Made by a program: the position numbers and the translations under genes. This document shows positions 1 to 64,000 of a stretch of DNA of 64,000 nt, piece after piece (within the stretch, counting starts at the first letter, position 1; each line of letters begins with the position of its first letter). This stretch comes from a bacterium (lineage in GTDB: Bacteria > Patescibacteriota > Patescibacteriia > JACPHY01): assembly GCA_030647005.1 (NCBI GenBank), contig JAUSKG010000021.1, forward strand, positions 27,105 through 91,104, in the 5' to 3' direction. The notes below the pieces were generated by a model. The model had not been told where the DNA came from, did no database searches, and worked only from the letters and a program-made list of their open reading frames with translations.

Positions 1-7
1 GTGCATT

Positions 8-83
8 CGGGCTATAGCTCAGTTGGTAGAGCGCTTGCATGGGGTGCAAGAGGCCGTCGGTTCAAGTCCGGCTAGCCCGACCA
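8..83 (+). tRNA. tRNA-Pro (anticodon GGG), CCA encoded
   Basis: Cloverleaf readable: acceptor cgggcta/tagcccg, D-arm gctcagttggtagagc, anticodon stem cttgc/gcaag with loop atGGGgt, T-arm ggttcaagtccggc; loop identical to E. coli tRNA-Pro(GGG). Confidence 0.9.
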
Positions 84-117
84 AGTTACAACACGAGCGT
101 GTAGCATTTTTTCGTTC

Positions 118-190
118 GTCATTGCGAGGAGTCCCGAGGCAAGCTCGGGATTCCGGCTTGCCTCCATCTCGCAACGTCGGAGTCCGCGCT
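118..190. repeat. Degenerate copy of palindromic 'GTCATTGCGAGG...GGCAATCCCGG' element (family B)
   Basis: tcgtcattgcgaggagtcccgaggcaagctcgggattccgg... matches left arm of the 38704 and 60555 copies; directly downstream of tRNA-Pro. Confidence 0.5.
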
Positions 191-199
191 TCGCGAAGG

Positions 200-355
200 A
201 GGGTAGCTTTGAGCGAAGGAGGAAGTCGAGAAATCTCACTTCCCCCCTTCGTCATTTCGAGCGAGTCCGCGAGTCGAGAAATCTCGTTGAGCAGGAGGAC
301 GTCGCTCGTGCTGTTGGACGAGATCTCTCCACTCGTTCGAGGACTCACTCGGTCG
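200..355. repeat. Family A dispersed repeat cluster (CGTCATTTCGAGCGAGTCCGCGAGTCGAGAAATCTC unit)
   Basis: 36-nt unit present here and, in either orientation, at 36262-36400, 47283-47467 and 47764-47995. Confidence 0.65.
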
Positions 356-468
356 CAATGACGGAGAGGGAGGAGAAGGGGGAAGAGGGGTGTGATGATC
401 CAAAAAGAAGAGACCCGCCAGAGGTCCCCAAGGACATGGCGGGTCAGTTGAAGTGTCGTGCGTGCAGT

Positions 469-750
469 TCACGCCTTGGAGGCGTTCACCGCGGCGATGA
501 TCAGCTCGGCATCTGCGCGCGACGAAGTGCTCGCGACGAGATCGCCAAAGCGATCCAGGACTGCAAAGTCGCCACGACCGAGACCTCGATCACGGAAACC
601 GAGCTCCCATGGACGAGGATGGGCTGTGAAGTAGCCCTTGCGTTCCAGCAAATCGTGTGCTTCTGCGGGCGTCACGTTCCCTTCCGCTTGCATGGCCTCC
701 AGGAGCGGCGGCCTTCGTCTGTCCACGTACGATTCCGGTGCGTCCTGCAT
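469..750 (-). CDS. hypothetical small protein (93 aa)
   Basis: ATG at 750 preceded by strong SD gggaggtg 7 nt upstream on minus strand; compositionally protein-like; overlapping + strand ORFs judged spurious. Confidence 0.5.
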   Translation of the reverse strand: MQDAPESYVDRRRPPLLEAMQAEGNVTPAEAHDLLERKGYFTAHPRPWELGFRDRGLGRGDFAVLDRFGDLVASTSSRADAELIIAAVNASKA

Positions 751-889
751 GGTCCCACCTCCCGATTTCTTACATTTTTCGTGTGTTCCCTGGACTCGCA
801 TCAAGAATAACAGATACGAGCATGAAAGTCAATAGCTGCATTGAGAAGTTGACTATGCGATGGAGAATTCGCTCAGCTCATGCACTCGG

Positions 890-918
890 TTGACACCGCG
901 GTCTGTTTGTGGTATGGT
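890..918 (+). promoter_or_regulatory. sigma70-like promoter (TTGACA-17-TATGGT) upstream of 1002..1859
   Basis: ttgacaccgcggtctgtttgtggtatggt read directly; followed by SD gaaggagg and ATG at 1002. Confidence 0.4.
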
Positions 919-1001
919 GAATAGTGATCTTTGTAAACGGCGGCCGCCTCCTGCGCATGGTGCGTGAGGGTGCGAAAACCAAGACCGAAGGAGGTATTAT
1001 C

Positions 1002-1859
1002 ATGGCGGCATCGCGTTTTGCTGTCGACGGTGATACGTATTGGAAGATCCGTGGAAAGATGTTGGATATTGAGCGACAGGTGCGGCAGAAGGGTGGATGT
1101 CCGCTCAACCCGCGGCAGTTGCTCGGCGCATTGCAGGCGATTGGTGAGGGTCGCTTCGCACAAGATCCCGCCTCCGCCCTCGTCCTCCCCCAGCGCCCCC
1201 CGCTCATCCACGGAATGTTCGCCAATCTGGAAACCCAGATCGCGAACATGCGAAAGTGGAACGAGCGGCGGAGATGGGGATTCACGTCAGCGGACTTTGT
1301 GCTCGGAGACCCGCCCGCATGGCCAGACGACCGTCTCGTCGCCGTAGTGCTGGTACCCTACCTCCCGGACCACAAGGGAGTAACCGGTATCCAGCGCACC
1401 TTCGACGAGCTGTGGGAAGTTACCTCCCGTCGTCAGCCCAATCGGGACCGATGGAGTGAAGTTCGATCCGACCCGCAGCATCTGACGCTGCTGGACGGCA
1501 TTACCCACACCCCCGGCCTCCGCTGGGAGGTCATTGACCTCGGTGCCAACTGGGACAAGCAGAACGGCATTGCTCCCAACACCGTCCGCTCCCCAGCGTC
1601 ATCTCCCCACGCCGGCATCCTCGCCGCCACAGCCCATCATCCCCGGTGGGTGCGGAAGATGGACAGCACCACCGTTCCATTCGTGTGGGCCCCGGGCTAC
1701 CGCTTAGCGGTTCCCGGCCGCGTTCCCCGCGTGCCGATCGTGGGCTGGAGCCGCGACGAGCGGCTGGTGCACCTGCGCGCGCTCTGGGACGACCGCCGGG
1801 TGCCGGACTACGCTGTTCCCCGTTTTCGTTCGCCGTCTCTCGCAGGGAGTGGCACTTAG
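1002..1859 (+). CDS. hypothetical protein (285 aa)
   Basis: ATG with SD aggagg 7 nt upstream; long high-GC ORF; no family recognised. Confidence 0.55.
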   Translation: MAASRFAVDGDTYWKIRGKMLDIERQVRQKGGCPLNPRQLLGALQAIGEGRFAQDPASALVLPQRPPLIHGMFANLETQIANMRKWNERRRWGFTSADFVLGDPPAWPDDRLVAVVLVPYLPDHKGVTGIQRTFDELWEVTSRRQPNRDRWSEVRSDPQHLTLLDGITHTPGLRWEVIDLGANWDKQNGIAPNTVRSPASSPHAGILAATAHHPRWVRKMDSTTVPFVWAPGYRLAVPGRVPRVPIVGWSRDERLVHLRALWDDRRVPDYAVPRFRSPSLAGSGT

Positions 1860-2097
1860 CCCTTGGACTCTCGGGACTCGGAATACCTTGGCTTCTCTGG
1901 CCTTGGTACTTCCGGGTCCCGTTTCTTTTGCTACCATGGTGATGTGGGAGAGTACGCATATACGCTGCTGTCCACGGATAGCAGTCGCGGAAATCCTTTC
2001 GACACCTCGCATGGAGCAGCCAGAGTTCCATCATTGCCCGTGCGTAATGGAAGCGTGCGGAGCGAGGCGGTCGAGCACTCCGTGCGTTCCTTTGGAG

Positions 2098-2145
2098 ACA
2101 GCGGCCGACTCCAATCGCGCCTTCGCGCACTTCGCGTGGTGATCG
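2098..2145 (+). other. Duplicated fragment of rpsG 3' end (encodes ...[12 protein letters not shown] like the true S7 C-terminus at 6298-6343)
   Basis: 41/44 nt identity with 6301-6343 including stop codon; preceding ORF sequence is not S7-like. Confidence 0.6.
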
Positions 2146-2158
2146 CACTCGTTGGCTA

Positions 2159-2956
2159 GTGCCTATGGTCAATCAACAACTGCTTGAGTATATCAAGCAA
2201 TCAATACAACAGGGGGTGAGTCGTGAGCAGATCAAAAGCACGCTTATGGCGAACGGGTGGCAAGCGCAGGACGTTGAAGAAGGATGGAATAACGTTCATG
2301 CTCCCAGCGTGTCGCGTGCGCATTCGGTAGCCCCCATGAGCACATCAAGCAATACACTGAAAGTGATTGTAGGCATTATGACGGGCATCGTTGTTGTAGG
2401 CGGTGGAACGTATGTGGTCAGTCAAACAATTTTTAAGTCAGAAAAAATGTCCGACGTTTCTCCTGTCGTTGCGCAGCAGCTACCAACCGAAACACCTTTC
2501 GCAATACCCATCCCTCCTCCACCATCTGAACCAGCACCAACTCCTCCTCAACCATCTGAACCAATACCCACGCAAGTGACATCGCAAAATCCTGAGGTGG
2601 TCTTTGCTGATGCATTGCGTTCTTGTACAAAGCATCGCATGACATTTGAACACCCCTTTACGGGAGAAATGTTAGAAAAAGAAATTTTGGGATTCATGAA
2701 CGAAACGTGCAATTATACTGAGCAAATGCCGAATGGCGGAAAAATGGAGTGTCAATATTCCGAGAGCGAGAGGATTGCTGTCGCTCAATATTACAGAGAC
2801 GTTGCAATAGCGGAATCTGTTGGTACAAGTTTGCGTGCTGATCTCGGAAGCGGTGAACAGCAAACGACCTATACTATCAATGGCAAGGTGGTTGATAATC
2901 CCCTGCAAGAAGCAATGGATAGCGGTGCTTGCGTGATCTCGGGTTACGAAAGTTAA
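2159..2956 (+). CDS. hypothetical single-pass membrane protein, Pro-rich linker, Cys-containing extracytoplasmic domain; low-GC gene
   Basis: ~45% GC vs ~65% flanks; cytoplasmic N-domain, TM (IVGIMTGIVVVGGG), PPPPSEPAPTPPQPSEP linker; GTG 2159 or ATG 2165. Confidence 0.6.
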   Translation: MPMVNQQLLEYIKQSIQQGVSREQIKSTLMANGWQAQDVEEGWNNVHAPSVSRAHSVAPMSTSSNTLKVIVGIMTGIVVVGGGTYVVSQTIFKSEKMSDVSPVVAQQLPTETPFAIPIPPPPSEPAPTPPQPSEPIPTQVTSQNPEVVFADALRSCTKHRMTFEHPFTGEMLEKEILGFMNETCNYTEQMPNGGKMECQYSESERIAVAQYYRDVAIAESVGTSLRADLGSGEQQTTYTINGKVVDNPLQEAMDSGACVISGYES

Positions 2957-2960
2957 TATC

Positions 2961-3569
2961 TTGCTTATGAGGATTGTGCAAGAGCATCCGTCGGTCATGA
3001 TCCTGAAAGATAGCAATGTCATTGCCTTTGCTGCTGGAACATTTTTTCTTTTGGTCGGCATTATCGTGATTGTTGAACCAGATCTTTTTACAAACCAACC
3101 TCCTTTTTGGTTGGGATTTGTTTTCATGCTTTTTGGTGGCGGTATGGTCGTTGGGGGAAAAATAATTACGGTGTATCTTGATAAATCGGCGAATAAGCTC
3201 ATTTTTGTGCAAAAGGGACTGAGTGGACGTAAGCGCAAGGAGTACGATCTCAGTCAAATAAAAGAAGTAGAATTATCCGTAGCATACAATGCTGCAAGCA
3301 AGAGCAAGGGCGGCGGACATTCTTATCACGTCGCATTTGTATGCAAGAGCGGCGAAATAATCCAGCTCAATCCCGGTCATGCGTCTGTCCGAAGATTCAT
3401 GGGACGACAGATCATTCCAGAAAAAATCCTTGGTGTAAGGATTGCCGCCTTTTTAGGTGTTCCATTTCAAGAAAGACGACCCCCGACCGTGCAGGAGACC
3501 TTATCAGCCGTCACTTCTGCAATACAGAACGTGGCCGAGCAAGAGGTGACACAACGAAAAACGTTGTGA
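2961..3569 (+). CDS. hypothetical membrane protein, two N-terminal TM helices plus possible bacterial PH-like domain; low-GC gene
   Basis: Low GC, tightly linked to 2159..2956 (5-nt gap); hydrophobic segments FAAGTFFLLVGIIVIV and FWLGFVFMLFGGGMVVGG; PH-like call is weak. Confidence 0.55.
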   Translation: MLMRIVQEHPSVMILKDSNVIAFAAGTFFLLVGIIVIVEPDLFTNQPPFWLGFVFMLFGGGMVVGGKIITVYLDKSANKLIFVQKGLSGRKRKEYDLSQIKEVELSVAYNAASKSKGGGHSYHVAFVCKSGEIIQLNPGHASVRRFMGRQIIPEKILGVRIAAFLGVPFQERRPPTVQETLSAVTSAIQNVAEQEVTQRKTL

Positions 3570-3732
3570 TGTTTGATTGACAGCGGCGCGCGGGAAGCTG
3601 GTAGGCATGTCGAGATGTCCTATTGTTTTGCTTCGACATGTTGACGAAAAACGGCGAGCTCGATTACGCTGGAGAGAGGATCGTGCGCTACGGGAAGCGT
3701 AGGCGCGTTTTTCGTTCTTTCACCCGAGACGT

Positions 3733-4323
3733 GTGGAGGATTCCGTGCAAGAGCATGCTGATGGGAAGCGGAAGCGTGTACCGGTACCAATGCGCGTTGG
3801 GAAGATGCTCACCCTCGTGAACGTGACGTACCAGCGAAGCTGGGATGCGGGCGCGGGTGTGTACCAGTCGCGTGCGGTCGTCGTGCTCCACATGGTTGGA
3901 CACGAGGATATGCTCTGTCACGGGATCGGCAGAGCACCTGCGGGGACGATCACCGCCATCGAACTCGCGCTGCGCGATGCGATCAGCAGAGCCAGTGACA
4001 TCGCGGTGCCACCCCCCGAGCTCCTCGCGTTCGAGATTCACGTCGCGTCCGGCAACACCGAGCCGAGTGCTCCGGCGAACGCGACTGCGGAGGTGAGCGT
4101 GGCGGGCTGCAAGCGGCGCGTGCAGATTGACCACCCCGACGGTGCGACCGCTGGCGCACTCCTCCTTTTCGATGTCTACGATCTCCACCTCTTCGAGCGC
4201 TGGAGTACCCTCCTCAAGGGCGCGCACGTCGATCCCCATGAGGTCCTCGAGCGTGTTCGTACGTATCGCAACCGTCCCGTCGCCGGAGATGGGGTGGGGT
4301 TCCCATCCTCCGACCCTCCGTGA
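3733..4323 (+). CDS. hypothetical protein; start uncertain (GTG 3733/3745 with SD ggagga, or ATG 3790)
   Basis: High-GC ORF followed by a clear hairpin terminator; the overlapping minus ORF 3688..4506 is Arg/Ser-rich antisense-like and was rejected. Confidence 0.4.
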   Translation: MEDSVQEHADGKRKRVPVPMRVGKMLTLVNVTYQRSWDAGAGVYQSRAVVVLHMVGHEDMLCHGIGRAPAGTITAIELALRDAISRASDIAVPPPELLAFEIHVASGNTEPSAPANATAEVSVAGCKRRVQIDHPDGATAGALLLFDVYDLHLFERWSTLLKGAHVDPHEVLERVRTYRNRPVAGDGVGFPSSDPP

Positions 4324-4352
4324 TCGCACTCGCGAGCCCCACGAAACGAAAA

Positions 4353-4386
4353 CCGCTCCGATGAACATCGGAGCGGTTCTCTCTTG
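4353..4386. terminator. Bidirectional intrinsic terminator between convergent genes
   Basis: ccgctccgatg-aac-catcggagcgg followed by ttctctctt on + and a T-rich tract on -. Confidence 0.5.
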
Positions 4387-4396
4387 CGCGTTCTTC

Positions 4397-4591
4397 CTAC
4401 GCCTTTGCCTGCGCCTCCGCGAGGTGCTTCGCGCGCGTACGGAGACAGCTCGTGCAGACGCGCGTGCGCACGCCGTCGAGTCGTTTGCGCACGAGGTTGA
4501 TGCCAAACGTTCGTTTCGTCTTGATGTTTGAGTGGCTCACCGTGTGCCCATTCCCGGAACCACGGCGGCAGACCTCGCATCGCTTCGCCAT
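4397..4591 (-). CDS. rpmB: 50S ribosomal protein L28
   Basis: [38 protein letters not shown]...VCTSCLR matches L28 signature (MAKxCxVC ... VCTxCLR). Confidence 0.8.
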
Positions 4592-4675
4592 ACAGGAGGA
4601 GTACCAATATCCAGCTTCCATCTCCAATGGTCCTACGGTATCATACAGGGAAACGTCGTCAAGTCGGACTGCTCT

Positions 4676-5314
4676 ATGCCCATCACCCTTATCTTCAACC
4701 AGCCAGCAGTTGGTCTCGCGTGGGTCGCAGCCATCCTCGTGGCGCTCGCCATCCATGAGTACGCCCACGCGCTCGTGGGATCATGGCTCGGTGACTCCAC
4801 GGCGCGACACGAGGGGCGACTCACGCTCAACCCGCTCGCGCATGTGGACCCCTTTGGGTTCCTCATGCTCCTCCTTGTGGGATTCGGGTGGGGAAAACCC
4901 GTCCCGTTTGATCCGTCGCAGCTGAAGTACCGCACGTGGGGCCCGGCCATCGTTGCGCTCGCCGGCCCCGCGATGAATCTCATCGGGCTCACGACCGCGG
5001 GTATCCTCCTCGGGGTGCTCGATCGCGTCACCGCGCTCCCGCCGAACAACCTCCTCGTGCTCACCCTCGCGTTCGTCTTCCAGATCAACCTCGTCCTCAT
5101 GCTCTTCAACCTTATCCCCATTCCGCCGCTCGATGGGTCAAAGTTGCTCCTCTCCGCGCTCGCGCACCCTCGATACGACCATGCGCGCTTCGTCCTCACG
5201 ACGCGCGGCCCGATCATCCTCCTCGGTATCATTATCCTCGATCGCGCGATGGGTGGTCTCATCTTCGGTCGTCTCTTCCAGGGCGCCATGGAGCGGATCA
5301 TCGGGTTGTTCTAA
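4676..5314 (+). CDS. site-2 protease family (M50) membrane metalloprotease
   Basis: HEYAHAL (HExxH) in TM helix and [10 protein letters not shown] motif; start by first in-frame ATG, possible upstream non-ATG start. Confidence 0.8.
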
Positions 5315-5455
5315 TCGCTACCGCAGGGCGCACCCCCTTGTGGGTGACCACGCTTGACGGAGAAAACGGCTGTTGCTACAGTAGTTCCTGAAGGCATGAG
5401 GCACTGCCCTTTGGCGTGCTTCCTTTCATTTGCGGGTACTCCAGAATCCTGCGGT

Positions 5456-5872
5456 ATGCCGACGACGAACCAACTCCTCCGCTACGGACGGAAGGCAAAA
5501 TCGAAAAAATCCAAGGCACCGGCGATGCAGTACGTGTTCAACTCCCTGCGCCGCCTGCGGACCAACCTCCCGAAGGGGAGCCCGTTCAAGCGGGGGGTCT
5601 GCCTGAAGGTGACGACGATGACGCCAAAGAAGCCCAACTCCGCGATCCGCAAGATCGCGCGTGTCCGGTTGTCGAACGGTCAGGAAGTGACGGCGTACAT
5701 TCCGGGCATCGGCCACAATCTTCAGGAGCACTCCATCGTGCTCATTCGTGGTGGCCGCGTGCGTGACCTTCCGGGTGTACGCTACCACATCGTCCGCGGT
5801 GTCTACGACTCCACCGGTGTCGAGAATCGCAAGAATAGCCGGTCACTGTACGGCGTGAAGAAGAGCACGTGA
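5456..5872 (+). CDS. rpsL: 30S ribosomal protein S12
   Basis: [13 protein letters not shown]... PNSAIRK ... conserved S12 sequence. Confidence 0.95.
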
Positions 5873-5875
5873 TCT

Positions 5876-6343
5876 ATGCGAGGGAAACAAGCACCACGAC
5901 GCAGCATCACTCCGGATCCGAAGTACGGATCGGTGACGCTTGCGAAGTTCACCAACTACATCATGAAGCGCGGCAAGAAGACCGTTGCGCAGGGGATTGT
6001 GTACGCGGCGTTCGAGGACGTCGCGAAGCGGAGCGAACAGGATCCGCTTGACGTGTTCGCGCGCGCGCTCAAGAACGTCGCACCGGCAATGGAGGTGCGC
6101 TCGAAGCGCGTGGGTGGCGCGAACTACCAGGTGCCCTTCCCCGTACGCGGTGATCGCCGGCAGTCGCTCGCGTTTCGCTGGCTCCTCGGAGCCACGCGGC
6201 AGCGGAAGGGGAAGTCCATGGCGGCACGGCTCGCGGATGAGCTCCTCGCCGCATCGCAGGGCGAGGGTGCTGCCGTGAAGAAGCGCCAGGACGTCCAGCG
6301 CATGGCCGACTCCAACCGCGCTTTCGCACACTTCGCGTGGTGA
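5876..6343 (+). CDS. rpsG: 30S ribosomal protein S7
   Basis: [19 protein letters not shown]... ending [13 protein letters not shown]. Confidence 0.95.
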
Positions 6344-6386
6344 TGACATTCGGTGTTCGCTCCTAGCCCCCTCCTCCCCGTCCCCT

Positions 6387-8474
<2,088 letters not shown>

Positions 8475-8537
8475 GTCAAAAGCGAGCGCGCGGGAGACAC
8501 GCACTTGACGGCCCTTATCCACACCGTATTGTAGACC

Positions 8538-8906
8538 ATGTCAGGACCCACCTCTATGGACCCATCCATGTTCCAGCACCTCTTCGCACTCATCGAGCGC
8601 ACGGGCGACCGGTTGGTTGTCGTAGACCCCGCATCGCGGAAGCCCTATGTGGTCATGGGGCTCGCGCAGTATGAGCAGCTCGTTTCCCCACCATCGCCGA
8701 AGCCGGCTTCGGCGTTCCTCGCGAGCCAGCAGAACTCCGCAAACGAGGATATCGCGGTGTGGCGGGCCATGCAGGAACCGGATGTCGTTGCGCCGGAGGA
8801 GGCGGTAGCGAGCATCCCGATTGGCATGATGGGTAGTTTTGTCCCGGAGCCACTCCAAGCGGCGATCCCGGACGATGACCGCTTCTACGTGGAACCCATC
8901 GAGTGA
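8538..8906 (+). CDS. hypothetical small protein between fusA and tuf; N-terminal part faintly Phd/YefM-antitoxin-like
   Basis: ORF in operon gap; no SD; LVVVDPASRKPYVVMGLAQYEQL pattern; weak call. Confidence 0.35.
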   Translation: MSGPTSMDPSMFQHLFALIERTGDRLVVVDPASRKPYVVMGLAQYEQLVSPPSPKPASAFLASQQNSANEDIAVWRAMQEPDVVAPEEAVASIPIGMMGSFVPEPLQAAIPDDDRFYVEPIE

Positions 8907-9107
8907 GGGGGCTTTGGACAGGGTATCGCTTGGGGAAAATCCCTGGACAGTGCCGGTCCTTGCGCGTTTTTTGGGATGTGCTACGATAGTTTTGACACGC
9001 AATTCTTAAAGGTGGAATCGCTTTTTTTATTGCAACTAAGCCAAGAGTCGGACAGTGGTGTCATCAGCGTCATTGCTGCTGCGCCATGAACGTCACCTAT
9101 TCGAAAT

Positions 9108-10298
9108 ATGGCCGAGAAATTTGAGCGAACAAAGCCACACGTGAACGTCGGAACGATTGGTCACGTGGACCACGGAAAGACAACACTCACCGCAGCGCTC
9201 TTGGCGGTGCTTCGTGCGTCGGGACACCGTGCGTCCGACAAGGGTGTTGATGCGATTGACGTTGCACCCGAAGAGAAGGCGCGCGGGATTACGATCAACA
9301 CGGCACACGTCGAGTACGAGTCCGATGCGCGTCACTACGCGCACATTGATTGTCCCGGACACGCGGACTACGTGAAGAACATGATCACGGGTGCCGCACA
9401 GATGGACGGCGCGATCCTCGTGGTGTCCGCCGCGGATGGTCCCATGCCGCAGACGCGCGAGCACATCCTCCTCGCCCGACAGGTTGGAGTTCCGCAGATC
9501 GTCGTCTTCCTCAACAAGGTAGACCAGGTGGAAGATGCCGAACTCATTGATCTCGTCGAGGAAGAGGTGCGCGACCTCCTCAAGAAGTACGAGTACGACG
9601 GCAATGCCGTCACCATCGTGCGCGGTTCGGCACTCCAGGCGCTCGAAAATCCGACGGATGCAGTGAAGACGAAGCCGATCTTCGATCTCGTTGCAGCACT
9701 CGACACGAAGATTCCGAATCCGGTGCGCGAAGTGGAAAAGCCCTTCCTCATGCCCGTTGAAGACGTCTTCTCCATCGAGGGTCGTGGCACCGTTGCAACG
9801 GGCCGCATCGAGCGCGGACAGGTGCACATCAACGAGGAGGTGGAGCTGATTGGTGTTCGGGCAACGGCGAAGACGGTCGTCACCGGTATCGAGATGTTCA
9901 ACAAGATGCTCGATGAGGGTCTCGCGGGTGACAACGTCGGACTGCTCCTCCGCGGTGTGAAGAAGGAGGACATCGAGCGCGGGCAGGTCATCGCGAAGCC
10001 AGGCAGTGTGACGCCGCACACGGAGTTCGAGGCAGAGGTGTACACGCTCACGAAGGAGGAGGGTGGCCGTCACAAGCCGTTCCTCAAGGGGTACAAGCCA
10101 CAGTTCTACATCCGCACGACGGATGTGACGGGCGAGGTGACGCTGCCCGAGGGGACGGAGATGGTCATGCCGGGTGACACGACGAACCTCAACGTGAAAC
10201 TCCTCGTTCCGGTTGCACTGGAGGAGCGACAGCGCTTTGCGATTCGCGAGGGTGGTCGCACGGTTGGTGCCGGTGTCGTCACGAAGATTCTTGCCTAA
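9108..10298 (+). CDS. tuf: elongation factor Tu
   Basis: [25 protein letters not shown]; 396 aa. Confidence 0.97.
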
Positions 10299-10366
10299 CA
10301 ACGCTGTTCCTCGGTGGGCGCGCAGCGCGCCCACCGCAGGGATGCACACGTACCTTCCTCCCACGC

Positions 10367-10729
10367 ATGCCGAAAGCAAAAGACAAGAAGCAAGCGGCCA
10401 CGACGGCGAGCCCCGAGCGAGAAGAAACATCGCGCATTCGCATCAAGATTCGTGCCTACGATCACAAGATCATTGACGAGTCGGCGAAGACGATCGTGGA
10501 GACCGCGAAGCGCTCCGGTGCGTTGGTGCGCGGGCCTGTGCCGCTGCCGACCGAGCGTCGTCGCTACACGGTGAACCGTTCGCCGTTCAAGCACAAGCGC
10601 GCGCGCGATCAGTACGAGATGCGTATCCACAAGCGCCTGCTCGATATCATGCAGCCAACCCCGAAGACCGTCGAGGCGCTGACGACACTCAACTTGCCGG
10701 CAGGTGTGAATATTGAGGTGAAGATGTAG
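10367..10729 (+). CDS. rpsJ: 30S ribosomal protein S10
   Basis: [40 protein letters not shown]... Confidence 0.95.
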
Positions 10730-10980
10730 GTGGGAGGAGTGAGTATTCGAGTGTGTGAGTATGCGAGTGGTAGGGAGGTACGCTCCCGACCGTTGGCACG
10801 CTCACATACCGAGTGATCGCGCACGACAGGAGATCGAAGGAAGGATTGAGTGGACCCCGTACGGGCACGCCGCTTGAAAACCGCTTCGATCCATACGTAC
10901 ACGTAGCGTTACCAACTTGCAACGGAGACAAAGACCACGAACAGCACCGCGGAGGAGTTCCCTGTTCGTGATGGAGTCGC

Positions 10981-11037
10981 GCGGGACGGATCCGGAGATA
11001 CTTCGGATCGGTCCCGCGGGCCTCCATCGCGTTTTTT
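10981..11037 (+). promoter_or_regulatory. Strong hairpin (13/14 bp) followed by T6 run in the rpsJ-rplC spacer; candidate attenuator/leader
   Basis: gcgggacggatccg-gagatactt-cggatcggtcccgc then gcctccatcgcgtttttt; an in-frame ATG with SD ggaggag lies at 10971. Confidence 0.4.
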
Positions 11038-11066
11038 CGTTCCACGAAGGCCCGTGGTCGGATCCT

Positions 11067-11684
11067 ATGCAGTTTCTCCTCGCACGAAAACTCGAGATGA
11101 CGCAGCGCTACGACGGTGATCGTTCGGTTCCCACCACGATCCTCGTCGTTTCGCCGTGCACCGTCACGCAGGTGCGGACGGAGAAGAAGGATGGGTACGC
11201 GGCGGTCCAAATCGCATCGGGGGTGCGTCGGCATGTGACGAAGGCGCTCCTCGGTCACTTTGGCGGACTGCACCATCGTACTGCGCGTGAGCTGCGGACG
11301 GTTGGTGTCCCTGATGTCAGCGTTGGCGATGTCATGGGTGTCTCCGTGTTCGCGCCGGGTGATCGGGTGAACGTCGTGGCAACGTCAAAGGGGAAGGGGT
11401 TTGCCGGCGTGGTGAAGCGCCATCATTTCCACGGACACAACGCGACGCATGGAACGAAGGACCAGGTCCGCATGCCGGGGTCAATCGGTGCGGGCGGTGT
11501 CCAGCACGTCTTCCGCGGGAAGCGCATGGCGGGCCGAATGGGTGGGGATCGGATCACGGTGAAGAACCTCGTCGTGGTGGCGGTGGATGCTGAGCGACAG
11601 ACGATCGAGCTCCGGGGCGCTGTGCCTGGCGCGCGCGGAGCACTCGTGGAAATTCGCCCCTACGCGGGGTATTGGAAGAGCTAA
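11067..11684 (+). CDS. rplC: 50S ribosomal protein L3 (start at MQFLL...; an upstream in-frame ATG at 10971 would add 32 aa)
   Basis: L3-like body incl. ...FAPGDRVNVVATSKGKGFAGVVKRHHF... Confidence 0.88.
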   Translation: MQFLLARKLEMTQRYDGDRSVPTTILVVSPCTVTQVRTEKKDGYAAVQIASGVRRHVTKALLGHFGGLHHRTARELRTVGVPDVSVGDVMGVSVFAPGDRVNVVATSKGKGFAGVVKRHHFHGHNATHGTKDQVRMPGSIGAGGVQHVFRGKRMAGRMGGDRITVKNLVVVAVDAERQTIELRGAVPGARGALVEIRPYAGYWKS

Positions 11685-11775
11685 CGCAAGACGTATGCGC
11701 GCGTGCGGATCGTGGGGCCGGAGGGCCGCCTGACGACCGGCATGCGCACAGACGGGAAGCGCGTACAGGAGAGAT

Positions 11776-12426
11776 ATGCTGCAAGCAGCGGTATACAACC
11801 AGGCGGGCGAGAAGACGGGGGCCATGGAACTCCCCCCGCAGGTGTTTGGCGTTGCGCCGAGCTCCGCAGTTCTCCACCAGGTCATCGTTGCCCAGGAAGC
11901 AAATGCGCGTCACGCGATTGCACACACGAAGACGCGCGGCGAGGTCTCTGGCGGCGGCAAGAAGCCGTGGAAGCAGAAGGGGACGGGTCGTGCGCGCGCG
12001 GGCTCCACGCGTTCGCCGCTCTGGGTAGGAGGCGGAACCACGTTCGGCCCACGATCCGTGCGAAACTTTGCGCTGCGCATCAATACGAAAATGCGACGCC
12101 AGGCCGTGCGCATGGCGCTCTCGGATAAGGTTTCTGCGGAGCGGTTTCTCATCGTGGAGGAGTTTACGCCCGTTGCGGGCAAGACGAAGGAAGCAGCAGC
12201 GATTCTTCACGCGCTCAGCGCAGTGGTACCAACGGAGCGTCGTGCTCCATCCGTTCTCGTCGTACTCGATCAGTCGCAGCGGGGTGCCGCGCGGAGCATG
12301 CGGAACCTCCCGCGTACGTCTGGCATTGATGCGGCGCACCTCAACACGCGAGACATCGTGAAGCACGATCTCATTGTGGCAACACGTGAGGCGGTTGCAA
12401 CGATGATCGAGCGACTCAACCCGTAG
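11776..12426 (+). CDS. rplD: 50S ribosomal protein L4
   Basis: GGGKKPWKQKGTGRARAGSTRSPLWVGGGTTFGP. Confidence 0.93.
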   Translation: MLQAAVYNQAGEKTGAMELPPQVFGVAPSSAVLHQVIVAQEANARHAIAHTKTRGEVSGGGKKPWKQKGTGRARAGSTRSPLWVGGGTTFGPRSVRNFALRINTKMRRQAVRMALSDKVSAERFLIVEEFTPVAGKTKEAAAILHALSAVVPTERRAPSVLVVLDQSQRGAARSMRNLPRTSGIDAAHLNTRDIVKHDLIVATREAVATMIERLNP

Positions 12427-12427
12427 T

Positions 12428-12826
12428 ATGGCATTCCTCAAGCGCAAGCACACTGCAAAAGATGTCGTGACGCAGCAGGCCTCTGCACCGACACCGCCTG
12501 CTCCGGCGAGTGCTGCGACGATCGCATCGCGCCCGTCGAACGTGTTGCCGTACCCGGTACTCCTCGAGCCCTACCTGACCGAGAAATCGAGCATCCTTGC
12601 GGAGCTGGGACAGTACACGTTCCTCGTGCATGGGAAGTCGGAGAAGGTGCAGATCGCGCGTGCGATCGCGGATCGGTACCATGTGCATCCTGTGCAGGTC
12701 CGCATCATGCGTACGACGGGGAAGCGTGTCCAGCACGGTCGGACCACCGGTTGGCGCAGCGGGGTGAAGAAGGCGGTCATTACCCTCACGGCCGGTGAGA
12801 CGATGCCGTTTGGTGTGCGCACGTGA
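12428..12826 (+). CDS. rplW: 50S ribosomal protein L23 (with ~45-aa N-terminal extension)
   Basis: ...EKSSILAELGQYTFLVHGKSEKVQIARAIADRYHVHPVQVRIM... Confidence 0.9.
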   Translation: MAFLKRKHTAKDVVTQQASAPTPPAPASAATIASRPSNVLPYPVLLEPYLTEKSSILAELGQYTFLVHGKSEKVQIARAIADRYHVHPVQVRIMRTTGKRVQHGRTTGWRSGVKKAVITLTAGETMPFGVRT

Positions 12827-12845
12827 CGCAGCATTCTCGAACACT

Positions 12846-13688
12846 ATGCCCCTCGTCATCTACAAACCAACGAGTGCAGCGCGACGGAAGACCTCCATCG
12901 TGCGTGGTGAGGTGGATACACGGAAACCGGAGAAACGGCTGCTCATCACCAAGAAATCCACCGGAGGGCGAAACGCCCAGGGTCGCATCACCGTCCGCCA
13001 TCGCGGCGGAGGCGTGAAGCGTCGCATCCGATTGGTGGACAACAAGCGACTGCGTTTCCACGATCCGGCAACGGTGATCGCCATTACGTACGATCCGAAC
13101 CGCAATGCACGCCTCGCGCTCGTTTCCTATAAAGATGGCACGAAGTCGTACATCATTGCGCCACATACGATCGAGGTGGGTATGGAAGTGCTCTCCGCAG
13201 CGGAGAAGATCGCCATCCGCGTTGGGAATCGTATGCCGCTCGAGCATATCCCGACGGGGATGCTCGTCCACGATGTCGAACTCCAGCCGATGCAGGGAGC
13301 GAAGCTCGCGCGCGGTGCGGGCGTTGGTGTGCAGCTCATGGCGATTGAGGGGAAGTACGCGCAGCTCAAGTTGCCGTCCGGCGAGGTACGCCTCGTCCCC
13401 AAGACGTGTGCCGCAACGATTGGGCAGGTCGGGAACCCGGATGCGCGTCTCGTGCGCACGGGGAAGGCCGGCCGCACGCGACGGCTGGGCATTCGTCCGA
13501 CGGTCCGCGGGAAGGTCATGAACCCGGTGGACCATCCCCACGGCGGCGGTGAGGGTCGCAACTCCATCGGTCTCACGCACCCGAAGACGAAGTGGGGGCG
13601 ACACGCACTGGGCGTGAAGACGCGCCGGAAGAAGAAGTGGAGCAGCGTGCTCATCGTCAAGCGTCGGAAGCCGAAGAAGCGCAAGTAA
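12846..13688 (+). CDS. rplB: 50S ribosomal protein L2
   Basis: YKPTSAARRKTSIV ... HPHGGGEGRNSIG. Confidence 0.95.
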   Translation: MPLVIYKPTSAARRKTSIVRGEVDTRKPEKRLLITKKSTGGRNAQGRITVRHRGGGVKRRIRLVDNKRLRFHDPATVIAITYDPNRNARLALVSYKDGTKSYIIAPHTIEVGMEVLSAAEKIAIRVGNRMPLEHIPTGMLVHDVELQPMQGAKLARGAGVGVQLMAIEGKYAQLKLPSGEVRLVPKTCAATIGQVGNPDARLVRTGKAGRTRRLGIRPTVRGKVMNPVDHPHGGGEGRNSIGLTHPKTKWGRHALGVKTRRKKKWSSVLIVKRRKPKKRK

Positions 13689-13776
13689 GCTGCAAGCCGA
13701 CAGCTTCAAGCTCCAAGTCAGGAATGCGGTACGACGTCGTTCTGAACTTGCAGCTTGCAGCTGACCGCTGCAGCAC
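13689..13776 (+). repeat. Structured intergenic repeat copy 1 (CAAGC-repeat arm / loop / GCTTG-repeat arm) between rplB and rpsS
   Basis: gctgcaagccgacagcttcaagctccaag...acttgcagcttgcagctgaccgctgcagc; homologous to 16238-16326 and 17803-17895; ends 5 nt before rpsS ATG. Confidence 0.7.
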
Positions 13777-13781
13777 CCCCT

Positions 13782-14069
13782 ATGTCTCGATCCCTCAAGA
13801 AAGGACCGTTCACGGATCCCAAGCTCATGAAGAAGGTTGGGAAGCTCAAGGTTGGTGATCACACGATCATCAAGACGTGGGCTCGTGCGTCGACGATCAC
13901 GCCGGTCATGGTGGGCTTCACGTTCGCCGTACACGATGGTCGCAAGCACGTTCCCGTGAAGATCTCGGAGCAGATGGTGGGGCACAAACTTGGAGAGTTC
14001 GCATCAACCCGAACGTTCCGCAGGCACGGAGGGAAGCTCGTGAAGGCCGAGGCGCAGCAGAAGAAGTAA
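13782..14069 (+). CDS. rpsS: 30S ribosomal protein S19
   Basis: [19 protein letters not shown]...HDGRKHVPV. Confidence 0.95.
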
Positions 14070-14073
14070 CGAT

Positions 14074-14643
14074 ATGCAGGTCACCGCACATCTCAGCCGA
14101 CTCCGCATGTCACCGCGCAAGGTTCGCCTCGTTGCGAATCTCGTGCGTGGTATGGACGTTGTGGAGGCAGATGCACAGCTCGCGAATCTCGCGAAAGCCG
14201 CAGCGCGACCCATGCGGAAGCTCGTTGCTTCCGCGGTAGCGAATGCGGTGCACAATTTCGCGTTCGATGCGGGGAATCTGTTCATCGAGAACGTGCTCGT
14301 GGATCAGGGTCCGACGCTGAAGCGCTTCCGCGCTCGCGCGTTCGGGCGCGCTGCAACGATCCGCAAGCGGACGAGCCACATCACGGTCGTCCTCGGTGAA
14401 CGCACACCGACATCGCCGGAGTCGCGGCCGACTCCTGCGGGCAAGCAGCGGGCCACGCCGATCACCCCAACGATGGTCGCCGATCGCGCGACGGCAGTCC
14501 GTGAACAGGCGACATCTGCAGAGGAGGACGAAGCGGGTGGCGCGCCCACCGCGAAGACCTGGAAGCAGGATGCAGGCAAGAGCGTCGGCAGGCAGCGCGG
14601 GTTCTTCCGTCAGTTCATGAATCGTCGTTCCGGCGAGCGGTAA
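14074..14643 (+). CDS. rplV: 50S ribosomal protein L22 (with ~80-aa C-terminal extension)
   Basis: L22 core MQVTAHLSRLRMSPRKVRLVANLVRGMDV... then low-complexity tail. Confidence 0.92.
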   Translation: MQVTAHLSRLRMSPRKVRLVANLVRGMDVVEADAQLANLAKAAARPMRKLVASAVANAVHNFAFDAGNLFIENVLVDQGPTLKRFRARAFGRAATIRKRTSHITVVLGERTPTSPESRPTPAGKQRATPITPTMVADRATAVREQATSAEEDEAGGAPTAKTWKQDAGKSVGRQRGFFRQFMNRRSGER

Positions 14644-14658
14644 GTGGAACCGAAAGGT

Positions 14659-15345
14659 ATGGGAAAGAAAGTTCACCCAACGGCATTCCGACTTGGTATT
14701 CTCACGACATGGTCGTCGCGTTGGTTCGCCGACCGTCGGTCCTACCGCACGTACCTCGAGCAGGACGTGGGAATTCGTACGATGATCAAGTCGCGGTTCC
14801 GTGAGGCGGGTATCGCGGATGTCGTCATCGAGCGCAACGCGAAGAACATCGCGGTGACGGTTCACGCATCACGCCCCGGTGTCGTCATTGGGCGCGGTGG
14901 ACAGGGCGCAGAGAAGCTCAAGCAGGATATCCGCACGAAGTACTTCGTCGGTGCCGACTCCTCGGTGCTCCAGCTCAACATTGTGGAAGTCGAGCGCGCT
15001 GCGCTCAGTGCGCCCGTCGTTGTGCAGCAGGTGATCCAGGAGATCGAGCAGCGTATGCCATTCCGTCGAGTGCTTCGGCAGGCGTTGGGTCGCGTGGAGC
15101 GTGCCGGCGCGCTCGGTGCACGCATCCAGGTCTCCGGACGCCTGAACGGCGCTGAAATCGCACGGCGGGAGTCGGTGCGTGTCGGATCAGTCCCACTCCA
15201 GACCCTCCGTGCTGATATCAGCTACGCGCAGGACTTCGCCAAAACGATCTACGGTTCGATCGGCGTGAAGGTGTGGATTTACCGTGGCGAGGTGTTCGAG
15301 GAGAAGCGAGGAGAGCACCGTCGCGCTCCTCTTGCACGGAAGTAG
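14659..15345 (+). CDS. rpsC: 30S ribosomal protein S3
   Basis: MGKKVHPTAFRLGILTTWSSRWFA... KH domain. Confidence 0.95.
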   Translation: MGKKVHPTAFRLGILTTWSSRWFADRRSYRTYLEQDVGIRTMIKSRFREAGIADVVIERNAKNIAVTVHASRPGVVIGRGGQGAEKLKQDIRTKYFVGADSSVLQLNIVEVERAALSAPVVVQQVIQEIEQRMPFRRVLRQALGRVERAGALGARIQVSGRLNGAEIARRESVRVGSVPLQTLRADISYAQDFAKTIYGSIGVKVWIYRGEVFEEKRGEHRRAPLARK

Positions 15346-15355
15346 TCCATCATGT

Positions 15356-15766
15356 ATGCTGATGCCGAAGAAGCTCAAACACCGGAAGTTGCACAAGGGC
15401 CGCGGTCGCCGTATGCACCCTGCATCGCGGAAGACGACCGTCGCGTTCGGCGAGCTTGGACTCAAGTCGCTCGGGGAGCACTGGGTGACTGCACGACAGA
15501 TTGAGGCCGCACGTCGTGTCATGAGTCGTGTGACGCGCAAGGGCGGCAAGCTCTGGATTCGCATCTTCCCCGACCATCCGGTGACGGCGAAGGGCAACGA
15601 GGTTCCCATGGGTGGAGGGAAGGGGAATGTGGATCACTACGTCGCGGTGGTGCGTCCGGGGATGGTACTCTTTGAGATTGGCGGGGTCAGCGCAGAGGAG
15701 GCCCGCATGGCCCTGCGACTCGCCGGTCATAAGCTCCCCATGAAGACGAGGGTCGTTGAACGGTAG
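15356..15766 (+). CDS. rplP: 50S ribosomal protein L16
   Basis: MLMPKKLKHRKLHKGRGRR... Confidence 0.93.
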   Translation: MLMPKKLKHRKLHKGRGRRMHPASRKTTVAFGELGLKSLGEHWVTARQIEAARRVMSRVTRKGGKLWIRIFPDHPVTAKGNEVPMGGGKGNVDHYVAVVRPGMVLFEIGGVSAEEARMALRLAGHKLPMKTRVVER

Positions 15767-15781
15767 CGCGACGCGTACGGT

Positions 15782-15988
15782 ATGGATATCAAAACAATTC
15801 GTGAAAAATCAGACGCAGAGATTGTGACGCTGCTCGACGAGTATCGCACGAAACTCGAGGAACTTCGCTTTCGCGTCCGTGCTCGTGAGCTGAAGAACGT
15901 CCATGAACTCCAGCATACTCGACGTGCAATCGCGCGTATGCTCACCGTGCGCAACGAGCGCACGCGTGTCGTCGCCTCACCGGTGTAA
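15782..15988 (+). CDS. rpmC: 50S ribosomal protein L29
   Basis: Short helical protein between L16 and S17: MDIKTIREKSDAEIVTLLDEYRTKLEELRFR... Confidence 0.9.
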   Translation: MDIKTIREKSDAEIVTLLDEYRTKLEELRFRVRARELKNVHELQHTRRAIARMLTVRNERTRVVASPV

Positions 15989-15992
15989 CCCT

Positions 15993-16235
15993 ATGGAGAA
16001 GTCCACGAGTACCCTGCGAAAGCTCGAGGGAACCGTCGTCTCGACGGCGATGGAAAAGACGTGCGTCGTTCGCGTTGATGGTTTGAAGATGCACCCGAAG
16101 TACCAGAAGGCATACCGCGTGAAGCGGAACTACCACGTCCATGATCCGGAAGGCCGTGCGCAGGTCGGCATGGTGGTTCAATTCATTGCCTGTCGCCCCA
16201 TTTCGAAAACGAAGCGTTGGCGACTCCTCGCATAA
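15993..16235 (+). CDS. rpsQ: 30S ribosomal protein S17
   Basis: [41 protein letters not shown]. Confidence 0.93.
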
Positions 16236-16237
16236 GT

Positions 16238-16326
16238 AGCTGCAAGCCGACAGCACCAAGCTCCAAGCTCGGAAGACCGTCCGTAGATTCCGTACTTGCA
16301 GCTTGCGGCTGTCAGCTTCAAACTCG
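16238..16326 (+). repeat. Structured intergenic repeat copy 2 between rpsQ and rplN
   Basis: agctgcaagccgacagcaccaagctccaagctcgg...acttgcagcttgcggctgtcagcttcaaactc; ends 4 nt before rplN ATG. Confidence 0.7.
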
Positions 16327-16330
16327 CCGT

Positions 16331-16702
16331 ATGATCCAGCATCGAACAATGGTGAAGAGTGCGGATAACACCGGAGCGAAGAAGCTCCAGTGCATCCGCG
16401 TGCTCGGCGGGTACCGGAAGCGCACCGCACGTCTTGGCGATGTGGCGACGTTTGTCATTAAGGAAGCGACTCCGCATAGCGGCGTGAAGAAAAGCGACAT
16501 CGTCCACGCGGTGCTCGTGCGCACGAAGAAGGAGACCCGGCGGCAGGATGGGAGCTACGTGCGCTTCGACGAGAACGCCGTCGTCATCGTGGATAAGAAG
16601 TCGAAGGAACCGAAGGGGACGCGCATCTTTGGCCCGATTGCCCGTGAGTTGCGCGGACAGGGATTTCAGAAAATCATCTCACTGGCCCCCGAGGTGGTGT
16701 GA
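16331..16702 (+). CDS. rplN: 50S ribosomal protein L14
   Basis: [27 protein letters not shown]. Confidence 0.95.
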
Positions 16703-16722
16703 TACGCTTACAGCCCACGCAT

Positions 16723-17034
16723 ATGCGCATCAAAAAAGGCGACACCGTGACGATTCGCACCGGACGTGACCGCGGGAAGGCGGGGAAGGTGCTCCGTACC
16801 ATTCCGGGCCGCAGCGCGGTCGTCGTGGAGGGGTTGAATGTGCTCGTGAAGCACCTCCGTCCACGCAAGCAGGGCGAGCACGGACAGCGCGTGCAGTTTC
16901 CGGCACCGCTCCCCGCATCGCGTGTGATGCTCGTTTGCCCCAAGTGCAGTGGGTCAACGCGGATCGGCATGCGGCGGTTGGAGGATGGATCGCGGCAGCG
17001 GCAGTGCAAGAAGTGCGCGCAGACGTTCGCCTGA
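16723..17034 (+). CDS. rplX: 50S ribosomal protein L24 with C-terminal CxxC...CxxC extension
   Basis: KOW-like MRIKKGDTVTIRTGRDRGKAGKVL...; C-terminal CPKCSGSTRIGMRRLEDGSRQRQCKKCAQTF. Confidence 0.88.
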   Translation: MRIKKGDTVTIRTGRDRGKAGKVLRTIPGRSAVVVEGLNVLVKHLRPRKQGEHGQRVQFPAPLPASRVMLVCPKCSGSTRIGMRRLEDGSRQRQCKKCAQTFA

Positions 17035-17053
17035 AGGACTAGTCACTACTGTT

Positions 17054-17590
17054 ATGACCCTCAAGGAACGCTACCACAAGGAGATTATTCCGAAGCTCAT
17101 GGCAGAGCTCGGCACGCCGAACCCGATGGCCATCCCGCGCATCGAGAAGGTTGTATTGAATTCTGGAACGGGCGGTCCGGCGCGCGGTGACAAGATTGCG
17201 GACATCGCGGCGCAGACCCTCGAGCGCATCTCCGGCCAGCACCCCGTTCGGACGATGGCTCGGAAGTCCATCGCGGCGTTCAAGATTCGCGAGGGGAACG
17301 CCGTTGGCGTTATGGTGACGCTCCGCGGGCAGCGGATGTGGGATTTCCTGGAGAAGTTTATAACGGTTTCCCTCCCGCGCGTTCGTGACTTTCGTGGGCT
17401 CTCGCCAACGAATGTTGACACGCAGGGGAATTGTTCGGTAGGATTTCGAGAGCACGTCATGTTCCCGGAGGTGGCGTCGGATGCGGTGGACCAGATCCAC
17501 GGTTTGCAGGTGACGATCGTGACGAGTGCACACGATCGGAAACGCGGCCTCGCGCTCTTCAGCGCACTGGGGTTCCCCTTTCGGTTGTAA
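17054..17590 (+). CDS. rplE: 50S ribosomal protein L5
   Basis: [20 protein letters not shown]... Confidence 0.95.
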
Positions 17591-17600
17591 TACTCCTCAT

Positions 17601-17795
17601 ATGGCTCGAACAGCAATCATCGTGAAGGCCGCGCGCTCCCGTGTGAATCCCAAGTTCTCGTCGCGCGTCCTGCGTCGCTGCTGGCGGTGTGCCCGAGGTC
17701 GCGGGTTTATGCGCGATTTCGAGCTCTGTCGCATCTGCTTCCGCGAACTCGCGAACCGTGGTGAACTTCCGGGAATTAAAAAGGCAAGTTGGTGA
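17601..17795 (+). CDS. rpsZ: 30S ribosomal protein S14, zinc-binding type (64 aa)
   Basis: [13 protein letters not shown]... [23 protein letters not shown] (C4 type-Z S14). Confidence 0.9.
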
Positions 17796-17802
17796 ATTGT
17801 AA

Positions 17803-17895
17803 GCAATAAGCTGACAGCCACAAGCCACAAGCGAGGAACCGTGGACGGCCGAATACACTCCTCACTTGAATCTTGCAGCTGTCAGCTTGCAGCTC
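17803..17895 (+). repeat. Structured intergenic repeat copy 3 between rpsZ and rpsH
   Basis: aagctgacagccacaagccacaagcgagg...cttgaatcttgcagctgtcagcttgcagctc; ends 6 nt before rpsH ATG. Confidence 0.7.
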
Positions 17896-17901
17896 ATACG
17901 T

Positions 17902-18321
17902 ATGATGACCGACCCGATTGCTGACATGCTCACCCGGATCCGGAATGCACAGTCCGTTGGAAGGCCAACGGTGCAGCTTCCGGCGTCCAAGGTGAAGCGC
18001 GCCATTGCGGAGCTCCTCGCACGCGAGGGGTGGCTTGCCCGCGTGGACGTGCGCACGCCATCTACCGGGAAGCGTGGCGAGCAGTCACCGCATCACGAGC
18101 TCGTCCTCACGCTGCGCTACCGTCGGCCTGGAGAACCACAGATTCAGTCCATTCGTCGCATCTCACGGCCGGGTCATCGCGTCTACGTCAAGCATGGAGC
18201 GATCCCGACGGTGAAGCGTGGAGCTGGTATGGCAATCCTTTCCACCCCACAGGGGATTGTGACGAACCGTGAGGCGAAGGTCGCGGGTATCGGCGGCGAA
18301 CTCATTTGTGAACTGTACTGA
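17902..18321 (+). CDS. rpsH: 30S ribosomal protein S8
   Basis: MMTDPIADMLTRIRNA... Confidence 0.95.
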   Translation: MMTDPIADMLTRIRNAQSVGRPTVQLPASKVKRAIAELLAREGWLARVDVRTPSTGKRGEQSPHHELVLTLRYRRPGEPQIQSIRRISRPGHRVYVKHGAIPTVKRGAGMAILSTPQGIVTNREAKVAGIGGELICELY

Positions 18322-18368
18322 AGGAGCCCGTGTGCGTCGCCGTTCGTCAACCGTATACCCACCAACGT

Positions 18369-18917
18369 ATGAGTCGAATCGGGAAACAACCCATCCGCAT
18401 TCCGGACCAGGTCACCGTTACACGGGGAGATGGTCGTGCGGTCGTGCGTGGACCAAAGGGTGAAGTCCTCGTACCAATTCACCGCAACGTGATGGTGGAC
18501 GAGCAGGGAGGAGTGCTCACCGTCACCGTCGTGCGACCGAACGTCAAGGATGATCGCGCGCTCTGGGGGCTCACGACGCGACTCCTCACGAACGCGATCC
18601 TCGGTGTCACCGTTGGCTACACGAAGCGGCTTGAGGTTCATGGCGTTGGTTTTCGCGTGACGGCGAAGGGGAGTACACTCGAGTTCCTCCTTGGATACTC
18701 GCATCCAGTCCCCTTCGAGCTGCCGGACGGCGTGACGGCGACCATCGAGAAGAATACGGTGACCGTTTCCGGTATTGACAAGCAGCTCGTCGGCGAAGTC
18801 GCGGCGAAGATGCACGCGCTCCGGAAACCCGATGCGTACCACGGAAAGGGCGTGCGGTACTCTGGCGTGATCCTGAAGCTCAAGCCCGGGAAGGCCGCGA
18901 AGGGAGCCGGAGGGTAG
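18369..18917 (+). CDS. rplF: 50S ribosomal protein L6
   Basis: MSRIGKQPIRIPDQVTVT... Confidence 0.93.
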   Translation: MSRIGKQPIRIPDQVTVTRGDGRAVVRGPKGEVLVPIHRNVMVDEQGGVLTVTVVRPNVKDDRALWGLTTRLLTNAILGVTVGYTKRLEVHGVGFRVTAKGSTLEFLLGYSHPVPFELPDGVTATIEKNTVTVSGIDKQLVGEVAAKMHALRKPDAYHGKGVRYSGVILKLKPGKAAKGAGG

Positions 18918-18944
18918 GCGTTCACCATTTGTACACTGATACGT

Positions 18945-19310
18945 ATGTCCAAGCGTTTCATCATTCGCATGTCACCGCGAGCACGTCGCCACCGACGCGT
19001 GCGTGCGCGTATCATCGGTACCGCGCAGCGGCCGCGGCTTTCGGTTTTTCGTAGTGCGAAACACGTGTACGCGCAGCTCATTGACGATGCTGCCGGCCGC
19101 ACCGTTGCAGCCGCATCTGATAGCGATGTCTCCGTGAGCGATACCGCATCACGGAAGACCGCCATCGCGCATGCGGTCGGGGGTGTACTCGCGAAGCGTG
19201 CAGTGGCACTCGGGGTCTCTGCGGTGGTGTTCGATCGTGGCGGGTACACGTACCACGGCCGTGTGCAGGCAGTCGCAGACGGCGCGCGTGAGGGCGGTCT
19301 CACTCTGTAG
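18945..19310 (+). CDS. rplR: 50S ribosomal protein L18
   Basis: ...[20 protein letters not shown]... Confidence 0.93.
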
Positions 19311-19335
19311 GTGGCGTTGAGCACCAAATACAACG

Positions 19336-19908
19336 ATGCGTATGCCAGGAATAAAGGACAAGAAGACCGAGGCGCGACCGTCGGGAGCGCGTGGTCGCGG
19401 TGCCGCAGGGGGGCGGGGACGCCCCGATGGTCGCGGGCGCGGGCCACGTCGTGGTGAGCACGAGCGCGAGAAGGAGGAGTTCGAGCAGAAGATTCTCGAC
19501 CTCGCGCGCGTCACACGCGTGACGGCAGGCGGCAAGCGCATGCGTTTCCGTGCGTGCGTTTGCTTGGGTGACAAGAAGGGCCGCGTTGGTATCGGTGTCG
19601 CGAAGGGTGCCGATGTCTCCACCGCGATCTCGAAGGCGACCACGCGCGCGAAGCGGGAGATTATCACCGTGCCGATGGATCGCGAGACCATCCCCCATGA
19701 CATCGAGGTGAAGTTTAAGGCCGCGAAGGTCCTCATGAAGCCCGCACCGAAAGGGAGCGGCATCATTGCCGGTGGTGTGGTGCGGCTCGTCCTCGATCTC
19801 GCAGGCGTGTCGAACGTCTCCGCGAAAATGCTCGGATCATCGAACAAGGTATCCAATGCGAAGGCGACCATGCTCGCGCTCTCCTCGCTTCGTGCTCGCA
19901 CGCGTTGA
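19336..19908 (+). CDS. rpsE: 30S ribosomal protein S5 with RG-rich N-terminal extension
   Basis: S5 core (VTRVTAGGKRMRFRACV...GIGVAKGADV...); N-term RGRGAAGGRGRPDGRGRGPRRG. Confidence 0.93.
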   Translation: MRMPGIKDKKTEARPSGARGRGAAGGRGRPDGRGRGPRRGEHEREKEEFEQKILDLARVTRVTAGGKRMRFRACVCLGDKKGRVGIGVAKGADVSTAISKATTRAKREIITVPMDRETIPHDIEVKFKAAKVLMKPAPKGSGIIAGGVVRLVLDLAGVSNVSAKMLGSSNKVSNAKATMLALSSLRARTR

Positions 19909-19918
19909 GCTCCCACCT

Positions 19919-20368
19919 ATGTACTCCCTCCACACGCTCAAGCCATCTCCGAAGAGCACCCACACGACGAAGCGACTTGGTCGCGGTCATGGTTCTGGTC
20001 GCGGGAAGACCGCAGGGCGCGGCACGAAAGGACAGAAGGCCCGCAGCGGCGGTCGCGGCGGTCTCAAGCGACTCGGCATGCGTCCGATGCTCCTCCAACA
20101 GCCCAAGAAGCGCGGGTTCCGGAGTCCGCACGAGAAGTGCGCTTCGGTGAACATTGGTGATGTCGCCGCTGCGGTTGCCGCGGGGACAACCGTCACGCCA
20201 AAGATTCTCGTCGGTGTGCGGCTCATCGCGCACCGCCGTCACGGCGCGAAGGTACTCGGTGGTGGCACGTGCGACAAGCAGTTGGTCTTCAAAGGCCTCG
20301 AGGTCTCCGCGAGTGCAAAGGCGAAGATTGAAGCAGCGGGCGGTAGCGTCATCACGGAAACGCGTTGA
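19919..20368 (+). CDS. rplO: 50S ribosomal protein L15 (follows S5 directly; no L30 gene)
   Basis: MYSLHTLKPSPKSTHTTKRLGRGHGSGRGKTAGRGTKGQ. Confidence 0.93.
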   Translation: MYSLHTLKPSPKSTHTTKRLGRGHGSGRGKTAGRGTKGQKARSGGRGGLKRLGMRPMLLQQPKKRGFRSPHEKCASVNIGDVAAAVAAGTTVTPKILVGVRLIAHRRHGAKVLGGGTCDKQLVFKGLEVSASAKAKIEAAGGSVITETR

Positions 20369-20402
20369 GCACACGTCGGTGATGCCGACGCGTGCAGGAG
20401 TT

Positions 20403-21686
20403 ATGCTCGATACGCTCAAGACCATGTGGAAGGTGCGCGAGGTCAGGAACGCCATCCTGTTCGTCTTGGGCATGCTCGCCATTTTCCGATTCCTCGCGCA
20501 CATTCCGGTGCCCGGTGTTGATGTTGCAGCACTCGAGCAATTCTTCGCGTCGAGCGCAATCCTCGGACTCCTCAACGTCTTTTCCGGAGGCACCATGGAG
20601 AACTTCTCCATCGTCGCGTTGGGTGTAGCACCGTTCATCACCGCGTCCATCATCTTCCAGCTCCTCGGGATGGTCATTCCGGCGATCGAGGAACTCCAGA
20701 AGGAGGGCGAGTACGGTCGGCGGAAGATCAACCAGTACACGCGTCTCCTCTCCATCCCGCTCTCCATCATGCAGGGGTTTGGACTCATGACGCTCGTGCG
20801 CCAGTCCAATGCGGCAATCCTCCCGGACCTCAGCATCATGCAGACCGTCATGCTCCTCACGACGGTGACCGCGGGCACGGTATTCCTCATGTGGCTCGGC
20901 GAGCTCATCTCGGAGAAGAACGTCGGCAACGGCATTTCGCTCATGATTTTCGCTGGCATCATCTCGATACTCCCGCAGGCCGTCCAGCAGACGGCACTCA
21001 CGTTTGATGTTTCGCGGCTCGTACAGCTCCTCGTCTTCGTCATACTCGCGATCGTGACGATCATTGGCGTGGTCGCGCTCACCGAGGCACAGCGGAACAT
21101 CCCCGTCTCCTACGCGCGGCGCGTTCGCGGGATGCGCATGGTGGGGGGGTTGAACACGCACCTGCCATTGCGCGTGAACATGGCCGGTGTTATCCCCATC
21201 ATCTTCGCAATCTCCATCATCCTCTTCCCACCGCTCCTCGGGCAGTTCTTCATCCACGCGAAGACCGCGTGGATCGCGCGCGGTGCCGAGCTCATGATCA
21301 CCATCTTCCAGAACCAAGTGTTCTACGGCATCGCGTACTTTTCCCTCGTGTTCATCTTCACGTTCTTCTACACTGCCGTCGTGTTCCACCCACAGCAGAT
21401 TGCGGAGAATCTTCAGAAGCAGGGTGGTTTCATTCCAGGCATTCGGCCTGGCCGCGCGACAGCCGAGTATCTCCAGTTCGTGACGAATCGTATCATCTTC
21501 TTTGGCGCGGCATCCCTCGGTCTCATTGCCATCCTCCCGATCCTCACCCAGCCGCTCATCCCGGGCGCCGCGCAGCTCACGACGATCGTCGGCGGCACCT
21601 CACTCCTCATCATCGTCTCCGTCGTCATCGAGAGCGTGAAGCAGGTGGGGAGTCAGCTGACGATGCGCGAGTACGAGGGACTGTGA
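20403..21686 (+). CDS. secY: preprotein translocase SecY
   Basis: 10-TM protein downstream of L15 with SecY-typical pattern; start by first plausible ATG (alt. 20382). Confidence 0.93.
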   Translation: MLDTLKTMWKVREVRNAILFVLGMLAIFRFLAHIPVPGVDVAALEQFFASSAILGLLNVFSGGTMENFSIVALGVAPFITASIIFQLLGMVIPAIEELQKEGEYGRRKINQYTRLLSIPLSIMQGFGLMTLVRQSNAAILPDLSIMQTVMLLTTVTAGTVFLMWLGELISEKNVGNGISLMIFAGIISILPQAVQQTALTFDVSRLVQLLVFVILAIVTIIGVVALTEAQRNIPVSYARRVRGMRMVGGLNTHLPLRVNMAGVIPIIFAISIILFPPLLGQFFIHAKTAWIARGAELMITIFQNQVFYGIAYFSLVFIFTFFYTAVVFHPQQIAENLQKQGGFIPGIRPGRATAEYLQFVTNRIIFFGAASLGLIAILPILTQPLIPGAAQLTTIVGGTSLLIIVSVVIESVKQVGSQLTMREYEGL

Positions 21687-21725
21687 GGAAACGCAGAATG
21701 AAGAACGTAGAATGCAGAACTGAGG

Positions 21726-21758
21726 ACCCCCGCGGCAGATGCCGAACGGGGGTTTGGT
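21726..21758 (+). terminator. hairpin terminator after secY
   Basis: cccccg-cggcagatgccgaa-cggggg then tttggtat. Confidence 0.45.
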
Positions 21759-21790
21759 ATACTGCGGGGGATGAGAGACGATAGTGTACT

Positions 21791-23191
21791 ATGGCCATCG
21801 CCATCGCGACGTTCGTCATCGCCTACCTACTCCTCATTGATGGGTACTATCGTCGTACCGCTGTGGTGCTCGTCGCGTCGGTCTTCCTGTTGCTCACGGG
21901 GATCGTCACGCCGCTTGTCGCGTTTCGGTCCATCGCGTGGGATGTGCTCGGCGTGTTCTTCGGGATGCTCGTCCTCTCGGACCTCTTCGTGGAGTCGCGG
22001 ATGCCGGCGGTGATCGCCGCGTGGATCAGTCGGAAGACCGCGAGTGTCGCCGGTGCGATTTTCGGACTCGCGGCGTGCGCGAGCGTGCTCTCGTTGGTCC
22101 TCGAAAACGTCGCGGTAGTGCTCATTTTTGCACCGGTTGCGCTCGCACTCGCAAAGCGGCTTGGCACGAGCGCAGCGCCGTTGCTCATCGGCATCGCCAT
22201 TGCAGCGAACCTCCAGGCCGCGGCACTGATGGTTGGCGATCCTCCCGCGATGTACCTGGGGACATACGCCGGACTCTCATTCAATGATTTCCTCTGGCAC
22301 GATGGCAGGCCTGGGATCTTCTTCGCCGTTCAACTCGCGACGATGGCCGCGCTCGCGATGTTCTGGTTGCTCATTCGCAAGCATCGTGCAGCCGTCCCTT
22401 CGTTTCCCGTTGAGGTACCAAGTACCGTGATGCCGACGGTGCTGCTCGTGGGTGTTATGGTGGCACTCCCGCTCGTGGTGCTGCTCGCGAGTGGTACGCC
22501 GCACGTCACGACGTACACGGTGCTGACGTTCGCCGCGGTGGGGTGGCTCTGGCACCTCGCGCGACATCACCTGCGAGCAGCGAACGGCAATGAGGGTGGG
22601 CTGGTGCACACGCTCTTCTTCCACCGTATGCCGCGTGCGTCGGAGGTAGGCGTTGCGCGCCCGCTCTCGCAGCTCCAGCGGCGTTTTCTCTCGATACGCG
22701 ATCGGTTCGGTGGTGGTCACCGGCTGCTGCGTGAACTCGATTGGGAGACGATGCTCTTCCTCATCGGCGTGTTCATCCTCGTTCAGGGATTGGTGACCAC
22801 GGGCGCAATTGATGCGCTCGCGGGATGGCTGGCGCACGTCGCGGGCACGAGCACGCTGCGTACGTACGTCCTCCTCATCGTGTTCGCGGTGGTGGTCTCT
22901 GCGTTCGTGGATAACATTCCGTTCATTGTCGCGATGCTGCCGGTCGCTTCCCACCTCGCGCTCGGCCTCGGCATTGATCCCTTCCTCCTCTATGGAGGGC
23001 TGCTCCTGGGCACGTCCGTGGGTGGAAACATCACCCCGATCGGCGCGAGCGCAAACATCGTCGCGTTCCGTTGGCTCCAGCGGTACGCGGATGAGCCGAT
23101 ATCGTTTGGCGGGTTCGTGAAGTTTGGGCTCCCCATGACGCTCGCCGCCATGATCGCTGCCGGTGTCTTTGGCTGGTTCGCGTGGCAGTGA
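21791..23191 (+). CDS. ArsB/NhaD-superfamily anion permease (YbiR/CitMHS-like)
   Basis: ~12 TM; SVGGNITPIGASANIV motif region typical of ArsB/NhaD permeases. Confidence 0.7.
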   Translation: MAIAIATFVIAYLLLIDGYYRRTAVVLVASVFLLLTGIVTPLVAFRSIAWDVLGVFFGMLVLSDLFVESRMPAVIAAWISRKTASVAGAIFGLAACASVLSLVLENVAVVLIFAPVALALAKRLGTSAAPLLIGIAIAANLQAAALMVGDPPAMYLGTYAGLSFNDFLWHDGRPGIFFAVQLATMAALAMFWLLIRKHRAAVPSFPVEVPSTVMPTVLLVGVMVALPLVVLLASGTPHVTTYTVLTFAAVGWLWHLARHHLRAANGNEGGLVHTLFFHRMPRASEVGVARPLSQLQRRFLSIRDRFGGGHRLLRELDWETMLFLIGVFILVQGLVTTGAIDALAGWLAHVAGTSTLRTYVLLIVFAVVVSAFVDNIPFIVAMLPVASHLALGLGIDPFLLYGGLLLGTSVGGNITPIGASANIVAFRWLQRYADEPISFGGFVKFGLPMTLAAMIAAGVFGWFAWQ

Positions 23192-23239
23192 GTAAGTACG
23201 TGCTAGAGTGAGAGAGAGTAGGTTATTGTCAGAAACGTT

Positions 23240-23881
23240 ATGATCTATCGTATTGCTATGCTCGGTCCCCAGGGGTCTGGGAAGGGGACGCAGGCCCGCT
23301 TGCTCGCCGCAGAGCTCGGCGTACCCGTCGTTGCACCCGGGAAGATGTTCCGGCAGGAGATCGCGCGCGACACGGCACTCGGGAGGCGTGTGGCACCGAT
23401 GATCGAGCGCGGGGAGATGGTCCCGAACGCGATTACGAACACGATGGTGCGGGAGCGACTCGCGCAGTCGGACACCGCCGGCGGGTACATCCTCGATGGT
23501 TACCCCCGCGATCGCGAGGAGCTCGAGGCGTACGACGGTTTCGCGGAACCCTTCACGCACGTCGTCCTCCTTGATCTCGACGACGCAACAGCGGTCGAGC
23601 GCCTCGCGCACCGGTGGATCTGCATCTGCGGAGCGCCGCACTCCGATCGGGAGCTCACGCTCAGCCAGGGCGCGGAAGCCGCATGCGCGGCGTGCGATGG
23701 GACGCTCGTCCATCGGAGCGATGACGAGCCGGATGCCATTCGCCGTCGCCTCCGCACGTACCACGCGGAGACCAAACCCGTCCTCGTAGAGGCGCGTGCG
23801 CGGGGCGTGCTCGTGGAGATTGATGGGAGCGGGACGATCGATGAGGTCTTTGGAGTCGTGAAGAACGCACTCGGTCTATGA
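23240..23881 (+). CDS. adk: adenylate kinase (zinc-lid type)
   Basis: GPQGSGKGTQ P-loop; CICGAPH...CAACDG lid cysteines. Confidence 0.95.
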   Translation: MIYRIAMLGPQGSGKGTQARLLAAELGVPVVAPGKMFRQEIARDTALGRRVAPMIERGEMVPNAITNTMVRERLAQSDTAGGYILDGYPRDREELEAYDGFAEPFTHVVLLDLDDATAVERLAHRWICICGAPHSDRELTLSQGAEAACAACDGTLVHRSDDEPDAIRRRLRTYHAETKPVLVEARARGVLVEIDGSGTIDEVFGVVKNALGL

Positions 23882-24657
23882 TCGCACGCAACGCAGAGGA
23901 TCGGAAGACGCTCCGCGAGGGCGGCAAGCGGCTTGGCCGCGTGCTCGCCGCGTGCGCGGCGGCCGCGGTTCCCGGTGTGGCGATCGCAGAGCTTGATATG
24001 CTCGCCGAGCGCCTCATTCTGGAGGCCGGTGGGCGTCCAGCGTTCAAGGGGTACCGCCCGAGCCGTACGTCCGCGCCGTTTCCGGGGACGCTCTGTGTCT
24101 CGGTGAACGACGAGGTGGTCCACGGCGTTCCGACGCGCAGCATCACGCTCGCGGAGAGAGATCTCGTGGGGCTCGATATCGGAATGCAGTGGCCAAGCGC
24201 GGGCGGACTCTACACCGATACCGCGCTGACGGTGTGCGTCGGTGGTTGCACACCGGAGCAGCAACGCCTCGTGGAGGTAACGGAGCGCGCGCTCGCCGCA
24301 GGCATTGCCGCTGCCGCCGTCGGCAGTCGCATATCCGATATCGCGCGCGCGATTCAGGAGATCGTCGAGCCGGCGGGTTTCGCGATTGTCCGCGATCTCG
24401 TTGGTCACGGCGTCGGTGGTGCGGTGCACGAGGACCCGCAGGTTCCCAACTACTGGGACGCGCACCAGGTGGACACGGAGCTCCTCGACGGCCATGTCCT
24501 CGCGCTCGAGCCGATGGTGACGGCAGGTGGGTGGCGCGTCGTAGTGGACGAGGATGCGTGGACGATTCGCACGCAGGATCATTCCCTCGCCGCACACGCC
24601 GAACACACGATTCTCATTACGAAATCCGGTACGGAAATTCTTACCCGCGCCGCGTGA
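23878..24657 (+). CDS. map: methionine aminopeptidase type I
   Basis: pita-bread metalloprotease motifs ...HGVGGAVHEDPQVPNY... Confidence 0.95.
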   Translation: MIARNAEDRKTLREGGKRLGRVLAACAAAAVPGVAIAELDMLAERLILEAGGRPAFKGYRPSRTSAPFPGTLCVSVNDEVVHGVPTRSITLAERDLVGLDIGMQWPSAGGLYTDTALTVCVGGCTPEQQRLVEVTERALAAGIAAAAVGSRISDIARAIQEIVEPAGFAIVRDLVGHGVGGAVHEDPQVPNYWDAHQVDTELLDGHVLALEPMVTAGGWRVVVDEDAWTIRTQDHSLAAHAEHTILITKSGTEILTRAA

Positions 24658-24665
24658 CCGCAGGT

Positions 24666-25043
24666 ATGGTTATCCTCGGCGTTGACTACGGATCGGTGAA
24701 GGTGGGGTTGGCGATCGCTGCGGGTCTGGTTGCTGCCCCGCTGCGCGTCGTCCCCGCACAGGATGCCCGTTTCCTTCGCGAGGAGCTCCGGCGCGCCATT
24801 GTGGAGTACGACGTGGGGATGGTCGTCGTCGGGATGCCGAAGGAGGACCGCGAGCGCGTGGAGGCGTTCGTCGCATGGCTCCGGCGCGAGCTCACGCAGC
24901 CGGTTGTCGTGGAGGACGAGCAGCTCACCACCCAGTTTGCCAAGCGGCTCATGCGCGGTTGGAAGGGGAAAGCCGAAGACGACGCGATCGCCGCCGCGCT
25001 CATCGCTCAGACGTACATCGAGCGGAGCGCGGAAGGAATGTGA
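24666..25043 (+). CDS. ruvX: Holliday-junction resolvase-like RuvX/YqgF
   Basis: MVILGVDYGSVKVGLAIAAG...; long ORF 24189.. begins upstream in GC-rich read-through. Confidence 0.85.
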   Translation: MVILGVDYGSVKVGLAIAAGLVAAPLRVVPAQDARFLREELRRAIVEYDVGMVVVGMPKEDRERVEAFVAWLRRELTQPVVVEDEQLTTQFAKRLMRGWKGKAEDDAIAAALIAQTYIERSAEGM

Positions 25044-25074
25044 GAGATATGAGAAAGCGTGCTTCTCTCTTCGT

Positions 25075-25809
25075 ATGACCTACGCCGCAACCGCCATCAT
25101 CCTCCGGCGGCAGGATGCGCATGAGTGGGATCGCCTCTACACCGTCTACACTCGCGAGTACGGGAAACTCCTGCTCGTGGGGAAGGGGACGCGACGTCCG
25201 CGTGCAAAACTCGCGAGTCACCTCGAGCCATTCGGCGAGACGGAGATCGAGGCCGCGCGTGGGCGTCAGATTGACCGCGTCACCTTCGCTCGTGCCATCC
25301 GAACAAACGATGTGTTCGCTTCGTCCCATGAGCACCTCGCGTGTGCGTCGTTCCTCTGCGAGTCCGTGGACGTCCTCACGAAGCAGGGCCATCCCGACCT
25401 CGCCTGCTACGATCTCCTCCGTGAAGCGCTCCTTCTGCTCCCGACGCTCCCCGCGGGAGATCGCGGTATTATTCCCGCGTTCATCCTGCGTCTCATGAGT
25501 ATCCTCGGCTACGCACCCGCGCTCGCTTCGTGTATCGAATGCCGTGCGACGCTGGCGCAGCAGACCGCTGTCGCGGTGCCTCATCGCGGAGGCGTCCTGT
25601 GCGAGCGGTGTGCACCGCCAGCGGAGCGCGTGCTGCTCCCGCCACGCGACCGCACCGTCATCGAGACGCTCTGCCGTTCCCTCCTTCCGATGCCCGTGAG
25701 CAGTGCCGTTGCCGCGTTCGCCACGGACCTCCTCGCGGCGCACCTCCCGTACGCCATGCGGACGCCCTTGACGGGCGCGACGGGCTCTGCCACAGTGGCC
25801 ATGTCGTGA
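25075..25809 (+). CDS. recO: DNA repair protein RecO
   Basis: N-terminal OB region, C-terminal CIECRA...CERC zinc finger. Confidence 0.85.
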   Translation: MTYAATAIILRRQDAHEWDRLYTVYTREYGKLLLVGKGTRRPRAKLASHLEPFGETEIEAARGRQIDRVTFARAIRTNDVFASSHEHLACASFLCESVDVLTKQGHPDLACYDLLREALLLLPTLPAGDRGIIPAFILRLMSILGYAPALASCIECRATLAQQTAVAVPHRGGVLCERCAPPAERVLLPPRDRTVIETLCRSLLPMPVSSAVAAFATDLLAAHLPYAMRTPLTGATGSATVAMS

Positions 25810-25914
25810 GCGCAGGGAGCGCGTCCCGCTTGTCGGGAGGCGCTCTTCTTTTGTGCGCTGTCCACCACCGCTGACAACTTGCGCGCTTCCTCCAATGGGA
25901 TACGATAGCGTTCT

Positions 25915-27285
25915 ATGCAAGAAACACTTCGCATCGTTGACGTGCCGCAGCAGGTTGGCACAGACGTGACCATTGCCGGTCGGGTCGCATCGCGGCGGGA
26001 CATGGGGAAGATCGTCTTCCTCGACGTTCGCGATCGGTACGGGCTTCTCCAGGTTGTCCTGACACCGGACGTCCCCGTCGAGGATCGCCACGCGCCCCAC
26101 CCGAGCGTTCCCGGGACACCGGTAACGCAGAAGGATGTGCGCGAGGGCTCCTACGTCCGCATCACCGGACGCGTGAAGCAGCGCGGTGAGAAGTACGTGA
26201 ACCCGAACATCGCGACGGGCACCGTGGAGATGGAGGCGGGTCAGATCACGATCATCGCCACATCGCAACCCTTCCCCTTCGATCCCCAGGACGATCTCCA
26301 CATCGACACGTACCTCGATCACCTCCCATTCACGCTCCGTACCGACCGCGGGCGCGCGATCTTCCGCGTGCAGGCCGCTATCGTCGAGGGCTTCCGAAGC
26401 GCGCTCACGAAGCGCGGCTTCACGGAGTTCCACGCGCCGAGCATCGTCGGCGGCTCCACGGAGGGCGGGGCGAACGTCTTCACCATTGACTACTTTGGCA
26501 AGCCCGCGTTCCTCGCGCAGTCCCCGCAGTTCTACAAGCAGATCATGGTCGGCATCTTCGAACGCGCCTTCACCGTCGCCACCGCGTTCCGCGCCGAGCT
26601 CCACGCGACGAGTCGTCACCTCAACGAGTACTGCTCGCTCGACTTTGAGTTTGGCCCCATCACCGACCACCGCGATGTCATGCGCATGCAGAACGACATG
26701 CTCATTGATCTCGTCGCACACGTGCGCGCGGTCTGTGCGGACGAGATCGCCGTGCTCGGTGCCACGCTGCCGGAGGTGCCACCGACCATCCCATCGCTCA
26801 AGCTCCGCGAGGCGCAGGAGGTGCTCAAACGCGAGTTCGGCATGGATTGCGTCGGCGAGCCGGACCTCGAGCCCGAGCACGAGCGCAAGCTCTGCGAGTG
26901 GTCCGCACGGGAGCACAGCTCGGACTTCCTCTACGTCACGCACTACCCCACAGCCAAGCGTCCGCTCTACACCATGCCCGACCCCGAGGACCCCGAGTTC
27001 ACACTCTCCTTTGATTTGCTCTTCCGCGGCGTCGAAATCACCACTGGCGGCCAGCGCATCCACGACTACGAAATGCTCAAAGGCAACATCGTGAAGTGGG
27101 GCCTCGATCCTGCTAAGTTCACCTACTACCTCGAGGCCTTCCAATACGGCATGCCCCCCGAAGGCGGCCTCGCCATCGGCCTCGAACGCCTCACCCAGAA
27201 GCTCCTCGGCCTCGACAACGTCAAACTCGCCACCCTCTTCCCGCGAGACATCGGGCGCATTGATGATCGGCTGTCGGCGGGATAG
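25915..27285 (+). CDS. class IIb aminoacyl-tRNA synthetase, archaeal-type AspRS or AsnRS (456 aa)
   Basis: QSPQFYKQ, FRAE (motif 2), GGLAIGLERL (motif 3), N-terminal OB fold; Asp vs Asn not resolvable by eye. Confidence 0.85.
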   Translation: MQETLRIVDVPQQVGTDVTIAGRVASRRDMGKIVFLDVRDRYGLLQVVLTPDVPVEDRHAPHPSVPGTPVTQKDVREGSYVRITGRVKQRGEKYVNPNIATGTVEMEAGQITIIATSQPFPFDPQDDLHIDTYLDHLPFTLRTDRGRAIFRVQAAIVEGFRSALTKRGFTEFHAPSIVGGSTEGGANVFTIDYFGKPAFLAQSPQFYKQIMVGIFERAFTVATAFRAELHATSRHLNEYCSLDFEFGPITDHRDVMRMQNDMLIDLVAHVRAVCADEIAVLGATLPEVPPTIPSLKLREAQEVLKREFGMDCVGEPDLEPEHERKLCEWSAREHSSDFLYVTHYPTAKRPLYTMPDPEDPEFTLSFDLLFRGVEITTGGQRIHDYEMLKGNIVKWGLDPAKFTYYLEAFQYGMPPEGGLAIGLERLTQKLLGLDNVKLATLFPRDIGRIDDRLSAG

Positions 27286-27317
27286 TGTGTTCGTTCAGGA
27301 GAACATGCAATCACTCT

Positions 27318-27938
27318 ATGGTTATTACTGATCCGCCATCAAACGAAGGGGTTATGGTTCAGCGTGGTTGGGGATGGGTGCTCGCGTCTAGCGATAACGT
27401 CCCTCACGATCCCAGTGAGCATTGTCCAACACGGGATGTGTTTACGGGTCGGTTAGATCATGCCCGCATTCTTCTCGAGCGAGCACCAAAATTTCAGATG
27501 ATAGCATCGGAGCTCATCGCTGCGGTCGGAGAGATTGGGAACAACACGTTTGATCACAACATTGGACAGTGGCGAGATGTTCCAGGGTGTTGGTTCGGGT
27601 GGATGCTTGGAGATGGACATTGGACAGCGGTGATCGCCGATCGCGGCCAGGGTATTCTTGCAACATTGCGTCGTATTCGGCCGGAGCTCCATGATGATAT
27701 GGAGGCGCTTCGTGTTGCGTTCCGCGAGGTGATTTCTGGACGATCTCCCGAGCAGCGGGGGAATGGATTGAAGTTTGTTGCATCCGTCATCGGGCAACGC
27801 GGGGATCGGCAGCTTGAATTTCATTCTGGAGCAGCACAAGTCGTTCTGACATCTCCTAGAAAAGGACGGCACGAGGAATGGTCTCCATCTGTACGGGTGC
27901 TCCCGGGAACCCTTGCCATCCTTTCGGTTATGGTGTAG
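27318..27938 (+). CDS. minimal GHKL-superfamily ATPase, RsbW/SpoIIAB (anti-sigma serine kinase)-like
   Basis: N-box EIGNNTFDH, G1 VIADRGQGI (DxGxG), G2 GRSPEQRGNGLKFV; gene lies at edge of low-GC island; start ATG 27318 (alt GTG 27285). Confidence 0.7.
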   Translation: MVITDPPSNEGVMVQRGWGWVLASSDNVPHDPSEHCPTRDVFTGRLDHARILLERAPKFQMIASELIAAVGEIGNNTFDHNIGQWRDVPGCWFGWMLGDGHWTAVIADRGQGILATLRRIRPELHDDMEALRVAFREVISGRSPEQRGNGLKFVASVIGQRGDRQLEFHSGAAQVVLTSPRKGRHEEWSPSVRVLPGTLAILSVMV

Positions 27939-27953
27939 TATTTTGGTACAACT

Positions 27954-28244
27954 ATGAGAATTGCATTGAGTAAATTTGGGCCCATGTTGGTCTCCCGTCC
28001 CGCAGGTCGTGATGCCCTGTTGATTGCTTCTGCATACCTTACGCCCGTATCGGAAACCGAGTCGATCGAGATCGATTTTACCGGCGTGCATGTACTCACT
28101 CCCTCATGGGCAGACGAGTTTGTTACCGGACTCCGTAAGAAATACGGAGATCGGCTCGTGTTGCTTCCCTCCGATAATGTTTCCGTAAAGCTTACCCTTG
28201 CAACGATCGGTCAATCTCCGAAAACCGGACCTGACGCGGTTTGA
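27954..28244 (+). CDS. small STAS-like protein, DUF4325-type (96 aa)
   Basis: ...SIEIDFTGVHVLTPSWADEFVTGL... pattern of the STAS-like DUF4325 family (assignment from memory, not searched); 16 nt after the ATPase. Confidence 0.6.
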   Translation: MRIALSKFGPMLVSRPAGRDALLIASAYLTPVSETESIEIDFTGVHVLTPSWADEFVTGLRKKYGDRLVLLPSDNVSVKLTLATIGQSPKTGPDAV

Positions 28245-28254
28245 CACGTTCTGT

Positions 28255-28360
28255 GGAAAAAATCGGACCTGACACGATTACCTCTCACCATCTCGTTTTC
28301 ATAGCCCTCCCACACACGGCTGGGCGTTAGAAAAAAATCGGACCTGACACGATTACCGTT
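28255..28360 (+). repeat. Two direct copies of gaaaaaatcggacctgacacgattacc (GACACGATT family)
   Basis: Exact 27-mer at ~28255 and ~28331. Confidence 0.7.
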
Positions 28361-28389
28361 TGCTCGTCGAGAATTTAAAATAGAAACGT

Positions 28390-28584
28390 ATGCTGGACCT
28401 CAAACGCACTCTACTTGCAAAGGAGTTATTTCTGGCTGCCATTATCTTCTATGCCATGGCATGGTTGATCGGAGGTATTTTTGGAGACGCGCTGAAGCTA
28501 ATAGGGTTCATTGCCCTGGCCATGGCAATTATTGCTGCGATTCGTGAAGTCAGGAGAGAGGCAGCAGACAAATCAAAAAAATAA
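28390..28584 (+). CDS. hypothetical 64-aa protein with two TM helices and charged C-terminus
   Basis: MLDLKRTLLAKELFLAAIIFYAMAWLIGGIF...IGFIALAMAIIAAIREVRREAADKSKK; low-GC island. Confidence 0.45.
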   Translation: MLDLKRTLLAKELFLAAIIFYAMAWLIGGIFGDALKLIGFIALAMAIIAAIREVRREAADKSKK

Positions 28585-28602
28585 GGTAAATATAGATAGG
28601 AT

Positions 28603-28836
28603 AATGGTAGGATAATGGTGTCAGGTCTGATTGTCCGTTAAAAAGCGGACCCGACACGATTACTCTTGGGCGGTGGCGGATGTGACGCCGTGATATGATG
28701 ACCGCATGAAACCGGCACAGAGCAACATCGCTCACCTCGACGGCGCGAACGGAACGGAAGGTGCGAGCGATGGGAAAAAGAATCAGACCTGACATCATCA
28801 TCCTTGCTTTCTTCCGCTTGACACCATTATCCTCCA
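28603..28836. mobile_element. ~230-bp GC-rich insert bounded by inverted repeats (aggataatggtgtcaggtctgatt ... aatcagacctgac ... ttgacaccattatcct)
   Basis: Inverted 13-16-mers read directly; internal segment ~62% GC inside ~35% GC surroundings. Confidence 0.4.
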
Positions 28837-28844
28837 CTAAAAAT

Positions 28845-29417
28845 ATGGATAAACTAGAAAATATTTTTATTGGTTTTAGAAATAGTTCATTTGATGAAAT
28901 AATCAAGTTAAATCTTAACCACACTATTTCAAACAAGGAAAAACTAATTTTTAGAACTATTTTTGAAAATTCTGCAAATTTAATTGCTTCGTTTATCAAA
29001 GAAATAAAAGCAAGTAAGTCAATAGAGGAAAAAGATTTTGACTGGATGATGCTACTTTATGTTTTTGTTTGTGTTCAAGAACTTCATGACATACTAGATC
29101 GGGTAGAGAAAACAGACGATGCTCATATAAAAAATACACTGGATGTTAATAAACAAGATTTGATAAATCATCTTAAGAAAATATTAGGTGGTAAAGATAT
29201 GGGTAGTGTTGTGGATAAAACGTTTAATCACATAGAATCTTCTGATAAGGAATCGGGTAATTACAATGAATTTGTTGTTGGAAGAACTTATGTAATTTTT
29301 AGTATGTTAAAAGAAAATCAAGTTAATATTGAAAATATGTCAAGTGAAAAATTACTACAAATTTCAGAAGAAAATTATAAAAATAGTATAGTAAATTTTG
29401 TAAAGATTTGTGTCTAG
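28845..29417 (+). CDS. hypothetical protein, very low GC (~28%), 190 aa
   Basis: ATG 28845 (track ORF starts 28761); Lys/Asn/Ile-rich; no recognisable domain. Confidence 0.5.
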   Translation: MDKLENIFIGFRNSSFDEIIKLNLNHTISNKEKLIFRTIFENSANLIASFIKEIKASKSIEEKDFDWMMLLYVFVCVQELHDILDRVEKTDDAHIKNTLDVNKQDLINHLKKILGGKDMGSVVDKTFNHIESSDKESGNYNEFVVGRTYVIFSMLKENQVNIENMSSEKLLQISEENYKNSIVNFVKICV

Positions 29418-29526
29418 TAAAGAGAGCAAGGTAGAAAAAGGGAAAAAGGAAAGGGGAGATAAAGAGAGATAAAGTGAAAAAATGGACTTGACCCCTTTCT
29501 TGTCTTTCTTGCATTTGCTGCTTTCT

Positions 29527-29583
29527 TGACACTATAAAATCGGACTTGACACGATTTCCGTGGACATGACACGATTTCCGACA
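29527..29583 (+). repeat. Three tandem GACACGATTTCC copies (GACACGATT family)
   Basis: aaaatcggacttgacacgatttccgtggacatgacacgatttccgacacgatttcc immediately upstream of ATG 29594. Confidence 0.7.
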
Positions 29584-29593
29584 CGATTTCCAT

Positions 29594-29899
29594 ATGTGGG
29601 AGGATCTCGACAAAAAAGAAAAAGGGGAAGTCGTGAATTTGGGACTGGCTATTTTGGTCGGCTTGCTTTTCTTGACATATTTTATTCGGGGCGTGAGAGA
29701 TGCTCCTCATGTAGCTGACTACCGTGAGCAATTCAGTGACTGTATGGAGGGTGCAAAGAATGGTCAGGAGCGCTATTTTTGTAAGGAGCATTTTGGTGAA
29801 CCAATGCTTTGGTTACAATTCAAGGAATGCAAGAAGGACCAAAAAAATAAAGTATGTAAAAAAATATTAAATGAACAGCTAATGGATCTTTACAAATAA
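29594..29899 (+). CDS. hypothetical 101-aa protein, N-terminal TM anchor, Cys-rich ectodomain
   Basis: VVNLGLAILVGLLFLTYFI then CMEGAKNGQERYFCKEHF...KECKKDQKNKVCKK. Confidence 0.5.
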   Translation: MWEDLDKKEKGEVVNLGLAILVGLLFLTYFIRGVRDAPHVADYREQFSDCMEGAKNGQERYFCKEHFGEPMLWLQFKECKKDQKNKVCKKILNEQLMDLYK

Positions 29900-29902
29900 T
29901 TT

Positions 29903-29965
29903 GCAGAAATCGTGTCAATGCAGAAATCGTGCGAAAAACCGTGTGCCAAATCGTGTCAGGTCTGC
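29903..29965 (-). repeat. Three inverted-orientation copies of the GACACGATT motif
   Basis: cagaaatcgtgtcaatgcagaaatcgtgcgaaaaaccgtgtgccaaatcgtgtcaggtctg. Confidence 0.65.
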
Positions 29966-29977
29966 TCTGTTAATAAA

Positions 29978-30110
29978 GGGGTCAAGTCCATTTCTTCGAT
30001 GATGACGGCTATAGGGAGCACGAGGTGATCGAGTGCACAGATAAAGGGGTCAAGTCCATTTATTTGACGATGACGGCTATAGGGAGCACGAGGTGATCGA
30101 GTTTGGCCCA
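29978..30110 (+). repeat. Two tandem ~68-bp units (ataaaggggtcaagtccattt...gatgacggctatagggagcacgaggtgatcgagt) plus partial third
   Basis: Near-identical units at 29978-30045 and 30046-30113. Confidence 0.7.
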
Positions 30111-30197
30111 TTTCCCTTTCATAGAGGGAATACGAAGTGATCCAGAGCACTGCTTGGGGGGGGGTAGAGAAGGGTTGATCGAACGCGGCGTGCCGTC

Positions 30198-30659
30198 TCA
30201 TTGCATCGAGCAGAGGGTTGAGAAATCCGAGACCGAGAGCTCCGGGATTGGCGATGTCGTAATGGCAGCGCAATGACGCTTGTCCCTCGTGAAGCGTGCG
30301 AGGTAGAAGGAGCAGCTCCCGCGCTCGCCGTCGTTTTGTTGCTGTGCACACGTTTGCACGGCGTTGGCAGCGTCATTGAGGTCGCAGCGTTCCTCGATAT
30401 CCGCTGGACATGGTGCGTTGACGCAGACAAGTTGGTGTTCCACAGCGCTGTAGGAGCCGTTGAGTTTTCGACACCACTCCTCGGTGCGGCCGGTGACCTC
30501 GTACTGTCGCGCTGCCTGGGCAGGATCATCTGGCCATGCGGCATCATATGCCGCTCGACGTTGATCATCCGCTGCACGCCGCGCAACTGCCATGACAACG
30601 ATCGCGACAACAAGCGCAGCAATGGCGAGGAGTGCGATAGTTTGGTTGCGACGCGACAT
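30198..30659 (-). CDS. hypothetical secreted/membrane-anchored Cys-rich protein (153 aa)
   Basis: N-terminal TM IALLAIAALVVAIVVMAV; 10 Cys; overlapping + ORFs judged spurious. Confidence 0.55.
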   Translation of the reverse strand: MSRRNQTIALLAIAALVVAIVVMAVARRAADDQRRAAYDAAWPDDPAQAARQYEVTGRTEEWCRKLNGSYSAVEHQLVCVNAPCPADIEERCDLNDAANAVQTCAQQQNDGERGSCSFYLARFTRDKRHCAAITTSPIPELSVSDFSTLCSMQ

Positions 30660-30732
30660 ACGAGCTGGTGAGGGCCGATGCTTGAGTTTAGTTTCTTATC
30701 CCGTTCAGTATAGCACGAAAATCGAAGGTGGA

Positions 30733-30822
30733 TAAAGGGGTCAAGTCCATTTCTTTGACGATGGCGGCTATAGGGAGCACGAGGTGATCCAGTGAAAAAT
30801 GGACTTGACCCCTTTCTCCTTT
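30733..30822. mobile_element. MITE-like ~90-bp element with perfect 19-bp terminal inverted repeats (aaaggggtcaagtccattt / aaatggacttgacccctttc)
   Basis: Same internal sequence as the 29978 tandem units; solo right-end copies at ~29468-29496 and ~30823-30850. Confidence 0.6.
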
Positions 30823-30917
30823 CTTTCCGACATTGACCCCTTTCTTTCCGACAGCATCTGGACGCGGTGCTGCTCGTGTGCCATACTGCATGGAGGTCTT
30901 TAGACAAGGAGGAGCTC

Positions 30918-31154
30918 GTGGGAAGAATGATGTACAGGGTGCTTGGTATCTCGGGCGCGATGCTTTCGCTCGCGCATGCTGATCCCGGACTCGTGGCTGC
31001 GGATCCCCATATGAGGGTCAGTCCGGCGAGCCAGTGGATGTTCTTCGCCCTCCTCGTCGCAGTGCTGGCCTTCGTCGCGTTCGTCGAGTACGTTTGCGAA
31101 CGTCTCTCGTACTGGTGGGCGGGTCGCAGTCGCGCAGGCCATCGCCAGGCGTGA
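30918..31154 (+). CDS. small membrane protein upstream of P-type ATPase (signal peptide + TM)
   Basis: SD aaggagga then GTG 30918/ATG 30927; MMYRVLGISGAMLSLAHA...FFALLVAVLAFVAFVEYV. Confidence 0.45.
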   Translation: MGRMMYRVLGISGAMLSLAHADPGLVAADPHMRVSPASQWMFFALLVAVLAFVAFVEYVCERLSYWWAGRSRAGHRQA

Positions 31155-31226
31155 GCAACATCGCGCAGCACCCCGCTCCTCATCGGAGTGGGGTTTTTCG
31201 TTGTGGGTTTGGTACGATAGAGGACT

Positions 31227-33812
31227 ATGGAGGCAAAACAACAAACCCTGAACGATGTCCTCGCGGCACTCGGTACGGATGGGAGCGGCCTCACCGAGGG
31301 CGAGGTCATTCGTCGTCGGCAGCGATTTGGGTGCAACGTGCTGTCGGAGCGCGCGCGGCCGGGTGCGCTCGCGCACGCGGTTCATGAGCTCAAGAACCCC
31401 ATTCTCATCGTGCTCGCGGTAGCGGCGATTGCCGCGATCGCGTTCGGCGAGCGGGTGGATGGTCTCTTCATCCTCGCCACACTCGTGATCACCGCGGGGT
31501 TTGGTATGGTCATGGCACTCCGTGCGGAGCGCGCGCTCGATGCACTCCGGGGATTCCTCCACCCGAAGGCGATCGTGGTGCGGGGTGGTCACGAGGTCGC
31601 GGTGGACACGGAGGAGCTCGTGCCGGGCGACCTTCTCCTCCTGCGGCGCGGGATGCGCATTCCCGCGGACGCGCGCACCATCGAGGCGCGATCGCTCGAG
31701 GTGGATGAATCCATGCTCACGGGAGAGAGTGTGCCGGTACAGAAGACGACACTCGGCGGAACAGGGGAGCACGAGACACTCTCCCAGGGCACCCTCGTGG
31801 TTGAGGGGCAGGGCGTTGCGGTGGTGACGGCGATCGGGGCGGAGACGACATTCGCGAGTATTGCCGCATCGCTCACCGAGGAGCGCGAGCGCACGCCGCT
31901 CCAGGAGCAGCTTGCACAGTTCGCCCGCGTCGTCGCCATCGTCGTGACGGTCGCGGCGGTGACGCTCTCCGCCATCGGCATCGCGCGGGGGCTCGATGCA
32001 GGTGAGATGCTCGCGACGGCGATCGCGGTCGCAGTTGCCGCGGTGCCCGAGGGCCTCGCGGTTGCCATCACCGCCATTCTCGCGGTGGGGACCGTCCGCC
32101 TCGCGCGCAAGCAGTGCCTCGTGCGACGCATCATCGCGGCTGAGACGCTGGGGTCGGTCACCATCATCCTCACGGATAAGACAGGGACGCTCACCGAGGG
32201 TCGCATGCGCACCGTGGCGGTTCACCTCGTGGACGGCGGCGTGGGCGAGGTGCGCGTAGAACCCGGCATGGCGTGCGTCGAGGCGTGCGAGCGCATGATG
32301 GTCGCTGCGGCGATCGGCACCGAGGTGTCCATCGCAAACCCTGAGGCCGCGCCATCGGACTGGGAGTATTTGGGGTCTTCCACCGAGGCCGCACTCGTCA
32401 GTGCCGCAGGTACGGCGGGGGTTGATGTGTTGCGCACGCGCGCGGCGACGACCATCCTCGATCGCCTCCCGTTCTCCGTCGAGCGGAAGTACTCGGCAAC
32501 ATTGATCCAGCGCGCGAGCACGGAGCTCATCATATTGGGCGCGCCAGAGTACGTCACCCACGCACCGCTCCCGCAGCGCATCCTCGAGGAGCTCGACGTG
32601 CGTGCGCGCGAGGGCTTCCGCATCGTCGCGGCTGCGGGCACGCCGGTGTCCAAAAAAATGACGCGCATCGCGGACCTCGGTGACGATCTCGTGGACGGCG
32701 CAGTGCTCCTCGGCCTCTTCTTCATCCGCGATCCGCTTCGGCAAGATGCTGCCCGTGCGATTGCCGCGGCGCAGCAAGCGGGCGTGCGGACGATCATGGT
32801 GACTGGAGATCACCCCGCCACCGCGAAGCGTATTGCCGAGGACGCAGGCCTTGCGGCCGGTGAGCCGGTCGTCATGACCGGCACAGAGCTCGAGGGGCTC
32901 TCCGATACGGCACTCCACGAGCGCATCGCATCGGTGGATATCTTCGCGCGGACGTCGCACGCGCAGAAGGCGCGGCTCGTTGCCGCCTGGCGTGCGCGTG
33001 GCGAGGCGGTCGCGGTGACCGGCGACGGTGTGAACGATGCTCCAGCACTCGCGGCGGCGGACATCGGCATCGCGATGGGGTCGGGCACGGATGTCTCCCG
33101 CGAAGCGGCGGACCTCGTCCTCCTCGACAACAAGTACGAGACCATCGTCGAGGGTATCCGTGGCGGGCGCGCGATGTGGGACAATATCCGGAAGACGGCG
33201 AACTACCTCCTCATCTCCGGCTTCACCGAGCTCCTCCTCGTGGGCGTGTCCGTCTTCACCGGTTTGCCGCTCCTCATACTCCCCGCGCAGATCCTCTGGG
33301 TGAATCTCCTGGAGGACACCCTGCCGGCGGCGGCGCTCGCGTTTGAGCCACCCGAGTCCGGCATCATGGACGAGCCGCCGCGCAAGCGATCCGCGTCGCT
33401 CTTTGATCCCGAGATGCGCGCGTTCGTGTTCGGCGTGGGCCTGGTGACCGACATCTTCCTCATCGGCGCAGGGTTCGCGCTCTACCACATCACCGGTGAC
33501 CTCGATCTCACGCGCACGATTGTCTTTGGTGCACTCGCCGCGAATTCCCTCTTCGTCATCTTCGCGGTTCGGTCGCGTCGTCGCCCGATCTGGCGCACGC
33601 GTCCCTGGGAGAACCCCGCGCTCCTCATCGCGATTGCCATTGCGATTGCACTCCTTCTCTTTGGGCTCCTCGCGCCTGCGGTTCGGCCGCTCTTGCGTAC
33701 GGTGCATATTCCCCTTTGGGGGTGGGGTATCATCATCGGCCTCAGCGTCGTAAACCTCGTTGCCGTGGAGGCAGTGAAAGCAGTATTCCGTATGCGTCGC
33801 TCTCCCGTATGA
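31227..33812 (+). CDS. cation-transporting P-type ATPase (P2-type, Ca2+/Mg2+-like)
   Basis: DKTGTLT phosphorylation site, TGDHPATA, GDGVNDAPALAAADIGIAMG, N-terminal cation-ATPase domain. Confidence 0.93.
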   Translation: MEAKQQTLNDVLAALGTDGSGLTEGEVIRRRQRFGCNVLSERARPGALAHAVHELKNPILIVLAVAAIAAIAFGERVDGLFILATLVITAGFGMVMALRAERALDALRGFLHPKAIVVRGGHEVAVDTEELVPGDLLLLRRGMRIPADARTIEARSLEVDESMLTGESVPVQKTTLGGTGEHETLSQGTLVVEGQGVAVVTAIGAETTFASIAASLTEERERTPLQEQLAQFARVVAIVVTVAAVTLSAIGIARGLDAGEMLATAIAVAVAAVPEGLAVAITAILAVGTVRLARKQCLVRRIIAAETLGSVTIILTDKTGTLTEGRMRTVAVHLVDGGVGEVRVEPGMACVEACERMMVAAAIGTEVSIANPEAAPSDWEYLGSSTEAALVSAAGTAGVDVLRTRAATTILDRLPFSVERKYSATLIQRASTELIILGAPEYVTHAPLPQRILEELDVRAREGFRIVAAAGTPVSKKMTRIADLGDDLVDGAVLLGLFFIRDPLRQDAARAIAAAQQAGVRTIMVTGDHPATAKRIAEDAGLAAGEPVVMTGTELEGLSDTALHERIASVDIFARTSHAQKARLVAAWRARGEAVAVTGDGVNDAPALAAADIGIAMGSGTDVSREAADLVLLDNKYETIVEGIRGGRAMWDNIRKTANYLLISGFTELLLVGVSVFTGLPLLILPAQILWVNLLEDTLPAAALAFEPPESGIMDEPPRKRSASLFDPEMRAFVFGVGLVTDIFLIGAGFALYHITGDLDLTRTIVFGALAANSLFVIFAVRSRRRPIWRTRPWENPALLIAIAIAIALLLFGLLAPAVRPLLRTVHIPLWGWGIIIGLSVVNLVAVEAVKAVFRMRRSPV

Positions 33813-34303
33813 ATCACCCCAATCCCTACGCGTGCATTGTGGCCAAGCTCGAACGTGCAGGTGTGACGTTCAAGCAGCACGAGCACGCGCCGGTGCGCAC
33901 CTCGCAGGAGGCCGCAACGATCCGTGGTACGAGCATTGAAGAAGGTGCGAAGGCACTCGTGTGTCATGTGGATAAGTCACGCTACGTGCTCGCGGTGCTC
34001 TCCGCCGCGTTCCAGGCGGACCTCCCCGCCCTCCGGCGGAAGCTCGGGGCGAAGAAGCTCGCACTCGCGTCGCCAGAGGAGGTGCTGCGGGAGACGGGGT
34101 GCGAGGTGGGTGGCGTGCCACCGTTCGGTTCGTGTATCGGTCTCATGACGTACTGTGACCCCTCACTCCGCGCGCACGAGCATATCTCCTTCAACGCCGG
34201 CCTCCGGACGCACTCCATCGTCATGCGTTTTGTGGATTACCTCGCCATTGAACAGCCCACCGTCACTCCATTCGCCAAACAGGTGCCTGGCGCGGTACAA
34301 TAG
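33809..34303 (+). CDS. YbaK/ProX-family aminoacyl-tRNA deacylase
   Basis: ...ETGCEVGGVPPFG... signature of YbaK/ProX editing domain; ATGA overlap with ATPase stop. Confidence 0.8.
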   Translation: MNHPNPYACIVAKLERAGVTFKQHEHAPVRTSQEAATIRGTSIEEGAKALVCHVDKSRYVLAVLSAAFQADLPALRRKLGAKKLALASPEEVLRETGCEVGGVPPFGSCIGLMTYCDPSLRAHEHISFNAGLRTHSIVMRFVDYLAIEQPTVTPFAKQVPGAVQ

Positions 34304-34327
34304 AGTCCAGTTCTTCTCCCACCATCT

Positions 34328-34921
34328 ATGATCTCCAAACGTCTTCTCAATCACCTCGATAAGCGGGGTATCGCCTATGCGGTTGTGCCGCACCGGAAGG
34401 TCTTCACCGCGTTTGATCTGGCGCAGACCTTGGATGCGGATCCCAAGCACGTCGCGAAGACCGTCCTCGTCCGCGCGGATCGTGACCTCGTGCTCGTGAG
34501 TGTTCCGGCACACAGTCGGTTGGACTTCGCGCGGATGAAGAAGGTGCTCGGCGCGAAGCAGGTGACGCTCGCGTCGGAGCGGGCGATGGAGCAGCTGAAG
34601 ATCAAGGAGGGGACGACACCACCGTTCGCATCGTTCTTCAAGATCGCCTGCGTGCTCGACAGCGGATTGGCGAAGTGCAAGACGATGCTCTGCCGATCTG
34701 GCAGTCACACGGAATCGCTCGACTGCTCCGTTGCGAACTACATTGCGAGCGAGGAACCGACGATTGCGAAAGTGAGCGAGCGCGCGAAGCGAGCACCGGC
34801 GAAGCGGCGTGCGCCTGTAAAAGCGAAGCGTGCACCGGCGAAAGCGAAGCGGACGACCGCGAAGCGTCCCACGAAGCGGAAGGCGGTCCGCAGGAAGCCC
34901 GCAGCGCGGAAGCGGTCGTAG
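34328..34921 (+). CDS. divergent YbaK/ProX-like deacylase with C-terminal Lys/Arg/Ala-rich (KAKRAPA-repeat) tail
   Basis: Parallel architecture to 33809..34303 (…IKEGTTPPFASFF…), then RAKRAPAKRRAPVKAKRAPAKAKRTTAKRPTKRKAVRRKPAARKRS. Confidence 0.65.
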   Translation: MISKRLLNHLDKRGIAYAVVPHRKVFTAFDLAQTLDADPKHVAKTVLVRADRDLVLVSVPAHSRLDFARMKKVLGAKQVTLASERAMEQLKIKEGTTPPFASFFKIACVLDSGLAKCKTMLCRSGSHTESLDCSVANYIASEEPTIAKVSERAKRAPAKRRAPVKAKRAPAKAKRTTAKRPTKRKAVRRKPAARKRS

Positions 34922-34933
34922 TACGCGGGACGC

Positions 34934-35641
34934 ATGCGCCCCGCGCTCCAGCCATTCGACGGGCCGCTCGACCTCCTCCTGCGCCTCATTGAGCAGGAGG
35001 AGCTCGACATCACCACCGTGGCGCTCGCTGGGGTGTGCGAGTCGTACCTCGCGCACCTCAAGCAGGTGGAGCAACGGACGCCGGAAGCCGTGGCGGATTT
35101 CCTCGTCATTGCGGCGAAGCTCCTCTACCTCAAGTCGCTCGTCCTCCTGCCCGAGGCGGAGGGCGACGCGGAGGAGGACGAGACGGGACTCGCGGCGCAG
35201 CTCCGCATCTACCGCGCGTTCGCGGAGGCGGCAACGGGTATCGCCGAGCAGTTCAGCGTGTCTCCACGGATGCACCCGAGCGCGCGGGTGCCGGTGATCG
35301 TACCATCATTTCTCCCGCCGAAGCGCGTTGACCTCGCAATGCTCGGGCAGGTCATGGTGCACCTCATCGCGGAGCTCGAGCCCATCGTGCGGATCCCGAA
35401 GGCGACGATCGGTCGCACCATCTCCATTGAGGATCGCATTGCAGAGTTGCGGGCGCTCGTCGCGGCGCGTTCCCGCGTGACACTCCACGACGTGCTCCGC
35501 GGGCGAACGGGACGTCGGGAACAGATCGTCTCGTTCCTCGCGGTTCTTGAGCTCGTCCGGCAGCAGGAGGTTGTCGCAATCCAGTCCTCGCAGTTCTCCC
35601 CGATTGCCATCGAGCGTTCCTCGGATGGACGCTCGCGTTGA
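34934..35641 (+). CDS. scpA: segregation and condensation protein A
   Basis: MRPALQPFDGPLDLLLRLIEQEELDITTVALAGVCESYL... Confidence 0.85.
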   Translation: MRPALQPFDGPLDLLLRLIEQEELDITTVALAGVCESYLAHLKQVEQRTPEAVADFLVIAAKLLYLKSLVLLPEAEGDAEEDETGLAAQLRIYRAFAEAATGIAEQFSVSPRMHPSARVPVIVPSFLPPKRVDLAMLGQVMVHLIAELEPIVRIPKATIGRTISIEDRIAELRALVAARSRVTLHDVLRGRTGRREQIVSFLAVLELVRQQEVVAIQSSQFSPIAIERSSDGRSR

Positions 35642-35643
35642 AC

Positions 35644-36258
35644 ATGGCCATAGCTATGTCGAAAGATACCGCACCCACCATTGACCTCCACCGCGCGCTC
35701 GAGACCATCCTCTTCCTGTCCGGCAAGCCGCTCACGATGAAGAAGATCGCGGTGCTCCTCGGGAGCGATCTCCAGACCGCACGGGATGCCGTCGCTGCGT
35801 TCCAGACGACATGGAATGCGCGCGGCGGTGGAACGATGGTCGCGGCGACGGAGGAGCAAGTGCAGCTCGTCTCCCACCCGGATTGCCAGGCCATCGCGGA
35901 GACGATAGCGAGCGACGAGGTGCGCGGTGAGCTCACCCGTCCGCAGCTCGAAGCGCTCACGGTCGTCGCGTACCGCGGCCCGATCACGAAGGCGGAGCTC
36001 GAGCACATCCGCGGTGTCCACTGCGGACTCATCATCCGAAACCTCCTCATGCGCGGACTCATCGTGAGCGCGCGCGATCGCGCACGTGGCGAGGATATCT
36101 TCACGGTGTCGATGGATTTCCTCCGTCACCTCGGCATCGCGGATCTCCGCGAGCTCACGGACTACGAGCGGCTCCACAACGACGCGATCATCCGCGAGTA
36201 CCTCGCCATGGCGCACGGCGAGGAGGGCGGTGAAGTGGTCGCGGCACCGCCGGTCTGA
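35644..36258 (+). CDS. scpB: segregation and condensation protein B
   Basis: ScpB winged-helix pattern; follows scpA with overlap. Confidence 0.85.
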   Translation: MAIAMSKDTAPTIDLHRALETILFLSGKPLTMKKIAVLLGSDLQTARDAVAAFQTTWNARGGGTMVAATEEQVQLVSHPDCQAIAETIASDEVRGELTRPQLEALTVVAYRGPITKAELEHIRGVHCGLIIRNLLMRGLIVSARDRARGEDIFTVSMDFLRHLGIADLRELTDYERLHNDAIIREYLAMAHGEEGGEVVAAPPV

Positions 36259-36261
36259 GCT

Positions 36262-36400
36262 CCATCTCCCTCTCGTCATTTCGAGCGAAGTGAGCGCACG
36301 GGCGAACGAAGTCGAGAAATCTCATATGGAGATCTCTCCGCTCTCTGTTGCGGAGCCTGCCCTGAGCGAGTCCGCGAGTCGAACGGGGTCGAGATGACGA
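36262..36400. repeat. Family A repeat copy between scpB and dacA
   Basis: tcgtcatttcgagcgaagtgagcgcacgggcgaacgaagtcgagaaatctc...gagcgagtccgcgagtcgaacggggtcgagatgacg. Confidence 0.65.
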
Positions 36401-36454
36401 AATATAGTGGACGATAAAATAGGAACGCGTAAACGATGCTCGTGATGCTCACCT

Positions 36455-37390
36455 ATGGGTCTCTTCTTCGCCATTCTCTTTGTCGCATTCAGCTCCTGGA
36501 GTGCGCATCCGGCGCTCGCAGAGCCCCTGTCCGTAGGACCTGCTCCTGCGATCGTTGCGACGAGCCCACGCATCCCGACGCGGATCGCGGCGGCGAACGG
36601 CGAGCCGGAGGAACTGGGCCCGGTGCTCACCGCGCAGAGTGCGGCGGTGCTCGATGCGGACTCCGGCGTGCTCCTCTGGGGCAAGCAGCCGTACGCGGTG
36701 CGCCCGCTCGCGAGTATCACGAAGCTCCTCACGGCGATCGCGTACGTCGAGGTACGCGACGATCGCGACGGCGTGTCGCAGGTACAGATCGTCGCTGACG
36801 ACATTCCAGAGGAAGGGAACACCATCGTGGAGTCGGACGACATCTTTGCGGTGCACGACCTCCTGGCTGCGATGCTCATCCGTTCCGACAACGGCGCGGC
36901 GCGTGCGCTCGCGCGGAGCGACGGCGCGTTGGTGTCCGGCGATGCGCAGGAACGCACCGCGCGACGGCTTGGCCTCCGGTCGGTGCGCGTCACCGATCCC
37001 GCAGGCCTTCGCTCCGACAACCGCGGTACCGCAGTGGATGCCGCGCGCCTACTCGCTGCTGCGCTCGCGGAGGACCCCCTCCGATCGCTGCTCGCGACCG
37101 CACGGACCACCGTTGACGCGCATCGCGATGGTCGTCGCGCGTTGCCAATCGTCACGACGAACGCGCTCCTCACGGACGGCCGCGAGCACTCCTATACGCT
37201 CATCGGCGGAAAGACCGGCTACCTCGACGAGGCGGGGTACAATTTTGTCATCGAGGTGGAGCGCGATGGCGCGACGATCGTCGTCGCGGTGCTCGGTGCC
37301 GCGACGCACCTCGATCGGTTTCGCGACGTCGGCGTGCTCGCGGACTGGATTTTTCAACATTTCGACTGGTCGGAAGCACAGCCCGGGTAG
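36455..37390 (+). CDS. dacA: D-alanyl-D-alanine carboxypeptidase (PBP5-like serine peptidase)
   Basis: signal peptide; SITKLLT (SxxK) motif. Confidence 0.85.
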   Translation: MGLFFAILFVAFSSWSAHPALAEPLSVGPAPAIVATSPRIPTRIAAANGEPEELGPVLTAQSAAVLDADSGVLLWGKQPYAVRPLASITKLLTAIAYVEVRDDRDGVSQVQIVADDIPEEGNTIVESDDIFAVHDLLAAMLIRSDNGAARALARSDGALVSGDAQERTARRLGLRSVRVTDPAGLRSDNRGTAVDAARLLAAALAEDPLRSLLATARTTVDAHRDGRRALPIVTTNALLTDGREHSYTLIGGKTGYLDEAGYNFVIEVERDGATIVVAVLGAATHLDRFRDVGVLADWIFQHFDWSEAQPG

Positions 37391-37399
37391 CGCGAGCGT

Positions 37400-38041
37400 A
37401 TGGACATCCTTAACCTCATCACCGGTGCCGGCCTCATCGGCATTACCCTCGTGATCTTCGCGGAGTCCGGACTCCTCATTGGGTTCTTCTTCCCGGGGGA
37501 CTCGCTCCTGTTCACCGCGGGCGTCCTGGCATCAACCGGCGTGTTCAGCATATGGTGGTTGCTCGCGCTCGCGACGGTCGCGGCGATCGTCGGTGACAGC
37601 GTAGGGTACGCGTTCGGCCGCCACGTTGGCGCGCGACTCTTCACGCGTCGGCACTCAATTTTTTTTCACCCGGAACACATCGAGCGTTCCAAGCGTTTCT
37701 TTGAGAAGCACGGGTCGAAGGCCATCGTCCTCGCGCGCTTCATGCCCGTCGTACGCACGTTCACGCCGATGCTCGCTGGTGTGGGTCGCATGCGCTACCC
37801 GACGTTCCTCCTCTACAATGTCATCGGTGGCATCATCTGGGCGACCGGTGTGCCGTTTGCCGGATACGCCCTCGGGCAGCGTATTCCCAACATTGATCAC
37901 TATCTCGCCCCCATCGTCATCGCGATCGTCCTCGCGTCCATTGCACCCGCTGCGTGGCACCTCCTCCGTGATCCCGCCGAGCGCGCGAAGGCGGCGGCGG
38001 GTCTCCGTGCCATTCGCGCGCGTATGCGGCGACGGGCTTGA
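37400..38041 (+). CDS. DedA/SNARE-associated family membrane protein
   Basis: FFFPGDSLLF...ARFMPVVRTFTPMLAGVGRMRYPTFLLYNVIGGIIWA. Confidence 0.85.
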   Translation: MDILNLITGAGLIGITLVIFAESGLLIGFFFPGDSLLFTAGVLASTGVFSIWWLLALATVAAIVGDSVGYAFGRHVGARLFTRRHSIFFHPEHIERSKRFFEKHGSKAIVLARFMPVVRTFTPMLAGVGRMRYPTFLLYNVIGGIIWATGVPFAGYALGQRIPNIDHYLAPIVIAIVLASIAPAAWHLLRDPAERAKAAAGLRAIRARMRRRA

Positions 38042-38109
38042 CGATGGGAGACAGTGGTGGTACGCTCTACGGGCGTGCTGCGTGCATGCGAACAACGGAG
38101 GAGGACGGC

Positions 38110-38322
38110 ATGGCATTTGATTGGAATCGGAAGGAGTTCGATCTCTTTGATGACTTCGGTCTTGGTGAGGAGGGCATTCGTGCGCTCGATCCCGGAGACA
38201 TCCTCGCAGCCCCCACGGCGATTCGTATCACGAGTGGCGGGAAGACCGTCGCCTGGGGTGAGCTCATCGAGGTGAACGATGAGACCTATCTGCGCGTGAC
38301 GCAGATCATCGGCCAGGAGTGA
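38110..38322 (+). CDS. hypothetical small acidic protein (70 aa)
   Basis: SD ggagga 6 nt before ATG 38110. Confidence 0.4.
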   Translation: MAFDWNRKEFDLFDDFGLGEEGIRALDPGDILAAPTAIRITSGGKTVAWGELIEVNDETYLRVTQIIGQE

Positions 38323-38433
38323 CGTTCCCAGCAGGGAGGGCGCAACGCGCCCTCCCATTCCCTTCTCCAGTGGTGCGATAGTTGACAAGATTGGTGCAAT
38401 CATCCACACTACAAGCATGGAGGATCGCTGTAG

Positions 38434-38507
38434 AGCGGGGTGGAGCAGTTTGGCAGCTCGCCAGGCCCATAACCTGGAGGTCGTCGGTTCAAATCCGACC
38501 CCCGCCA
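38434..38507 (+). tRNA. initiator tRNA-Met (CAT); no encoded CCA
   Basis: Acceptor, D and T arms nearly identical to E. coli tRNA-fMet (GCGGGGTGGAGCAG...GGTCGTCGGTTCAAATCCG); 1:72 A-C mismatch; anticodon loop cCCATAA. Confidence 0.85.
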
Positions 38508-38584
38508 TGAAAAGTGCCCCACTTCGCGTGGGGTGTTTTTCGTTGTTGACGCACCATGTATCCTATGGCATCGTAAATGACTAC

Positions 38585-38656
38585 GGCGGGGTAGCTCAGT
38601 GGTAGAGCAGCGGACTCATAAGCCGTTGGTCGCGGGTTCAACCCCCGCCCCCGCTA
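38585..38656 (+). tRNA. tRNA with CAT anticodon (elongator Met or lysidine-dependent Ile)
   Basis: ggcgggg acceptor, D-arm tagctcagtggtagagca, loop ctCATaa, T-arm gcgggttcaaccccc. Confidence 0.8.
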
Positions 38657-38703
38657 GTTTGTAGCATCCGACAGGTTATATCGATGGTGCCTCTATAAAA
38701 GTG

Positions 38704-38791
38704 TGTCATTGCGAGCCGAGTCCTCGAGGCGCGGCAATCCCGGCCACTTGGTTCTGCGGGATTGCCACGTCGAGGACTCCTCGCAATGACA
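38704..38791. repeat. Family B palindromic MITE-like element (perfect ~40-bp arms tgtcattgcgag...ctcgcaatgaca)
   Basis: tgtcattgcgagccgagtcctcgaggcgcggcaatcccggcc | ggccgggattgccacgtcgaggactcctcgcaatgaca; directly after tRNA pair. Confidence 0.75.
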
Positions 38792-38824
38792 GCAAAAAAA
38801 TCCGCAGAGGTCCCCGATTTTTCT

Positions 38825-39313
38825 ATGCTCCTCACCATGCACGCGGCAACTGGTGCGCTCGCCGGTGAACTCTCCCCCAATGCGCTCACTGCGTTCGCGC
38901 TTGGATTCCTGTCGCACTTCCTCCTGGACATGTTCCCGCATGGCGATCGTGGGATTGCGCATGCGACGAAGGCAACGGGGAAAGCGCGACGATTCTACCT
39001 CCTCCTCGCGGTGGACATCGGCGCGAGCATCGCCATCTTCTTCCCTGCGTTCGCGCTGGGGAAGTTTGAGCACCCGCTCTACGCGTACATCGGCATGCTC
39101 GCGGGGCTCCTCCCCGACCTCATCGTGGCCATCCCTGAGTACGCGCTCTACGTGAAGAAGGAGTACCGCGTGCGCCTCCACTGGTTCTACAAGTTCCACG
39201 TCTACGTCCACGATCAGCTCATCAAGCATTTCAACGGCATGCCACTCAAGGTGGGCATCGCATTCCAAGTGGTGCTCCTCGTCCTCATCTGGAAGTACTG
39301 GCCATCGTCGTAG
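38825..39313 (+). CDS. hypothetical integral membrane protein, possibly membrane-bound metal-dependent hydrolase-like
   Basis: 4-5 TM segments, HFLLDMFPHGD motif; track ORF start 38762 lies inside the palindromic repeat, ATG 38825 preferred. Confidence 0.55.
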   Translation: MLLTMHAATGALAGELSPNALTAFALGFLSHFLLDMFPHGDRGIAHATKATGKARRFYLLLAVDIGASIAIFFPAFALGKFEHPLYAYIGMLAGLLPDLIVAIPEYALYVKKEYRVRLHWFYKFHVYVHDQLIKHFNGMPLKVGIAFQVVLLVLIWKYWPSS

Positions 39314-39365
39314 CGTGGGTATTTTCGGTAACGCAAAACACTCCCATCAGCGGGAGTGTTTTGCA

Positions 39366-39449
39366 TGCCGCGGGAGGGGATCGAACCCTCATGACCTTGC
39401 GGCCACAGGAGTTTGAGTCCTGCGCGTCTGCCGGTTCCGCCACCGCGGC
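39366..39449 (-). tRNA. tRNA-Leu (CAA), type II with long variable arm
   Basis: Reverse complement: gccgcggtggcggaaccggcagacgcgcaggactCAAactcctgtggccgcaaggtcatgagggttcgatcccctcccgcggca. Confidence 0.85.
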
Positions 39450-39519
39450 GTAGCGTTATTGTACCAGAGTGCCACGATCCATGGTACGATGGATATCTCG
39501 CATACGCTTGCAGCTCACT

Positions 39520-40281
39520 ATGGCACAGGTCGTCGCGATCGTCAATCAGAAGGGTGGGGTGGGGAAGACGACAACCGCGCTCTCCCTCGCGAGCTTCCTC
39601 GCGGAGCACGGGAAGTTCGTTCTCCTCATTGATATGGACCCGCAGGCCAATGCCGCCTCGGGCTTGGGCATTGACTACCGGAGCGTGTCGCGCGGCGTCT
39701 ACGAAGTCCTCTCGGGGGACTGTCGGCCGCGGGAGGCCGTTGTTGTGACAGCGCAGGAGGGGCTCCACTGCATGCCGTCATCGCCCGCGCTCGCGGGGGC
39801 GAACATCGAGCTCGTCTCCGTCGAGCGGCGCGAGTTTCAGCTCGCCGACGCGCTCGTGGAGCTCCGCAATAGCTACGACATCATCCTCATTGACTGCCCG
39901 CCGTCGCTTGGCCTCCTCACGCTCAACGCCCTCTGCGCGGCAGATCAAGTTCTCATTCCGGTGCAGGCCGAGTACTACGCGCTCGAGGGGTTGGGGCAAC
40001 TCATGGAGACGATCGAGCTTGTGCGCAAGCAGCTCCGGCCGGAACTCCGCGTGCTCGGTGCCGTCATTACGATGTACGAGGGACGCCTCCGCCTCTCGAA
40101 CGACGTCCTCGAGGAGCTCTACCGACACTTCCCGAACCGCGTCTTCCGGTCGGTCATCCCGCGGAACGTCCGCCTCGCCGAGGCACCGTCCCACGGGCTG
40201 CCGATCACGCGGTACGATCCTCGTTCGCGCGGGGCGCGGGCGTACGAGAAGCTGACGGAGGAACTGTTGCAGTGCCTGTGA
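39520..40281 (+). CDS. parA: chromosome partitioning ATPase ParA/Soj
   Basis: VVAIVNQKGGVGKTTTALSLASF deviant Walker A. Confidence 0.92.
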   Translation: MAQVVAIVNQKGGVGKTTTALSLASFLAEHGKFVLLIDMDPQANAASGLGIDYRSVSRGVYEVLSGDCRPREAVVVTAQEGLHCMPSSPALAGANIELVSVERREFQLADALVELRNSYDIILIDCPPSLGLLTLNALCAADQVLIPVQAEYYALEGLGQLMETIELVRKQLRPELRVLGAVITMYEGRLRLSNDVLEELYRHFPNRVFRSVIPRNVRLAEAPSHGLPITRYDPRSRGARAYEKLTEELLQCL

Positions 40282-40371
40282 GGAGATCGCTGCGCAGATC
40301 GCATAGATGATGCGCTGATGATAGCACTTGAGAATTGAGATTGCGAGCGTCGCTCGCCTGTTGTACGAGGT

Positions 40372-41256
40372 ATGACCATCCGTCAACGTGGGCTCGGCAG
40401 AGGACTCTCTGCGCTCATCCCCAGCGTTCCGCCAGCGGCCTTAGAACCGCAGCAGCGCAGCACCTCGGGCATGCTCGTGGTGCCGCCGGAGCAGATCCTC
40501 CCCAACCCCATGCAGCCGCGGCGGGATTTCCCACCCGCGGAGCTTGACGCACTCGCAGCGTCCATCCGCGCGCACGGCATCCTCCAGCCGCTCGTGGTCT
40601 CTCGACGCACCGATGGCCGGTATGAGCTCATCGCGGGGGAACGTCGCTTGCGCGCATCGCGGCGCGCGGGACTCGTCACCGTCCCCATCGTTATCCGTGA
40701 CGGTGTCGTAGATGACCGGACGAAGCTCGAGCTCGCCATTGTGGAGAACGTCCAGCGCGAGCACCTCAACGCGATTGATCGCGCGCTCGCGTACGAGCAG
40801 CTCGCGGAGGAGTTCGGGCTCACGCACGAGCAGATCGCCGAGCGCGTCGGCGTTGCACGTCCGAGCATCACGCACGTCCTCCGGCTCCTCGCGCTCCCCG
40901 AAGATATGCGGCAGGCGGTGCGCGACGGGCGGGTCTCCGAGGGGCACGCGAAGGTGCTCCTCGGCATCGCGGACCCCGCGGAGCAGCGCGCGTGGTTCCT
41001 CCGCATCCTCGAGGGTGGACTCTCGGTTGCACAGGCGGCACGGGAGACGCCGCGCAAGCGGCTAGCCCCGCGATCTCCTCGCGCGGCGACCGGTACGGCA
41101 TCCGATCCCAACCTCCGCGCGAAAGCGCTCGCGCTCCAGCAACGCCTTGGCGCGAAGGTGCGCATCGAGGCGAACGCGAGCGGCGGCGGGACGATTGCCA
41201 TCACGTACACCGACCGTGAGGAGCTCGACGGTATCGTCCAGACCATCACCGCATGA
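40372..41256 (+). CDS. parB: chromosome partitioning protein ParB/Spo0J
   Basis: RGLGRGLSAL, GERRLRASRRAGL, HTH region. Confidence 0.92.
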   Translation: MTIRQRGLGRGLSALIPSVPPAALEPQQRSTSGMLVVPPEQILPNPMQPRRDFPPAELDALAASIRAHGILQPLVVSRRTDGRYELIAGERRLRASRRAGLVTVPIVIRDGVVDDRTKLELAIVENVQREHLNAIDRALAYEQLAEEFGLTHEQIAERVGVARPSITHVLRLLALPEDMRQAVRDGRVSEGHAKVLLGIADPAEQRAWFLRILEGGLSVAQAARETPRKRLAPRSPRAATGTASDPNLRAKALALQQRLGAKVRIEANASGGGTIAITYTDREELDGIVQTITA

Positions 41257-41326
41257 GCACGCAGCGAATACGTCGCGCCGAACGGCGCGACGTATTCGCA
41301 TGTCAGTACTGCGGTGGAGTGGCATC

Positions 41327-42841
41327 TCACCGCGCGGCGTGGTGGCGGAGTTGCACGCGGAGTGCCTCTTTGATCTTCGAGCGCGCGTGCGTCGTGCGCA
41401 CGATGTGGAGCCAGTCCTGGCTCGGCCCCTTGCGCTTGGGGTCGGTGATGATCTCGACGATGTCGCCGCTGTTGAGTGGTCGGTCGAGGGGGTGGAGCGC
41501 GGCGTGTCCGTTGACGCGCGCGCCGATTGTGCGGTTGCCGACGTCGGTATGGATTTGGTACGCGAAGTCGAGTGGCGTCGCTCCCTCGGGGAGGTCAATG
41601 ACATCGCCGCGGGGTGTGAAGAGGAGGATGCGATCGCGGAAGACCTCTGTCTTGAGACCGGCGAGGAAGTCGTGGGGATCGTCCACGGATCGCTGCCAGT
41701 GGATGAGGGAGTCCACCCACGCGACCTGCTTGTTCGGCGCGTGGTACGTGCCGCGCTCGTGGTACCTCCAGGCCGCCGCCGCGCCCCACTCCGCCTCCTC
41801 GTGCATCTGCGGCGTTCGGATTTGGAACTCGACATACGCGCCGTCATCGGTGACGACCGTCGTGTGGATGGAGTGGTAGCCGTTCATTTTTGGGTTCGCG
41901 ATGTAGTCCTTTATGCGCCCCCTCACCGGCTTCCAATGCTGGTGAATCGCGCTGAGGACGGCGTAGCATGTCGTGATATCCTCAATGATCACGCGGAGTG
42001 CGACTATGTCATAGATACGCGTGATGTCTCGCTCGTGGAGTTGGAGTTTTTTGTATAAGCTATACTTCCCTTTCATGCGTGCGGAGGTCCCAATGATGCG
42101 AATGCCGCCCTGCGTGAGGAGCTCGGTGAGCGTCGTGCGGAGCGCGGTGCACTGCGCGCGTCGCTCATCGTATGTTTCTGCGATGAGCGTGTTGACCCAC
42201 GCGGCATCGTCTGGTGCGATGAACGGAAACGCGAGGTCCTCGAGCTGTGTCTTGATTTCCATCATGCCGAGCCGGTTCGCAATCGGCGCATGAATCTCCA
42301 AGCTCTCCTGCGCAATGCGGAGCCGTTTGTGCTCGGGGACGTATGTGAGAGTTTCGAGGTTGTGGATGCGGTCGCAGAACTTAATGATGATGACGCGGAT
42401 GTCCTGCGCCATTGCGACGAACATCTTCCGGAGGTTCTCGATGTAGCGCTGCTCGCCATGGAGACGCACCGTGCCGATTTTCGTGACACCGTCCACGAGG
42501 AAGGCGATGTCTTCTCCAAATCGTTCGCGTACGCGCGCGATCGGTATGCCCGCGTCCTCTACGACATCGTGGAGGAGGCCGGCAGCGATGATCGTCGCGT
42601 CGAGTCGCATTTCCGCAAGTTGCTGGGCAGCACCGATCGGATGGATGATGTAGGGATCGCCAGAGCAGCGTTGCTTCCCCGCGTGTGCCGCTGCGGCAAA
42701 GGCGTACGCGCGCTCGATGAGCGCGGTAGCTTCCGGCGTGCAGTACGCGGCGACGGTCGCGCGGAGCTTCGCGAGGTCGCCGCGCTCGACCGGGCGTGCA
42801 GGCGTGGGTGTCGGCACGTTGGAATCAACCATGTACCGCAA
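41327..42841 (-). CDS. rel: bifunctional (p)ppGpp synthetase/hydrolase Rel (short, 504 aa)
   Basis: HD hydrolase (HDVVEDAGI) and synthetase motifs (DIVALRVI, NGYHSIHTTV, EFQIRT). Confidence 0.92.
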   Translation of the reverse strand: MRYMVDSNVPTPTPARPVERGDLAKLRATVAAYCTPEATALIERAYAFAAAAHAGKQRCSGDPYIIHPIGAAQQLAEMRLDATIIAAGLLHDVVEDAGIPIARVRERFGEDIAFLVDGVTKIGTVRLHGEQRYIENLRKMFVAMAQDIRVIIIKFCDRIHNLETLTYVPEHKRLRIAQESLEIHAPIANRLGMMEIKTQLEDLAFPFIAPDDAAWVNTLIAETYDERRAQCTALRTTLTELLTQGGIRIIGTSARMKGKYSLYKKLQLHERDITRIYDIVALRVIIEDITTCYAVLSAIHQHWKPVRGRIKDYIANPKMNGYHSIHTTVVTDDGAYVEFQIRTPQMHEEAEWGAAAAWRYHERGTYHAPNKQVAWVDSLIHWQRSVDDPHDFLAGLKTEVFRDRILLFTPRGDVIDLPEGATPLDFAYQIHTDVGNRTIGARVNGHAALHPLDRPLNSGDIVEIITDPKRKGPSQDWLHIVRTTHARSKIKEALRVQLRHHAAR

Positions 42842-42884
42842 GGATACCGCTCGACGTGCGACCTGTCAAAGTGTCGCGCGTGCA

Positions 42885-42918
42885 TGAAAACGCGGGACGA
42901 TAGGAGTATCGTCCCGCG
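42885..42918 (-). terminator. intrinsic terminator after the RSH-like gene (perfect 12-bp stem)
   Basis: cgcgggacgata-ggag-tatcgtcccgcg; T-run on minus strand (complement of atgaaaa). Confidence 0.5.
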
Positions 42919-42929
42919 TTGCGTGCATC

Positions 42930-44135
42930 TCACCCATTGATGTGTCCGCGGCGTACCTTGAGGAGGTGCTGTTGACAGAGTCGTGCGGCGTGTTTCCAGT
43001 CCACGCCGGTATGCTCCTTTGGGAAGCAGTGGCGGAAGAAGAGCGCGATGAGCTGGCGGAGGCGATAGAGGTACCAGTTCTCCGAGCCCTTCGAGCACCA
43101 GAGGTTTACGAAGTCCGGCGCGTCCATGAGTTGGAACTCCCACCGTGCGCCGGCGATGTCCGCGCACCACATGGTCACACGAAAGTTTCGCGCCGAGTAC
43201 TGGTTCGGTCGTCGCTCGTTCGTGTGACCGTAGCGATCGAGGTACTGCGTGCGCGTGCGTTCGATGACCGGAAGTCGGTCGTAGAGATGCTGCTCGAACG
43301 CGCGCCGGTCATGCGACGAGCAGCACACGAAGCGGAATCCGAAGGGATCAGGAATCCGCATGGCGTTGAGCGTCCGCTCGCGGAGCATACGGAGGTAGAT
43401 CGAGAATGGTCGCTTCACGCGGATGAAGACACCGACGGGCACCACGCGGTCCGCGAGCTGCACCGCCCGCATCGGCACATCCGGGAACGACTCGCTGATT
43501 GCGTGCGGGTGCGCTGCGACGATGGCGGGATCGAATCCCGCGGCGATGCACCGTTCGTGCCCGTTTCGGTTGCGTGCGTAGTGCAGTGGTAGGTGTTGCT
43601 CATCGGTCTCGAAGCACGGGTGTAGTGCTTTGAGTGCCGCGATGCGTATGAACTCGCGCTCCTCATACGACCACCCAAGTTCGTTGAGTCCCTGGATGAT
43701 CTGCGCGAGGGAGAACACCTGTCTCGCGAAGGCGACATCACGCGCGCGGCTTGCGCGCTCGAGGATCCACGGGATGAAGCTCCCAATTTGCGTTGGCATT
43801 TCGGCGAGTCCTCGTGGTATGAGTTGCCGCTGAAGTTCGCGCGGGAGGTAGTCCGCGCAGACCTGCATGATCTCCGTGTGTGCTTCCTTCAGCGCTTGGT
43901 CAGCGATGGTCTCCGGCAGTCCCATTGGGATGCCGAGGAGTCGCTGGAAGACCTGCGGCGTTGTGTGAAGCTGATCGTTGCGCGGTGCACACATTTCCTG
44001 CGCGACCACGCCGATCGTTCCCATTCTCGCGGGTGGTATGCGGTGCGGCGTGATCGCTGCGTGCTCGAGCGGGTGCTCCGATGCCACGTCCAGTGGCCCG
44101 GCCGCATCCCGCGGACTCGAACCCTGTTGTGTCAT
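42930..44135 (-). CDS. divergent RelA/SpoT-homolog: C-terminal synthetase-like nucleotidyltransferase domain with unknown ~200-aa N-terminal domain
   Basis: SD gaggag 6 nt before ATG 44135; motifs FIRVKRPFSIYLRM (cf. RxKxxxSIYxK), DPFGFRFV (cf. DxxAxR), NQYSARNFRV...EFQLMD...W.YR (cf. NGYQSLHTTV...EVQIRT...HW.YK). Confidence 0.65.
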   Translation of the reverse strand: MTQQGSSPRDAAGPLDVASEHPLEHAAITPHRIPPARMGTIGVVAQEMCAPRNDQLHTTPQVFQRLLGIPMGLPETIADQALKEAHTEIMQVCADYLPRELQRQLIPRGLAEMPTQIGSFIPWILERASRARDVAFARQVFSLAQIIQGLNELGWSYEEREFIRIAALKALHPCFETDEQHLPLHYARNRNGHERCIAAGFDPAIVAAHPHAISESFPDVPMRAVQLADRVVPVGVFIRVKRPFSIYLRMLRERTLNAMRIPDPFGFRFVCCSSHDRRAFEQHLYDRLPVIERTRTQYLDRYGHTNERRPNQYSARNFRVTMWCADIAGARWEFQLMDAPDFVNLWCSKGSENWYLYRLRQLIALFFRHCFPKEHTGVDWKHAARLCQQHLLKVRRGHING

Positions 44136-44647
44136 CGTTTTCTCCTCTCGATCGTGGCACGTTCCTTCGTGTCGATGAGTGTGCGCGGATCCTTTGCCCT
44201 GTTCGTTGGTCGGGTTGTGAAGGTACGGTGCGCACCATGTTTTTCTTCCGCACGTTCTCCCTCCAGTGGGATGACTTACGTCATTTGTTTGTTTGAAGTA
44301 TAGCTCAATCCAGACGCCTGTCAAGTATGCGCAAAAAATGTCGTGACTCCTGTCGTATCGCTCCATAGTGGGGAGGTAATCGCCTGAAATAACCGTGTGA
44401 ATGCTCAGGGATATGCAAGAGTGCTTGACGGGGTCAAGACCCCCCCCTGCATGGAAGGGGTCTGACCCCGTGGGACTTAACCCCCATTATCCGTTCGTCG
44501 AGGCGCGCACCACCTCGCGCAAGCGTCCTAGCGGCTACACGAAACTTTTTATGGGAACGGGAGTGGTTTTCACGTTGTTGCTTGACGCAGTATCGGGGGG
44601 GTACTGTGGAAGTGTCATGGGGCGTATTCATCAACATGGAGGGATCT

Positions 44648-45586
44648 ATGGGAGAACGATTCTTACCGCAGCATCTGGATAGCGAGGCGAAGCGCACGCA
44701 GACCGCGGGGTTGCCGCTCTTTGAGTGGGCACGATCCGAGCGCGTGCGCAAGGAGGGTAAGGAAGCGATTGCTTCCGAGATTGCTCATGATGAGCCGGAT
44801 TACCGATACATTGCGGATACTGCGGCGATCCTCGCGGAGCGCGTGCCGATGATGCACGCAGAGGAGTCGGGGACCATTCCGGAGCAGGGTGTTGAGCCCG
44901 CGGAGACGCGCACCGTACGCGAGGATATTCGCGCACTCGTGGGTGACGAGGATTGGCAGTATTACGCATCGCATTTCCAGCAGGGTTTTTACGGCCCGCT
45001 CGACGATATTGCTGCTGCAGCGTTGCGTACCATTGATCCGGAACGATTTGATCGCGAAGTGTCTCCGAATGATCGCGAGCGATTGTGGGACGCGGCTCGG
45101 CATGACCTCGATGATCGTGTGGGTATGTCGCCCGGAGTGCGGATCGCGACGCTCCAACGGCTATGGCAGCTCGATTCCGATCGGTTTATGCGAGAGGTCA
45201 ACGCCGATGGCAAAGAGTTTGATGACGCGCGTGATGCGATCGGTGCAGTGCTTGCAAATGAGCGTCCCTCATACATCCTTTCCTGTCTCGCTACGGCGAA
45301 GCGCATCTTTGGGCCGGAGGTGCTCGCACCACACGAGGAGACCATTCGCGCTCGTTGGGGCGAGTGGATGAACAATGCGCAGCGCATATATCAGAGCCAT
45401 GCTCCTGAGGGAATATGGCAGATGGCATTGCTCCAGCAGATTGCACCGGAGGGGCACGAGCGACCTCATCCTTCGCGTGCGGCGTGGGAGCGGGCTCGAG
45501 AAGATCTCTCACATCGACCGGCGGCCTCGTCCATGGTTGATTTGATACACCTCATGACACTCGTTGATCTCGAATTTGGCGAGTGA
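44648..45586 (+). CDS. hypothetical protein (~312 aa)
   Basis: SD ggaggg before ATG 44648; no family recognised. Confidence 0.5.
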   Translation: MGERFLPQHLDSEAKRTQTAGLPLFEWARSERVRKEGKEAIASEIAHDEPDYRYIADTAAILAERVPMMHAEESGTIPEQGVEPAETRTVREDIRALVGDEDWQYYASHFQQGFYGPLDDIAAAALRTIDPERFDREVSPNDRERLWDAARHDLDDRVGMSPGVRIATLQRLWQLDSDRFMREVNADGKEFDDARDAIGAVLANERPSYILSCLATAKRIFGPEVLAPHEETIRARWGEWMNNAQRIYQSHAPEGIWQMALLQQIAPEGHERPHPSRAAWERAREDLSHRPAASSMVDLIHLMTLVDLEFGE

Positions 45587-45828
45587 GCAGTATGTGATGG
45601 TGTGGTACAGAGAAGCACCTCGGTTCATATGGGCCGAGGTGTTTTCTTTCCTGCGGTCTGCGTTGCTATGGGTGAGGTCCTTCGGCTTCGCCTCAGGACG
45701 ACGCGGAGGAGGGAGCAGGGCGAAGGAGAGGGTGGCGAGGTGGGTGATGGTCGGGTACAAGTCCTGGTATGCAATGTCAATCAAAGTCATCCCCGATCCG
45801 TGGATCGGGGATGTACGCGTTGTGTGGT

Positions 45829-46383
45829 TTATGTCGGGCGCGTGAGCGCGCGGGCATCGGAGGGGCTGCGTGCGAGCACTCCGTCGCAGGTCGCGTGTTC
45901 GAGCGTGCGTACCATGCAGAGCAGGCCGAACGTCCCGGCGCGGATGCGCATTGCGACGATGCACTGCACGATGTCCAGCAGTGCGGCGTTGAGTATGTGC
46001 GCGAGTGCACGATCGTTCGGGGCGCGTTGTGCGATGCGCTCAATACAGTTCGGCACATCGGTGGATTCGTTCGGCACAAGCAGCGTGCGGAGTGTCTGCG
46101 CGTAGGTGCGCAGGGGCTCATCGAGGTTGCGGAGCAATGATGCGCGCGCACGCTCCGTGATCGTGAAATGTTGTCCGCAGGCGACGAGCTGCCCGTGCAT
46201 CGCATCGAGGCAGTGGGCCTCGATGTCCGGGGTGAACTCGAACAGAGACGCAACGTTGAGCCCGCCATGTTCGGCTGCGTGCGCAGCGATCGTGCGGCCA
46301 CGCGCGATTCCCGCCTTCACCACTTGCGCAACGCGTTCCGCGTTCTCCAGCGTCACACTGCCAGGTCTCGTACTCGTTCCGTG
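45829..46383 (-). CDS. hypothetical protein; boundaries uncertain (possible TTG start at 46383)
   Basis: Only the 3' ~550 nt of minus ORF 45829..46815 look protein-like; upstream part overlaps a better + strand gene. Confidence 0.3.
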   Translation of the reverse strand, partial: HGTSTRPGSVTLENAERVAQVVKAGIARGRTIAAHAAEHGGLNVASLFEFTPDIEAHCLDAMHGQLVACGQHFTITERARASLLRNLDEPLRTYAQTLRTLLVPNESTDVPNCIERIAQRAPNDRALAHILNAALLDIVQCIVAMRIRAGTFGLLCMVRTLEHATCDGVLARSPSDARALTRPT

Positions 46384-46554
46384 CAAGTTTCCTCCTCGCC
46401 ACAAAGGGCTGTGGTCTATGGCAAGTATCGCTCGCGGAGCAGCGAACGTCAACCCCACTGGACATTGCACCTCGCGTGTGCTACATTGTGCCCGTGCAGC
46501 ATTGACGCGGTTTTCGGTCGCACATTTCCAAAACCAAAAGCAAGGGAGAAGTCC

Positions 46555-46803
46555 ATGAAGCGGATGTTTGTGGTGTTGTATGTGGTGATGCTTGCGCTCT
46601 TCGCTGTCGGATGTGACACGCGTTCGCAGAAAGATAGGCTTCGTGAGTGGGAGAAGGAGCAAGGGAACTTGGTGGTGGCCAACATGCACTATATACAGGA
46701 CGCGCGTACCGGTTTGTGCTTCGCCCACGTCTTCAGAGAGTGGTCTCTCGCGACCGTTCCCTGCGAGGCGGTCCCTTCCCACCTGCTGCTCGTGGTGAGG
46801 TGA
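46555..46803 (+). CDS. small lipoprotein (82 aa)
   Basis: SD aagggaga; MKRMFVVLYVVMLALFAVGC lipobox-like LFAVGC. Confidence 0.55.
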   Translation: MKRMFVVLYVVMLALFAVGCDTRSQKDRLREWEKEQGNLVVANMHYIQDARTGLCFAHVFREWSLATVPCEAVPSHLLLVVR

Positions 46804-46809
46804 ATTGCC

Positions 46810-47239
46810 ATGCAATCAGCCCTCCTCGTCTCGGCGGCGATGCTGCTCTACGCGGTGCAGAACGTGGTCATCGAGCAGAAGTTCGTGCGGGTGCCGGTGG
46901 TAGTGCTGCTCGTCATCTGCTACGCGGTGATGCTGCCGCTCGCGCTCCTGCGCTTCTGGCATCTCAGGGGTGTTGCCGGTGCCGCAACGTTGCCAACTGG
47001 CACGCTCCTCGCGCTCGCGCTTGGGATGGGTGTCGTGTTGTTCCTCGCGGACTACTGCTCCATGGGCCTACGCCGCAGGCGGATCGCTCATGTCCATCAC
47101 GGTCATCGCGATCCTGTTGCCGGTGTTCGCATCCATCGCGAAGTTCGCGTGGACGCATGAGCTGCCGAACGGCTACCAGCTCGCCGGCTACGCGCTCGCG
47201 GTCATCGCGATCGTTCTTGTTGGCAAAGGCGACGCGTAA
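46810..47239 (+). pseudogene. small DMT/EamA- or SMR-like 4-TM transporter split by a +1 frameshift near 47060-47075
   Basis: Frame-1 ORF 46810..47160 and frame-2 ORF 46970..47239 each carry two TM-like halves; C-terminus GYALAVIAIVLVGKG. Confidence 0.5.
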
Positions 47240-47282
47240 CGCACGAAAGAACCTCGGTCTTCGGACCGAGGTTCTTCCTTTT

Positions 47283-47467
47283 GAGGGGGGGTGTTGAGGG
47301 GGATGAGATTTCTCGACTCGCGGACTCGCTCGAAATGACGAGGGAGGATAGGACTCGCTCGAAATGACGAAGGAAGGTGGAACCCGCTCGAAATGACGAA
47401 GGAAGTTTGTTCCACCTCATTTACCGTCATCTCGACCAAGCGAGTCCTCGAGCGCGTGGAGAGATCT
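47283..47467. repeat. Family A repeat block incl. 3 tandem ~29-bp units (cgctcgaaatgacgaaggaag) and 70-nt direct repeat shared with 47868-47940
   Basis: Read directly; repeat overlaps 3' end of GIY-YIG gene. Confidence 0.7.
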
Positions 47468-47469
47468 CG

Positions 47470-47763
47470 TCAGCACAGTTCGGGGTACAAGTCGCGCAAT
47501 GCGGGGTTCGTGGCTCTGATGAGTTCCAGCTTCTTAATCCTGCTCCAGCGTTTGAGCTGCTTCTCGCGCTCGATAGCATCCATGGCGGTCGCGTACTGCT
47601 CGTAGTAGATGAGGACAGTGCAGTGGTATCGCTCGGTAAACCCTCTGACAAATTTTTCCTGATGCTCCCAAACGCGGCGGATGAGGTTGTTGGTGATACC
47701 GATGTAGAGGACGGTGCGTTTGACGTTCGTGAGAATGTAGACGTAGTAGTGGCGCTCGTCCAT
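47470..47763 (-). CDS. GIY-YIG domain nuclease, small stand-alone type (97 aa)
   Basis: YYVYILTNVKRTVLYIGITNNLIRRVWEH ... ERE ... KKLELI (GIY-YIG/URI signature). Confidence 0.85.
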   Translation of the reverse strand: MDERHYYVYILTNVKRTVLYIGITNNLIRRVWEHQEKFVRGFTERYHCTVLIYYEQYATAMDAIEREKQLKRWSRIKKLELIRATNPALRDLYPELC

Positions 47764-47995
47764 AGCGTGAGATCTCTCGACTTCGCTCCGCTCCGCTCGA
47801 GATGACGGGGGGGCAGGAAGGGATCGCTCGAGATGACGAGAGTGGGATTGCTTTGTGTTTCATTCCTCGTCATCTCGACCAAGCGAGTCCTCGAGCGCGT
47901 GGAGAGATCTCGTCAGCACAGTTCGGGGCGCATTTCGCGTAGCGCGACAAGATTTCTCCGCTCGCGGACTCGGTCGAAATGACGGAGGAGGAGAG
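47764..47995. repeat. Family A repeat block upstream of GIY-YIG; contains second copy of 70-nt direct repeat incl. a remnant GIY-YIG 3' end (…PELC*)
   Basis: cgtcatctcgaccaagcgagtcctcgagcgcgtggagagatctcgtcagcacagttcgggg repeated at 47425 and 47868. Confidence 0.7.
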
Positions 47996-48001
47996 GTCCA
48001 C

Positions 48002-50368
48002 TCACTTTTTTCGCTTCCCTCCCCACTTCCTCCCGGGCCCGCGTGCGCGTTTTTTCGTGAGGAGCTCCATCGCCGCTTCGAGTGTGATGTCCTCGACGGA
48101 GGACTTCTTGGGGATGCTCGCGTGCGTGGTGCCGTCCGTCACGTACGGGCCAAAGCGGCCGTCCTTCACCTGGATTGGAGTATTCGTGGCGGGGTCCTCG
48201 CCGAGGGTGCGCAAGGGTTCTGCTGCTTTGCGCTTGCGCTCCGTGGCCTCTGCGCAGAGCGTGATAGCGCGCTCGAGCGCGATCGTCGTGGGGTCCTCGC
48301 CTTCGGGAATAGTCGCGTTGCGTGTGCCGCAGGAGACGTACGGGCCAAAGCGTCCGAGGTTCGCGGTCACACGTTCGCCGTCGTGCTCGCCGAGGTCGCG
48401 CGGGAAGTTGAGGAGTGCGAGCGCCTGGTCGAGCGTGAGTGTGTCGCGATCCTGTCCCTTGAGGAGCGATGACGACTTCGGCTTCTGTCGCTTCGGCTTG
48501 GCCTTGGACGGCTTGCCGGACTTCAGCGGCTTCGGCGGGATCATCGGCATGTCCTCGAGGCGGCCGAGCTGCACGTACGGCCCGAAGCGACCGAGGCGCA
48601 CGAGGATGGGGAGACCGGTTTCTCCATCTTCGCCGAGTACGCGCTCCTGCGAGACATCGGCTTTCGTGAGTGCTTCCTGCTTCTCTTGGACTTCTCGCGC
48701 GAATGGCTCCCAGAAGCCCTTGAGGAACGCGACCTCTTCCGTTTTTCCTTCGGCGATATCGTCCAAGTCCTCCTCCATCTTCGCGGTGAATTGGAGGTCA
48801 ACGATGTTCCCGAAGTGCTCGGCGAGGAGGTCGTTCACCATGAACGCGACATCCCCCGGGATGAGCTGCTTGCCGTCGCGTTCGATGTACCCGCGCGCCT
48901 GGATCGTGGAGATCGTGGGCGCGTACGTGGACGGGCGACCGATACCCTCCTCCTCGAGCTTCTTCACGAGCGATGCCTCGGTGTAGCGCGGTGGCGGTTT
49001 CGTGAAGTGCTGTTCCGGGGTGAGTCCGTCAAGCTCGCACTGCTCTCCCTCGCGGAGCGGTGGCAGGAACTTCTCACCCTCGACGTCGTCCTGCTCGCGT
49101 GCGGGCTCGTCTTCATCGCGTCCCTCCTGGTACGCGCGGAGGAACCCATCGAAGATGATGGTCTGTCCGGTGGCGCGGAATGTGTACATGATTGCCGATT
49201 TCGCCTCGATGTTGACGCCCACGCGCTTGAGTTTGGCATCGGGCATCTGGCAGGCCATCGTGCGCATCCAGATGAGTTCGTAGAGCGCGCGCTGCTTGTC
49301 ATCGGCAACCGTGAGCGACGATGGCGTGTGCGTGGCGTCGGTGGGTCGGATGGCCTCGTGCGCCTCCTGCGCGCCCTTCGCTTTCGTCGTGAACGTCCGC
49401 GGCGCGGGGAGGACATACGCGGGTCCGAACTGTTCGCCAACCTGCTTTGTGATGGTCGTGATGGCTTCTGCAGCGATGTTGACCGAGTCCGTTCGCATGT
49501 AGGTGATGTGACCGGTCTCGTAGAGCTTCTGCGCGAGTATCATGGTCTGGCGCACGCCGAAGCCGAGTTTTCGTGACGCCTCCTGCTGGAGCGTCGAGGT
49601 CGTGAACGGTGCGGCCGGTTTCCGTGATGCCTCCTTCTCCTCGACGTTCGCGACCGTCCACGTCGCATCGCGACACGCGCGCACGACTGCGTCCGCCTCC
49701 GCCGCGTCCTTCGGCACGAACTTTTCGTCGTCGCGCTGCTTGAGCGATGCGGAGAACGATTGCTGCGCGCTCGCGTGGAGCATCGCGTCCACGCTCCAGT
49801 ATTCCTCCGGCGTGAACGCCTTGATCTCGCGCTCGCGGTCCACGATGATCTTCACCGCGACGGATTGGACGCGGCCAGCGGAGAGTCCGGGGCCCACCTT
49901 GCGCCAGAGGAGCGGGGAGAGTGTGTAGCCGACGAGCCGGTCGAGGATGCGCCGCGCCTGCTGGGCGGACACGAGCTTCATGTCAATCGAGCGGGGGTGC
50001 GCGAGCGCACGCTCGATGGCCGACTTCGTGATCTCGTGGAACACGATGCGCTTCGTGCGCTCCGGCGGGAGTCCGAGCGCCTCGGCGACGTGCCACGCGA
50101 TGGCCTCTCCCTCGCGGTCTTCGTCGGACGCGAGGATGACCTCATCGGCTGCTTTTGCCGCCTTCTTGAGCGTGGCGACGTGCTGCTTGGAGTCCGGTGG
50201 GACTTCGTACGCTGGTGCGAAATCGTGCGCGACGTCCACGCCCATCTTGCTCTTCGGGAGATCGCGGATGTGCCCGAACGATGACTCCACGGTGAAGTCA
50301 CTGCCGAGGAATTTCTTGATCGTGCGCGCCTTCGTGGGGGACTCGACGATGACGAGGGTTTTTGCCAT
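48002..50368 (-). CDS. topA: DNA topoisomerase I with C-terminal GRFGPYV repeat domain
   Basis: MAKTLVIVESPTKARTIKKFLG...GHIRDLP; start set at internal MAKTLV (track ORF extends to 50476). Confidence 0.95.
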   Translation of the reverse strand: MAKTLVIVESPTKARTIKKFLGSDFTVESSFGHIRDLPKSKMGVDVAHDFAPAYEVPPDSKQHVATLKKAAKAADEVILASDEDREGEAIAWHVAEALGLPPERTKRIVFHEITKSAIERALAHPRSIDMKLVSAQQARRILDRLVGYTLSPLLWRKVGPGLSAGRVQSVAVKIIVDREREIKAFTPEEYWSVDAMLHASAQQSFSASLKQRDDEKFVPKDAAEADAVVRACRDATWTVANVEEKEASRKPAAPFTTSTLQQEASRKLGFGVRQTMILAQKLYETGHITYMRTDSVNIAAEAITTITKQVGEQFGPAYVLPAPRTFTTKAKGAQEAHEAIRPTDATHTPSSLTVADDKQRALYELIWMRTMACQMPDAKLKRVGVNIEAKSAIMYTFRATGQTIIFDGFLRAYQEGRDEDEPAREQDDVEGEKFLPPLREGEQCELDGLTPEQHFTKPPPRYTEASLVKKLEEEGIGRPSTYAPTISTIQARGYIERDGKQLIPGDVAFMVNDLLAEHFGNIVDLQFTAKMEEDLDDIAEGKTEEVAFLKGFWEPFAREVQEKQEALTKADVSQERVLGEDGETGLPILVRLGRFGPYVQLGRLEDMPMIPPKPLKSGKPSKAKPKRQKPKSSSLLKGQDRDTLTLDQALALLNFPRDLGEHDGERVTANLGRFGPYVSCGTRNATIPEGEDPTTIALERAITLCAEATERKRKAAEPLRTLGEDPATNTPIQVKDGRFGPYVTDGTTHASIPKKSSVEDITLEAAMELLTKKRARGPGRKWGGKRKK

Positions 50369-50406
50369 GGGGTGTGATCGCGGATGAAGAGATGTGCGGA
50401 TACCGC

Positions 50407-51498
50407 TCATGATCGAACGTAGCGGGAGCCGCCTACATCCCTCACCACACCATCGAGCTCCAGGGTTGTCAAGCAACTCGCGAGTTCGTGCGCGGGGGCG
50501 TTGACCACTGCGTGGAGGTCATCCACGTGGATGGGCTCGTGCGAGAGCGCGTCTACGATGCGGGCCGAGAGGCCGGTGAGGTGTGGCGCGGGTCTCGCTG
50601 CGGGGTGGAAGAGTTGGTCGAGGTGGAGGGCTTCCACGATGTCCTCCGCGCGCGTGATGGGCGTGGCACCGGACTTGAGCATGGCGAGCGGGCCCCGTGA
50701 CTCCTCCGCGGTGATCGGGCCGGGGACCGCGAAGACCTCGCGGCCAAAATCGAGCGCGAATCGCGCGGTGATGAGCGCGCCGGAATCACGCGGACACTCG
50801 ACGACGACCGTCCCCATCGAGAGGCCGGCGACGATGCGGTTGCGCGCGGGGAAGTGCATCTTGAGGCCCGCGGTGCCCGGGACGTACTCGGAGACGAGCA
50901 CTCCACCGGCGTCGAGGATGTCCCGCGCGAGCCCCCGGTGGTGGCGCGGGTAGATCGCGGCGTCATCAATGCCGGTACCGAGCACCGCGAGCGTGCGGCC
51001 ACCAACCTCGAGCGCCGCGCGGTGCGCAGCGCCATCAATCCCGAGCGCGAGGCCCGACGTGATCGTGAGGCCAGATCGCGCGAGCGGTCCAACGAGGAGA
51101 CGGGTTGCCGCGAGGCCGTAGTCCGTCGCGCGCCGCGTTCCGACGAATGCGATCTGCTGCGTGACGAGCGCGTCGGCTGCGCCGCGGACGAAGAGGACGA
51201 GCGGGGGATCGGGGATGGTCTTGAGGAGCGCGGGGTAGCGCGCGTCCGTGCGCGGGATGAGCACGATGCCGCCTGCGAGCATCGTTGCGGCGAGTGCGGG
51301 GACATCGATCGTCGGGCGTGCACCGAGGACGTTCGCAACGGTTTGCGGCATCATGCCGACCGCTTCAAGGTCTGCGCGGCGCGCTCCCCACGCTGCGGTG
51401 GGTGAGCCGCAGCGCTCGACGAGTCGCCAGAGGCGGACGCTCCCGATGATGTCGGTGAGCGCGGCGAGGCCGATCCAGGAAGTGAGCGTCGCGTCCAT
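50407..51498 (-). CDS. dprA: DNA processing protein DprA/Smf
   Basis: Rossmann-like DprA core ...GLALGIDGAAHRAALEVGGRTLAVLGTGID... Confidence 0.9.
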   Translation of the reverse strand: MDATLTSWIGLAALTDIIGSVRLWRLVERCGSPTAAWGARRADLEAVGMMPQTVANVLGARPTIDVPALAATMLAGGIVLIPRTDARYPALLKTIPDPPLVLFVRGAADALVTQQIAFVGTRRATDYGLAATRLLVGPLARSGLTITSGLALGIDGAAHRAALEVGGRTLAVLGTGIDDAAIYPRHHRGLARDILDAGGVLVSEYVPGTAGLKMHFPARNRIVAGLSMGTVVVECPRDSGALITARFALDFGREVFAVPGPITAEESRGPLAMLKSGATPITRAEDIVEALHLDQLFHPAARPAPHLTGLSARIVDALSHEPIHVDDLHAVVNAPAHELASCLTTLELDGVVRDVGGSRYVRS

Positions 51499-51539
51499 AG
51501 GGTGTGCAGCGTGCGAGGGGCGTGGTAAGATAGCGAGGT

Positions 51540-51947
51540 ATGAAACGTCAACATGAGTTCCCGTTTATGGGACAGGGCGAGGACGCTGCGGAACAACCGC
51601 CGCTGCACACGGATGCCGATGCGCCACTGGAGGACGAGGATGTCCCTCCACCGGAGTCGCCACGCGAGGTTGCTCGGCGCATGGTCGAGCGGGGCGTGAG
51701 TCGTGCGGCGATCCTCGCGCAAATCCGTGAGATTCGCGGGCTGCTCGAGGGACAGGGGCGCTCGTCGGTTCCCGGCACCGCACCACTCGTGGATACGTTC
51801 GAGCGCGCGCAAGCGGAAGCGCGTGACACAGCCGCCAAACGGGACACATCCGACTGGTCCACATCCCTCGATGAGATCGAGGGTATAGACGATGCGCGCG
51901 GGCAGTCCGATGCGGGCGTGGATGACGGGCGAACGGAAAGCCCTTGA
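51540..51947 (+). CDS. hypothetical acidic protein (135 aa)
   Basis: ORF with modest SD; no family recognised. Confidence 0.45.
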   Translation: MKRQHEFPFMGQGEDAAEQPPLHTDADAPLEDEDVPPPESPREVARRMVERGVSRAAILAQIREIRGLLEGQGRSSVPGTAPLVDTFERAQAEARDTAAKRDTSDWSTSLDEIEGIDDARGQSDAGVDDGRTESP

Positions 51948-52080
51948 CGCGCAGGTCTCCTTTCGGTAATATTTGCCTTATGGTGTGCGAGGCCTCCTCT
52001 TCGTGCACCTCCCTCTGAGGTTCGCGCCTCCAGAGGGAAGCCGCGCCGACCCCTGCCACGCGAAAACGTGGCGGGGGTTC

Positions 52081-52632
52081 TCATTGCGCATGAGCTGCAA
52101 TCGCGGTCACTGCAGCGGCGATGGCCTCGTCAATCGCCGGCCGTTCACTGCGTGCGATTTTTTGCAAGACGAATCGTTCCGCGGGAATTCGATGTCCGTC
52201 GCTCGTGGTGTTCGGTCCGATGCCGATGCGCACGCGGGTGAAGTCCTTGGTCCCGAGGTGGTTAATGGTGGACTGGACGCCCTTCTGTCCACCGCTCCTG
52301 CTGCCGACTCCGACGCGGATGTCGCCAACCGGGAGGTCGAGGTCGTCGTGGACTACGATGAGGTGCGCGCTGCTCACTTCGAGGCGCAGGTGTCGGACGA
52401 GCGCGGAGACGGCCCGACCACTCTCGTTCATGTACGTTGTCGGTTGTGCGAGGACGACGCGCTGCCCGTTCACCTCGCACTCGAGGATGCGCGCGTGGAG
52501 GAGCCGCTTCGTGCGCCACGTCGCTCCCGATCCCCATCGCGCCGCTATCGCATCGAGCACTTCCCACCCGACGTTGTGTCGGGTGTGTTCGTACTCCGTT
52601 CCCGGATTGCCGAGGCCAACGATGAGGATCAT
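52081..52632 (-). CDS. pth: peptidyl-tRNA hydrolase
   Basis: MILIVGLGNPGTEYEHTRHNVGW... Confidence 0.93.
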   Translation of the reverse strand: MILIVGLGNPGTEYEHTRHNVGWEVLDAIAARWGSGATWRTKRLLHARILECEVNGQRVVLAQPTTYMNESGRAVSALVRHLRLEVSSAHLIVVHDDLDLPVGDIRVGVGSRSGGQKGVQSTINHLGTKDFTRVRIGIGPNTTSDGHRIPAERFVLQKIARSERPAIDEAIAAAVTAIAAHAQ

Positions 52633-52647
52633 AGCGTGGTGGCGCAG

Positions 52648-53691
52648 TTACGGGCGGCGCGCGAGACGCTCGATGAGGCGGTCGATGACGGTGAACGCTT
52701 TGGTGTTGTCGTGACGGGGGTACCGCGCGAGGGCGTCTGCGTACCCATCCCCATTGTACAGGAATGCCTCGACGCGTTCGCGGTCGAGTGTTTCCCACAT
52801 CTTCCCATATCCGAGCTCCTCGAGGAGGAGCCCGTTTGCGATTTGCTCGAACTGGCCAGCGATCGGGTGGGCGAGGAGGGGTTTCCCAAAGTGGAGCGCC
52901 TCGGTCATGAGTGTGAAGCCGGCGGTTGCGATAACGGCGCGGCACGTCGCGAGGTCGCGGAGGAAGGTGGTGGGGTTCGGTCGCTTGGAGGTGATGTTCG
53001 CCGCACGGCGGCCACGCGGGATGCCGTACACGATGAAGTGCGCGCGCACGCGTTGGAGGACATCGAGGAGCTCGCGATCCGCAGACGTGCTGTACACGAG
53101 TACCGATCGCCCGCGTCGCGGGTGCTGTCGGAGGACGGCATCGCGGAGGAGCGGGGGGACGACGTGCGTGTTTGGCCGCGTTGGCATGAGCGGGGCGAAC
53201 GCTGTGACGACGTACGCATCGCTACCGGCGTTCACGAGCTCCGTGACGGTGCGCGCGGTGCGCGCGGCGAGGGTGTGTCGCGGGGGCACCGCGATGTCGG
53301 TGCGCGTGAGCGCGTGGATGTTGTCAATGGAGAGGAGTGGGCGGTGCTTGAGGCGCGCGATCATGCCGACGATCGGTTCGTAGTCCGAGCAGACGACCTG
53401 CGGGTCAAACGTATCAATAACCCTGCGAACGCGGTCAATGCTCCGCGTGTTCCCCGGTGCGCGGAGCGCGTTCGCGAACGCCGTGCGGATGATCTGCACG
53501 CGGTTTTCTGCGTACGCGATCTCGAGGCCGGTAATCCGCGTCGTCGGGAAGTCGTCGTGGAGGTGCGCGAACGACGCATCATGGGCCACGACGTGCACAT
53601 CGTGGCCCACGGCACGGAGGTGTTCGAGCACTGCACGCGACCGCGTCGCGTGGCCGCTCCCCTGACCGGCAACTCCGTAGAGGATACGCAT
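52648..53691 (-). CDS. GT-B fold glycosyltransferase (MurG-like/GT28-related family)
   Basis: N-terminal GQGSGHATRS glycine-rich motif, C-terminal ...ATAGFTLMTEALHFGKPLL... Confidence 0.75.
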   Translation of the reverse strand: MRILYGVAGQGSGHATRSRAVLEHLRAVGHDVHVVAHDASFAHLHDDFPTTRITGLEIAYAENRVQIIRTAFANALRAPGNTRSIDRVRRVIDTFDPQVVCSDYEPIVGMIARLKHRPLLSIDNIHALTRTDIAVPPRHTLAARTARTVTELVNAGSDAYVVTAFAPLMPTRPNTHVVPPLLRDAVLRQHPRRGRSVLVYSTSADRELLDVLQRVRAHFIVYGIPRGRRAANITSKRPNPTTFLRDLATCRAVIATAGFTLMTEALHFGKPLLAHPIAGQFEQIANGLLLEELGYGKMWETLDRERVEAFLYNGDGYADALARYPRHDNTKAFTVIDRLIERLARRP

Positions 53692-53762
53692 AATCTTCGG
53701 CGCTCCCGCGCCAGCTTCAGAGGGATGGAGGCCTGAAGGCCTCCGCTACACCATTGTTCTCT

Positions 53763-55148
53763 TTAGGCCTTCACGGCTTTCACGGTGACGATGAGCGGGG
53801 TTCCGGTGAAGTCCGCGTGCTCGCGGAGCGCGCGCTCGATGATGTTGGGGATCGCGCGGGGGAGCTTGACGTGGCGTCGTGTGCGGAGGAGGAATTGCGG
53901 TGGCGCGATGCCAACCTGATCGAGGTCTATCATGCGGATCTGTCGCTGCCCCTCGCGATCGCGCGGTGCCGGGATGCGGCTTCGCGCCGCAGCGTAGACC
54001 GCACGCAGCTCCTGGTCCGTGAGCGTCCGGCGCCAGTTCTCAAGCGCGTGGAGCGCGGCCGGCATGATGCGGGCCACCGAAGACCCCGCGGTGACCGAGG
54101 TCATGAGGACGGGTGCAAAGGTGAGGTGCGGGAAGAGTGCGTGAATCGCATCCGTGAGGTCGGGGTGCTCCTCGCCCTCGAGGAGGTCCATCTTGTTCAC
54201 GACGATGATGCAGGCGCGGCGGGTCTCCACGATGGTCTGCGCGAGTTGTCGAACATGGCGCGATGCGCTCCGTGTCGCATCGAGAACGAGCACCGCGACG
54301 TCCGCCCGCCGCACCGCGGCCATGCTCTTTCCCACGGATTCTCGCTCGATGCGGTCAATGCGTTTCTGGACGACCTTCTTCGTGCGCGTCGCAGCGCGTC
54401 GGATGCCTGCGGTATCCAGGAGGACGATGCGTCGCGTGCGTGCCGCGCGTTGCCGTCGCGGTGTGTACACGAACGTCACGTCGTGCACGTCGCGCGTCGT
54501 GTACGGTTCCGGTGAGACGACGGCCTCGTCGCGGCCGAGGATCGCGTTCATGAGCGACGACTTCCCGACGTTCGGTTCGCCGACAATGGCGATGCGTATC
54601 GCCGCAGGAGCATCGTCGGGCGGGAGCAGGAGCACCTCGCCGCTCGGCACATCGTGCACGACGACATCGAGGAGGTCGCCGACGCCCGCGCCGCTCTTCG
54701 CAGAGACGGGGATCGGATCGCCAAAGCCGAGCGTGAGGAACTCATGGCACGCGGCGCGGTGCTGCGCGGTCTCCGCTTTGTTGCACACGATGAGGACCGG
54801 CGTCCCGAGTGCGCGGAGGTGCTGCGCAATCGCGCGTTCACCCGGGAGGATGCCGTCGCGGACATCCACGACGAAGAGGAGGAGGTCTGCTTCGCGTACC
54901 GATCGCTCGGCTTGCTTGCGAATCTCTCCCTCGATGACATCTTCGCCATGCACATGACCGGTGAGCGTCTCGACGCCGCCGGTATCAATGAGGCGGAACG
55001 ACACGCCACGCCAGCCAGATTCGCCGATGTTGCGATCGCGCGTCGTGTGCGGCAGGGGAGAGGCGATGGCCTTCCCCTCGCCGAGGATGCGGTTGAAGAG
55101 CGTGGACTTTCCCACGTTCGTGCGGCCGATGATTGCGACGGTGAACAT
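53763..55148 (-). CDS. der: GTPase Der/EngA (tandem GTPase domains)
   Basis: GRTNVGKSTLFN and GEPNVGKSSLMN P-loops, KH-like C-terminus. Confidence 0.95.
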   Translation of the reverse strand: MFTVAIIGRTNVGKSTLFNRILGEGKAIASPLPHTTRDRNIGESGWRGVSFRLIDTGGVETLTGHVHGEDVIEGEIRKQAERSVREADLLLFVVDVRDGILPGERAIAQHLRALGTPVLIVCNKAETAQHRAACHEFLTLGFGDPIPVSAKSGAGVGDLLDVVVHDVPSGEVLLLPPDDAPAAIRIAIVGEPNVGKSSLMNAILGRDEAVVSPEPYTTRDVHDVTFVYTPRRQRAARTRRIVLLDTAGIRRAATRTKKVVQKRIDRIERESVGKSMAAVRRADVAVLVLDATRSASRHVRQLAQTIVETRRACIIVVNKMDLLEGEEHPDLTDAIHALFPHLTFAPVLMTSVTAGSSVARIMPAALHALENWRRTLTDQELRAVYAAARSRIPAPRDREGQRQIRMIDLDQVGIAPPQFLLRTRRHVKLPRAIPNIIERALREHADFTGTPLIVTVKAVKA

Positions 55149-55210
55149 AATTTACGATTTACGATTTTTGATTTGCATATCGTACATCGCAAATCATATT
55201 TCGTCCATTA

Positions 55211-56653
55211 TTACGATGCTGGCGTACCTTCCGGGCCGTTCGCCGCGCGGACAGACGTGCCGCCGAGGACGATGAGGATGTCCGAATCAATGGAGAGCGC
55301 GTCGAGCAGGGGGAACGTGGGAGAGGTGACGGCGTGGAACTGCTTCACGAGTTCGGCGATGGCGGTTGCGCGCAGGGCATCGTCGCTCTCGTTCCGGTAG
55401 TAGATGATGGTCTCGTCAATCGTGAGACGCGGGGCGTTGCCGATGTGGACGATCGCGAACTGTCGCTCATCGAGGAGTTTCGCGGTCTCGAGTGCGAGTC
55501 CGGCGACGCTCGTCCCGTTGAGGATCACGACGCGCAATCGCGTTGCAGGTGCGGGAGCGGAGGCATCGAGCGCGTGCGCGACGGTCTCGCGGAGGATGTC
55601 GTACGATCCGCCACGCGGACGGAGGACGTACGCACCGTTCCAGCGACTCGCGAGGAGCTCACCGCTCGCGGGATCGTCGGTGAAAACGATCTGCGTGATC
55701 GTTTCGAGCGGGATTGCGTCGAGGAGCTCCGCCATCCGGACGAGTTCCGGCGGGTCGAGGTTCGTGGCGAGGTGGTACTTCCACGTGTTGAGGAGCGCCT
55801 TCACGGTGCGTGCACGCGCGAGGATGCTGTCGTCCTGCGCGGCCGCGCGCACCGCGCGGAGGAGTTGCTGCTGTCGTCGCCCGCGCGCGAAGTCCGATCC
55901 CTCGCTCCCGCGCGCGCTCCGCGACCGCACGTACTTGAGCGCGAGTGCGCCGTCGAGGTGCTGGAGGCCGGCGGGGATGACGAGGTGCTCGTAGCGTTCC
56001 TCCCACGGCGCGTCCTCGTTCCCCGCGATGGGGTACGAGGGATCATCGAGCGTGTGGAGGACATCAACGTCCACGCCGCCGAGCTCATCCACGAGCCCGA
56101 CGAACCCGCGGAAGTCCACGCGAATGAAGTGCGGCACGTCAATGCCGAGCGCGACGTGCAGCGCATCGCGGAGTGCTTCGGCGCCACGCCGATCGCGGTC
56201 TTCCGCATACGCGTGCACCGCGTTCGCTTTCTCGAACGTTCCATCAGGGAGCGGGAGGAGGAGATCGCGCGGGACCGAGATGAGGACGGGGTGCGAGCCG
56301 TCGCGCTCGACGCTCGCAATGAGGATGGTGTCCGCGAGGAGCGGGCCCTCATGGCCAACGCCGCCCATGCCGATGAGGAGCACGTTGATGCGATCGTCGC
56401 CAGCACCCGCGAGTGCCTGCGTGGGATTCGTGATGAGCGAGCGGAGCGTCCGCACGGTCGCCGAGTCGCGCAGTGCGACGTACGGATTAGGATCGGACGA
56501 GCGGGTGGTCCAGGAAAGGACGAGGAAGCCCACGATGAGCGTAATAGCAACCGCGCGGAAGGTCCGGCGCAGCCGACGTCGCACACCGCCGGGGGGCTGG
56601 CGGTGTGGTGGAATCGCCTCGTCGAGGAAGTTGGGGGACGCGGCCGTCTGCAT
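55211..56653 (-). CDS. LytR-CpsA-Psr (LCP) family protein
   Basis: N-terminal TM; NVLLIGMGGVGHEGPLLADTILIASV...VPRDL. Confidence 0.85.
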   Translation of the reverse strand: MQTAASPNFLDEAIPPHRQPPGGVRRRLRRTFRAVAITLIVGFLVLSWTTRSSDPNPYVALRDSATVRTLRSLITNPTQALAGAGDDRINVLLIGMGGVGHEGPLLADTILIASVERDGSHPVLISVPRDLLLPLPDGTFEKANAVHAYAEDRDRRGAEALRDALHVALGIDVPHFIRVDFRGFVGLVDELGGVDVDVLHTLDDPSYPIAGNEDAPWEERYEHLVIPAGLQHLDGALALKYVRSRSARGSEGSDFARGRRQQQLLRAVRAAAQDDSILARARTVKALLNTWKYHLATNLDPPELVRMAELLDAIPLETITQIVFTDDPASGELLASRWNGAYVLRPRGGSYDILRETVAHALDASAPAPATRLRVVILNGTSVAGLALETAKLLDERQFAIVHIGNAPRLTIDETIIYYRNESDDALRATAIAELVKQFHAVTSPTFPLLDALSIDSDILIVLGGTSVRAANGPEGTPAS

Positions 56654-56663
56654 AGGTGAACGC

Positions 56664-56692
56664 TTGACACTACTGTAGCACGATGGTATCTT
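56664..56692 (+). promoter_or_regulatory. sigma70-like promoter (TTGACA-17-TATCTT) upstream of lepB
   Basis: cttgacactactgtagcacgatggtatctt; followed by a 7-bp hairpin catcggc-ggtg-gccgatg. Confidence 0.4.
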
Positions 56693-56783
56693 CAGTGCAG
56701 CTGTGGTATCTTAGAGGTGGTCATCGGCGGTGGCCGATGCTTCTTTATACCATAGGGTTTTTGGTGTTCTGGAGTTCTCGCGT

Positions 56784-57401
56784 ATGGGATTTGACGAGTA
56801 TCGTGGCAGTTTCGATCACGATGAGCCGGCGATGCGTCATCGGCTCCGGTCGTTCGGTGCGTACCTCCTCGAGGTGATCCGCGTGGTGGTCATCGCACTC
56901 GCGATCATCATCCCGATTCGGTACTTCCTCGTGCAGCCCTTCTACGTGAAGGGAGCATCCATGGAGCCAAACTTCGAGGATGATGAGTACCTCGTCATTG
57001 ACGAGTTGAGCTACCGCTTCCGCGAGCCCGTCCGGGGCGATATCATTGTCTTCCGTTACCCATTTGACCCCGGGCAGTTCTTCATCAAGCGAGTGATCGG
57101 GCTTCCCGGTGAGCGCGTGGAAATCGGTGGGGGGTCGGTGCGCATTGCGAATACCGAGCACCCGAACGGGTTCCAACTTGTGGAGTCCTACCTCCCGTCG
57201 GATCGCCAGACACCCGGACAGCGCATCGTTGTGCTCGGCGTGGACGAGTACTTCGTCCTCGGCGATAATCGAACGCAGAGCTTCGACTCGAAGGACTTCG
57301 GTCCCATCAAGCGCCATGCGATCATCGGTCGCGCCTGGCTCCGTGGCTGGCCGGTGACGAAGCTCGGCACGTTCGAGCAGCCAGTGTACGTTACGCCCTG
57401 A
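56784..57401 (+). CDS. lepB: signal peptidase I
   Basis: GASMEPNF (Ser box), VLGDNRTQSFDSKDFGPI; start among ATGs 56730/56784/56827. Confidence 0.85.
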   Translation: MGFDEYRGSFDHDEPAMRHRLRSFGAYLLEVIRVVVIALAIIIPIRYFLVQPFYVKGASMEPNFEDDEYLVIDELSYRFREPVRGDIIVFRYPFDPGQFFIKRVIGLPGERVEIGGGSVRIANTEHPNGFQLVESYLPSDRQTPGQRIVVLGVDEYFVLGDNRTQSFDSKDFGPIKRHAIIGRAWLRGWPVTKLGTFEQPVYVTP

Positions 57402-57439
57402 AGCGAGGAATCACGCGAGGTATAAAATAGTTTCGCACT

Positions 57440-58966
57440 GTGGCAACCCGAGAGACCAACAAGAAGCCGGAGAAGAAGGAGCACGAGAAAGAAGTCGTGG
57501 CGGTGCCGGAGAGTAAGCTCCACCTCCTTCGTGGCTTCAAGGACATCTTCCCGACCGATCAGCCGTACTGGGATCGCGTCCGCGCACTCGCGGATGCGTT
57601 GGCGACATCGTACGGCTACGAACGCATGGATACGCCGATCCTCGAGGAGACGGCGCTCTTCACGCGTGCGGCATCCACGAGTGCCGCGGGAGACGAGCAG
57701 CCCTTCTTTTCGTTCACGGAGTACGGTGGTGAGCAGGTGACGCTCCGGCCAGAAGGTCGGACGGGTGTCGTGCGTGCGTACATCGAGCACGGCATGGTCA
57801 ATCATCCACAGCCGGTGAAGCTCTGGTACCTCGGGCCGATGTTTCGATCGGATCGCCCACAGGCGGGACGGCTGCGGCAGTTCCACCAGTTTGGCCTCGA
57901 AGCACTCGGCGAGCTCCACCCCGCAGCGGATGCAGAGCTCATCGCGATTGCCGCGAGCTTCTTCCGCGACCTCGGGATCGCCATCGTCGCGCAGGTGAAC
58001 TCCATCGGGTGTAGTCAGTGTCGTGAAAAATATCTCGAGGAGCTCACGAACTACCTCAAGGTGCACCGCACGCAGCTCTCAGAAGCCGCACGCGCCATCA
58101 TCGGGCAGTCGCCGTTCACCGTCCTCGAGAGTCGCGCTGCCGAGGACCGCGAGGTCATTGAATCGGCTCCCCAGATGGTGGACTGGCTCTGTGAGCCGTG
58201 CAAGCAGCATTTTATCCGTGTCCTCGAGTACCTCGATGAGTACGATGTGTCATACGCGCTCGCGCCGTTCCTGGTGCGCGGCGTGGACTCGTACACGCGG
58301 ACGATTTTTGAGCTTCTGCCCGCGGAGGCCTTCACGGAAGGTAGCCCCCTCCCGATGCAGAACGCGCTCGCCGCGGGTGGTCGGTACGATACGCTCGTGG
58401 AGCGGCTTGGTGGCCGTGCGACTCCGGCGACGGGCATCGCGTTCGGGCTCGAGCGCATCGTGGCGAAGTACAAGGAGGCCATCGCCGCAGGCACCGCAGC
58501 GCCACCCGCGCCGCGCACGCCCGATGTGTACCTCGCACAGCTCGGCGACCAGGCCAAGCGTAAGGCCATGCGCCTCTTCGATGTGCTTCGGAAAGAGGAG
58601 TTCACCGTTGCTGCACACTTCTCGAAGGATGCGCTCAAGGCGCAGCTCGAGCACGCGAACCGCCTCCAGGCGAAGCTCACGCTCATCCTCGGCCAGAAGG
58701 AGGTCATTGACGAGACGATCATCATCCGTGAGATGAGCTCCGGTATCCAGGAGATCGTGCCGTTCAGCCGCATCGCGGAGGAGGTGAAGAAGCGCCTCGA
58801 GCACGATGAGGTTCATGAGACCGTTGATGAGACCCTCAAGGTGGCGGAGGAACGATCGCTGACGGAAGAGGAGGAGCGCGCACGCGTGCGCACACCGGAG
58901 CCAAAAGAGGAAACAGCAGAAGACGAGGAGGAACCAGGAGCAGGCGGTGAGGGATTCTCGTCGTAG
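57440..58966 (+). CDS. hisS: histidyl-tRNA synthetase with acidic C-terminal tail
   Basis: LRGFKDIFP, class II motifs, anticodon-binding domain; EE-rich tail. Confidence 0.95.
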   Translation: MATRETNKKPEKKEHEKEVVAVPESKLHLLRGFKDIFPTDQPYWDRVRALADALATSYGYERMDTPILEETALFTRAASTSAAGDEQPFFSFTEYGGEQVTLRPEGRTGVVRAYIEHGMVNHPQPVKLWYLGPMFRSDRPQAGRLRQFHQFGLEALGELHPAADAELIAIAASFFRDLGIAIVAQVNSIGCSQCREKYLEELTNYLKVHRTQLSEAARAIIGQSPFTVLESRAAEDREVIESAPQMVDWLCEPCKQHFIRVLEYLDEYDVSYALAPFLVRGVDSYTRTIFELLPAEAFTEGSPLPMQNALAAGGRYDTLVERLGGRATPATGIAFGLERIVAKYKEAIAAGTAAPPAPRTPDVYLAQLGDQAKRKAMRLFDVLRKEEFTVAAHFSKDALKAQLEHANRLQAKLTLILGQKEVIDETIIIREMSSGIQEIVPFSRIAEEVKKRLEHDEVHETVDETLKVAEERSLTEEEERARVRTPEPKEETAEDEEEPGAGGEGFSS

Positions 58967-58981
58967 CTCGCGCGCATCACT

Positions 58982-59314
58982 ATGGCGTGTCTCTTCTGCA
59001 AGATCGCCGCGAAGGAGATTCCTGCAACGATCCGCTACGAGGATGACGACGTCGTCGCGTTTGATGATATCCACCCGAAAGCGCCCACGCACGTGCTCAT
59101 TGTTCCGAGGCGTCACCTGGCACGCGTGCAGGACTTCGATGATGGTGCGATTGCCGGAGCGTTGTTCATTGCAGCGCGCCGCATCGCCATCTCCGCAGAT
59201 ATTGCGGAGACCGGGTACCGACTTGTCGTGAACAATGGCAGTGATGGCGGTCAGGAGGTGGAGCACCTCCACCTCCACCTCATCGGCGGCAAGAAGCTCG
59301 GTGCGATGGCGTGA
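58982..59314 (+). CDS. HIT-family (histidine triad) protein
   Basis: CLFCKI...HLHLHLIGG triad. Confidence 0.9.
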   Translation: MACLFCKIAAKEIPATIRYEDDDVVAFDDIHPKAPTHVLIVPRRHLARVQDFDDGAIAGALFIAARRIAISADIAETGYRLVVNNGSDGGQEVEHLHLHLIGGKKLGAMA

Positions 59315-59399
59315 CGTGGCACTTGACACGAGTGCCGCGTTGTGGTATCTTGTGACTATCGGTTTTTCTCATGCACAGTCGTTGCAAAGGAGGATAGTA

Positions 59400-59597
59400 A
59401 TGAAGGATATCTCGGAGCGTGAAATGTTGGCGTTCATGAGAGGCATGGAAAACATCCATCGGTCCATGGACCGCCTGGAGGAAGCAGGTCTTTGGCCTCA
59501 AGCGGCGTCGGAGCAGATCGAGAGGCGCGTCGCGTCCAAAGCACCTCCTGCGATTCCGGAAGACCCCATCCATGACGGAGGGAATCACGTCTTCTGA
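59400..59597 (+). CDS. hypothetical small protein (65 aa)
   Basis: SD aaaggagga before ATG 59400; followed by terminator. Confidence 0.45.
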   Translation: MKDISEREMLAFMRGMENIHRSMDRLEEAGLWPQAASEQIERRVASKAPPAIPEDPIHDGGNHVF

Positions 59598-59612
59598 CGG
59601 TCGCCTGTCATG

Positions 59613-59650
59613 ACACCCGCCTCCTCGGAGGCGGGTGTCCTATCGTTTGT
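59613..59650 (+). terminator. intrinsic terminator
   Basis: acacccgcctcc-tcgg-ggaggcgggtgt then ctatcgtttgt. Confidence 0.5.
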
Positions 59651-59671
59651 ACGCCGTCCGCTGCCATCGGT

Positions 59672-59700
59672 TTGACAGGAAAAAATGGCTACGGTACGGT
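59672..59700 (+). promoter_or_regulatory. sigma70-like promoter (TTGACA-17-TACGGT) upstream of rpsU
   Basis: tttgacaggaaaaaatggctacggtacggt. Confidence 0.35.
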
Positions 59701-59758
59701 GAGAGCGATAGGGGACCGCGGTCGGCAGGGCCGATCGTTCTTCATTCTCTCGATACCT

Positions 59759-60022
59759 ATGGCAGTTGATGCCCATCGTCGGCGCGGGGAATCGTTCGAT
59801 GCGTTCCTGCGTCGGTTCAGTCGGAAAGTGCAGATGAGCGGGCGCCTCATTCAGGCCCGCAAGATTCGGTTCTACGAGTCGCCGCCATCCAAGGGCGCAA
59901 AGCGCGTGGTGGCATTGCGTCGGGAGCAGAAGAAGGGGTACTTCGCGTACCTCGAGAAGATTGGTAAGCTCGATGAGGAGATTGAGAAGATGCGTGGTCG
60001 TCGTCGTGGGCGGAGGCGGTAA
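59759..60022 (+). CDS. rpsU: 30S ribosomal protein S21
   Basis: RRGESFDAFLRRFSRKVQMSGRLIQARKIRFYESP. Confidence 0.9.
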   Translation: MAVDAHRRRGESFDAFLRRFSRKVQMSGRLIQARKIRFYESPPSKGAKRVVALRREQKKGYFAYLEKIGKLDEEIEKMRGRRRGRRR

Positions 60023-60029
60023 GAGGCCT

Positions 60030-60476
60030 ATGGCAATGCTCGAGCGGATTCAGGGCGATCTCGTGCGTGCGATGAAGGCGAAGGAGGCGCAGCGCGTCTC
60101 CGTGCTCCGCATGCTCAAGGCCGCGCTCGATGACGCTGCACGCGAGGCGATGACCGCGGGCAAGGAGTTCTCGGACGATGCGGCGGTCGCGCGCATGCAG
60201 ACGGAAGCGAAGCGGCTCCGCGATGCCATGGCGGAGTTCCGCGCTGGCGGGCGCGATGATCTCGCCGATACGGCGGTCGCGGAGATTGCGATCATCGGGC
60301 AGTACCTCCCTGTACAGATGGCAGAGGATGCGATCCGTGCAGTGGTGATGGCCAAGCGCACGGAGATGGGCGAGACGGATCTCGGGCCGCTCATGAGTGT
60401 GGTGATGGCCGAGCTCAAGGGGAAGGCCGACGGCGGAACCGTTCGCAGGATTGTTTCCGAGGTGCTCGCGTCGTAG
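60030..60476 (+). CDS. GatB/YqeY domain protein
   Basis: SD aagagg; helical YqeY-like sequence downstream of rpsU (conserved rpsU-yqeY linkage). Confidence 0.85.
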   Translation: MAMLERIQGDLVRAMKAKEAQRVSVLRMLKAALDDAAREAMTAGKEFSDDAAVARMQTEAKRLRDAMAEFRAGGRDDLADTAVAEIAIIGQYLPVQMAEDAIRAVVMAKRTEMGETDLGPLMSVVMAELKGKADGGTVRRIVSEVLAS

Positions 60477-60496
60477 CGCGCGCGTCGGTCGTGGTG

Positions 60497-60527
60497 TGCG
60501 TCCCGCAAGCGGGGCGTTTTTTTGTTT
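60497..60527 (+). terminator. intrinsic terminator after yqeY-like gene
   Basis: gcgtcccgc-aag-cggggcg followed by ttttttt. Confidence 0.55.
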
Positions 60528-60554
60528 TGGGATTTTCGCATCTTTTCACTCTTT

Positions 60555-60677
60555 CTGTCATTGCGAGGAGTCCGCGACGCGGCAATCCCGGCCATACCTG
60601 CACGAGGTGAAGGCCTGGTGCACTGCATGACCGGGATTGCTTCGCCCCAACCAAAGCGTCGGGGCTCGCAATGACAG
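60555..60677. repeat. Family B palindromic MITE-like element (ctgtcattgcgag...ctcgcaatgacag) with ~35-nt central insert
   Basis: Arms gagtccgcgacgcggcaatcccggcc / ccgggattgc...ctcgcaatgacag. Confidence 0.75.
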
Positions 60678-60697
60678 GATAGTGTCGTATGGCTGTC

Positions 60698-60722
60698 GCC
60701 TCACGCAATCGAGGCGTTTTTT
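60698..60722 (+). terminator. intrinsic terminator
   Basis: cgcctc-acgcaatc-gaggcg then tttttt. Confidence 0.55.
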
Positions 60723-60757
60723 GTTGTGAGTGGTACAATGAATAAAACGCTATCCAC

Positions 60758-62773
60758 ATGGTGCATCTGCACGCGGACCGTTCCAAGCCACAAGCGCGAT
60801 GGAGTCGTTGGACGATGGTGAGCATCGCCCTCGTCGTTGTTGTCGGCGTGTGGGTGGCAATCGCACCGGTGCACGCAGTGGAGACCGGACTCGATGCGTT
60901 CGGGCAGGAGACGGTGCTCGGCGGGGAGGACATCCGCATCATCGTCGCGCGCATCATCCGCGGGTTCATCGGGTTGCTCGGTATCGTCGCGGTGGGCACG
61001 ATCCTCTTCGGCGGGTTCATGTGGATGACCTCGCAGGGAGATGAAACGAAGATCACGCAGGCGAAGCGCATCCTCATCAACGGTGCAATCGGTCTCGTCA
61101 TTATCCTCTCCGCGTTCGCGATCGCGCAGTTCGTGCTCTCGCGGCTCGTTGCGGCCGTCGGCGATTCCGGTGGTGGGTCCGGCATCGTTGGACCGTCGCC
61201 GCTTGAAGATGTCTCGCTCACCGGCGCGCTCGGCTCCGGTCCGGTTGCGGATCACTATCCTTCGCGCGATGCGACGGGCATCCCCCCGAACGTGCGCATC
61301 TTTGTGACATTCCGCGACACGCTCGAGGTGACGTCCTTCGTTGCGGATACGAACGGGAACGGCACGTTCGCAGCCGATGGTGACCGATCGCTCGACCTCG
61401 CGCTCGCGGAGGCGATCACCGTCACCCGCGTCGGAACAGATACCTCGACATCCGTTGGCGTGACGATCACCGAGGATCTCCGCACGTTCATTCTCACACC
61501 GGTGGAGCTCAATGACAACGGGACGGTGCGCGCGACCGCATCTGGCAATGCGGTGCGGCAGTGGCTCCAGGGCGACGCGCGCAACCCGCAGGCCTACATC
61601 GTGCGACTCACCAACGCGTTCCGATCGAGCGATGGTAAAGAACTCTTTACCGGTGCGTTCGCAGACGGGTACTCATGGTCCTTCACCGTTTCGGCGGATG
61701 CCGATCTCACGCCGCCAACGATTACGAGCGTCGTTCCGTTTCCGGATAGCGCGCAGGATGGCGCGCAGGTGACGGATCGTCCCGATGTCGCACGGAACGT
61801 CATCGTGCAGGTGAACTTCAGCGAGGCCATGGACCCCACAGTGACGAGCGGTACCTATCGGCAGAGCGAAACGACGCAGCGTTTTACGCATCTCGGCGTG
61901 GAGTATGTCACCGTGCAGAATACCACCGTGCGACTCGACGGAACCTTCACCATCGGCAATGGGTATCGTACCGCTGAGTTTACGACGTTTGTTTCTTGTG
62001 GTGTGAATTCGTGCGGCGGGACCGTGTACTGCCTGCCGGCCTCCGCTGCGTTGACCGCTTGGGCGGAAGCCGCTGTACTTGAAAACCCCGATGATCCTAC
62101 CGCCGTGCCATTCTCCGGCGTGATGGATGCGGCTGGGAATTCGCTCTCCGGTGATGGTGATGGTGTCGCAGAGGGTCCGGGCACACCGCGCTTCGATCGC
62201 CATCCCGACGCAACCAATACCAATGCATTCGACAGTGCGCAGTGGACGTTCTTCACGAACAATGCTATTGATCTCACGCCACCGGCGATCGTGAGCGTTG
62301 AGCACACCAGTCGTGATGACACAGCACTGACCTACGAGACGAACGACACGCTCGCGGATGTTCAGAATGTCTCGCCAACCGCGCCCATCGCCTTCCAGTT
62401 CTCCAAGCTCATGCGGAGCAATGCGACGACGGCATTCTTCTTGGAAGAAGCACTCTCCGGGTGCGATGCGGAAGGCAGCGGCGACGGGTGTTTCTGGCAA
62501 TATGGCCGTCTCGAGCACGTTCCGGCGGGAGCCCCGATCCAGAGTCGCGTGACCATCCACCACGCGCGACTGCTCGAGGTGCCGGAGGTTGAACCACCAC
62601 TACCACAACTACCACCGGCGGAGTACCTCGTGCGCGTGCGGTCGGATGCGCAGGACATCTACCAGAACTGCTTCTTCAATGTCGGTGCACCGCAGAAGGG
62701 ACCACAGGGCCCGAAAGGCGGAGAGGCGTGCTTCACGGTCGGCAATATCGAGACCTGCAACGTCATTCCCTAG
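60758..62773 (+). CDS. large secreted/surface protein with N-terminal TrbC/VirB2-like two-helix membrane domain
   Basis: Signal peptide then conserved ~90-aa module (DIRIIVARIIRGFIGLLGIVAVGTILFGGFMWMTSQGDETKITQAKRILINGAIGLVIILSAFAIAQFVL); true start probably at 60815. Confidence 0.8.
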   Translation: MVHLHADRSKPQARWSRWTMVSIALVVVVGVWVAIAPVHAVETGLDAFGQETVLGGEDIRIIVARIIRGFIGLLGIVAVGTILFGGFMWMTSQGDETKITQAKRILINGAIGLVIILSAFAIAQFVLSRLVAAVGDSGGGSGIVGPSPLEDVSLTGALGSGPVADHYPSRDATGIPPNVRIFVTFRDTLEVTSFVADTNGNGTFAADGDRSLDLALAEAITVTRVGTDTSTSVGVTITEDLRTFILTPVELNDNGTVRATASGNAVRQWLQGDARNPQAYIVRLTNAFRSSDGKELFTGAFADGYSWSFTVSADADLTPPTITSVVPFPDSAQDGAQVTDRPDVARNVIVQVNFSEAMDPTVTSGTYRQSETTQRFTHLGVEYVTVQNTTVRLDGTFTIGNGYRTAEFTTFVSCGVNSCGGTVYCLPASAALTAWAEAAVLENPDDPTAVPFSGVMDAAGNSLSGDGDGVAEGPGTPRFDRHPDATNTNAFDSAQWTFFTNNAIDLTPPAIVSVEHTSRDDTALTYETNDTLADVQNVSPTAPIAFQFSKLMRSNATTAFFLEEALSGCDAEGSGDGCFWQYGRLEHVPAGAPIQSRVTIHHARLLEVPEVEPPLPQLPPAEYLVRVRSDAQDIYQNCFFNVGAPQKGPQGPKGGEACFTVGNIETCNVIP

Positions 62774-62782
62774 CGTCACACC

Positions 62783-64000
62783 ATGTTTCCGTACACCGCA
62801 CCATCGCACCGATCTCGACGAACGCTCAAACGCGCGTTCGTGTGGTTCGTGGTGCCCGCAGCACTGCTCGCGGCGACCGCGCTGCCGGCACTCGCGGCGC
62901 AGGTGGATACCGGCCTTGATGTCGTTGGCGAGACCATCGGACTCTCGGCAACAGACCCACGCATCATCGTCGCGCGCGTCATCCGGACGTTCCTCGGTCT
63001 CCTCGGCATGCTCGGCGTGGGAATCGTGCTGTATGGCGGCGTCCTCTGGATGACCGCGAACGGCGACGAGACAAAAATCACCAAGGCAAAGCAGGTACTC
63101 ATCAACGGCGGCATCGGTCTCGTGCTCGTGCTTACATCGTTCTCCATCGCGCAGTTCGTCCTCACAAAACTCGTTGAGGCAACGGGAGAGGGTGGTGGCG
63201 GGACAACATCGGTTGCGGAAGTATGCGGGAATGACATTGACGATGATGGGGATGGTCTCATTGATGAGGGGTGCGCGGTCATCCCGCCACCATCCGGCTG
63301 CGCAGATCCGGGAGGAACGGATCCGCACATCTGTAGCATTGCACCAACGGAAGGTCCGAGCGGGACGTACGTCACGCTCCGGGGGTATCGGTTTGGTGCG
63401 TACAATGCCGATACTTCCATGGTGCGTTTTGACGACACACCGGCGGCGATCGTCGCGTGCGCAGGCGCGCCGAACTGGAGCGAAACGCTCGTCGTCGTCG
63501 AGGTGCCAGAGCTCGATCCCGCATCCTACACGGTGACACTCGAGCGCGGGGACGGCGCGAGTACGGTGTTCGGCGGTGCCGGACTCGCGAGCGGCTACAC
63601 TGTGACGGCAGGCGCACTCACCGCGCCGCAGATCGCCTGCGTGGTCCCGAACGAGGGTCCGGAAGGGCAGGAGGTGCGCATTGAGGGAAAGCGATTCAGG
63701 AATCCCACTCCCGTACTCGTGAACGGCGGCACGCCACCAGCCGTGCAGTGCGAGCCAGACGGGAGCAACAACTGCGGCATCGTGCGCTTCACCGGCGACC
63801 CGGATCGCGTGCCGGCGCAGACGACCGCGTGGAGCGATACCGAGATCACCGCGTCGGTTCCCGTCGGCGCGCTCGTGGGCGACGCGGATGTGACGGTTGA
63901 CACAAGCGCGTCCAACCCCTATCCGTTCCGTGTGACGTGCACGGCCGATGCACAGTGCGGCGTTTCCAATTGCTGCATCGCGAAAGCGTGCTACGAGGCC
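62783..64000 (+). CDS. paralogous large surface protein (partial, continues beyond window) with same N-terminal module then IPT/TIG-like repeats
   Basis: DPRIIVARVIRTFLGLLGMLGVGIVLYGGVLWMTANGDETKITKAKQVLINGGIGLVLVLTSFSIAQFVL; ICSIAPTEGPSGTYVTLRGYRFG and QIACVVPNEGPEGQEVRIEGKRF repeats; no stop before 64000. Confidence 0.8.
   Translation, partial: MFPYTAPSHRSRRTLKRAFVWFVVPAALLAATALPALAAQVDTGLDVVGETIGLSATDPRIIVARVIRTFLGLLGMLGVGIVLYGGVLWMTANGDETKITKAKQVLINGGIGLVLVLTSFSIAQFVLTKLVEATGEGGGGTTSVAEVCGNDIDDDGDGLIDEGCAVIPPPSGCADPGGTDPHICSIAPTEGPSGTYVTLRGYRFGAYNADTSMVRFDDTPAAIVACAGAPNWSETLVVVEVPELDPASYTVTLERGDGASTVFGGAGLASGYTVTAGALTAPQIACVVPNEGPEGQEVRIEGKRFRNPTPVLVNGGTPPAVQCEPDGSNNCGIVRFTGDPDRVPAQTTAWSDTEITASVPVGALVGDADVTVDTSASNPYPFRVTCTADAQCGVSNCCIAKACYEA

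Follow-up and report, generated by a model that had tools for sequence, protein, structure and literature searches.

An orphan copy of the rpsG 3' end beside an acquired and truncated casA-casB cassette in an Uhrbacteria genome

The window analysed here (the whole stretch of 64,000 nt, numbered from its first letter) opens with a tRNA-Pro(GGG) gene (8..83, plus strand; ARAGORN, 66 bits in Rfam), which is the conserved left anchor of a variable region and the only credible Rfam match within positions 1-9000. Directly 3' of the tRNA gene lie dispersed, MITE-like repeat units (84..364), of which inverted and direct copies recur at 47305-47991. Two hypothetical genes follow. The first, orf111 (469..804, minus strand), was taken from the ORF list and has a host-like GC3 of 0.66, no family match and a promoter-like site at 832-804. 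The second, orf286 (NCBI Q7S96_02340; 1002..1859, plus strand), represents a family common in Uhrbacteria (111 homologues; GC3 0.74), and a 121-kb contig of an NCBI MAG encodes a 100% match to its product. A non-coding spacer (1860..2102), without similarity to rpsG or to any of the loci compared, leads to the segment studied here. On the far side a native terminator (3688..3717, plus strand; GGCGCGTTTTTCGTTC, conserved in the relative L169) is found just upstream of orf196 (Q7S96_02355; 3745..4323, plus strand), a syntenic Uhrbacteria gene that is the right anchor of the variable region and has homologues next to rpmB in the relatives L003 (34%), L002 and L169 (45%). Then come rpmB (L28; 4397..4591, minus strand; PF00830) and, all on the plus strand, a gene for an M50-family peptidase (4676..5314; PF02163) that is conserved upstream of rpsL, rpsL itself (S12; 5456..5872; PF00164), rpsG (S7; 5876..6343; PF00177, 198 bits) and fusA (EF-G; 6387..8474; 64-86% identity to relatives in tblastn).

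The interior of the variable region contains two linked plus-strand genes, here called casA (2165..2956) and casB (2967..3569). An earlier note on this DNA had started them at GTG 2159 and TTG 2961; the alignment of homologues moves the starts to ATG 2165 and ATG 2967. The low GC content that it had pointed out is evident, with 40-46% GC over positions 2400-3450 versus about 62% in the flanks, and with a GC3 of 0.43 in casA (GC 0.47) and 0.44 in casB (GC 0.45) versus 0.74-0.85 in host genes. Its description of both products as membrane proteins is reasonable as well. CasA is composed of a conserved N-terminal three-helix domain, one transmembrane segment, a Pro-rich linker and a Cys-containing C-terminal domain. 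Its hydrophobic segment, at about residues 65-85, was read from the sequence, and a weak, sub-threshold match to the SoxE_N anchor was found in Pfam; outside residues 1-45 the single-sequence AF2 model lacks confidence and is too poor for a fold search. In the structure model of CasB two transmembrane helices (residues 18-36 and 47-63) are inserted in a PH-like beta-sandwich, which indicates an EROS-like PH fold with two transmembrane helices, and the protein carries a conserved C-terminal motif, PFQERRPPTV.

Homologues of CasA at 57-68% identity were found in five other loci, and CasB is 61-68% identical to its counterparts in four of these. Pfam gave no gathering-level match for CasA, CasB or the products of orf286, orf196 and orf111, and NCBIfam only weak, far sub-threshold low-complexity matches, for CasA. 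A phage origin of the cassette was rejected, as the viral contigs searched contain no relatives of CasB and no PHROG family matched; assignment to a defence system was given up too, PADLOC having returned nothing usable.

The genes around the cassette keep the order that is ancestral in the clade. The relatives L002 and L003 share with the window the succession tRNA-Pro(GGG), orf196 homologue, rpmB (minus strand), M50 peptidase, rpsL, rpsG and fusA. Among the 60 Patescibacteria loci with enough upstream sequence to be counted, 48 have the M50 peptidase gene ahead of rpsL on its strand, and 43 of these also have rpmB on the minus strand. Since this order is ancestral, the absence of rpoBC upstream of rpsL, which the earlier note had thought the event might explain, has nothing to do with the event. 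What does vary is the interval between the anchors: tRNA-Pro and orf196 are 100-190 nt apart in L003 and L002 but 3.65 kb apart in the window, and L169 has yet another neighbour upstream of its orf196 homologue. Around tRNA-Pro(GGG) and rpmB the surroundings of the str operon are thus a hot spot for accessory genes. The arrangement seen here is not common to the relatives; casA and casB had no match in 80 of their rpsG loci, and both the rpsG fragment described below and the cassette are missing at the corresponding locus. Exact-protein look-ups with CasB, Orf196, the M50 peptidase, EF-G and Orf286 returned nothing or only one Logan contig, and orf196 had a single non-self homologue, on a 1.4-kb contig. 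The nearest relatives with usable flanks in the collections searched reach 77-83% S7 identity, too distant for the order of events to be reconstructed.

At the left edge of the cassette lies an orphan duplicate of the rpsG 3' end (2103..2154, plus strand), consisting of the last 13 codons, the stop codon and about 12 nt of flank. The repeat search of the window paired it with the authentic segment (6304..6355, plus strand) as a direct repeat of 52 nt with 87% identity (45/52) and a spacing of 4201, the two stop codons being at 2140-2142 and 6341-6343. A match of 41/44 nt had been reported before at 2098-2145 and 6298-6343; the repeat itself holds, these positions are a few bases off, and the 44-mer corresponds to 2103-2146 and 6304-6347. 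Through the stop codon 37 of 40 positions are identical. The three differences all fall at synonymous third positions (AAT/AAC, GCC/GCT, GCG/GCA), with no change at any of the 26 first and second codon positions. Past the stop codon 8 of 12 positions are identical and 4 differ, which brings the differences between the copies to seven in total; the longest exact run common to both is 16 nt. To the left of 2103 the identity to rpsG in the register of the repeat is at background level, as it is beyond 2154, and the 5' breakpoint, at 2102/2103, is abrupt. The similarity is statistically significant: self-blastn of the window scored the repeat at 58 bits (E=1.4e-8), whereas the best direct repeat in 100 Markov-simulated 64-kb windows had a mean of 32.6 and a maximum of 40.1 bits.

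The tail copy is a non-coding orphan fragment, neither an rpsG pseudogene ORF nor a functional small ORF, since GC1/2/3 over 1849-2142 is flat (0.56/0.59/0.61) and without a coding signature, the Logan gene caller predicts no gene there, and the flanking locus tags, Q7S96_02340 and Q7S96_02355, run consecutively and would leave room for the two cassette genes only. Nor does it form a stable RNA fold (z=+0.81). It ends 22 nt upstream of casA, within non-coding DNA and exactly at the left edge of the acquired DNA, and the earlier suspicion of a recombination scar is thereby borne out. The junction 20-mers are GTGGTGATCGCACTCGTTGG and TGGCTAGTGCCTATGGTCAATC. A 13-mer in the fragment (GTGATCGCACTCG; 2139..2151, plus strand) is identical to the stop-codon flank of orf196 (4320-4332); its significance is uncertain, with 0.28 matches expected at one mismatch or fewer and an identical 13-mer twin for about 1.3% of the window positions. 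The motif TGAT..CA.TCG occurs at three stop codons (2140, 4321 and 6341). An arrival of the fragment together with the cassette, considered below, leaves the shared 13-mer unexplained.

The structure is also present in an independent assembly. A Logan contig (L081, from SRR13727527) is 100% identical to positions 1347-6301 of the window and agrees base for base across the tail copy and both cassette junctions; it stops at 6301, 2 nt before the authentic copy. Assemblers use k-mers longer than 16 nt. As the contig spans the junctions and the longest shared exact run is only 16 nt, the structure is no assembly join, a possibility that the earlier note had wanted checked at read level.

The cassette belongs to an uncharacterised module of low-GC Patescibacteria, whose canonical form was defined in this analysis as an XRE-type HTH gene followed by casA and casB, with long perfect inverted repeats on either side. 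The adjacent casA and casB orthologues by which the module is recognised are present in the window. In eight other loci the HTH gene is found upstream of casA, and in three the inverted repeats were seen, perfect over at least 43-108 nt. The 3' element of the module, GC-rich and about 200 nt after casB, has an inverted copy upstream and no credible match in Rfam. In the window, tblastn with two HTH proteins against positions 1-4000 revealed neither the gene nor a remnant of it. The DNA homology to other modules begins about 20 nt before the casA ATG and ends 23 nt after the casB stop, where alignment and a blast with the element identify the last remnant of the 3' element (3570..3592, plus strand; ...GCGGCGCGC); blast finds no copy of the element elsewhere in the window, and the inverted repeats are absent. 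The missing HTH gene, the ends of homology close to the edges of casA and casB and the missing repeats together show that the cassette is a truncated copy of the module, which has lost its HTH gene and both inverted repeats.

In 9 of the 17 distinct informative loci (those with at least 400 nt of upstream sequence) a co-oriented tRNA gene lies within 400 nt upstream of the module, with no other gene block in between. The cassette in the window is co-oriented with tRNA-Pro(GGG) too but 2,081 nt away from it, beyond that distance. The tRNA genes adjoined by homologous modules are of many different kinds, and one module adjoins a probable tmRNA gene (a weak 3'-end match). One homologous locus (L105) has casB directly after the same tRNA-Pro(GGG), beside rpmB-M50-rpsL-rpsG-fusA. 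In another (L121) a 27-28-nt fragment of a tRNA-Phe 3' end lies 27 nt upstream of casB; this is the only cassette locus with a tRNA-derived att repeat beyond the module, and a low-threshold Rfam scan detected no tRNA fragments.

The gap in GC3, the absence of the cassette from the 80 rpsG loci of relatives and the position of its homologues in unrelated contexts of genomes with 31-48% GC mark it as foreign DNA that this high-GC Uhrbacteria genome acquired horizontally from low-GC relatives. For the 52-nt element we tentatively favour, while giving it somewhat less than even chances, the reading that it is a non-functional junction scar of illegitimate recombination, the tail having been co-transferred with the cassette from a close high-GC strain. 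The donor would be a closely related strain with casA-casB directly behind rpsG, so that the tail would be the rpsG allele of the donor and would have entered together with the cassette on one incoming piece of DNA. Recombination that was illegitimate and not site-specific would then have installed the truncated casA-casB downstream of tRNA-Pro(GGG), in the variable spacer that separates orf286 from orf196.

The synonymous-only differences suggest that the fragment comes from the rpsG allele of a sister strain. By our multinomial estimate the whole pattern of differences has p of about 0.03 if the copy was made locally and then decayed neutrally, an argument based on only seven differences. 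Two further observations count for co-transfer. One is the parallel anatomy in L121, with its tRNA-Phe fragment. The other is the rpsG-fusA spacer, which in relatives is a recurrent home of accessory envelope-protein genes; it measures 700-925 nt in six of them and 5 kb in a seventh (L063). As for casA and casB themselves, neither lies directly behind rpsG in any of the 80 rpsG loci or 87 cassette loci sampled, which counts against co-transfer. Since the module's own HTH-promoter region is missing, casA and casB are probably expressed by read-through from the candidate orf286 promoter; the promoter scan offers no other candidate driver than the promoter-like site at 890-918.

A serious rival, which we consider somewhat less likely, is that the tail is a locally templated filler patch. 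When illegitimate joining installed or truncated the cassette, a short stretch of single-stranded DNA copied from the 3' end of the resident rpsG, which lies 4.2 kb off on the same strand, would have been built in. SPDIR (short-patch double illegitimate recombination) or replication template switching may have produced the patch, with a second switch to the orf196 stop flank via the shared GTGAT. SPDIR has been documented experimentally in Acinetobacter baylyi as rare microindels, and those templated by intragenomic single-stranded DNA range from 3 to about 100 bp (bioRxiv 10.1101/2023.11.22.568220), a range that accommodates the 40-52 nt of the patch. A local template is further in line with the abrupt 5' breakpoint and with the fact that the copy is nearest to the resident gene, at 37/40, the rpsG genes of relatives reaching at most 34/40. 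The copy also looks chimeric, in that ...GCGTGGTGAT matches rpsG and the 13-mer matches the flank of orf196, although a 13-mer twin of such frequency could be due to chance. Against local copying speaks the restriction of the coding differences to synonymous positions, which is unexpected under neutral decay (p about 0.03-0.07, our estimate from the counts of differences), and the similarity beyond the stop codon suggests that the flank is rpsG-derived as well.

It is improbable that the tail is what remains of a larger duplication of the str region, for instance a tandem one ending at the rpsG stop, of which all but 52 nt was later deleted. Two direct repeats on one strand, 4201 nt apart, would fit such an origin, and the motif shared by the three stop codons may have provided microhomology. 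However, blastn and tblastx of positions 1860-2165 match rpsG in the tail only, and nothing of rpsG, rpsL, the M50 peptidase gene or rpmB can be traced left of 2103 at the DNA or translated level. The model needs two large events with a breakpoint that coincides with the edge of the cassette, and it does not predict a synonymous-only pattern. Nothing else of the str region is duplicated, and the idea that this region had been rearranged is herewith corrected. The other earlier suggestion, that the cassette inserted through homology to the rpsG terminus, does not hold at this site either, the cassette being 2.7 kb upstream of rpsG in the orf286-orf196 spacer. Integration at rpsG by homology and duplication of the str region were both rejected on this evidence.

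Equally doubtful, in our estimation, is a more general proposal, according to which the module family may be moved by a hitherto undescribed mechanism that inserts it immediately 3' of highly expressed conserved genes (tRNA, tmRNA, rpsG) and takes along a short copy of the 3' end of the previous target on relocation. The rpsG tail and the tRNA-Phe tail in L121 would then be fossils of earlier residences, and the inverted repeats would be determinants of mobility or inversion, with a recombinase acting in trans. If 3'-end fragments beside the module prove systematic they would point to such a mechanism; at present they are two anecdotes.

There is very little to commend the view that a site-specific integrative element targeting the rpsG 3' end, in the way of tRNA and tmRNA islands, left the two copies as its attL and attR. 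It would agree with a direct repeat of a gene's 3' end, with the strong tendency of the cassette family to lie 3' of tRNA and tmRNA genes, and with the tRNA 3'-end duplicate in L121. The gene content between the repeats effectively refutes it, however, as the interval 2155-6303 contains the syntenic orf196, rpmB, the M50 peptidase gene, rpsL and the body of rpsG. Moreover, no ORF tested in 469-5314 has an integrase or recombinase domain (Pfam, PHROGs, NCBIfam, PADLOC), the fragment lies upstream and not downstream of the intact gene, and at the other cassette loci no repeat of the tRNA 3' end occurs beyond the module. Chance similarity or an assembly artefact is scarcely credible and was rejected: the repeat is short and GC-rich and the Logan contig ends just before the authentic copy, but no simulated window came near its score, two assemblies concur across the tail and both junctions, the longest shared run is only 16 nt, and copies that differ at seven positions are no collapsed repeat.

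Co-transfer with the cassette thus remains our tentative preference for the tail. The finding delimits and dates a horizontal acquisition in a genome of the Candidate Phyla Radiation. Its by-product is perhaps of more use: the cassette represents a three-gene module without annotation that occurs across the low-GC Patescibacteria, bounded by inverted repeats and usually next to a tRNA gene.

The model of CasB resembles EROS/CYBC1, and PH-like domains generally, in its predicted PH-like sandwich with two inserted transmembrane helices. At the sequence level there is no relationship, with 15% identity to EROS/CYBC1, no Pfam family and only noise at E>0.1 in a profile search of the PDB. Unlike EROS/CYBC1, CasB is bacterial and possesses, besides the PFQERRPPTV motif, an additional conserved helix at its C-terminus.

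The locus as a whole is similar to tRNA-proximal genomic islets in its sharp shift of GC and GC3, its absence from the locus of relatives and its position downstream of a co-oriented tRNA-Pro(GGG). It differs from them in having no integrase and no tRNA-derived att repeat and in the 2 kb between cassette and tRNA; the only repeat here is a fragment of a protein-coding gene 4.2 kb away. With the att duplications made by integrative elements it shares a direct repeat made up of the 3' end of a gene that is conserved and highly expressed, whereas the interval consists of core syntenic DNA including the target gene, a recombinase is absent and the fragment is upstream. SPDIR is not documented as a scar of the present kind, beside an acquired cassette in Patescibacteria, and the junctions of homology-facilitated illegitimate recombination differ in that no homologous anchor is demonstrable here. 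With the junctions of both processes the tail nevertheless has in common that an ectopic patch of 40-52 nt, from the same genome or a close relative, is found where unrelated sequences meet, possibly with GTGAT as microhomology.

Positions 2103-2154 of the window (the tail) repeat 6304-6355, i.e. the last 13 codons of the authentic rpsG (5876-6343; Pfam Ribosomal_S7, 198 bits), the TGA and ~12 nt of 3' flank, with 45 identities over 52 nt. A direct-repeat search of the first 9 kb returned this pair as the sole outstanding one. In a self-comparison of the 64-kb window it scored 58 bits (E=1.4e-8), whereas the best direct repeat in 100 simulated windows of the same dinucleotide content averaged 32.6 bits and never exceeded 40.1. 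The rpsG-tail duplicate described in the earlier note is thus real, and the 41/44 match reported there corresponds to 2103-2146 versus 6304-6347. Up to and including the stop codon 37 of the 40 positions are identical, each of the three coding differences being a synonymous third position; beyond the stop 8 of 12 positions match, and left of 2103, aligned in the repeat register, identity to rpsG is only at background level. The ORF that holds the tail (1849-2142) has a flat codon-position GC and received no call from the Logan gene caller, and the NCBI record numbers its locus tags consecutively here, without space for it. Neither a notable RNA fold nor an Rfam match was obtained for the tail region.

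Logan contig L081, assembled independently from run SRR13727527, matches window positions 1347-6301 without a difference and spans the tail and both cassette ends. Since it agrees with the window there, and since the longest exact run common to the two copies is 16 nt, an assembly join is ruled out as the origin of the duplicate. The contig ends at 6301, 2 nt before the authentic copy, even though no more than those 16 nt are exactly alike in the copies; the break there may be a coincidence or due to polymorphism of the rpsG tail among strains.

Directly right of the tail lie the membrane-protein genes casA (2165-2956, plus strand) and casB (ATG at 2967, to 3569, plus strand). GC content is 40-46% over 2400-3450 against ~62% on either side, and GC3 is 0.43 in casA and 0.44 in casB against 0.74-0.85 in orf286, orf196, rpmB, the M50 peptidase gene, rpsL, rpsG and fusA, which bears out the composition shift noted earlier. 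Its S7 relatives (best identity 77-83%) assign the window to Candidatus Uhrbacteria or close Patescibacteria. Of the genomes with usable flanks, the closest two (L002 and L003) share the order tRNA-Pro(GGG), orf196 homologue, rpmB (minus strand), M50, rpsL, rpsG, fusA. The gap between tRNA-Pro(GGG) and orf196 is 100-190 nt in these genomes versus 3.65 kb in the window, where tRNA-Pro(GGG) (8-83) is followed by dispersed repeat units (84-364), orf111 (469-804, minus strand), orf286 (1002-1859, plus strand), a non-coding spacer of 243 nt, the tail, casA and casB, and then orf196 (3745-4323, plus strand). At the orthologous locus, neither a copy of the tail nor the cassette is present in any relative examined. 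The terminator GGCGCGTTTTTCGTTC just before orf196 is common to the relative L169, and is therefore native and outside the cassette.

An M50 gene lies upstream of rpsL on the same strand in 48 of the 60 related loci whose sequence reaches at least 1.5 kb beyond rpsL on that side, and in 43 of the 48 it is preceded by rpmB on the opposite strand. That rpoBC does not precede rpsL is therefore the ancestral state of the clade, and not a consequence of the event as had been suggested. Likewise, by the gene order shared with L002 and L003 the str region is intact, and its rearrangement is not supported. Insertion guided by homology to the rpsG terminus is not supported either, as the cassette lies in the spacer between orf286 and orf196. 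Of the earlier interpretation, the label "recombination scar" stands, without its two proposed causes.

The casB gene has 66 homologues (37-68% identity), all unannotated, the single source-named match being a Patescibacteria MAG. In longer contigs the full unit consists of an XRE-type HTH gene (67-68 aa), a casA-like gene (248-312 aa) and casB; in a subset of loci casB occurs without partners. In L082, L087, L089, L093, L094, L097, L098 and L101, casB is followed by a conserved, GC-rich and non-coding element of ~200 nt. Perfect inverted copies of it precede the HTH gene over at least 71 nt in L089 (326-396/2152-2222), at least 43 nt in L094 (1-43/1951-1993) and at least 108 nt in L099 (1-108/1904-2011), these three contigs breaking inside the arms. 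The inverted repeats suggest a mobile cassette or an invertible segment. Host genomes have a GC content of 31-48%, and the module genes a GC3 of 0.28-0.34. The module was not found in a viral contig collection, and its proteins matched no PHROGs or PADLOC family, nor any Pfam or NCBIfam family at curated threshold. CasA starts with a three-helix domain that is modelled confidently, followed by a single hydrophobic segment, a linker rich in Pro and a C-terminal domain containing Cys, of which two variants occur; CasB is predicted to have two TM helices and a PH fold like that of EROS. As a working guess, the module may be a repressor-controlled accessory envelope module.

The window's casA-casB is a stump of this module. 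DNA homology to other modules begins ~20 nt before the casA ATG and stops at GCGGCGCGC (3584-3592), 23 nt past the casB stop, where the others run on into the 3' GC-rich element. Elsewhere in the window there is no copy of that element, nor any HTH gene or remnant. With the HTH gene gone and the homology edge at casA, the tail marks the very point at which the module lost its left part (inverted repeat and HTH gene). The only promoter-like site upstream is that of orf286 (890-918), so casA-casB, if expressed, would probably be read through from this putative promoter.

A co-oriented tRNA ends within 400 nt before the first module gene in 9 of the 17 distinct loci whose upstream sequence extends to at least 400 nt (L082, L085, L087, L102, L105, L108, L109, L119 and L121; tRNAs Arg/Pro, Ile, Ser, Thr, Pro(GGG), Val, Arg, Gly and Phe). 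This is far commoner than chance, roughly 1% by our rough estimate from tRNA density in a ~1-Mb genome. In L094 the module abuts the 3' end of what is probably a tmRNA (a weak match to Rfam: 14.7 bits, E=0.01, gathering score 47). In L105 casB directly follows the same tRNA-Pro(GGG), beside rpmB, M50, rpsL, rpsG and fusA. The layout of the window, with an rpsG tail ahead of casA, recurs in L121 with a tRNA: there the 3' end of tRNA-Phe is duplicated over 27-28 nt (924-951), 85 nt downstream of the genuine tRNA and 27 nt upstream of where casB starts. A 68-nt direct repeat lies between tRNA-Gly and casB in L119.

The tail agrees better with the resident rpsG (37/40) than with that of any relative (34/40 or fewer), and its source was therefore this lineage. 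Its differences (three synonymous, 0/26 at first and second positions, 4/12 after the stop) look like those between two functional alleles. We favour co-transfer of the tail with the cassette. The donor would have been a close high-GC sister strain with casA-casB directly behind rpsG; a fragment reaching from inside the donor rpsG to just after casB would have inserted illegitimately between orf286 and orf196. That arrangement was seen in no sampled genome, which counts against co-transfer. Circumstantial support comes from the L121 parallel and from the rpsG-fusA spacer of relatives, where several Patescibacteria have a second hot spot for accessory genes within the str operon. It holds lineage-specific lipoprotein or membrane-protein genes of 150-257 aa in L016, L018, L021, L035, L057 and L074, over 700-925 nt (e.g. 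L016 5980-6864, L018 10463-11386, L021 6687-7389), and in L063 it is enlarged by 5 kb.

The main rival is that the tail is a locally templated filler patch. Its size fits the ectopic patches of 3 to about 100 bp left by short-patch double illegitimate recombination (bioRxiv 10.1101/2023.11.22.568220). However, neutral decay of a local copy should have altered first and second positions too, and the observed pattern would then have a probability of ~0.03 by our multinomial estimate from only seven differences. The 13-mer GTGATCGCACTCG across the tail stop is identical to the orf196 stop flank (4320-4332) and overlaps the rpsG-derived part of the tail in GTGAT. This could be a template-switch signature, or a coincidence, since at ~1.3% of window positions the 13-mer recurs exactly elsewhere in the window. 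The pattern TGAT[CG][GA]CA[CT]TCG starts at a stop codon at each of its three sites in the window (tail, 2140-2151; orf196, 4321-4332; rpsG, 6341-6352) against 0.15 expected, a circular test as the pattern was derived from the same sites. A more speculative reading, of low probability, is that the module takes along the 3' end of the gene it last targeted when it relocates. A larger str duplication followed by deletion fits poorly with the background identity left of 2103. An att-site origin fits poorly too, there being no recombinase domain among the ORFs tested in 1-5314 and the repeats bracketing core genes. An artefact or chance match fits poorly with the agreement of L081 across the junctions and a score beyond all simulations.

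The units at 84-364, just 3' of tRNA-Pro (e.g. GTCGAGAAATCTC, twice), recur inverted at 47305-47341 (37 nt, 100%), 47424-47471 and 47868-47991, and look like a dispersed family of MITE-like repeats; in addition, 47425-47485 recurs without mismatch as a 61-nt direct repeat at 47868-47928. A second low-GC island (~27900-30800; 35-45% against ~63%) contains several AT-rich ORFs and three copies of a ~60-nt repeat (29973-30035, 30040-30102 and 30731-30794), and no gene-tail duplicate of the rpsG kind.

Finally, the cassette family is uncharacterised and mildly interesting for its perfect flanking inverted repeats, tRNA adjacency and EROS-like PH fold. Differing from integrase-type islands in that it has no recombinase and its repeats enclose core genes, the locus resembles an ordinary islet acquired by horizontal transfer at a hot spot near a tRNA gene, and bears a short scar of illegitimate recombination on one of its edges.

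Follow-up and report, generated by a model that had tools for sequence, protein, structure and literature searches.

The Patescibacteria (CPR) form a large and mostly uncultured radiation of bacteria with small genomes and few known regulators. In the window, as we call the whole stretch of 64 000 nt of DNA that was analysed, the genes for ribosomal proteins S10 (rpsJ) and L3 (rplC) are separated by an unusually long spacer in which a strong hairpin is directly followed by a run of T residues. The question raised by this locus is whether the spacer is part of a longer L3 gene, the end of one transcript, or a regulatory leader for the genes that follow. Detailed knowledge of the regulatory RNAs of the S10/L3/L4 gene block is confined to Gammaproteobacteria, and the gammaproteobacterial L4 site is not conserved elsewhere (PMC3616713, PMC10931766). 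Full-text searches of the literature returned no report of a ribosomal-protein leader for Patescibacteria, and no report of a leader upstream of rplC in bacteria.

The spacer between rpsJ and rplC

The genes of the region all lie on the + strand, as do all features described below, in the order rpsL, rpsG, fusA, an ORF of 122 aa, tuf, rpsJ, rplC, rplD and further ribosomal-protein genes. The product of rpsJ (10367..10729) is an S10 protein of 120 aa with an N-terminal extension of ~20 aa; its best homologues, at 92% identity, are proteins of Candidatus Uhrbacteria MAGs that carry PF00338 and are named 30S ribosomal protein S10. Downstream of the spacer, the first gene is rplC (11067..11684; 205 aa), which starts with ATG and encodes a protein beginning MQFLLARKLEMTQ, a canonical L3 N-terminus. 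In tblastn searches the window L3 aligned to Patescibacteria L3 from residue 1, and the L3 genes of relatives carry PF00297. The L4 gene rplD (11776-12426; PF00573) follows.

The spacer occupies 10730-11066, a length of 337 nt that bears out the ~335 nt given in the preliminary description; no other spacer in the S10 gene block approaches it. The accompanying statement that genes elsewhere in the operon are 0-25 nt apart is only roughly true, as 91 nt separate rplC from rplD, 93 nt separate rplB from rpsS and 68 nt separate tuf from rpsJ. Each of these three shorter spacers contains a hairpin or an inverted repeat. The whole rpsJ-rplC spacer folds at z = -7.1 compared with dinucleotide shuffles. 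A dispersed repeat or mobile element is not its identity, because the window holds no second copy of it. The finding is real and non-random.

The window derives from a relative of Candidatus Uhrbacteria (Patescibacteria). In scans of one genome per species and of metagenomes, the best L3 matches were from Patescibacteria and only 55-57% identical; closer relatives were reached via S10, which is better conserved than L3. For comparison we used eight relatives, represented by the contigs on which eight of the closest S10 proteins (84-92% identical; Candidatus Uhrbacteria) are encoded, and in every one of them the rpsJ-rplC spacer is long, at 244-458 nt. Among the loci that were fetched, the distance between the two genes is 26-58 nt in the actinobacterial ones and 190-520 nt in many Patescibacteria. 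The window and its eight relatives share a single order of elements, in which a hairpin just after rpsJ is followed by a motif that we call M1, a variable linker that often holds another hairpin, and a terminator-like hairpin with a U-run.

A strong hairpin and U-tract before rplC

The near-perfect hairpin of 14 bp that was first noticed at 10981-11017 does exist, and is the core of a larger terminator or attenuator hairpin at 10967-11031, which is 65 nt long, with 28 bp arranged as four stacked helices, and has a predicted minimum free energy of about -53 kcal/mol (-53.3). It adjoins a U-tract (T6; 11032-11037), the expected site of transcript release, which ends 29 nt before the rplC ATG at 11067. 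A G+C-rich hairpin with a U-run directly behind it on the transcribed strand is the arrangement of an intrinsic terminator. When the folds upstream of the 83 T-runs of at least 5 nt on both strands of the window were compared, this hairpin was the most stable at -53.4, the next being -33.0, and the combination of hairpin and T6 is therefore not a chance feature. For comparison, 70-nt windows of this genome have a mean of -21.3 (sd 6.2) and a minimum of -36.7.

The hairpin and U-run are kept, with compensatory changes, in all eight close relatives. The U-run at the same place reads UUUUCGUU, GUUUUUGUUU, UCUUUUGUUU and similar, and the consensus after the hairpin in the window and the eight relatives is UUUU(C/A)GUU. 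When the nine terminator hairpins are aligned with MAFFT, standard pairs make up 89.9% of the cells, and 12 of the 24 pairs have changed on both sides; the observed covariation score was reached by none of 500 shuffles, and pairing fell to 30-50% when the 3' partners were shifted by 1-3 columns. RNAalifold, applied to the whole leaders, recovered both M1 and the terminator de novo, with compensatory changes in 29 of 47 pairs. The covariation that the preliminary description had named as a check is present in both structures. The sequence conservation of the terminator stem extends beyond the needs of pairing, so that the hairpin itself may be part of a recognition site. From its sequence, we infer that termination takes place at the U-tract.

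M1, a conserved hairpin with an invariant internal loop

M1 (10832..10891) is a putative ligand-binding hairpin. Its outer helix, P1, pairs 10832-10840 with 10882 and 10884-10891, leaving G10883 bulged, and its inner hairpin is formed by P2, in which 10847-10853 pair with 10870-10876. The two helices are separated by a 5' loop strand, AAGGAU (10841-10846), and a 3' loop strand, AAAAC (10877-10881). In nine Uhrbacteria-type leaders, aligned with MAFFT and folded with RNAalifold, neither GGAAGGAU nor GAAAACC varies, and both P1 and P2 covary. The form of the motif in the clade of the window is P1 - G - (G/A)AAGGAU(C/U) - P2 - GAAAACC - (1-2 nt bulge) - P1', and in the window and the eight close relatives it always precedes the terminator.

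Because these unpaired nucleotides are invariant beside covarying stems, M1 is better read as a binding site than as a boundary structure, and its asymmetric A-rich internal loop (AAGGAU / AAAAC) is likely to be the place at which a protein binds. M1 is a covarying RNA structure just upstream of a ribosomal-protein operon and on the same strand, as is characteristic of a ribosomal-protein leader. The M1 model scored at best 8 bits on the 16S and 23S rRNA of Escherichia coli, and searches of the same two molecules with the M1 strands found only topologically different sites. A faint likeness to the H19-H20 region of 23S rRNA (GAU-hairpin-A-rich) and to h27 of 16S rRNA was also seen, and both were judged to be topologically different.

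A possible wider family of M1-type leaders

Other Patescibacteria have, at the same place, a shorter hairpin of the form P1 - AAAGAUCC - loop - GGAAAACCUYC - P1', followed by a terminator of the form GGCUAGAAG...CUUCUGGYUUUU. Carriers of this broad type include two MAGs labelled Uhrbacteria (L006 and L022) and one labelled Magasanikbacteria (L034). A covariance model, R1, which was seeded with 14 sequences including that of the window, matched 21 loci, all on the + strand and in the rpsJ-rplC spacer (in L134, a contig without rpsJ, just upstream of rplC), and matched nothing else in about 0.87 Mb made up of the related loci and the window. By pair counts, the M1-type alignment is 81.5% paired, compared with 58% in shuffles.

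A descriptor covering both types (A[AG]GAU[CU], 6-75 nt, GAAAACC, with flanks able to form P1 and P2), which was written after the sequences had been seen, gave 17 matches on both strands of 1.79 Mb; 16 of these lie in the rpsJ-rplC spacer and the remaining one, in L134, just upstream of rplC. In the window it matched 10842-10882, with P2 formed at 4/4 and P1 at 7/7 positions. A hairpin with a U-run lies between M1 and rplC in 23 of 25 M1 leaders. Many long Patescibacteria spacers that lack M1 also have a hairpin and U-run just before rplC.

A model built from 13 broad-type sequences only, with the clade of the window excluded (R3), gave no match at 10832-10891 with filters off (<7.5 bits), nor any in L162-L171, and a second, wider model, run on 100 sources, did not enlarge the family. 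Because the broad-type model misses the window and the eight relatives, we regard the Uhrbacteria type only as a probable divergent variant, distinguished by GAAGGAU, a long P2 and a bulged P1; otherwise it would be a separate motif. The probable homology of the two types is drawn from their shared loop strands, topology and context.

Promoters and the transcription unit

Five AT-rich members of the family have a near-consensus sigma-70 promoter between the rpsJ stop codon and M1. The best example, in L082, is TTGACA-17-TATAAT and matches the consensus at 12 of 12 positions; those of L034, L021, L014 and L093 match at 11 of 12. The distance from the end of the -10 box to M1 is 23-27 nt in four of the five, and 56 nt in L014. 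With a promoter upstream of M1, transcription in these five members is predicted to begin after rpsJ and to reach rplC as its first gene, which clearly puts the motif and the terminator into the 5' leader.

No sigma-70-like promoter was recognisable between rpsJ and M1 in the window and its closest relatives, where the best candidates match at 5-7 of 12 positions. The window copy may accordingly be either an intercistronic element or a 5' leader. Where the AT-rich members have their promoter, the GC-rich ones, among them the window, have the first hairpin of the spacer, which we call hairpin A.

Hairpin A, the linker and the segment before the start codon

Hairpin A (10739..10820) is a long, near-perfect structure directly after the rpsJ stop codon (dG -51, z -6.3), and has no U-run. 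Hairpins at the same position were found in all 15 of the other GC-rich leaders that were folded, with z from -2.6 to -9.8, that of L171 being only a short one. It is the structure and the position that are conserved, not the sequence: the counterparts in the folded leaders show no sequence similarity to each other, and the window has no other copy. Candidate roles for hairpin A are those of a 3'-end stabiliser, a processing site or a U-less terminator.

The linker and the foot of the terminator offer a possible alternative helix of 9 bp (10936..10970), in which CACGAACAG (10936-10944) pairs with CUGUUCGUG (10962-10970), and which extends into the lowest 4 bp of the terminator. The pairing is also possible in L163 and, with a change from A-U to G-C, in L164, the two leaders closest to that of the window, which makes three sequences in all; in L164 it faces a competing local hairpin. 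We take this helix as a lead towards a candidate antiterminator. A conserved antiterminator did not emerge from the leaders as a set, since the duplexes that the terminator 5' arm can form with upstream sequence are no better than those of shuffles (z near 0), and their position is inconsistent between leaders. In a rank test of the M1 3' strand as antiterminator the mean rank fraction was 0.26, no clear improvement on chance.

The 29-nt segment between the U-tract and rplC (11038..11066) begins with the motif CGUUCCAC and can form a small hairpin in which CCACG (11042-11046) pairs with CGUGG (11053-11057). It contains no well-spaced Shine-Dalgarno sequence. Either CGUUCCAC or CGUUCCUC is also found just before rplC in L134, L136, L138 and L150, and near-variants occur in L002/L092 and L081.

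A proposed attenuator for the rplC operon

Judged by its likeness to known systems, the anatomy of the spacer is that of a transcription attenuator before a ribosomal-protein operon, the closest worked example being the S10 leader of E. coli. We consider it somewhat better than even (a probability of roughly 0.55) that the spacer is an attenuator-type, cis-acting ribosomal-protein leader for rplC-rplD-..., specific to a lineage of the Patescibacteria. This reading is favoured because the terminator is conserved, because M1 precedes it, and because promoters lie upstream in the AT-rich relatives. The preliminary description had suggested an attenuator or an autoregulatory leader of the L4/L3 type relocated inside the operon; the comparative evidence favours that proposal, the choice of ligand is a guess, and no antiterminator was found.

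In the mechanism that we propose, a ribosomal protein encoded downstream would bind the leader whenever it is in excess over rRNA, and binding would increase termination at 11032-11037. As a result, L3, L4 and the proteins that follow would be made in step with rRNA, and S10, which is encoded upstream, would escape this control; rpsJ, being upstream of the element, is outside its reach. A downstream protein that raises termination is proposed because the E. coli S10 leader works in this way. As for its identity, L4 (by precedent) and L3 (as the product of the first gene) are both guesses made by analogy. The dependence on a ligand and the mode of read-through are likewise what we infer from the sequence.

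Several features of the locus sit uneasily with an attenuator. A terminator of -53 kcal/mol before essential genes needs read-through, for which no antiterminator was found, the search of E. coli rRNA revealed no mimicry that would point to a ligand, and hairpins are common in the spacers of this operon.

Alternative readings of the spacer

Some of these features lend weight to a constitutive boundary, which we consider unlikely, though it is the most serious competitor. Here the hairpins would sense nothing, and would serve to terminate or process the transcript of fusA-tuf-rpsJ or to set free a small stable RNA; rplC would be expressed by a fixed level of partial read-through, and M1 would be a structure for stability or processing. 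The lack of a detectable antiterminator, the lack of a visible promoter in the window copy, the other intergenic hairpins of the operon and the great strength of the terminator all agree with such a boundary. However, the invariant unpaired nucleotides of M1 beside its covarying stems are typical of a binding site, and the promoters upstream of M1 in five relatives mean that the terminator there would end a transcript that has just begun. Furthermore, S10 and L3 are needed 1:1, and a fixed terminator between their genes would unbalance them. Nor is there room for a promoter downstream of the terminator, as the window, L171, L163 and L162 have only 8-35 nt from the U-run to the ATG.

A conserved RNA followed by a strong terminator, with no RNA antiterminator to be detected, could also mean that M1 recruits a factor for reading through the terminator, for example free S10 (the transcription factor NusE) with its Nus partners, or some other factor that modifies RNA polymerase. 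It is established that S10-NusB binds boxA RNA (PMC10931766), and rpsJ lies immediately upstream of the element. M1 would then be a sensor of free S10, alone or in a Nus complex, and S10, acting by antitermination, would be required for making L3, L4 and the other proteins of the operon, a positive coupling of two ribosomal-protein transcription units that, if true, would be of a kind not yet described. We think this improbable. M1 is unlike boxA, because the nucleotides 5' of GAAAAC form a covarying stem and not a conserved single strand; adjacency is all that ties S10 to the element, and in the AT-rich relatives rpsJ belongs to a separate transcription unit.

Slimmer still are the prospects of a metabolite riboswitch, or another switch that controls the rplC operon independently of a trans-acting factor. 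The succession of a conserved structured domain and an intrinsic terminator would suit one, but M1, a simple hairpin interrupted by one internal loop and with a P2 of variable length, lacks the multi-stem junctions and pseudoknots that typify riboswitch aptamers. Ribosomal-protein genes are the only ones with which it is associated, and no riboswitch in Rfam matches it.

The coding readings of the spacer, in which L3 would start at an ATG at 10971 or a TTG at 10917, or a leader peptide would be made, fare worst of all and can be set aside on the stops and shifted frames of the relatives. The upstream ATG reported at 10971 does exist, in the rplC frame and with no stop codon between. The usual spacing of a Shine-Dalgarno sequence is 5-10 nt, and the one said to precede this ATG, the purine-rich GGAGGAG at 10951-10957, is present at a spacing of 13 nt and hence weak. 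The window frame is open from 10878 to rplC; however, an open frame of 63 codons is unremarkable, and in DNA of 60% GC a frame that runs through the spacer is expected by chance. The upstream L3 peptide of the coding reading would cover MESRGTDPEILR.

In seven of the eight relatives a stop codon lies 2-26 codons before the L3 start and closes the upstream frame; in the eighth (L164) the frame is open and has no ATG. Their L3 N-termini, M[AP]F[IL][LM]..K, align with the MQFLLARK of the window at residue 1 (11067), and gene callers place the start at the residue aligned to 11067, or in one case 12 nt downstream, so that the proposed N-terminal extension of L3 is contradicted. The leader peptide fails as well. 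The ATG at 10971 sits in the 5' arm of the terminator as the AUGG of a covarying AUGG/CCAU stem, and it is only as one half of this stem that the AUG is kept; L167 has GUG in its place, and the relatives differ in the frame that it takes with respect to rplC. No credible family was found by a Pfam search of five ORFs, from both strands, that lie within the spacer or extend across it. One practical consequence is that ORF-based annotation can call L3 50 residues too long (ORF 10917-11684), as the frame is open through the hairpin.

Comparison with known leaders and RNA families

The spacer matches no family in Rfam 15, a comparison that had been suggested at the outset and for which all 4227 models were run at the gathering threshold and at a permissive one (E<=10). 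At the gathering score the window gave only 4 tRNAs, and at E<=10 the spacer region gave only chance matches to miRNA-like hairpins; 18 related loci had no match at the gathering score, and neither did the leaders of L136 and L082.

In the S10 leader of E. coli the terminator lies about 30 nt before the start codon. Both there and here an intrinsic terminator shortly precedes the first regulated start codon, at a distance of 29 nt in our case, and both have variable 5' hairpins, a conserved hairpin, a terminator hairpin and a small hairpin near the start codon. The E. coli element is likewise a long structured leader before the genes for L3-L4-L23-L2... (Lindahl and Zengel; alignment in Fu et al. 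2013, PMC3616713). Its variable 5' hairpins are dispensable, the hairpin HD and the terminator hairpin HE mediate termination that depends on L4 and NusA, and its last hairpin overlaps the start codon; it has no classical antiterminator, L4 and NusA stabilising a paused complex instead (PMC3616713, PMC10931766). The two are set apart by position, as the E. coli leader precedes rpsJ and the element described here follows it, leaving S10 uncontrolled. They show no similarity in sequence or structure, and the terminator here is far more stable. The E. coli type of leader RNA is confined to Gammaproteobacteria (PMC3616713). An E. coli-type L4-interacting leader (upstream of rpsJ, with HD, HE and HG) was rejected as the identity of the element, which lies downstream of rpsJ; the score of the M1 model on the E. 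coli leader does not exceed 4.5 bits.

The S10 r-leader of Firmicutes and Clostridia (Yao et al. 2007; Eckert and Weinberg 2020, PMC7247131) is also a hairpin with an internal loop in the S10/L3/L4 block, and its loop, AG(A/G)UUGC / GU(AAC), is superficially like the A(A/G)GAU(C/U)...GAAAAC of the M1 type. In contrast to M1, it lies upstream of rpsJ and overlaps the Shine-Dalgarno sequence and AUG of that gene as a translational operator; moreover, its AGA pairs with UUU, whereas the loop strands of M1 cannot pair. A nhmmer profile of 11 published Firmicutes S10 r-leaders (GAUGA...AGRUUGC-stem-GU..UUY...GGAG..AUG, overlapping the rpsJ start) matched neither the M1 sites nor the sequence upstream of the window rpsJ, and the reciprocal search found nothing. 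In these comparisons, which were sequence-only and on a small sample, homology to the Firmicutes leader is not supported.

Eckert and Weinberg (2020) describe an L4-Archaeoglobi r-leader that immediately precedes rpl3-rpl4-rpl23-rpl2, the S10 gene being elsewhere, which is the same split of the block as in the window. It is archaeal, has a multi-stem junction, is often inside a coding region and has no described terminator; homology to it is unsupported, its described multi-stem fold setting it apart. The infC-rpmI-rplT leader of Bacillus subtilis (L20; PMC1865079) is, likewise, a ribosomal-protein leader with an intrinsic terminator in a leader of ~200 nt. In contrast to the element described here, it has alternative terminator and antiterminator structures and an L20 site that mimics rRNA, neither of which was found in our leaders. 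Taken together with the Rfam searches, the element is best explained as an uncatalogued family specific to Uhrbacteria and related Patescibacteria.

Implications for Patescibacteria

The interest of this element lies mainly in its being a first candidate leader for the Patescibacteria radiation, and in the shift that it implies in the control point of the operon. If real, it would provide a first handle on how Patescibacteria balance the synthesis of ribosomal proteins against that of rRNA. It would also move the regulatory boundary of the 'S10 operon' to a position after rpsJ, as in archaea, and would add a compact RNA-protein recognition motif for study.

Hairpins between the cistrons of the operon

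Taken together, the tuf-rpsJ, rplC-rplD and rplB-rpsS spacers suggest that hairpins between cistrons are a habit of this operon. In the 68 nt tuf-rpsJ spacer (window positions 10299-10366), GGTGGGCGCGCAGCGCGCCCACC and its flanks form a strong G+C hairpin (dG -33.5, z -4.0). The 91 nt rplC-rplD spacer (11685-11775) forms a single long hairpin (dG -42, z -2.4 for the folded spacer), which is specific to the genome of the window, because in close relatives the same gap is 0-26 nt or the genes overlap. The 93 nt rplB-rpsS spacer (13689-13781) carries the inverted repeat GCTGCAAGC ... GCTTGCAGC.

No obvious Shine-Dalgarno sequence was seen upstream of the rpsJ start in the window, and the encoded S10 protein begins with an N-terminal extension of approximately 20 aa, rich in Lys, Ala and Thr (10367-10430). 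S10 ranges from 97 to 159 aa in relatives (P0004-P0027), and the differences lie mostly at the N-terminal end or arise from different start calls.

Variation around the terminator

In L082 and L014, AT-rich loci whose leaders carry the putative sensor hairpin M1, the 3' arm of the terminator can double as the 5' strand of another hairpin, which is likewise followed by a U-run. As the arm can be used by either hairpin, these leaders contain two tandem, mutually exclusive terminator-like hairpins (L082, 1930-1995; L014, 2900-2985).

The interval between the terminator and rplC is enlarged by 100-170 nt in the close relatives L165 (extra sequence at 1349-1452), L167 (2217-2388), L170 (1795-1915) and L166 (2103-2226). 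The extra sequence of L165 and L170 contains many long palindromes with CGAATATGCGAATGGATGC-like units, and the additional stretches look like an inserted palindromic repeat element. In L171, the rplC ATG lies 8 nt past the terminator hairpin, immediately 3' of UUUUCGUU.

Reading frames in and near the leader

Mechanical ORF calling across the leader produced a 255 aa 'L3' (window 10917-11684) that starts 50 codons too early, within the leader, and a 195 aa antisense ORF (10689-11276, reverse strand) over the leader and the start of rplC. Both look like high-G+C artefacts, and represent annotation traps. A 122 aa ORF between fusA and tuf (8538-8906) had no Pfam match. As an unannotated gene for 116-130 aa occupies the corresponding place before tuf in relatives L162, L167 and L171, the ORF looks like a conserved hypothetical protein within the str gene block.

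Long rpsJ-rplC gaps, and leaders without M1

The rpsJ-rplC distance is 691 nt in L056, 930-1030 nt in L017, L027, L045, L067 and L076, and 1466 nt in L004/L084. The 0.7-1.5 kb gap in these loci, which bear labels such as Campbellbacteria, Nomurabacteria and Kaiserbacteria, is long enough for an inserted gene. Patescibacterial leaders that lack M1 (L001, L005, L011, L024, L051, L083, L085-L087 and L089) have a hairpin and U-run 9-53 nt upstream of rplC; L087 and L024 also show a canonical terminator directly after rpsJ, followed by promoter-like sequence. In L062 and L079, the scan placed a hairpin far from rplC, or only weakly before it. Judged from these sequences, attenuation upstream of rplC may be widespread in Patescibacteria, with sensor domains that differ.

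Follow-up and report, generated by a model that had tools for sequence, protein, structure and literature searches.

The partner switches SpoIIAB-SpoIIAA and RsbW-RsbV each consist of a GHKL serine kinase and a STAS protein, and islands that target tRNA or tmRNA genes integrate into the 3' end of the gene and bring a replacement 3' end with them. Among mobile repeats, TIRYT genes are flanked by terminal inverted repeats (TIRs) of consensus GGGGWSAS, which are found singly, as dimers or clustered (Di Nocera et al. 2013, PMC3733652), and at their C-termini Y1 HUH transposases of subclass 2.1 have Bac_DnaA_C/HTH domains (Quentin et al. 2018, PMC6006769). We compare with these the low-GC island that follows aspS in a 64,000-nucleotide stretch (the window) of the genome of a Candidate Phyla Radiation (CPR) bacterium, whose nearest aspS relatives are Ca. 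Uhrbacteria. We conclude that positions 27286 to ~30860 are probably a mosaic accessory islet with transposon debris, put together in at least three steps and not one system, at a synteny break between aspS and tRNA_edit-scpA-scpB (Table 1).

The sequence-only reading had marked the stretch after aspS as compositionally foreign, and sliding GC and tetranucleotide z-scores bear this out. Against a background GC of 0.623 +/- 0.035 (1-kb windows outside the island), the deviation peaks at 28751-29750 (GC z = -8.2, tetranucleotide L1 z = +12.5). GC falls stepwise within the island, from 0.51-0.55 at 27.25-28.3 kb through 0.45-0.49 at 28.15-28.9 kb to 0.27-0.31 at 28.75-29.5 kb, with 0.36-0.44 at 29.35-30.1 kb; the low GC was correctly seen, but the proposed range of 35-48% was not, the first ~900 nt having ~52-54% and the minimum being 27%. 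The left edge is sharp and coincides with the aspS stop at 27285, up to which aspS keeps a GC3 of 0.82-0.90 and after which the GHKL gene has 0.49. Recovery had been placed near 30.1 kb, where GC is only partly back (0.52-0.60, falling again to 0.52 at 30.55-31.0 kb); the right edge lies nearer 30,860, with GC fully back and the last repeats. Of the six ORFs assigned to 27290-30110, the third Cys-rich one (ORF6) falls beyond that end, and the orphan described as 28% GC measures 25.7%. The GC3 of the island genes forms at least three classes (0.48-0.51, with ORF3 at 0.48; 0.18; 0.42), plus 0.62 for ORF6, compared to 0.76-0.84 in the backbone; together with the donor-like DNA homologue of ORF4 in a low-GC CPR genome, this sustains the suggestion of more than one acquisition.

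The position of the island is variable among relatives. The aspS protein is 67-69% identical to those of Ca. Uhrbacteria MAGs, and two related loci (L002 and L003) are collinear with the window over 16.0-27.3 kb and then diverge, with unrelated genes after aspS. Three others (L004, L005 and L007) have tRNA_edit and/or scpA-scpB 54-340 nt after aspS, and in L001 a different cargo separates aspS from tRNA_edit; on its right-hand side, aspS has tRNA_edit, scpA and scpB as conserved neighbours among relatives. The whole island is absent after aspS from all 80 related aspS loci, in agreement with the view that it is not conserved here, and the P-type ATPase occurs at this position in none of the 80. 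The earlier picture of aspS and the P-type ATPase as native neighbours therefore has to be given up: since relatives continue with tRNA_edit/scpA-scpB, with other cargo or with unrelated genes, we regard the 27.3-33.8 kb segment, P-type ATPase included, as lying at a variable spot. The ATPase belongs to this segment by synteny and not by composition (GC3 0.80, native-like). ORF7 is also native-like in GC and has a terminator-like hairpin 3' of it at 31170-31194. The left anchor of the variable spot is aspS.

Table 1. Features of the islet and its surroundings (positions in the window)
Feature	Positions	Strand	Basis or location
aspS, archaeal/ND-type AspRS, 456 aa	25915..27285	+	Pfam tRNA-synt_2 2.3e-69 plus OB fold
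GHKL (Bergerat-fold) ATPase-like protein, 206 aa	27318..27938	+	motifs, AlphaFold2/Foldseek, PF13581 in relatives
DUF4325 (STAS-like) protein, 96 aa	27954..28244	+	Pfam PF14213 5.6e-8
Two identical 26-nt family-A repeats, AAAAAATCGGACCTGACACGATTACC	28257-28282, 28332-28357	+	repeat search
ORF3, 64 aa, predicted two-helix membrane protein	28390..28584	+	ORF list; called as gene on Logan contig L081
Family-A inverted dimer, hairpin-forming REPIN-like unit	arms 28609-28632, 28639-28664	-, +	repeat search
Degenerate family-A copy and partial copy	28777-28802, 28819-28833	+	just upstream of ORF4
ORF4, 190 aa, 25.7% GC	28845..29417	+	DNA and protein homologues
Family-B solo 'right-end' repeat, AAAAATGGACTTGACCCCTTTCT	29478..29500	+	repeat search
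Three tandem family-A sub-repeats, ..GACACGATTTCC	29534..29596	+	directly upstream of ORF5
ORF5, 101 aa, N-terminal TM helix and 4 Cys, orphan	29594..29899	+	ORF list
Three to four family-A sub-repeats, opposite orientation	29905..29971	-	directly downstream of ORF5
Two tandem 63-nt family-B 'left-end' units and partial third	29972-30034, 30040-30102; 30122-30145	+	
ORF6, 153 aa, N-terminal TM helix and many Cys, orphan	30198..30659	-	ORF list
88-bp miniature element, 63-nt B left end fused to B right end	30731..30819	.	repeat search
Two 15-nt direct repeats, CCTTTCTTTCCGACA	30818..30853	+	last repeats before backbone GC
ORF7, small predicted membrane protein	30928..31154	+	ORF list; one weak NCBIfam match only
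P-type cation ATPase, 861 aa	31227..33812	+	Pfam E1-E2_ATPase and related domains
tRNA_edit x2, scpA, scpB	33848..36258	+	Pfam; tblastx collinearity with L001, L004, L005, L007, L115

The GHKL protein has >1,500 homologues, and its family has the invariant motifs GEIGNNxFDHN, ADRGQG and RGNGLKFV (N-box/G1/G2). The AlphaFold2 model has a pLDDT of 91.6, the top PDB matches found by Foldseek are all GHKL ATPase domains, and PF13581 is matched by 12 of 31 relatives, the window's own protein falling below Pfam thresholds; the identity first read from the letters is thereby upheld. The STAS-like identity of the second protein is supported by its Pfam match to DUF4325, although the likeness to STAS itself derives solely from Pfam's label; the AlphaFold2 model is poor (pLDDT 49.5) and the protein has no sequence relative in the PDB. 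Its Ser51 is invariant, in the motif PSxxDE (wider context D-F-x-G-V...P-S-x-x-D-E). A degenerate family-A repeat (28219-28244) supplies the last ~9 codons and the stop of the gene, and a homologue that is 91% identical (L104) ends earlier, without the repeat-encoded tail. The GHKL gene is immediately followed by the DUF4325 gene in nine of nine sampled contexts, and the pair is without the other island genes in all eight contexts outside the window. Nor is the pair the one-off it had seemed, since it is found directly 3' of aspS in three of the nine contexts, namely the window, a distant CPR genome (L115) and a closer relative (L120). The order in L115 is map-ruvX-recO-aspS-GHKL-DUF4325-...-tRNA_edit-scpA-scpB. 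In L120, an in-frame remnant of the aspS 3' end (126 nt, last 40 codons) comes directly after the pair; it is only 74.6% identical to the functional upstream copy and is an insertion scar. The window has no such aspS 3' remnant, so the insertion mechanism suggested by L120 is not directly visible here.

The pair resembles the SpoIIAB-SpoIIAA and RsbW-RsbV switches in that the gene of a small GHKL protein adjoins that of a STAS-like protein of ~95 aa, HATPase_c_2 is matched by relatives, and the DUF4325 partner has an invariant Ser. It differs from them in gene order (kinase first), in the lack of a sigma factor or PP2C phosphatase in any sampled neighbourhood, and in the many relatives of the GHKL protein that are fused to HTH domains (N-terminal wHTH, MarR or MerR). 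With the unit formed by DUF4325 and a PIN nuclease it shares a compact, sporadically distributed two-gene layout that joins DUF4325, as the smaller member, to a larger enzymatic protein, and in one sampled context (L118) the pair sits among HEPN/MNT and AbiEii genes; however, the partner here is a GHKL ATPase and not a PIN nuclease, the pair has no PADLOC match, and the plasmid and phage collections do not contain it. L120 resembles the 3'-end integration islands in that the pair has a complete aspS on one side and, on the other, a diverged copy of the aspS 3' end that has been displaced. Unlike in those islands, no integrase accompanies the pair, the window itself has no remnant, and the L120 duplicate is 75% identical rather than identical, which points to recombination of foreign DNA anchored by homology (Campbell-type or illegitimate) and not to site-specific integration.

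The repeats had been described as two unrelated families; there are indeed two, but they have in common the core GGACYTGACMC, which occurs eight times in the island and not once in the other 61 kb (0.1 expected by chance). One other cluster in the window, of GGGGTCA type, lies at 44.42-44.49 kb. Twenty-two metagenome contigs, spanning a GC of 0.25 to 0.68, carry the exact family-B 19-mer. In L089, the 19-mer forms TIRs of 31 nt on either side of a full-length Y1 transposase homologue that is 36% identical to a Pfam-verified Y1_Tnp+Bac_DnaA_C protein (L086), and in 7 of the 22 contigs a homologue of this transposase, or of its DnaA_C-type C-terminus, adjoins or nears the 19-mer. The 19-mer within the solo right-end repeat is the right TIR of the L089 element, and the 63-nt B units align with its left TIR and promoter-proximal segment (AAAGGGGTCAAGTCCATT..TTGAC..GACGGC..TATA). 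On these alignments, family B demonstrably represents the TIRs of Y1_Tnp+DnaA_C (TIRYT/TIRtron) elements; the repeats, once read as a sign of an undescribed system, thus come, at least in family B, from the termini of Y1-transposase elements of a known type (PMC3733652, PMC6006769). Family A, with the same 11-nt core and the same arrangement, would be the same kind of element, and no copy flanking a transposase was found (the scan of the viral collection was negative). Neither a Y1 transposase gene nor a recognisable remnant occurs in the 64-kb window, so whatever moves the repeats would have to be encoded elsewhere and would act in trans.

The likeness to TIRYT elements is close: family B is base-for-base the TIR that flanks the L089 transposase homologue, its core GGGGTCAA matches seven of the eight positions of GGGGWSAS, and it lies between genes as singles, dimers and clusters. 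The differences are that the cognate transposase gene is not within 64 kb, that family A is without a demonstrated transposase partner, that the copies are concentrated in one 2.6-kb islet and not dispersed, and that the host is a CPR bacterium. We found no published account of these repeats in CPR, in literature that was not searched specifically for one. As with REPINs/RAYTs and IS200/IS605-type MITEs, there are non-autonomous hairpin dimers of a short repeat, at 28609-28664 (DNA fold -9.9 kcal/mol, z = -2.7) and 30731-30819 (19-nt perfect arms, 44-nt spacer; -25.8 kcal/mol, z = -7.4), which presumably depend on a Y1 HUH enzyme in trans. The architecture of the latter, miniature element recurs in L095, and the related locus L085 carries an internally deleted element, as in the MITEs. 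The units here are, however, terminal inverted repeats and not self-complementary REP hairpins, and their visible copy number is small.

Of the small genes between the repeats, ORF3 has no match in family-profile searches, ORF6 matches only itself among 5.8 billion proteins, and ORF5 has no convincing homologue (one weak match besides itself, 28% identity, E = 2.5e-5, among 1.84 billion representatives). ORF4 has only seven homologues among the 5.8 billion. Its DNA (window 28839-29423) is 86.5% identical to a gene of 25.3% GC that immediately precedes recG in groundwater CPR contigs (L106-L113) of 36% GC; the homology stops within 6 nt of the ORF ends, and the flanking genes of the relative (NYN, recG) are not in the island. 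ORF4 is evidently a recent, gene-sized, HGT-like acquisition from a low-GC CPR lineage. Nested inverted repeats of families A and B enclose ORF5, every one of them directed inward; judged by the polarity of the L089 element, this places ORF5 between element ends and not inside an element, which argues against simple cargo carriage. As GHKL-DUF4325 is the only conserved part, the idea of six ORFs forming one accessory system is not sustained.

We did consider whether the six or seven genes and the repeats could nevertheless be one co-regulated system, with A and B as operators or promoters through which a dedicated regulator such as the GHKL protein controls small envelope proteins. The repeats occupy nearly every intergenic gap of the island and no other place in the window, relatives of the GHKL protein bear the DNA-binding-type fusions noted above, and the left end of L089 contains a promoter-like TTGACT-N-TATACC, so that copies could donate promoters; by eye, ORF3 and ORF6 are also preceded by -10-like hexamers that have the core motif 26 nt farther upstream. 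We nonetheless regard such a system as unlikely. The B motif is base-identical at the ends of transposase genes in contigs that range from 25 to 68% GC, a signature of a mobile element and not of a lineage-specific operator; the orientation of the repeats relative to genes is inconsistent (ORF5 is flanked inward on both sides); the genes fall into four compositions and differ in their phyletic patterns; no HTH domain is present in the window's GHKL protein; and a promoter scan found no more sites than in shuffled sequence. A single foreign block from one donor, with internal GC differences due to gene-specific constraints, would account for the sharp left border and for the absence of the entire block from the 80 sampled relatives. 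It is highly improbable in view of GC3 values that run from 0.18 to 0.62 across adjacent genes, the independence of the GHKL pair in its eight other contexts, and a homologue of ORF4 that stands alone in an unrelated context.

A chimera of assembly or binning, in which low-GC pieces of another low-GC CPR genome of the same sample were joined at shared repeats, is suggested by the extreme contrast of 25.7% GC inside a 62% genome, by the closest relative of ORF4 being in a 36%-GC genome, and by TIR motifs common to very different genomes, such repeats being classic mis-join sites. We consider this very unlikely, because a second assembler (Logan, k=31) gave a contig (L081) 100% identical to the window over 27133-30030, spanning aspS, GHKL, ORF4 and ORF5; its only break falls within the tandem B repeat of 58 nt. 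As the Logan run and the MAG may derive from the same reads, this evidence is not fully independent. The identical repeat stretches (19-28 nt) are shorter than k, and only ORF4 resembles the low-GC genome, its neighbours there being missing here. Short ORFs of mixed GC separated by imperfect inverted repeats also have a superficial likeness to an integron cassette array, an attC cluster without integrase with each small ORF as a cassette. This is extremely improbable: by inspection, the palindromes have no RYYYAAC/GTTRRRY core sites at their outer ends, the repeats flank ORFs on both sides and in either orientation, ORF6 runs on the opposite strand, Pfam found no integrase domain among the island ORFs scanned, and family B belongs to Y1 elements.

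We therefore return to the mosaic islet and suggest that it was built in layers. The first layer, the GHKL-DUF4325 pair, is a widespread self-contained module, and the 2.6 kb after it is strewn with non-autonomous derivatives of Y1 (HUH) tyrosine-transposase elements of TIRYT/'TIRtron' type (solo ends, hairpin dimers and the 88-bp miniature element), leftovers to which both related repeat families would belong. Four tiny membrane, Cys-rich or function-unassigned lineage-specific genes lie between the repeat clusters, one of them having come very recently from a low-GC CPR lineage, and the clusters may help foreign genes to land here. The pair is the sole conserved module of the island and looks to be its sole candidate "system". 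It is most likely an ATP-driven partner switch or a toxin/antitoxin-like pair, in which the GHKL protein would bind ATP and act on the invariant Ser51 of its STAS-like partner by putative kinase or partner-switch chemistry. Its probable means of spread is recombination that uses the conserved 3' end of aspS as an anchor.

The low-GC DNA that follows aspS is foreign in composition, as a sequence-only reading had claimed for an island at 27290-30110. Against a background of 0.623 ± 0.035 outside the island (1-kb windows), GC drops stepwise past aspS, to 0.51-0.55 at 27.25-28.3 kb, 0.45-0.49 at 28.15-28.9 kb and a minimum of 0.27-0.31 at 28.75-29.5 kb, and stands at 0.36-0.44 up to 30.1 kb; the sliding-window calculation places the most extreme 1-kb window at 28751-29750 (GC z = -8.2, tetranucleotide z = +12.5). 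The anomaly itself is thus confirmed, but the GC proposed for the first kilobase and the right edge had to be revised: past 30.1 kb GC is only partly restored (0.52-0.60), a second dip follows at 30.55-31.0 kb, and backbone GC is regained after about 30,860. The left border is sharp, aspS having a GC3 of 0.82-0.90 right to its stop (27285) and the next gene 0.49. Because GC3 is native up to that stop, we rejected a co-transfer of the aspS 3' end with the island. Rfam gave no match at E ≤ 1 over 26.5-32 kb, and a consensus scan for promoters and terminators was uninformative, with site counts equal to those of shuffled sequence. A second deviant stretch lies at 2000-4000, with a GC of 0.45 (z = -4.8) and a tetranucleotide z of +6.5. 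Of its two ORFs (2159-2956 and 2961-3569), neither has a convincing Pfam match, and the repeat cores of the island are absent from it.

By Pfam assignment, the gene order is map, ruvX, recO, aspS, the island, ORF7, a P-type ATPase gene, two tRNA_edit genes, scpA and scpB. The aspS product (also Pfam-assigned) is 67-69% identical to those of Ca. Uhrbacteria MAGs, and its other matches are nearly all from Patescibacteria/CPR MAGs, some with generic or evidently wrong NCBI labels; exact-sequence lookup of the aspS and DUF4325 proteins, as delimited here, returned no record. The two closest relatives (L002 and L003) are collinear with the window over 16.0-27.3 kb and past aspS carry unrelated genes instead (glyoxalase, Band_7, SNase, metK, and others). 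In L004, tRNA_edit-scpA-scpB starts 54 nt past aspS, in L005 and L007 scpA-scpB lies about 320-340 nt past it, and in L001 two other genes, MGMT-like and CFA-synthase-like by eye, stand between aspS and tRNA_edit. The junction between aspS and tRNA_edit-scpAB is therefore a variable spot. The comparison with relatives that the sequence-only reading had suggested showed that, of 80 related aspS loci, not one has an island gene; the P-type ATPase gene (from 31227), which has native composition (GC3 0.80), is likewise missing from this position in all 80. Judged by synteny, the inserted segment spans 27.3-33.8 kb, the ATPase gene included. After the ATPase gene, there are two tRNA_edit (YbaK-like) paralogues in tandem (33848-34303 and 34328-34921); the relatives have a single one. 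ORF7 (30928-31154) has an odd codon-position GC (GC2 of 0.74, above GC1 of 0.50); its frame is putative, and it may not code at all. Downstream of it, at 31170-31194, is a strong terminator-like hairpin.

Coordinates of islet features in the window
Feature	Position	Strand	Description
Predicted GHKL ATPase gene	27318-27938		
DUF4325 gene	27954-28244		
Family A	28.22-30.85 kb (region of both repeat families)		AAAAATCGGACCTGACACGATTACC, with sub-repeats of GACACGATTTCC
Family-A motif			TCGGACYTGACACGATT
Family-A dimer	28609-28664		folds, z = -2.7
Family B			AAAAATGGACTTGACCCCTTT, with 63-nt extended units
B right ends	29478-29500 and 30795-30817		
Tandem B units	starts 29972 and 30040		
Solo ends	29478 and 29972		
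Miniature element	30731-30819		left end joined to right end, 88 bp; stable hairpin, z = -7.4
ORF3	28390-28584	+	64 aa, two TM helices, GC3 0.48, without family match
ORF4	28845-29417	+	190 aa, 25.7% GC, 7 homologues among 5.8 billion proteins
ORF5	29594-29899	+	101 aa, TM helix and Cys, GC3 0.42, one weak match
ORF6	30198-30659	-	153 aa, TM helix and Cys, GC3 0.62, matches itself only

The first gene of the island encodes a 206-aa protein with more than 1,500 homologues, nearly all unannotated, some of which bear N-terminal wHTH, MarR or MerR domains. GHKL ATPases carry an N-box Asn, a G1 box DxGxG and a G2 box GxGL. The family alignment has the invariant segments GEIGNNxFDHN (N box), ADRGQG (G1 box) and RGNGLKFV (G2 box), in that order. 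The AlphaFold2 model is confident (pLDDT 91.6), and the top 50 Foldseek matches in the PDB are all GHKL ATPase domains (topoisomerase II/GyrB, PDK, Hsp90, Topo VI), with E down to 2e-5 and TM-scores of 0.35-0.42. On motifs and modelled fold, the protein is a member of the GHKL (Bergerat-fold) ATPases. It has no match to Pfam HATPase_c or HATPase_c_2 at E ≤ 0.1, and 12 of 31 relatives match PF13581 (best E = 1.8e-5). Sequence-profile searches of the PDB with the GHKL and DUF4325 families gave nothing significant, the GHKL protein had no match in plasmid and phage collections, and its sole match in PHROGs was phrog_3364 (unknown function). No meaningful match came from scanning the full set of island proteins with PADLOC, NCBIfam and PHROGs, and the pair of genes has no match in PADLOC.

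The 96-aa neighbour belongs to Pfam DUF4325, which Pfam labels "STAS-like", and it is from Pfam only that we take this description. Its Ser51, within a PSxxDE motif, is invariant in seven sequences; it is without a PDB relative, and AlphaFold2 on the protein alone gave an unusable model (pLDDT 49.5). The ORF closes in a degenerate family-A repeat, the source of its last codons and stop, and a 91%-identical homologue in another locus (L104) has no such repeat-encoded tail. GHKL-DUF4325 is a self-contained module; its order and adjacency hold in nine of nine contexts sampled, and the surroundings differ, the pair being found behind Wzy_C, amid HEPN/MNT and AbiEii genes, or beside an eCIS gene. 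In three contexts the pair lies directly 3' of aspS: the window, L115 and L120. L115 (GCA_041664845.1; 2044-4862) comes from a distant CPR genome (RecO 29% identical), where the pair follows a bacterial-type, GAD-containing aspS by 47 nt in the order map-ruvX-recO-aspS-GHKL-DUF4325-...-tRNA_edit-scpA-scpB, as in the frame of the window. In L120 (Logan SRR22387954), whose GHKL protein is 79% identical to that of the window, the pair is immediately followed by an aspS 3' remnant (1493-1635) of 126 nt, in frame and stop-terminated, which spans the final 40 codons of aspS. Its identity to the functional copy upstream on the same contig is only 74.6%, a divergence like that of inter-species orthologues. 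This is an insertion scar, as expected had foreign DNA bearing its own aspS 3' end and the pair recombined into aspS, and it indicates that the pair came into aspS along with a foreign replacement 3' end. The window has no second copy or remnant of the aspS 3' end as in L120. The GC3 of the pair (about 0.5, against 0.8 in the backbone) indicates that it is a fairly recent arrival in this genome. The GHKL-DUF4325 family is an uncharacterised one; to our knowledge, its link to aspS is previously unreported.

The arrangement of a GHKL gene beside a STAS-type gene, the latter so called by Pfam DUF4325 alone, resembles the RsbW/SpoIIAB partner-switching module. That module has a phospho-acceptor Ser/Thr; the invariant Ser51 may be its counterpart and equivalent to the phosphoserine of SpoIIAA. 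Neither a sigma factor nor a PP2C phosphatase was found in the island or in the sampled neighbourhoods of the pair. The pair might function as an ATP-dependent partner switch like RsbW/RsbV, or it might be a toxin-antitoxin-like unit; coupling of DUF4325 genes with a VapC-like PIN group is described as well (PMC5499597).

The two repeat families of the island had been taken as unrelated; they are in fact related, as both contain the core GGACYTGACMC. Eight copies of it fall within 2.6 kb, against 0.1 expected, and the remaining 61 kb are free of it. All eight exact copies of GACACGATT lie inside 28271-29957. A metagenome scan with the 19-mer of family B matched 22 contigs, whose GC spans 0.25-0.68. 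In one of these (L089), the 19-mer is inside 31-nt TIRs that surround a full-length Y1 transposase homologue (121-1107); this homologue shares 36% identity with the L086 protein, which Pfam verifies as Y1_Tnp+Bac_DnaA_C. In L084, L086, L089, L096 and L098, the 19-mer overlaps, or lies directly beside, the 3' end of a DnaA_C-type C-terminus homologue. L095 and L099 have TIR-spacer-TIR hairpins. L085 contains an internally deleted derivative of about 235 bp (560-790), in which a left part (TIR, promoter and about 30 initial codons) is joined to a right part made up of about 20 terminal codons and the other TIR; it is clearly an intermediate between the full element of L089 and the 88-bp miniature element of the window. 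In TIRtrons, which have TIRYT transposases, the TIRs share the consensus GGGGWSAS and are found singly, as dimers or in clusters (PMC3733652), and Y1 HUH enzymes of subclass 2.1 have DnaA_C/HTH domains (PMC6006769). The architecture of family B is as in the former description and fits the latter subclass; single, dimeric and clustered intergenic copies are all present in the window, and the consensus is matched at seven of eight positions by B (GGGGTCAA), at eight of eight by the L095 variant (GGGGTCAG) and at six of eight by A (CGTGTCAG). On its match to the TIRs around the Y1 transposase homologue, family B is a TIRYT/TIRtron-type transposon end.

The 63-nt B units align with the left end of L089, including the TTGAC...GACGGC...TATA promoter-proximal segment, and are solo left ends. 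Around ORF5 the order is B, three A, ORF5, three to four A and two B, all inward by the polarity of L089; ORF5 therefore lies between converging ends, not inside an element. By tblastn, there is no Y1 transposase gene in the window and no remnant of one in the island; a 57-aa ORF after the B units ('MAHFPFIEG..') resembled a TIRYT N terminus by eye and proved not significant. Scans of viral_contigs with both repeat families gave no match, and among the 120 fetched loci family A appears only as the window's own copy in L081, a Logan contig of this locus. It is by analogy only that we regard A as the same kind of element as B. TIRYT/TIRtron-type ends occur in this CPR genome as MITE-like fragments. 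Elsewhere in the window, an intergenic GGGGTCA-type cluster at 44420-44490 has GGGGTCAAGACCCC, GGGGTCTGACCCC and GGGACTTAACCCC in inverted arrangement and could be related to the TIRYT-type repeats, as a high-GC form of them elsewhere in this genome. In another CPR MAG (L055:7700-8570, a locus that includes a run of N), a Y1 transposase gene beside trpS/aspS is accompanied by at least five copies of a perfect palindrome (TTACTGGACATCCGATGTCCAGTAA), one intragenic. We considered this transposase as a partner of the island repeats and discarded it: its palindrome is unrelated, and the motif match inside trpS is due to chance.

ORF4 has an 86%-identical relative immediately upstream of recG on 36%-GC CPR contigs from Hainich groundwater. 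The DNA identity, 86.5% over 28839-29423, ends within 6 nt of the ORF ends, which indicates a recent gene-sized transfer, with a GC that has not yet drifted to that of the host. In L106-L113 (around 10001-10576), the homologue abuts recG, its end coordinate being the first base of recG, and stands beside NYN-domain genes in the same context in many samples; this suggests that the gene is native there and that the window copy is the transferred one. Of three small Cys-rich proteins noted in the island from sequence, one falls outside 27290-30110, and the observation otherwise holds. It may be that the small ORFs serve no function at the level of a system.

The best-supported reading treats the island as a mosaic islet in a variable position. 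It would comprise a mobile module, GHKL-DUF4325, which repeatedly settles 3' of aspS, the piled-up debris of Y1-transposase elements, and small genes that were individually acquired or are rapidly evolving. The transposon ends probably persist because the DNA of the islet is non-essential, and we conjecture that they also supply short homologies that aid the integration of foreign fragments. More than one acquisition, as had been proposed, agrees with this mosaic, in that GC3 is heterogeneous and the parts are independently distributed; the same two observations make acquisition as a single block highly improbable. For the coherent undescribed accessory system that had also been envisaged, we find no supporting evidence. 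Were the island a single co-regulated system, the repeats would be its operators; we consider this unlikely, since family B is identical to transposon ends across phyla and the phyletic patterns are heterogeneous. An assembly chimera is very unlikely: L081 (run SRR13727527) is 100% identical to 27133-30030 and therefore bridges aspS into the low-GC DNA, its sole break being its end within the tandem B repeat, and the flanking genes of a donor are absent.

An integron-like array is exceedingly improbable and was dropped on anatomy, as the palindrome ends lack, by inspection, the RYYYAAC...GTTRRRY cores of attC sites and the island ORFs scanned contain no integrase domain. We also set aside an integrase-borne genomic island: there is no integrase, the nearest tRNA genes are at 8-83 and from 38434, and a second aspS 3' end is missing; a diverged aspS 3' repeat flanks the GHKL pair in L120 but not in the window. 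The tRNA genes of the window, none of which borders the island, are tRNA-Pro (8-83), two tRNA-Met (CAT) about 80 nt apart within 38434-38656, and tRNA-Leu (39366-39449). A more speculative possibility, which we regard as improbable, is that TIRYT-type TIR clusters form a gene-capture platform in CPR bacteria, in which a Y1 HUH transposase, by way of converging ends, excises and inserts the intervening DNA. If this were true, single small genes such as ORF3, ORF5 and ORF6 would be cassettes and the gene-sized transfer of ORF4 one such event; the platform would work like an integron, but with enzymes of an unrelated kind.

With the mosaic reading, what was an unknown foreign island resolves into three parts that are each tractable, and no major concept is altered; genomic islets, TIRYT-type repeats and GHKL plus STAS-like pairs are known kinds, and what is new are the specific instances. 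A TIR conserved to the base across contigs of 25-68% GC is a useful marker for these little-studied elements. Both the biochemistry of the pair, as a partner switch or a toxin-antitoxin unit, and the preference that it seems to have for aspS are directly testable. The aspS / tRNA_edit-scpAB junction is a hot spot in CPR genomes, with cargo that varies between relatives.
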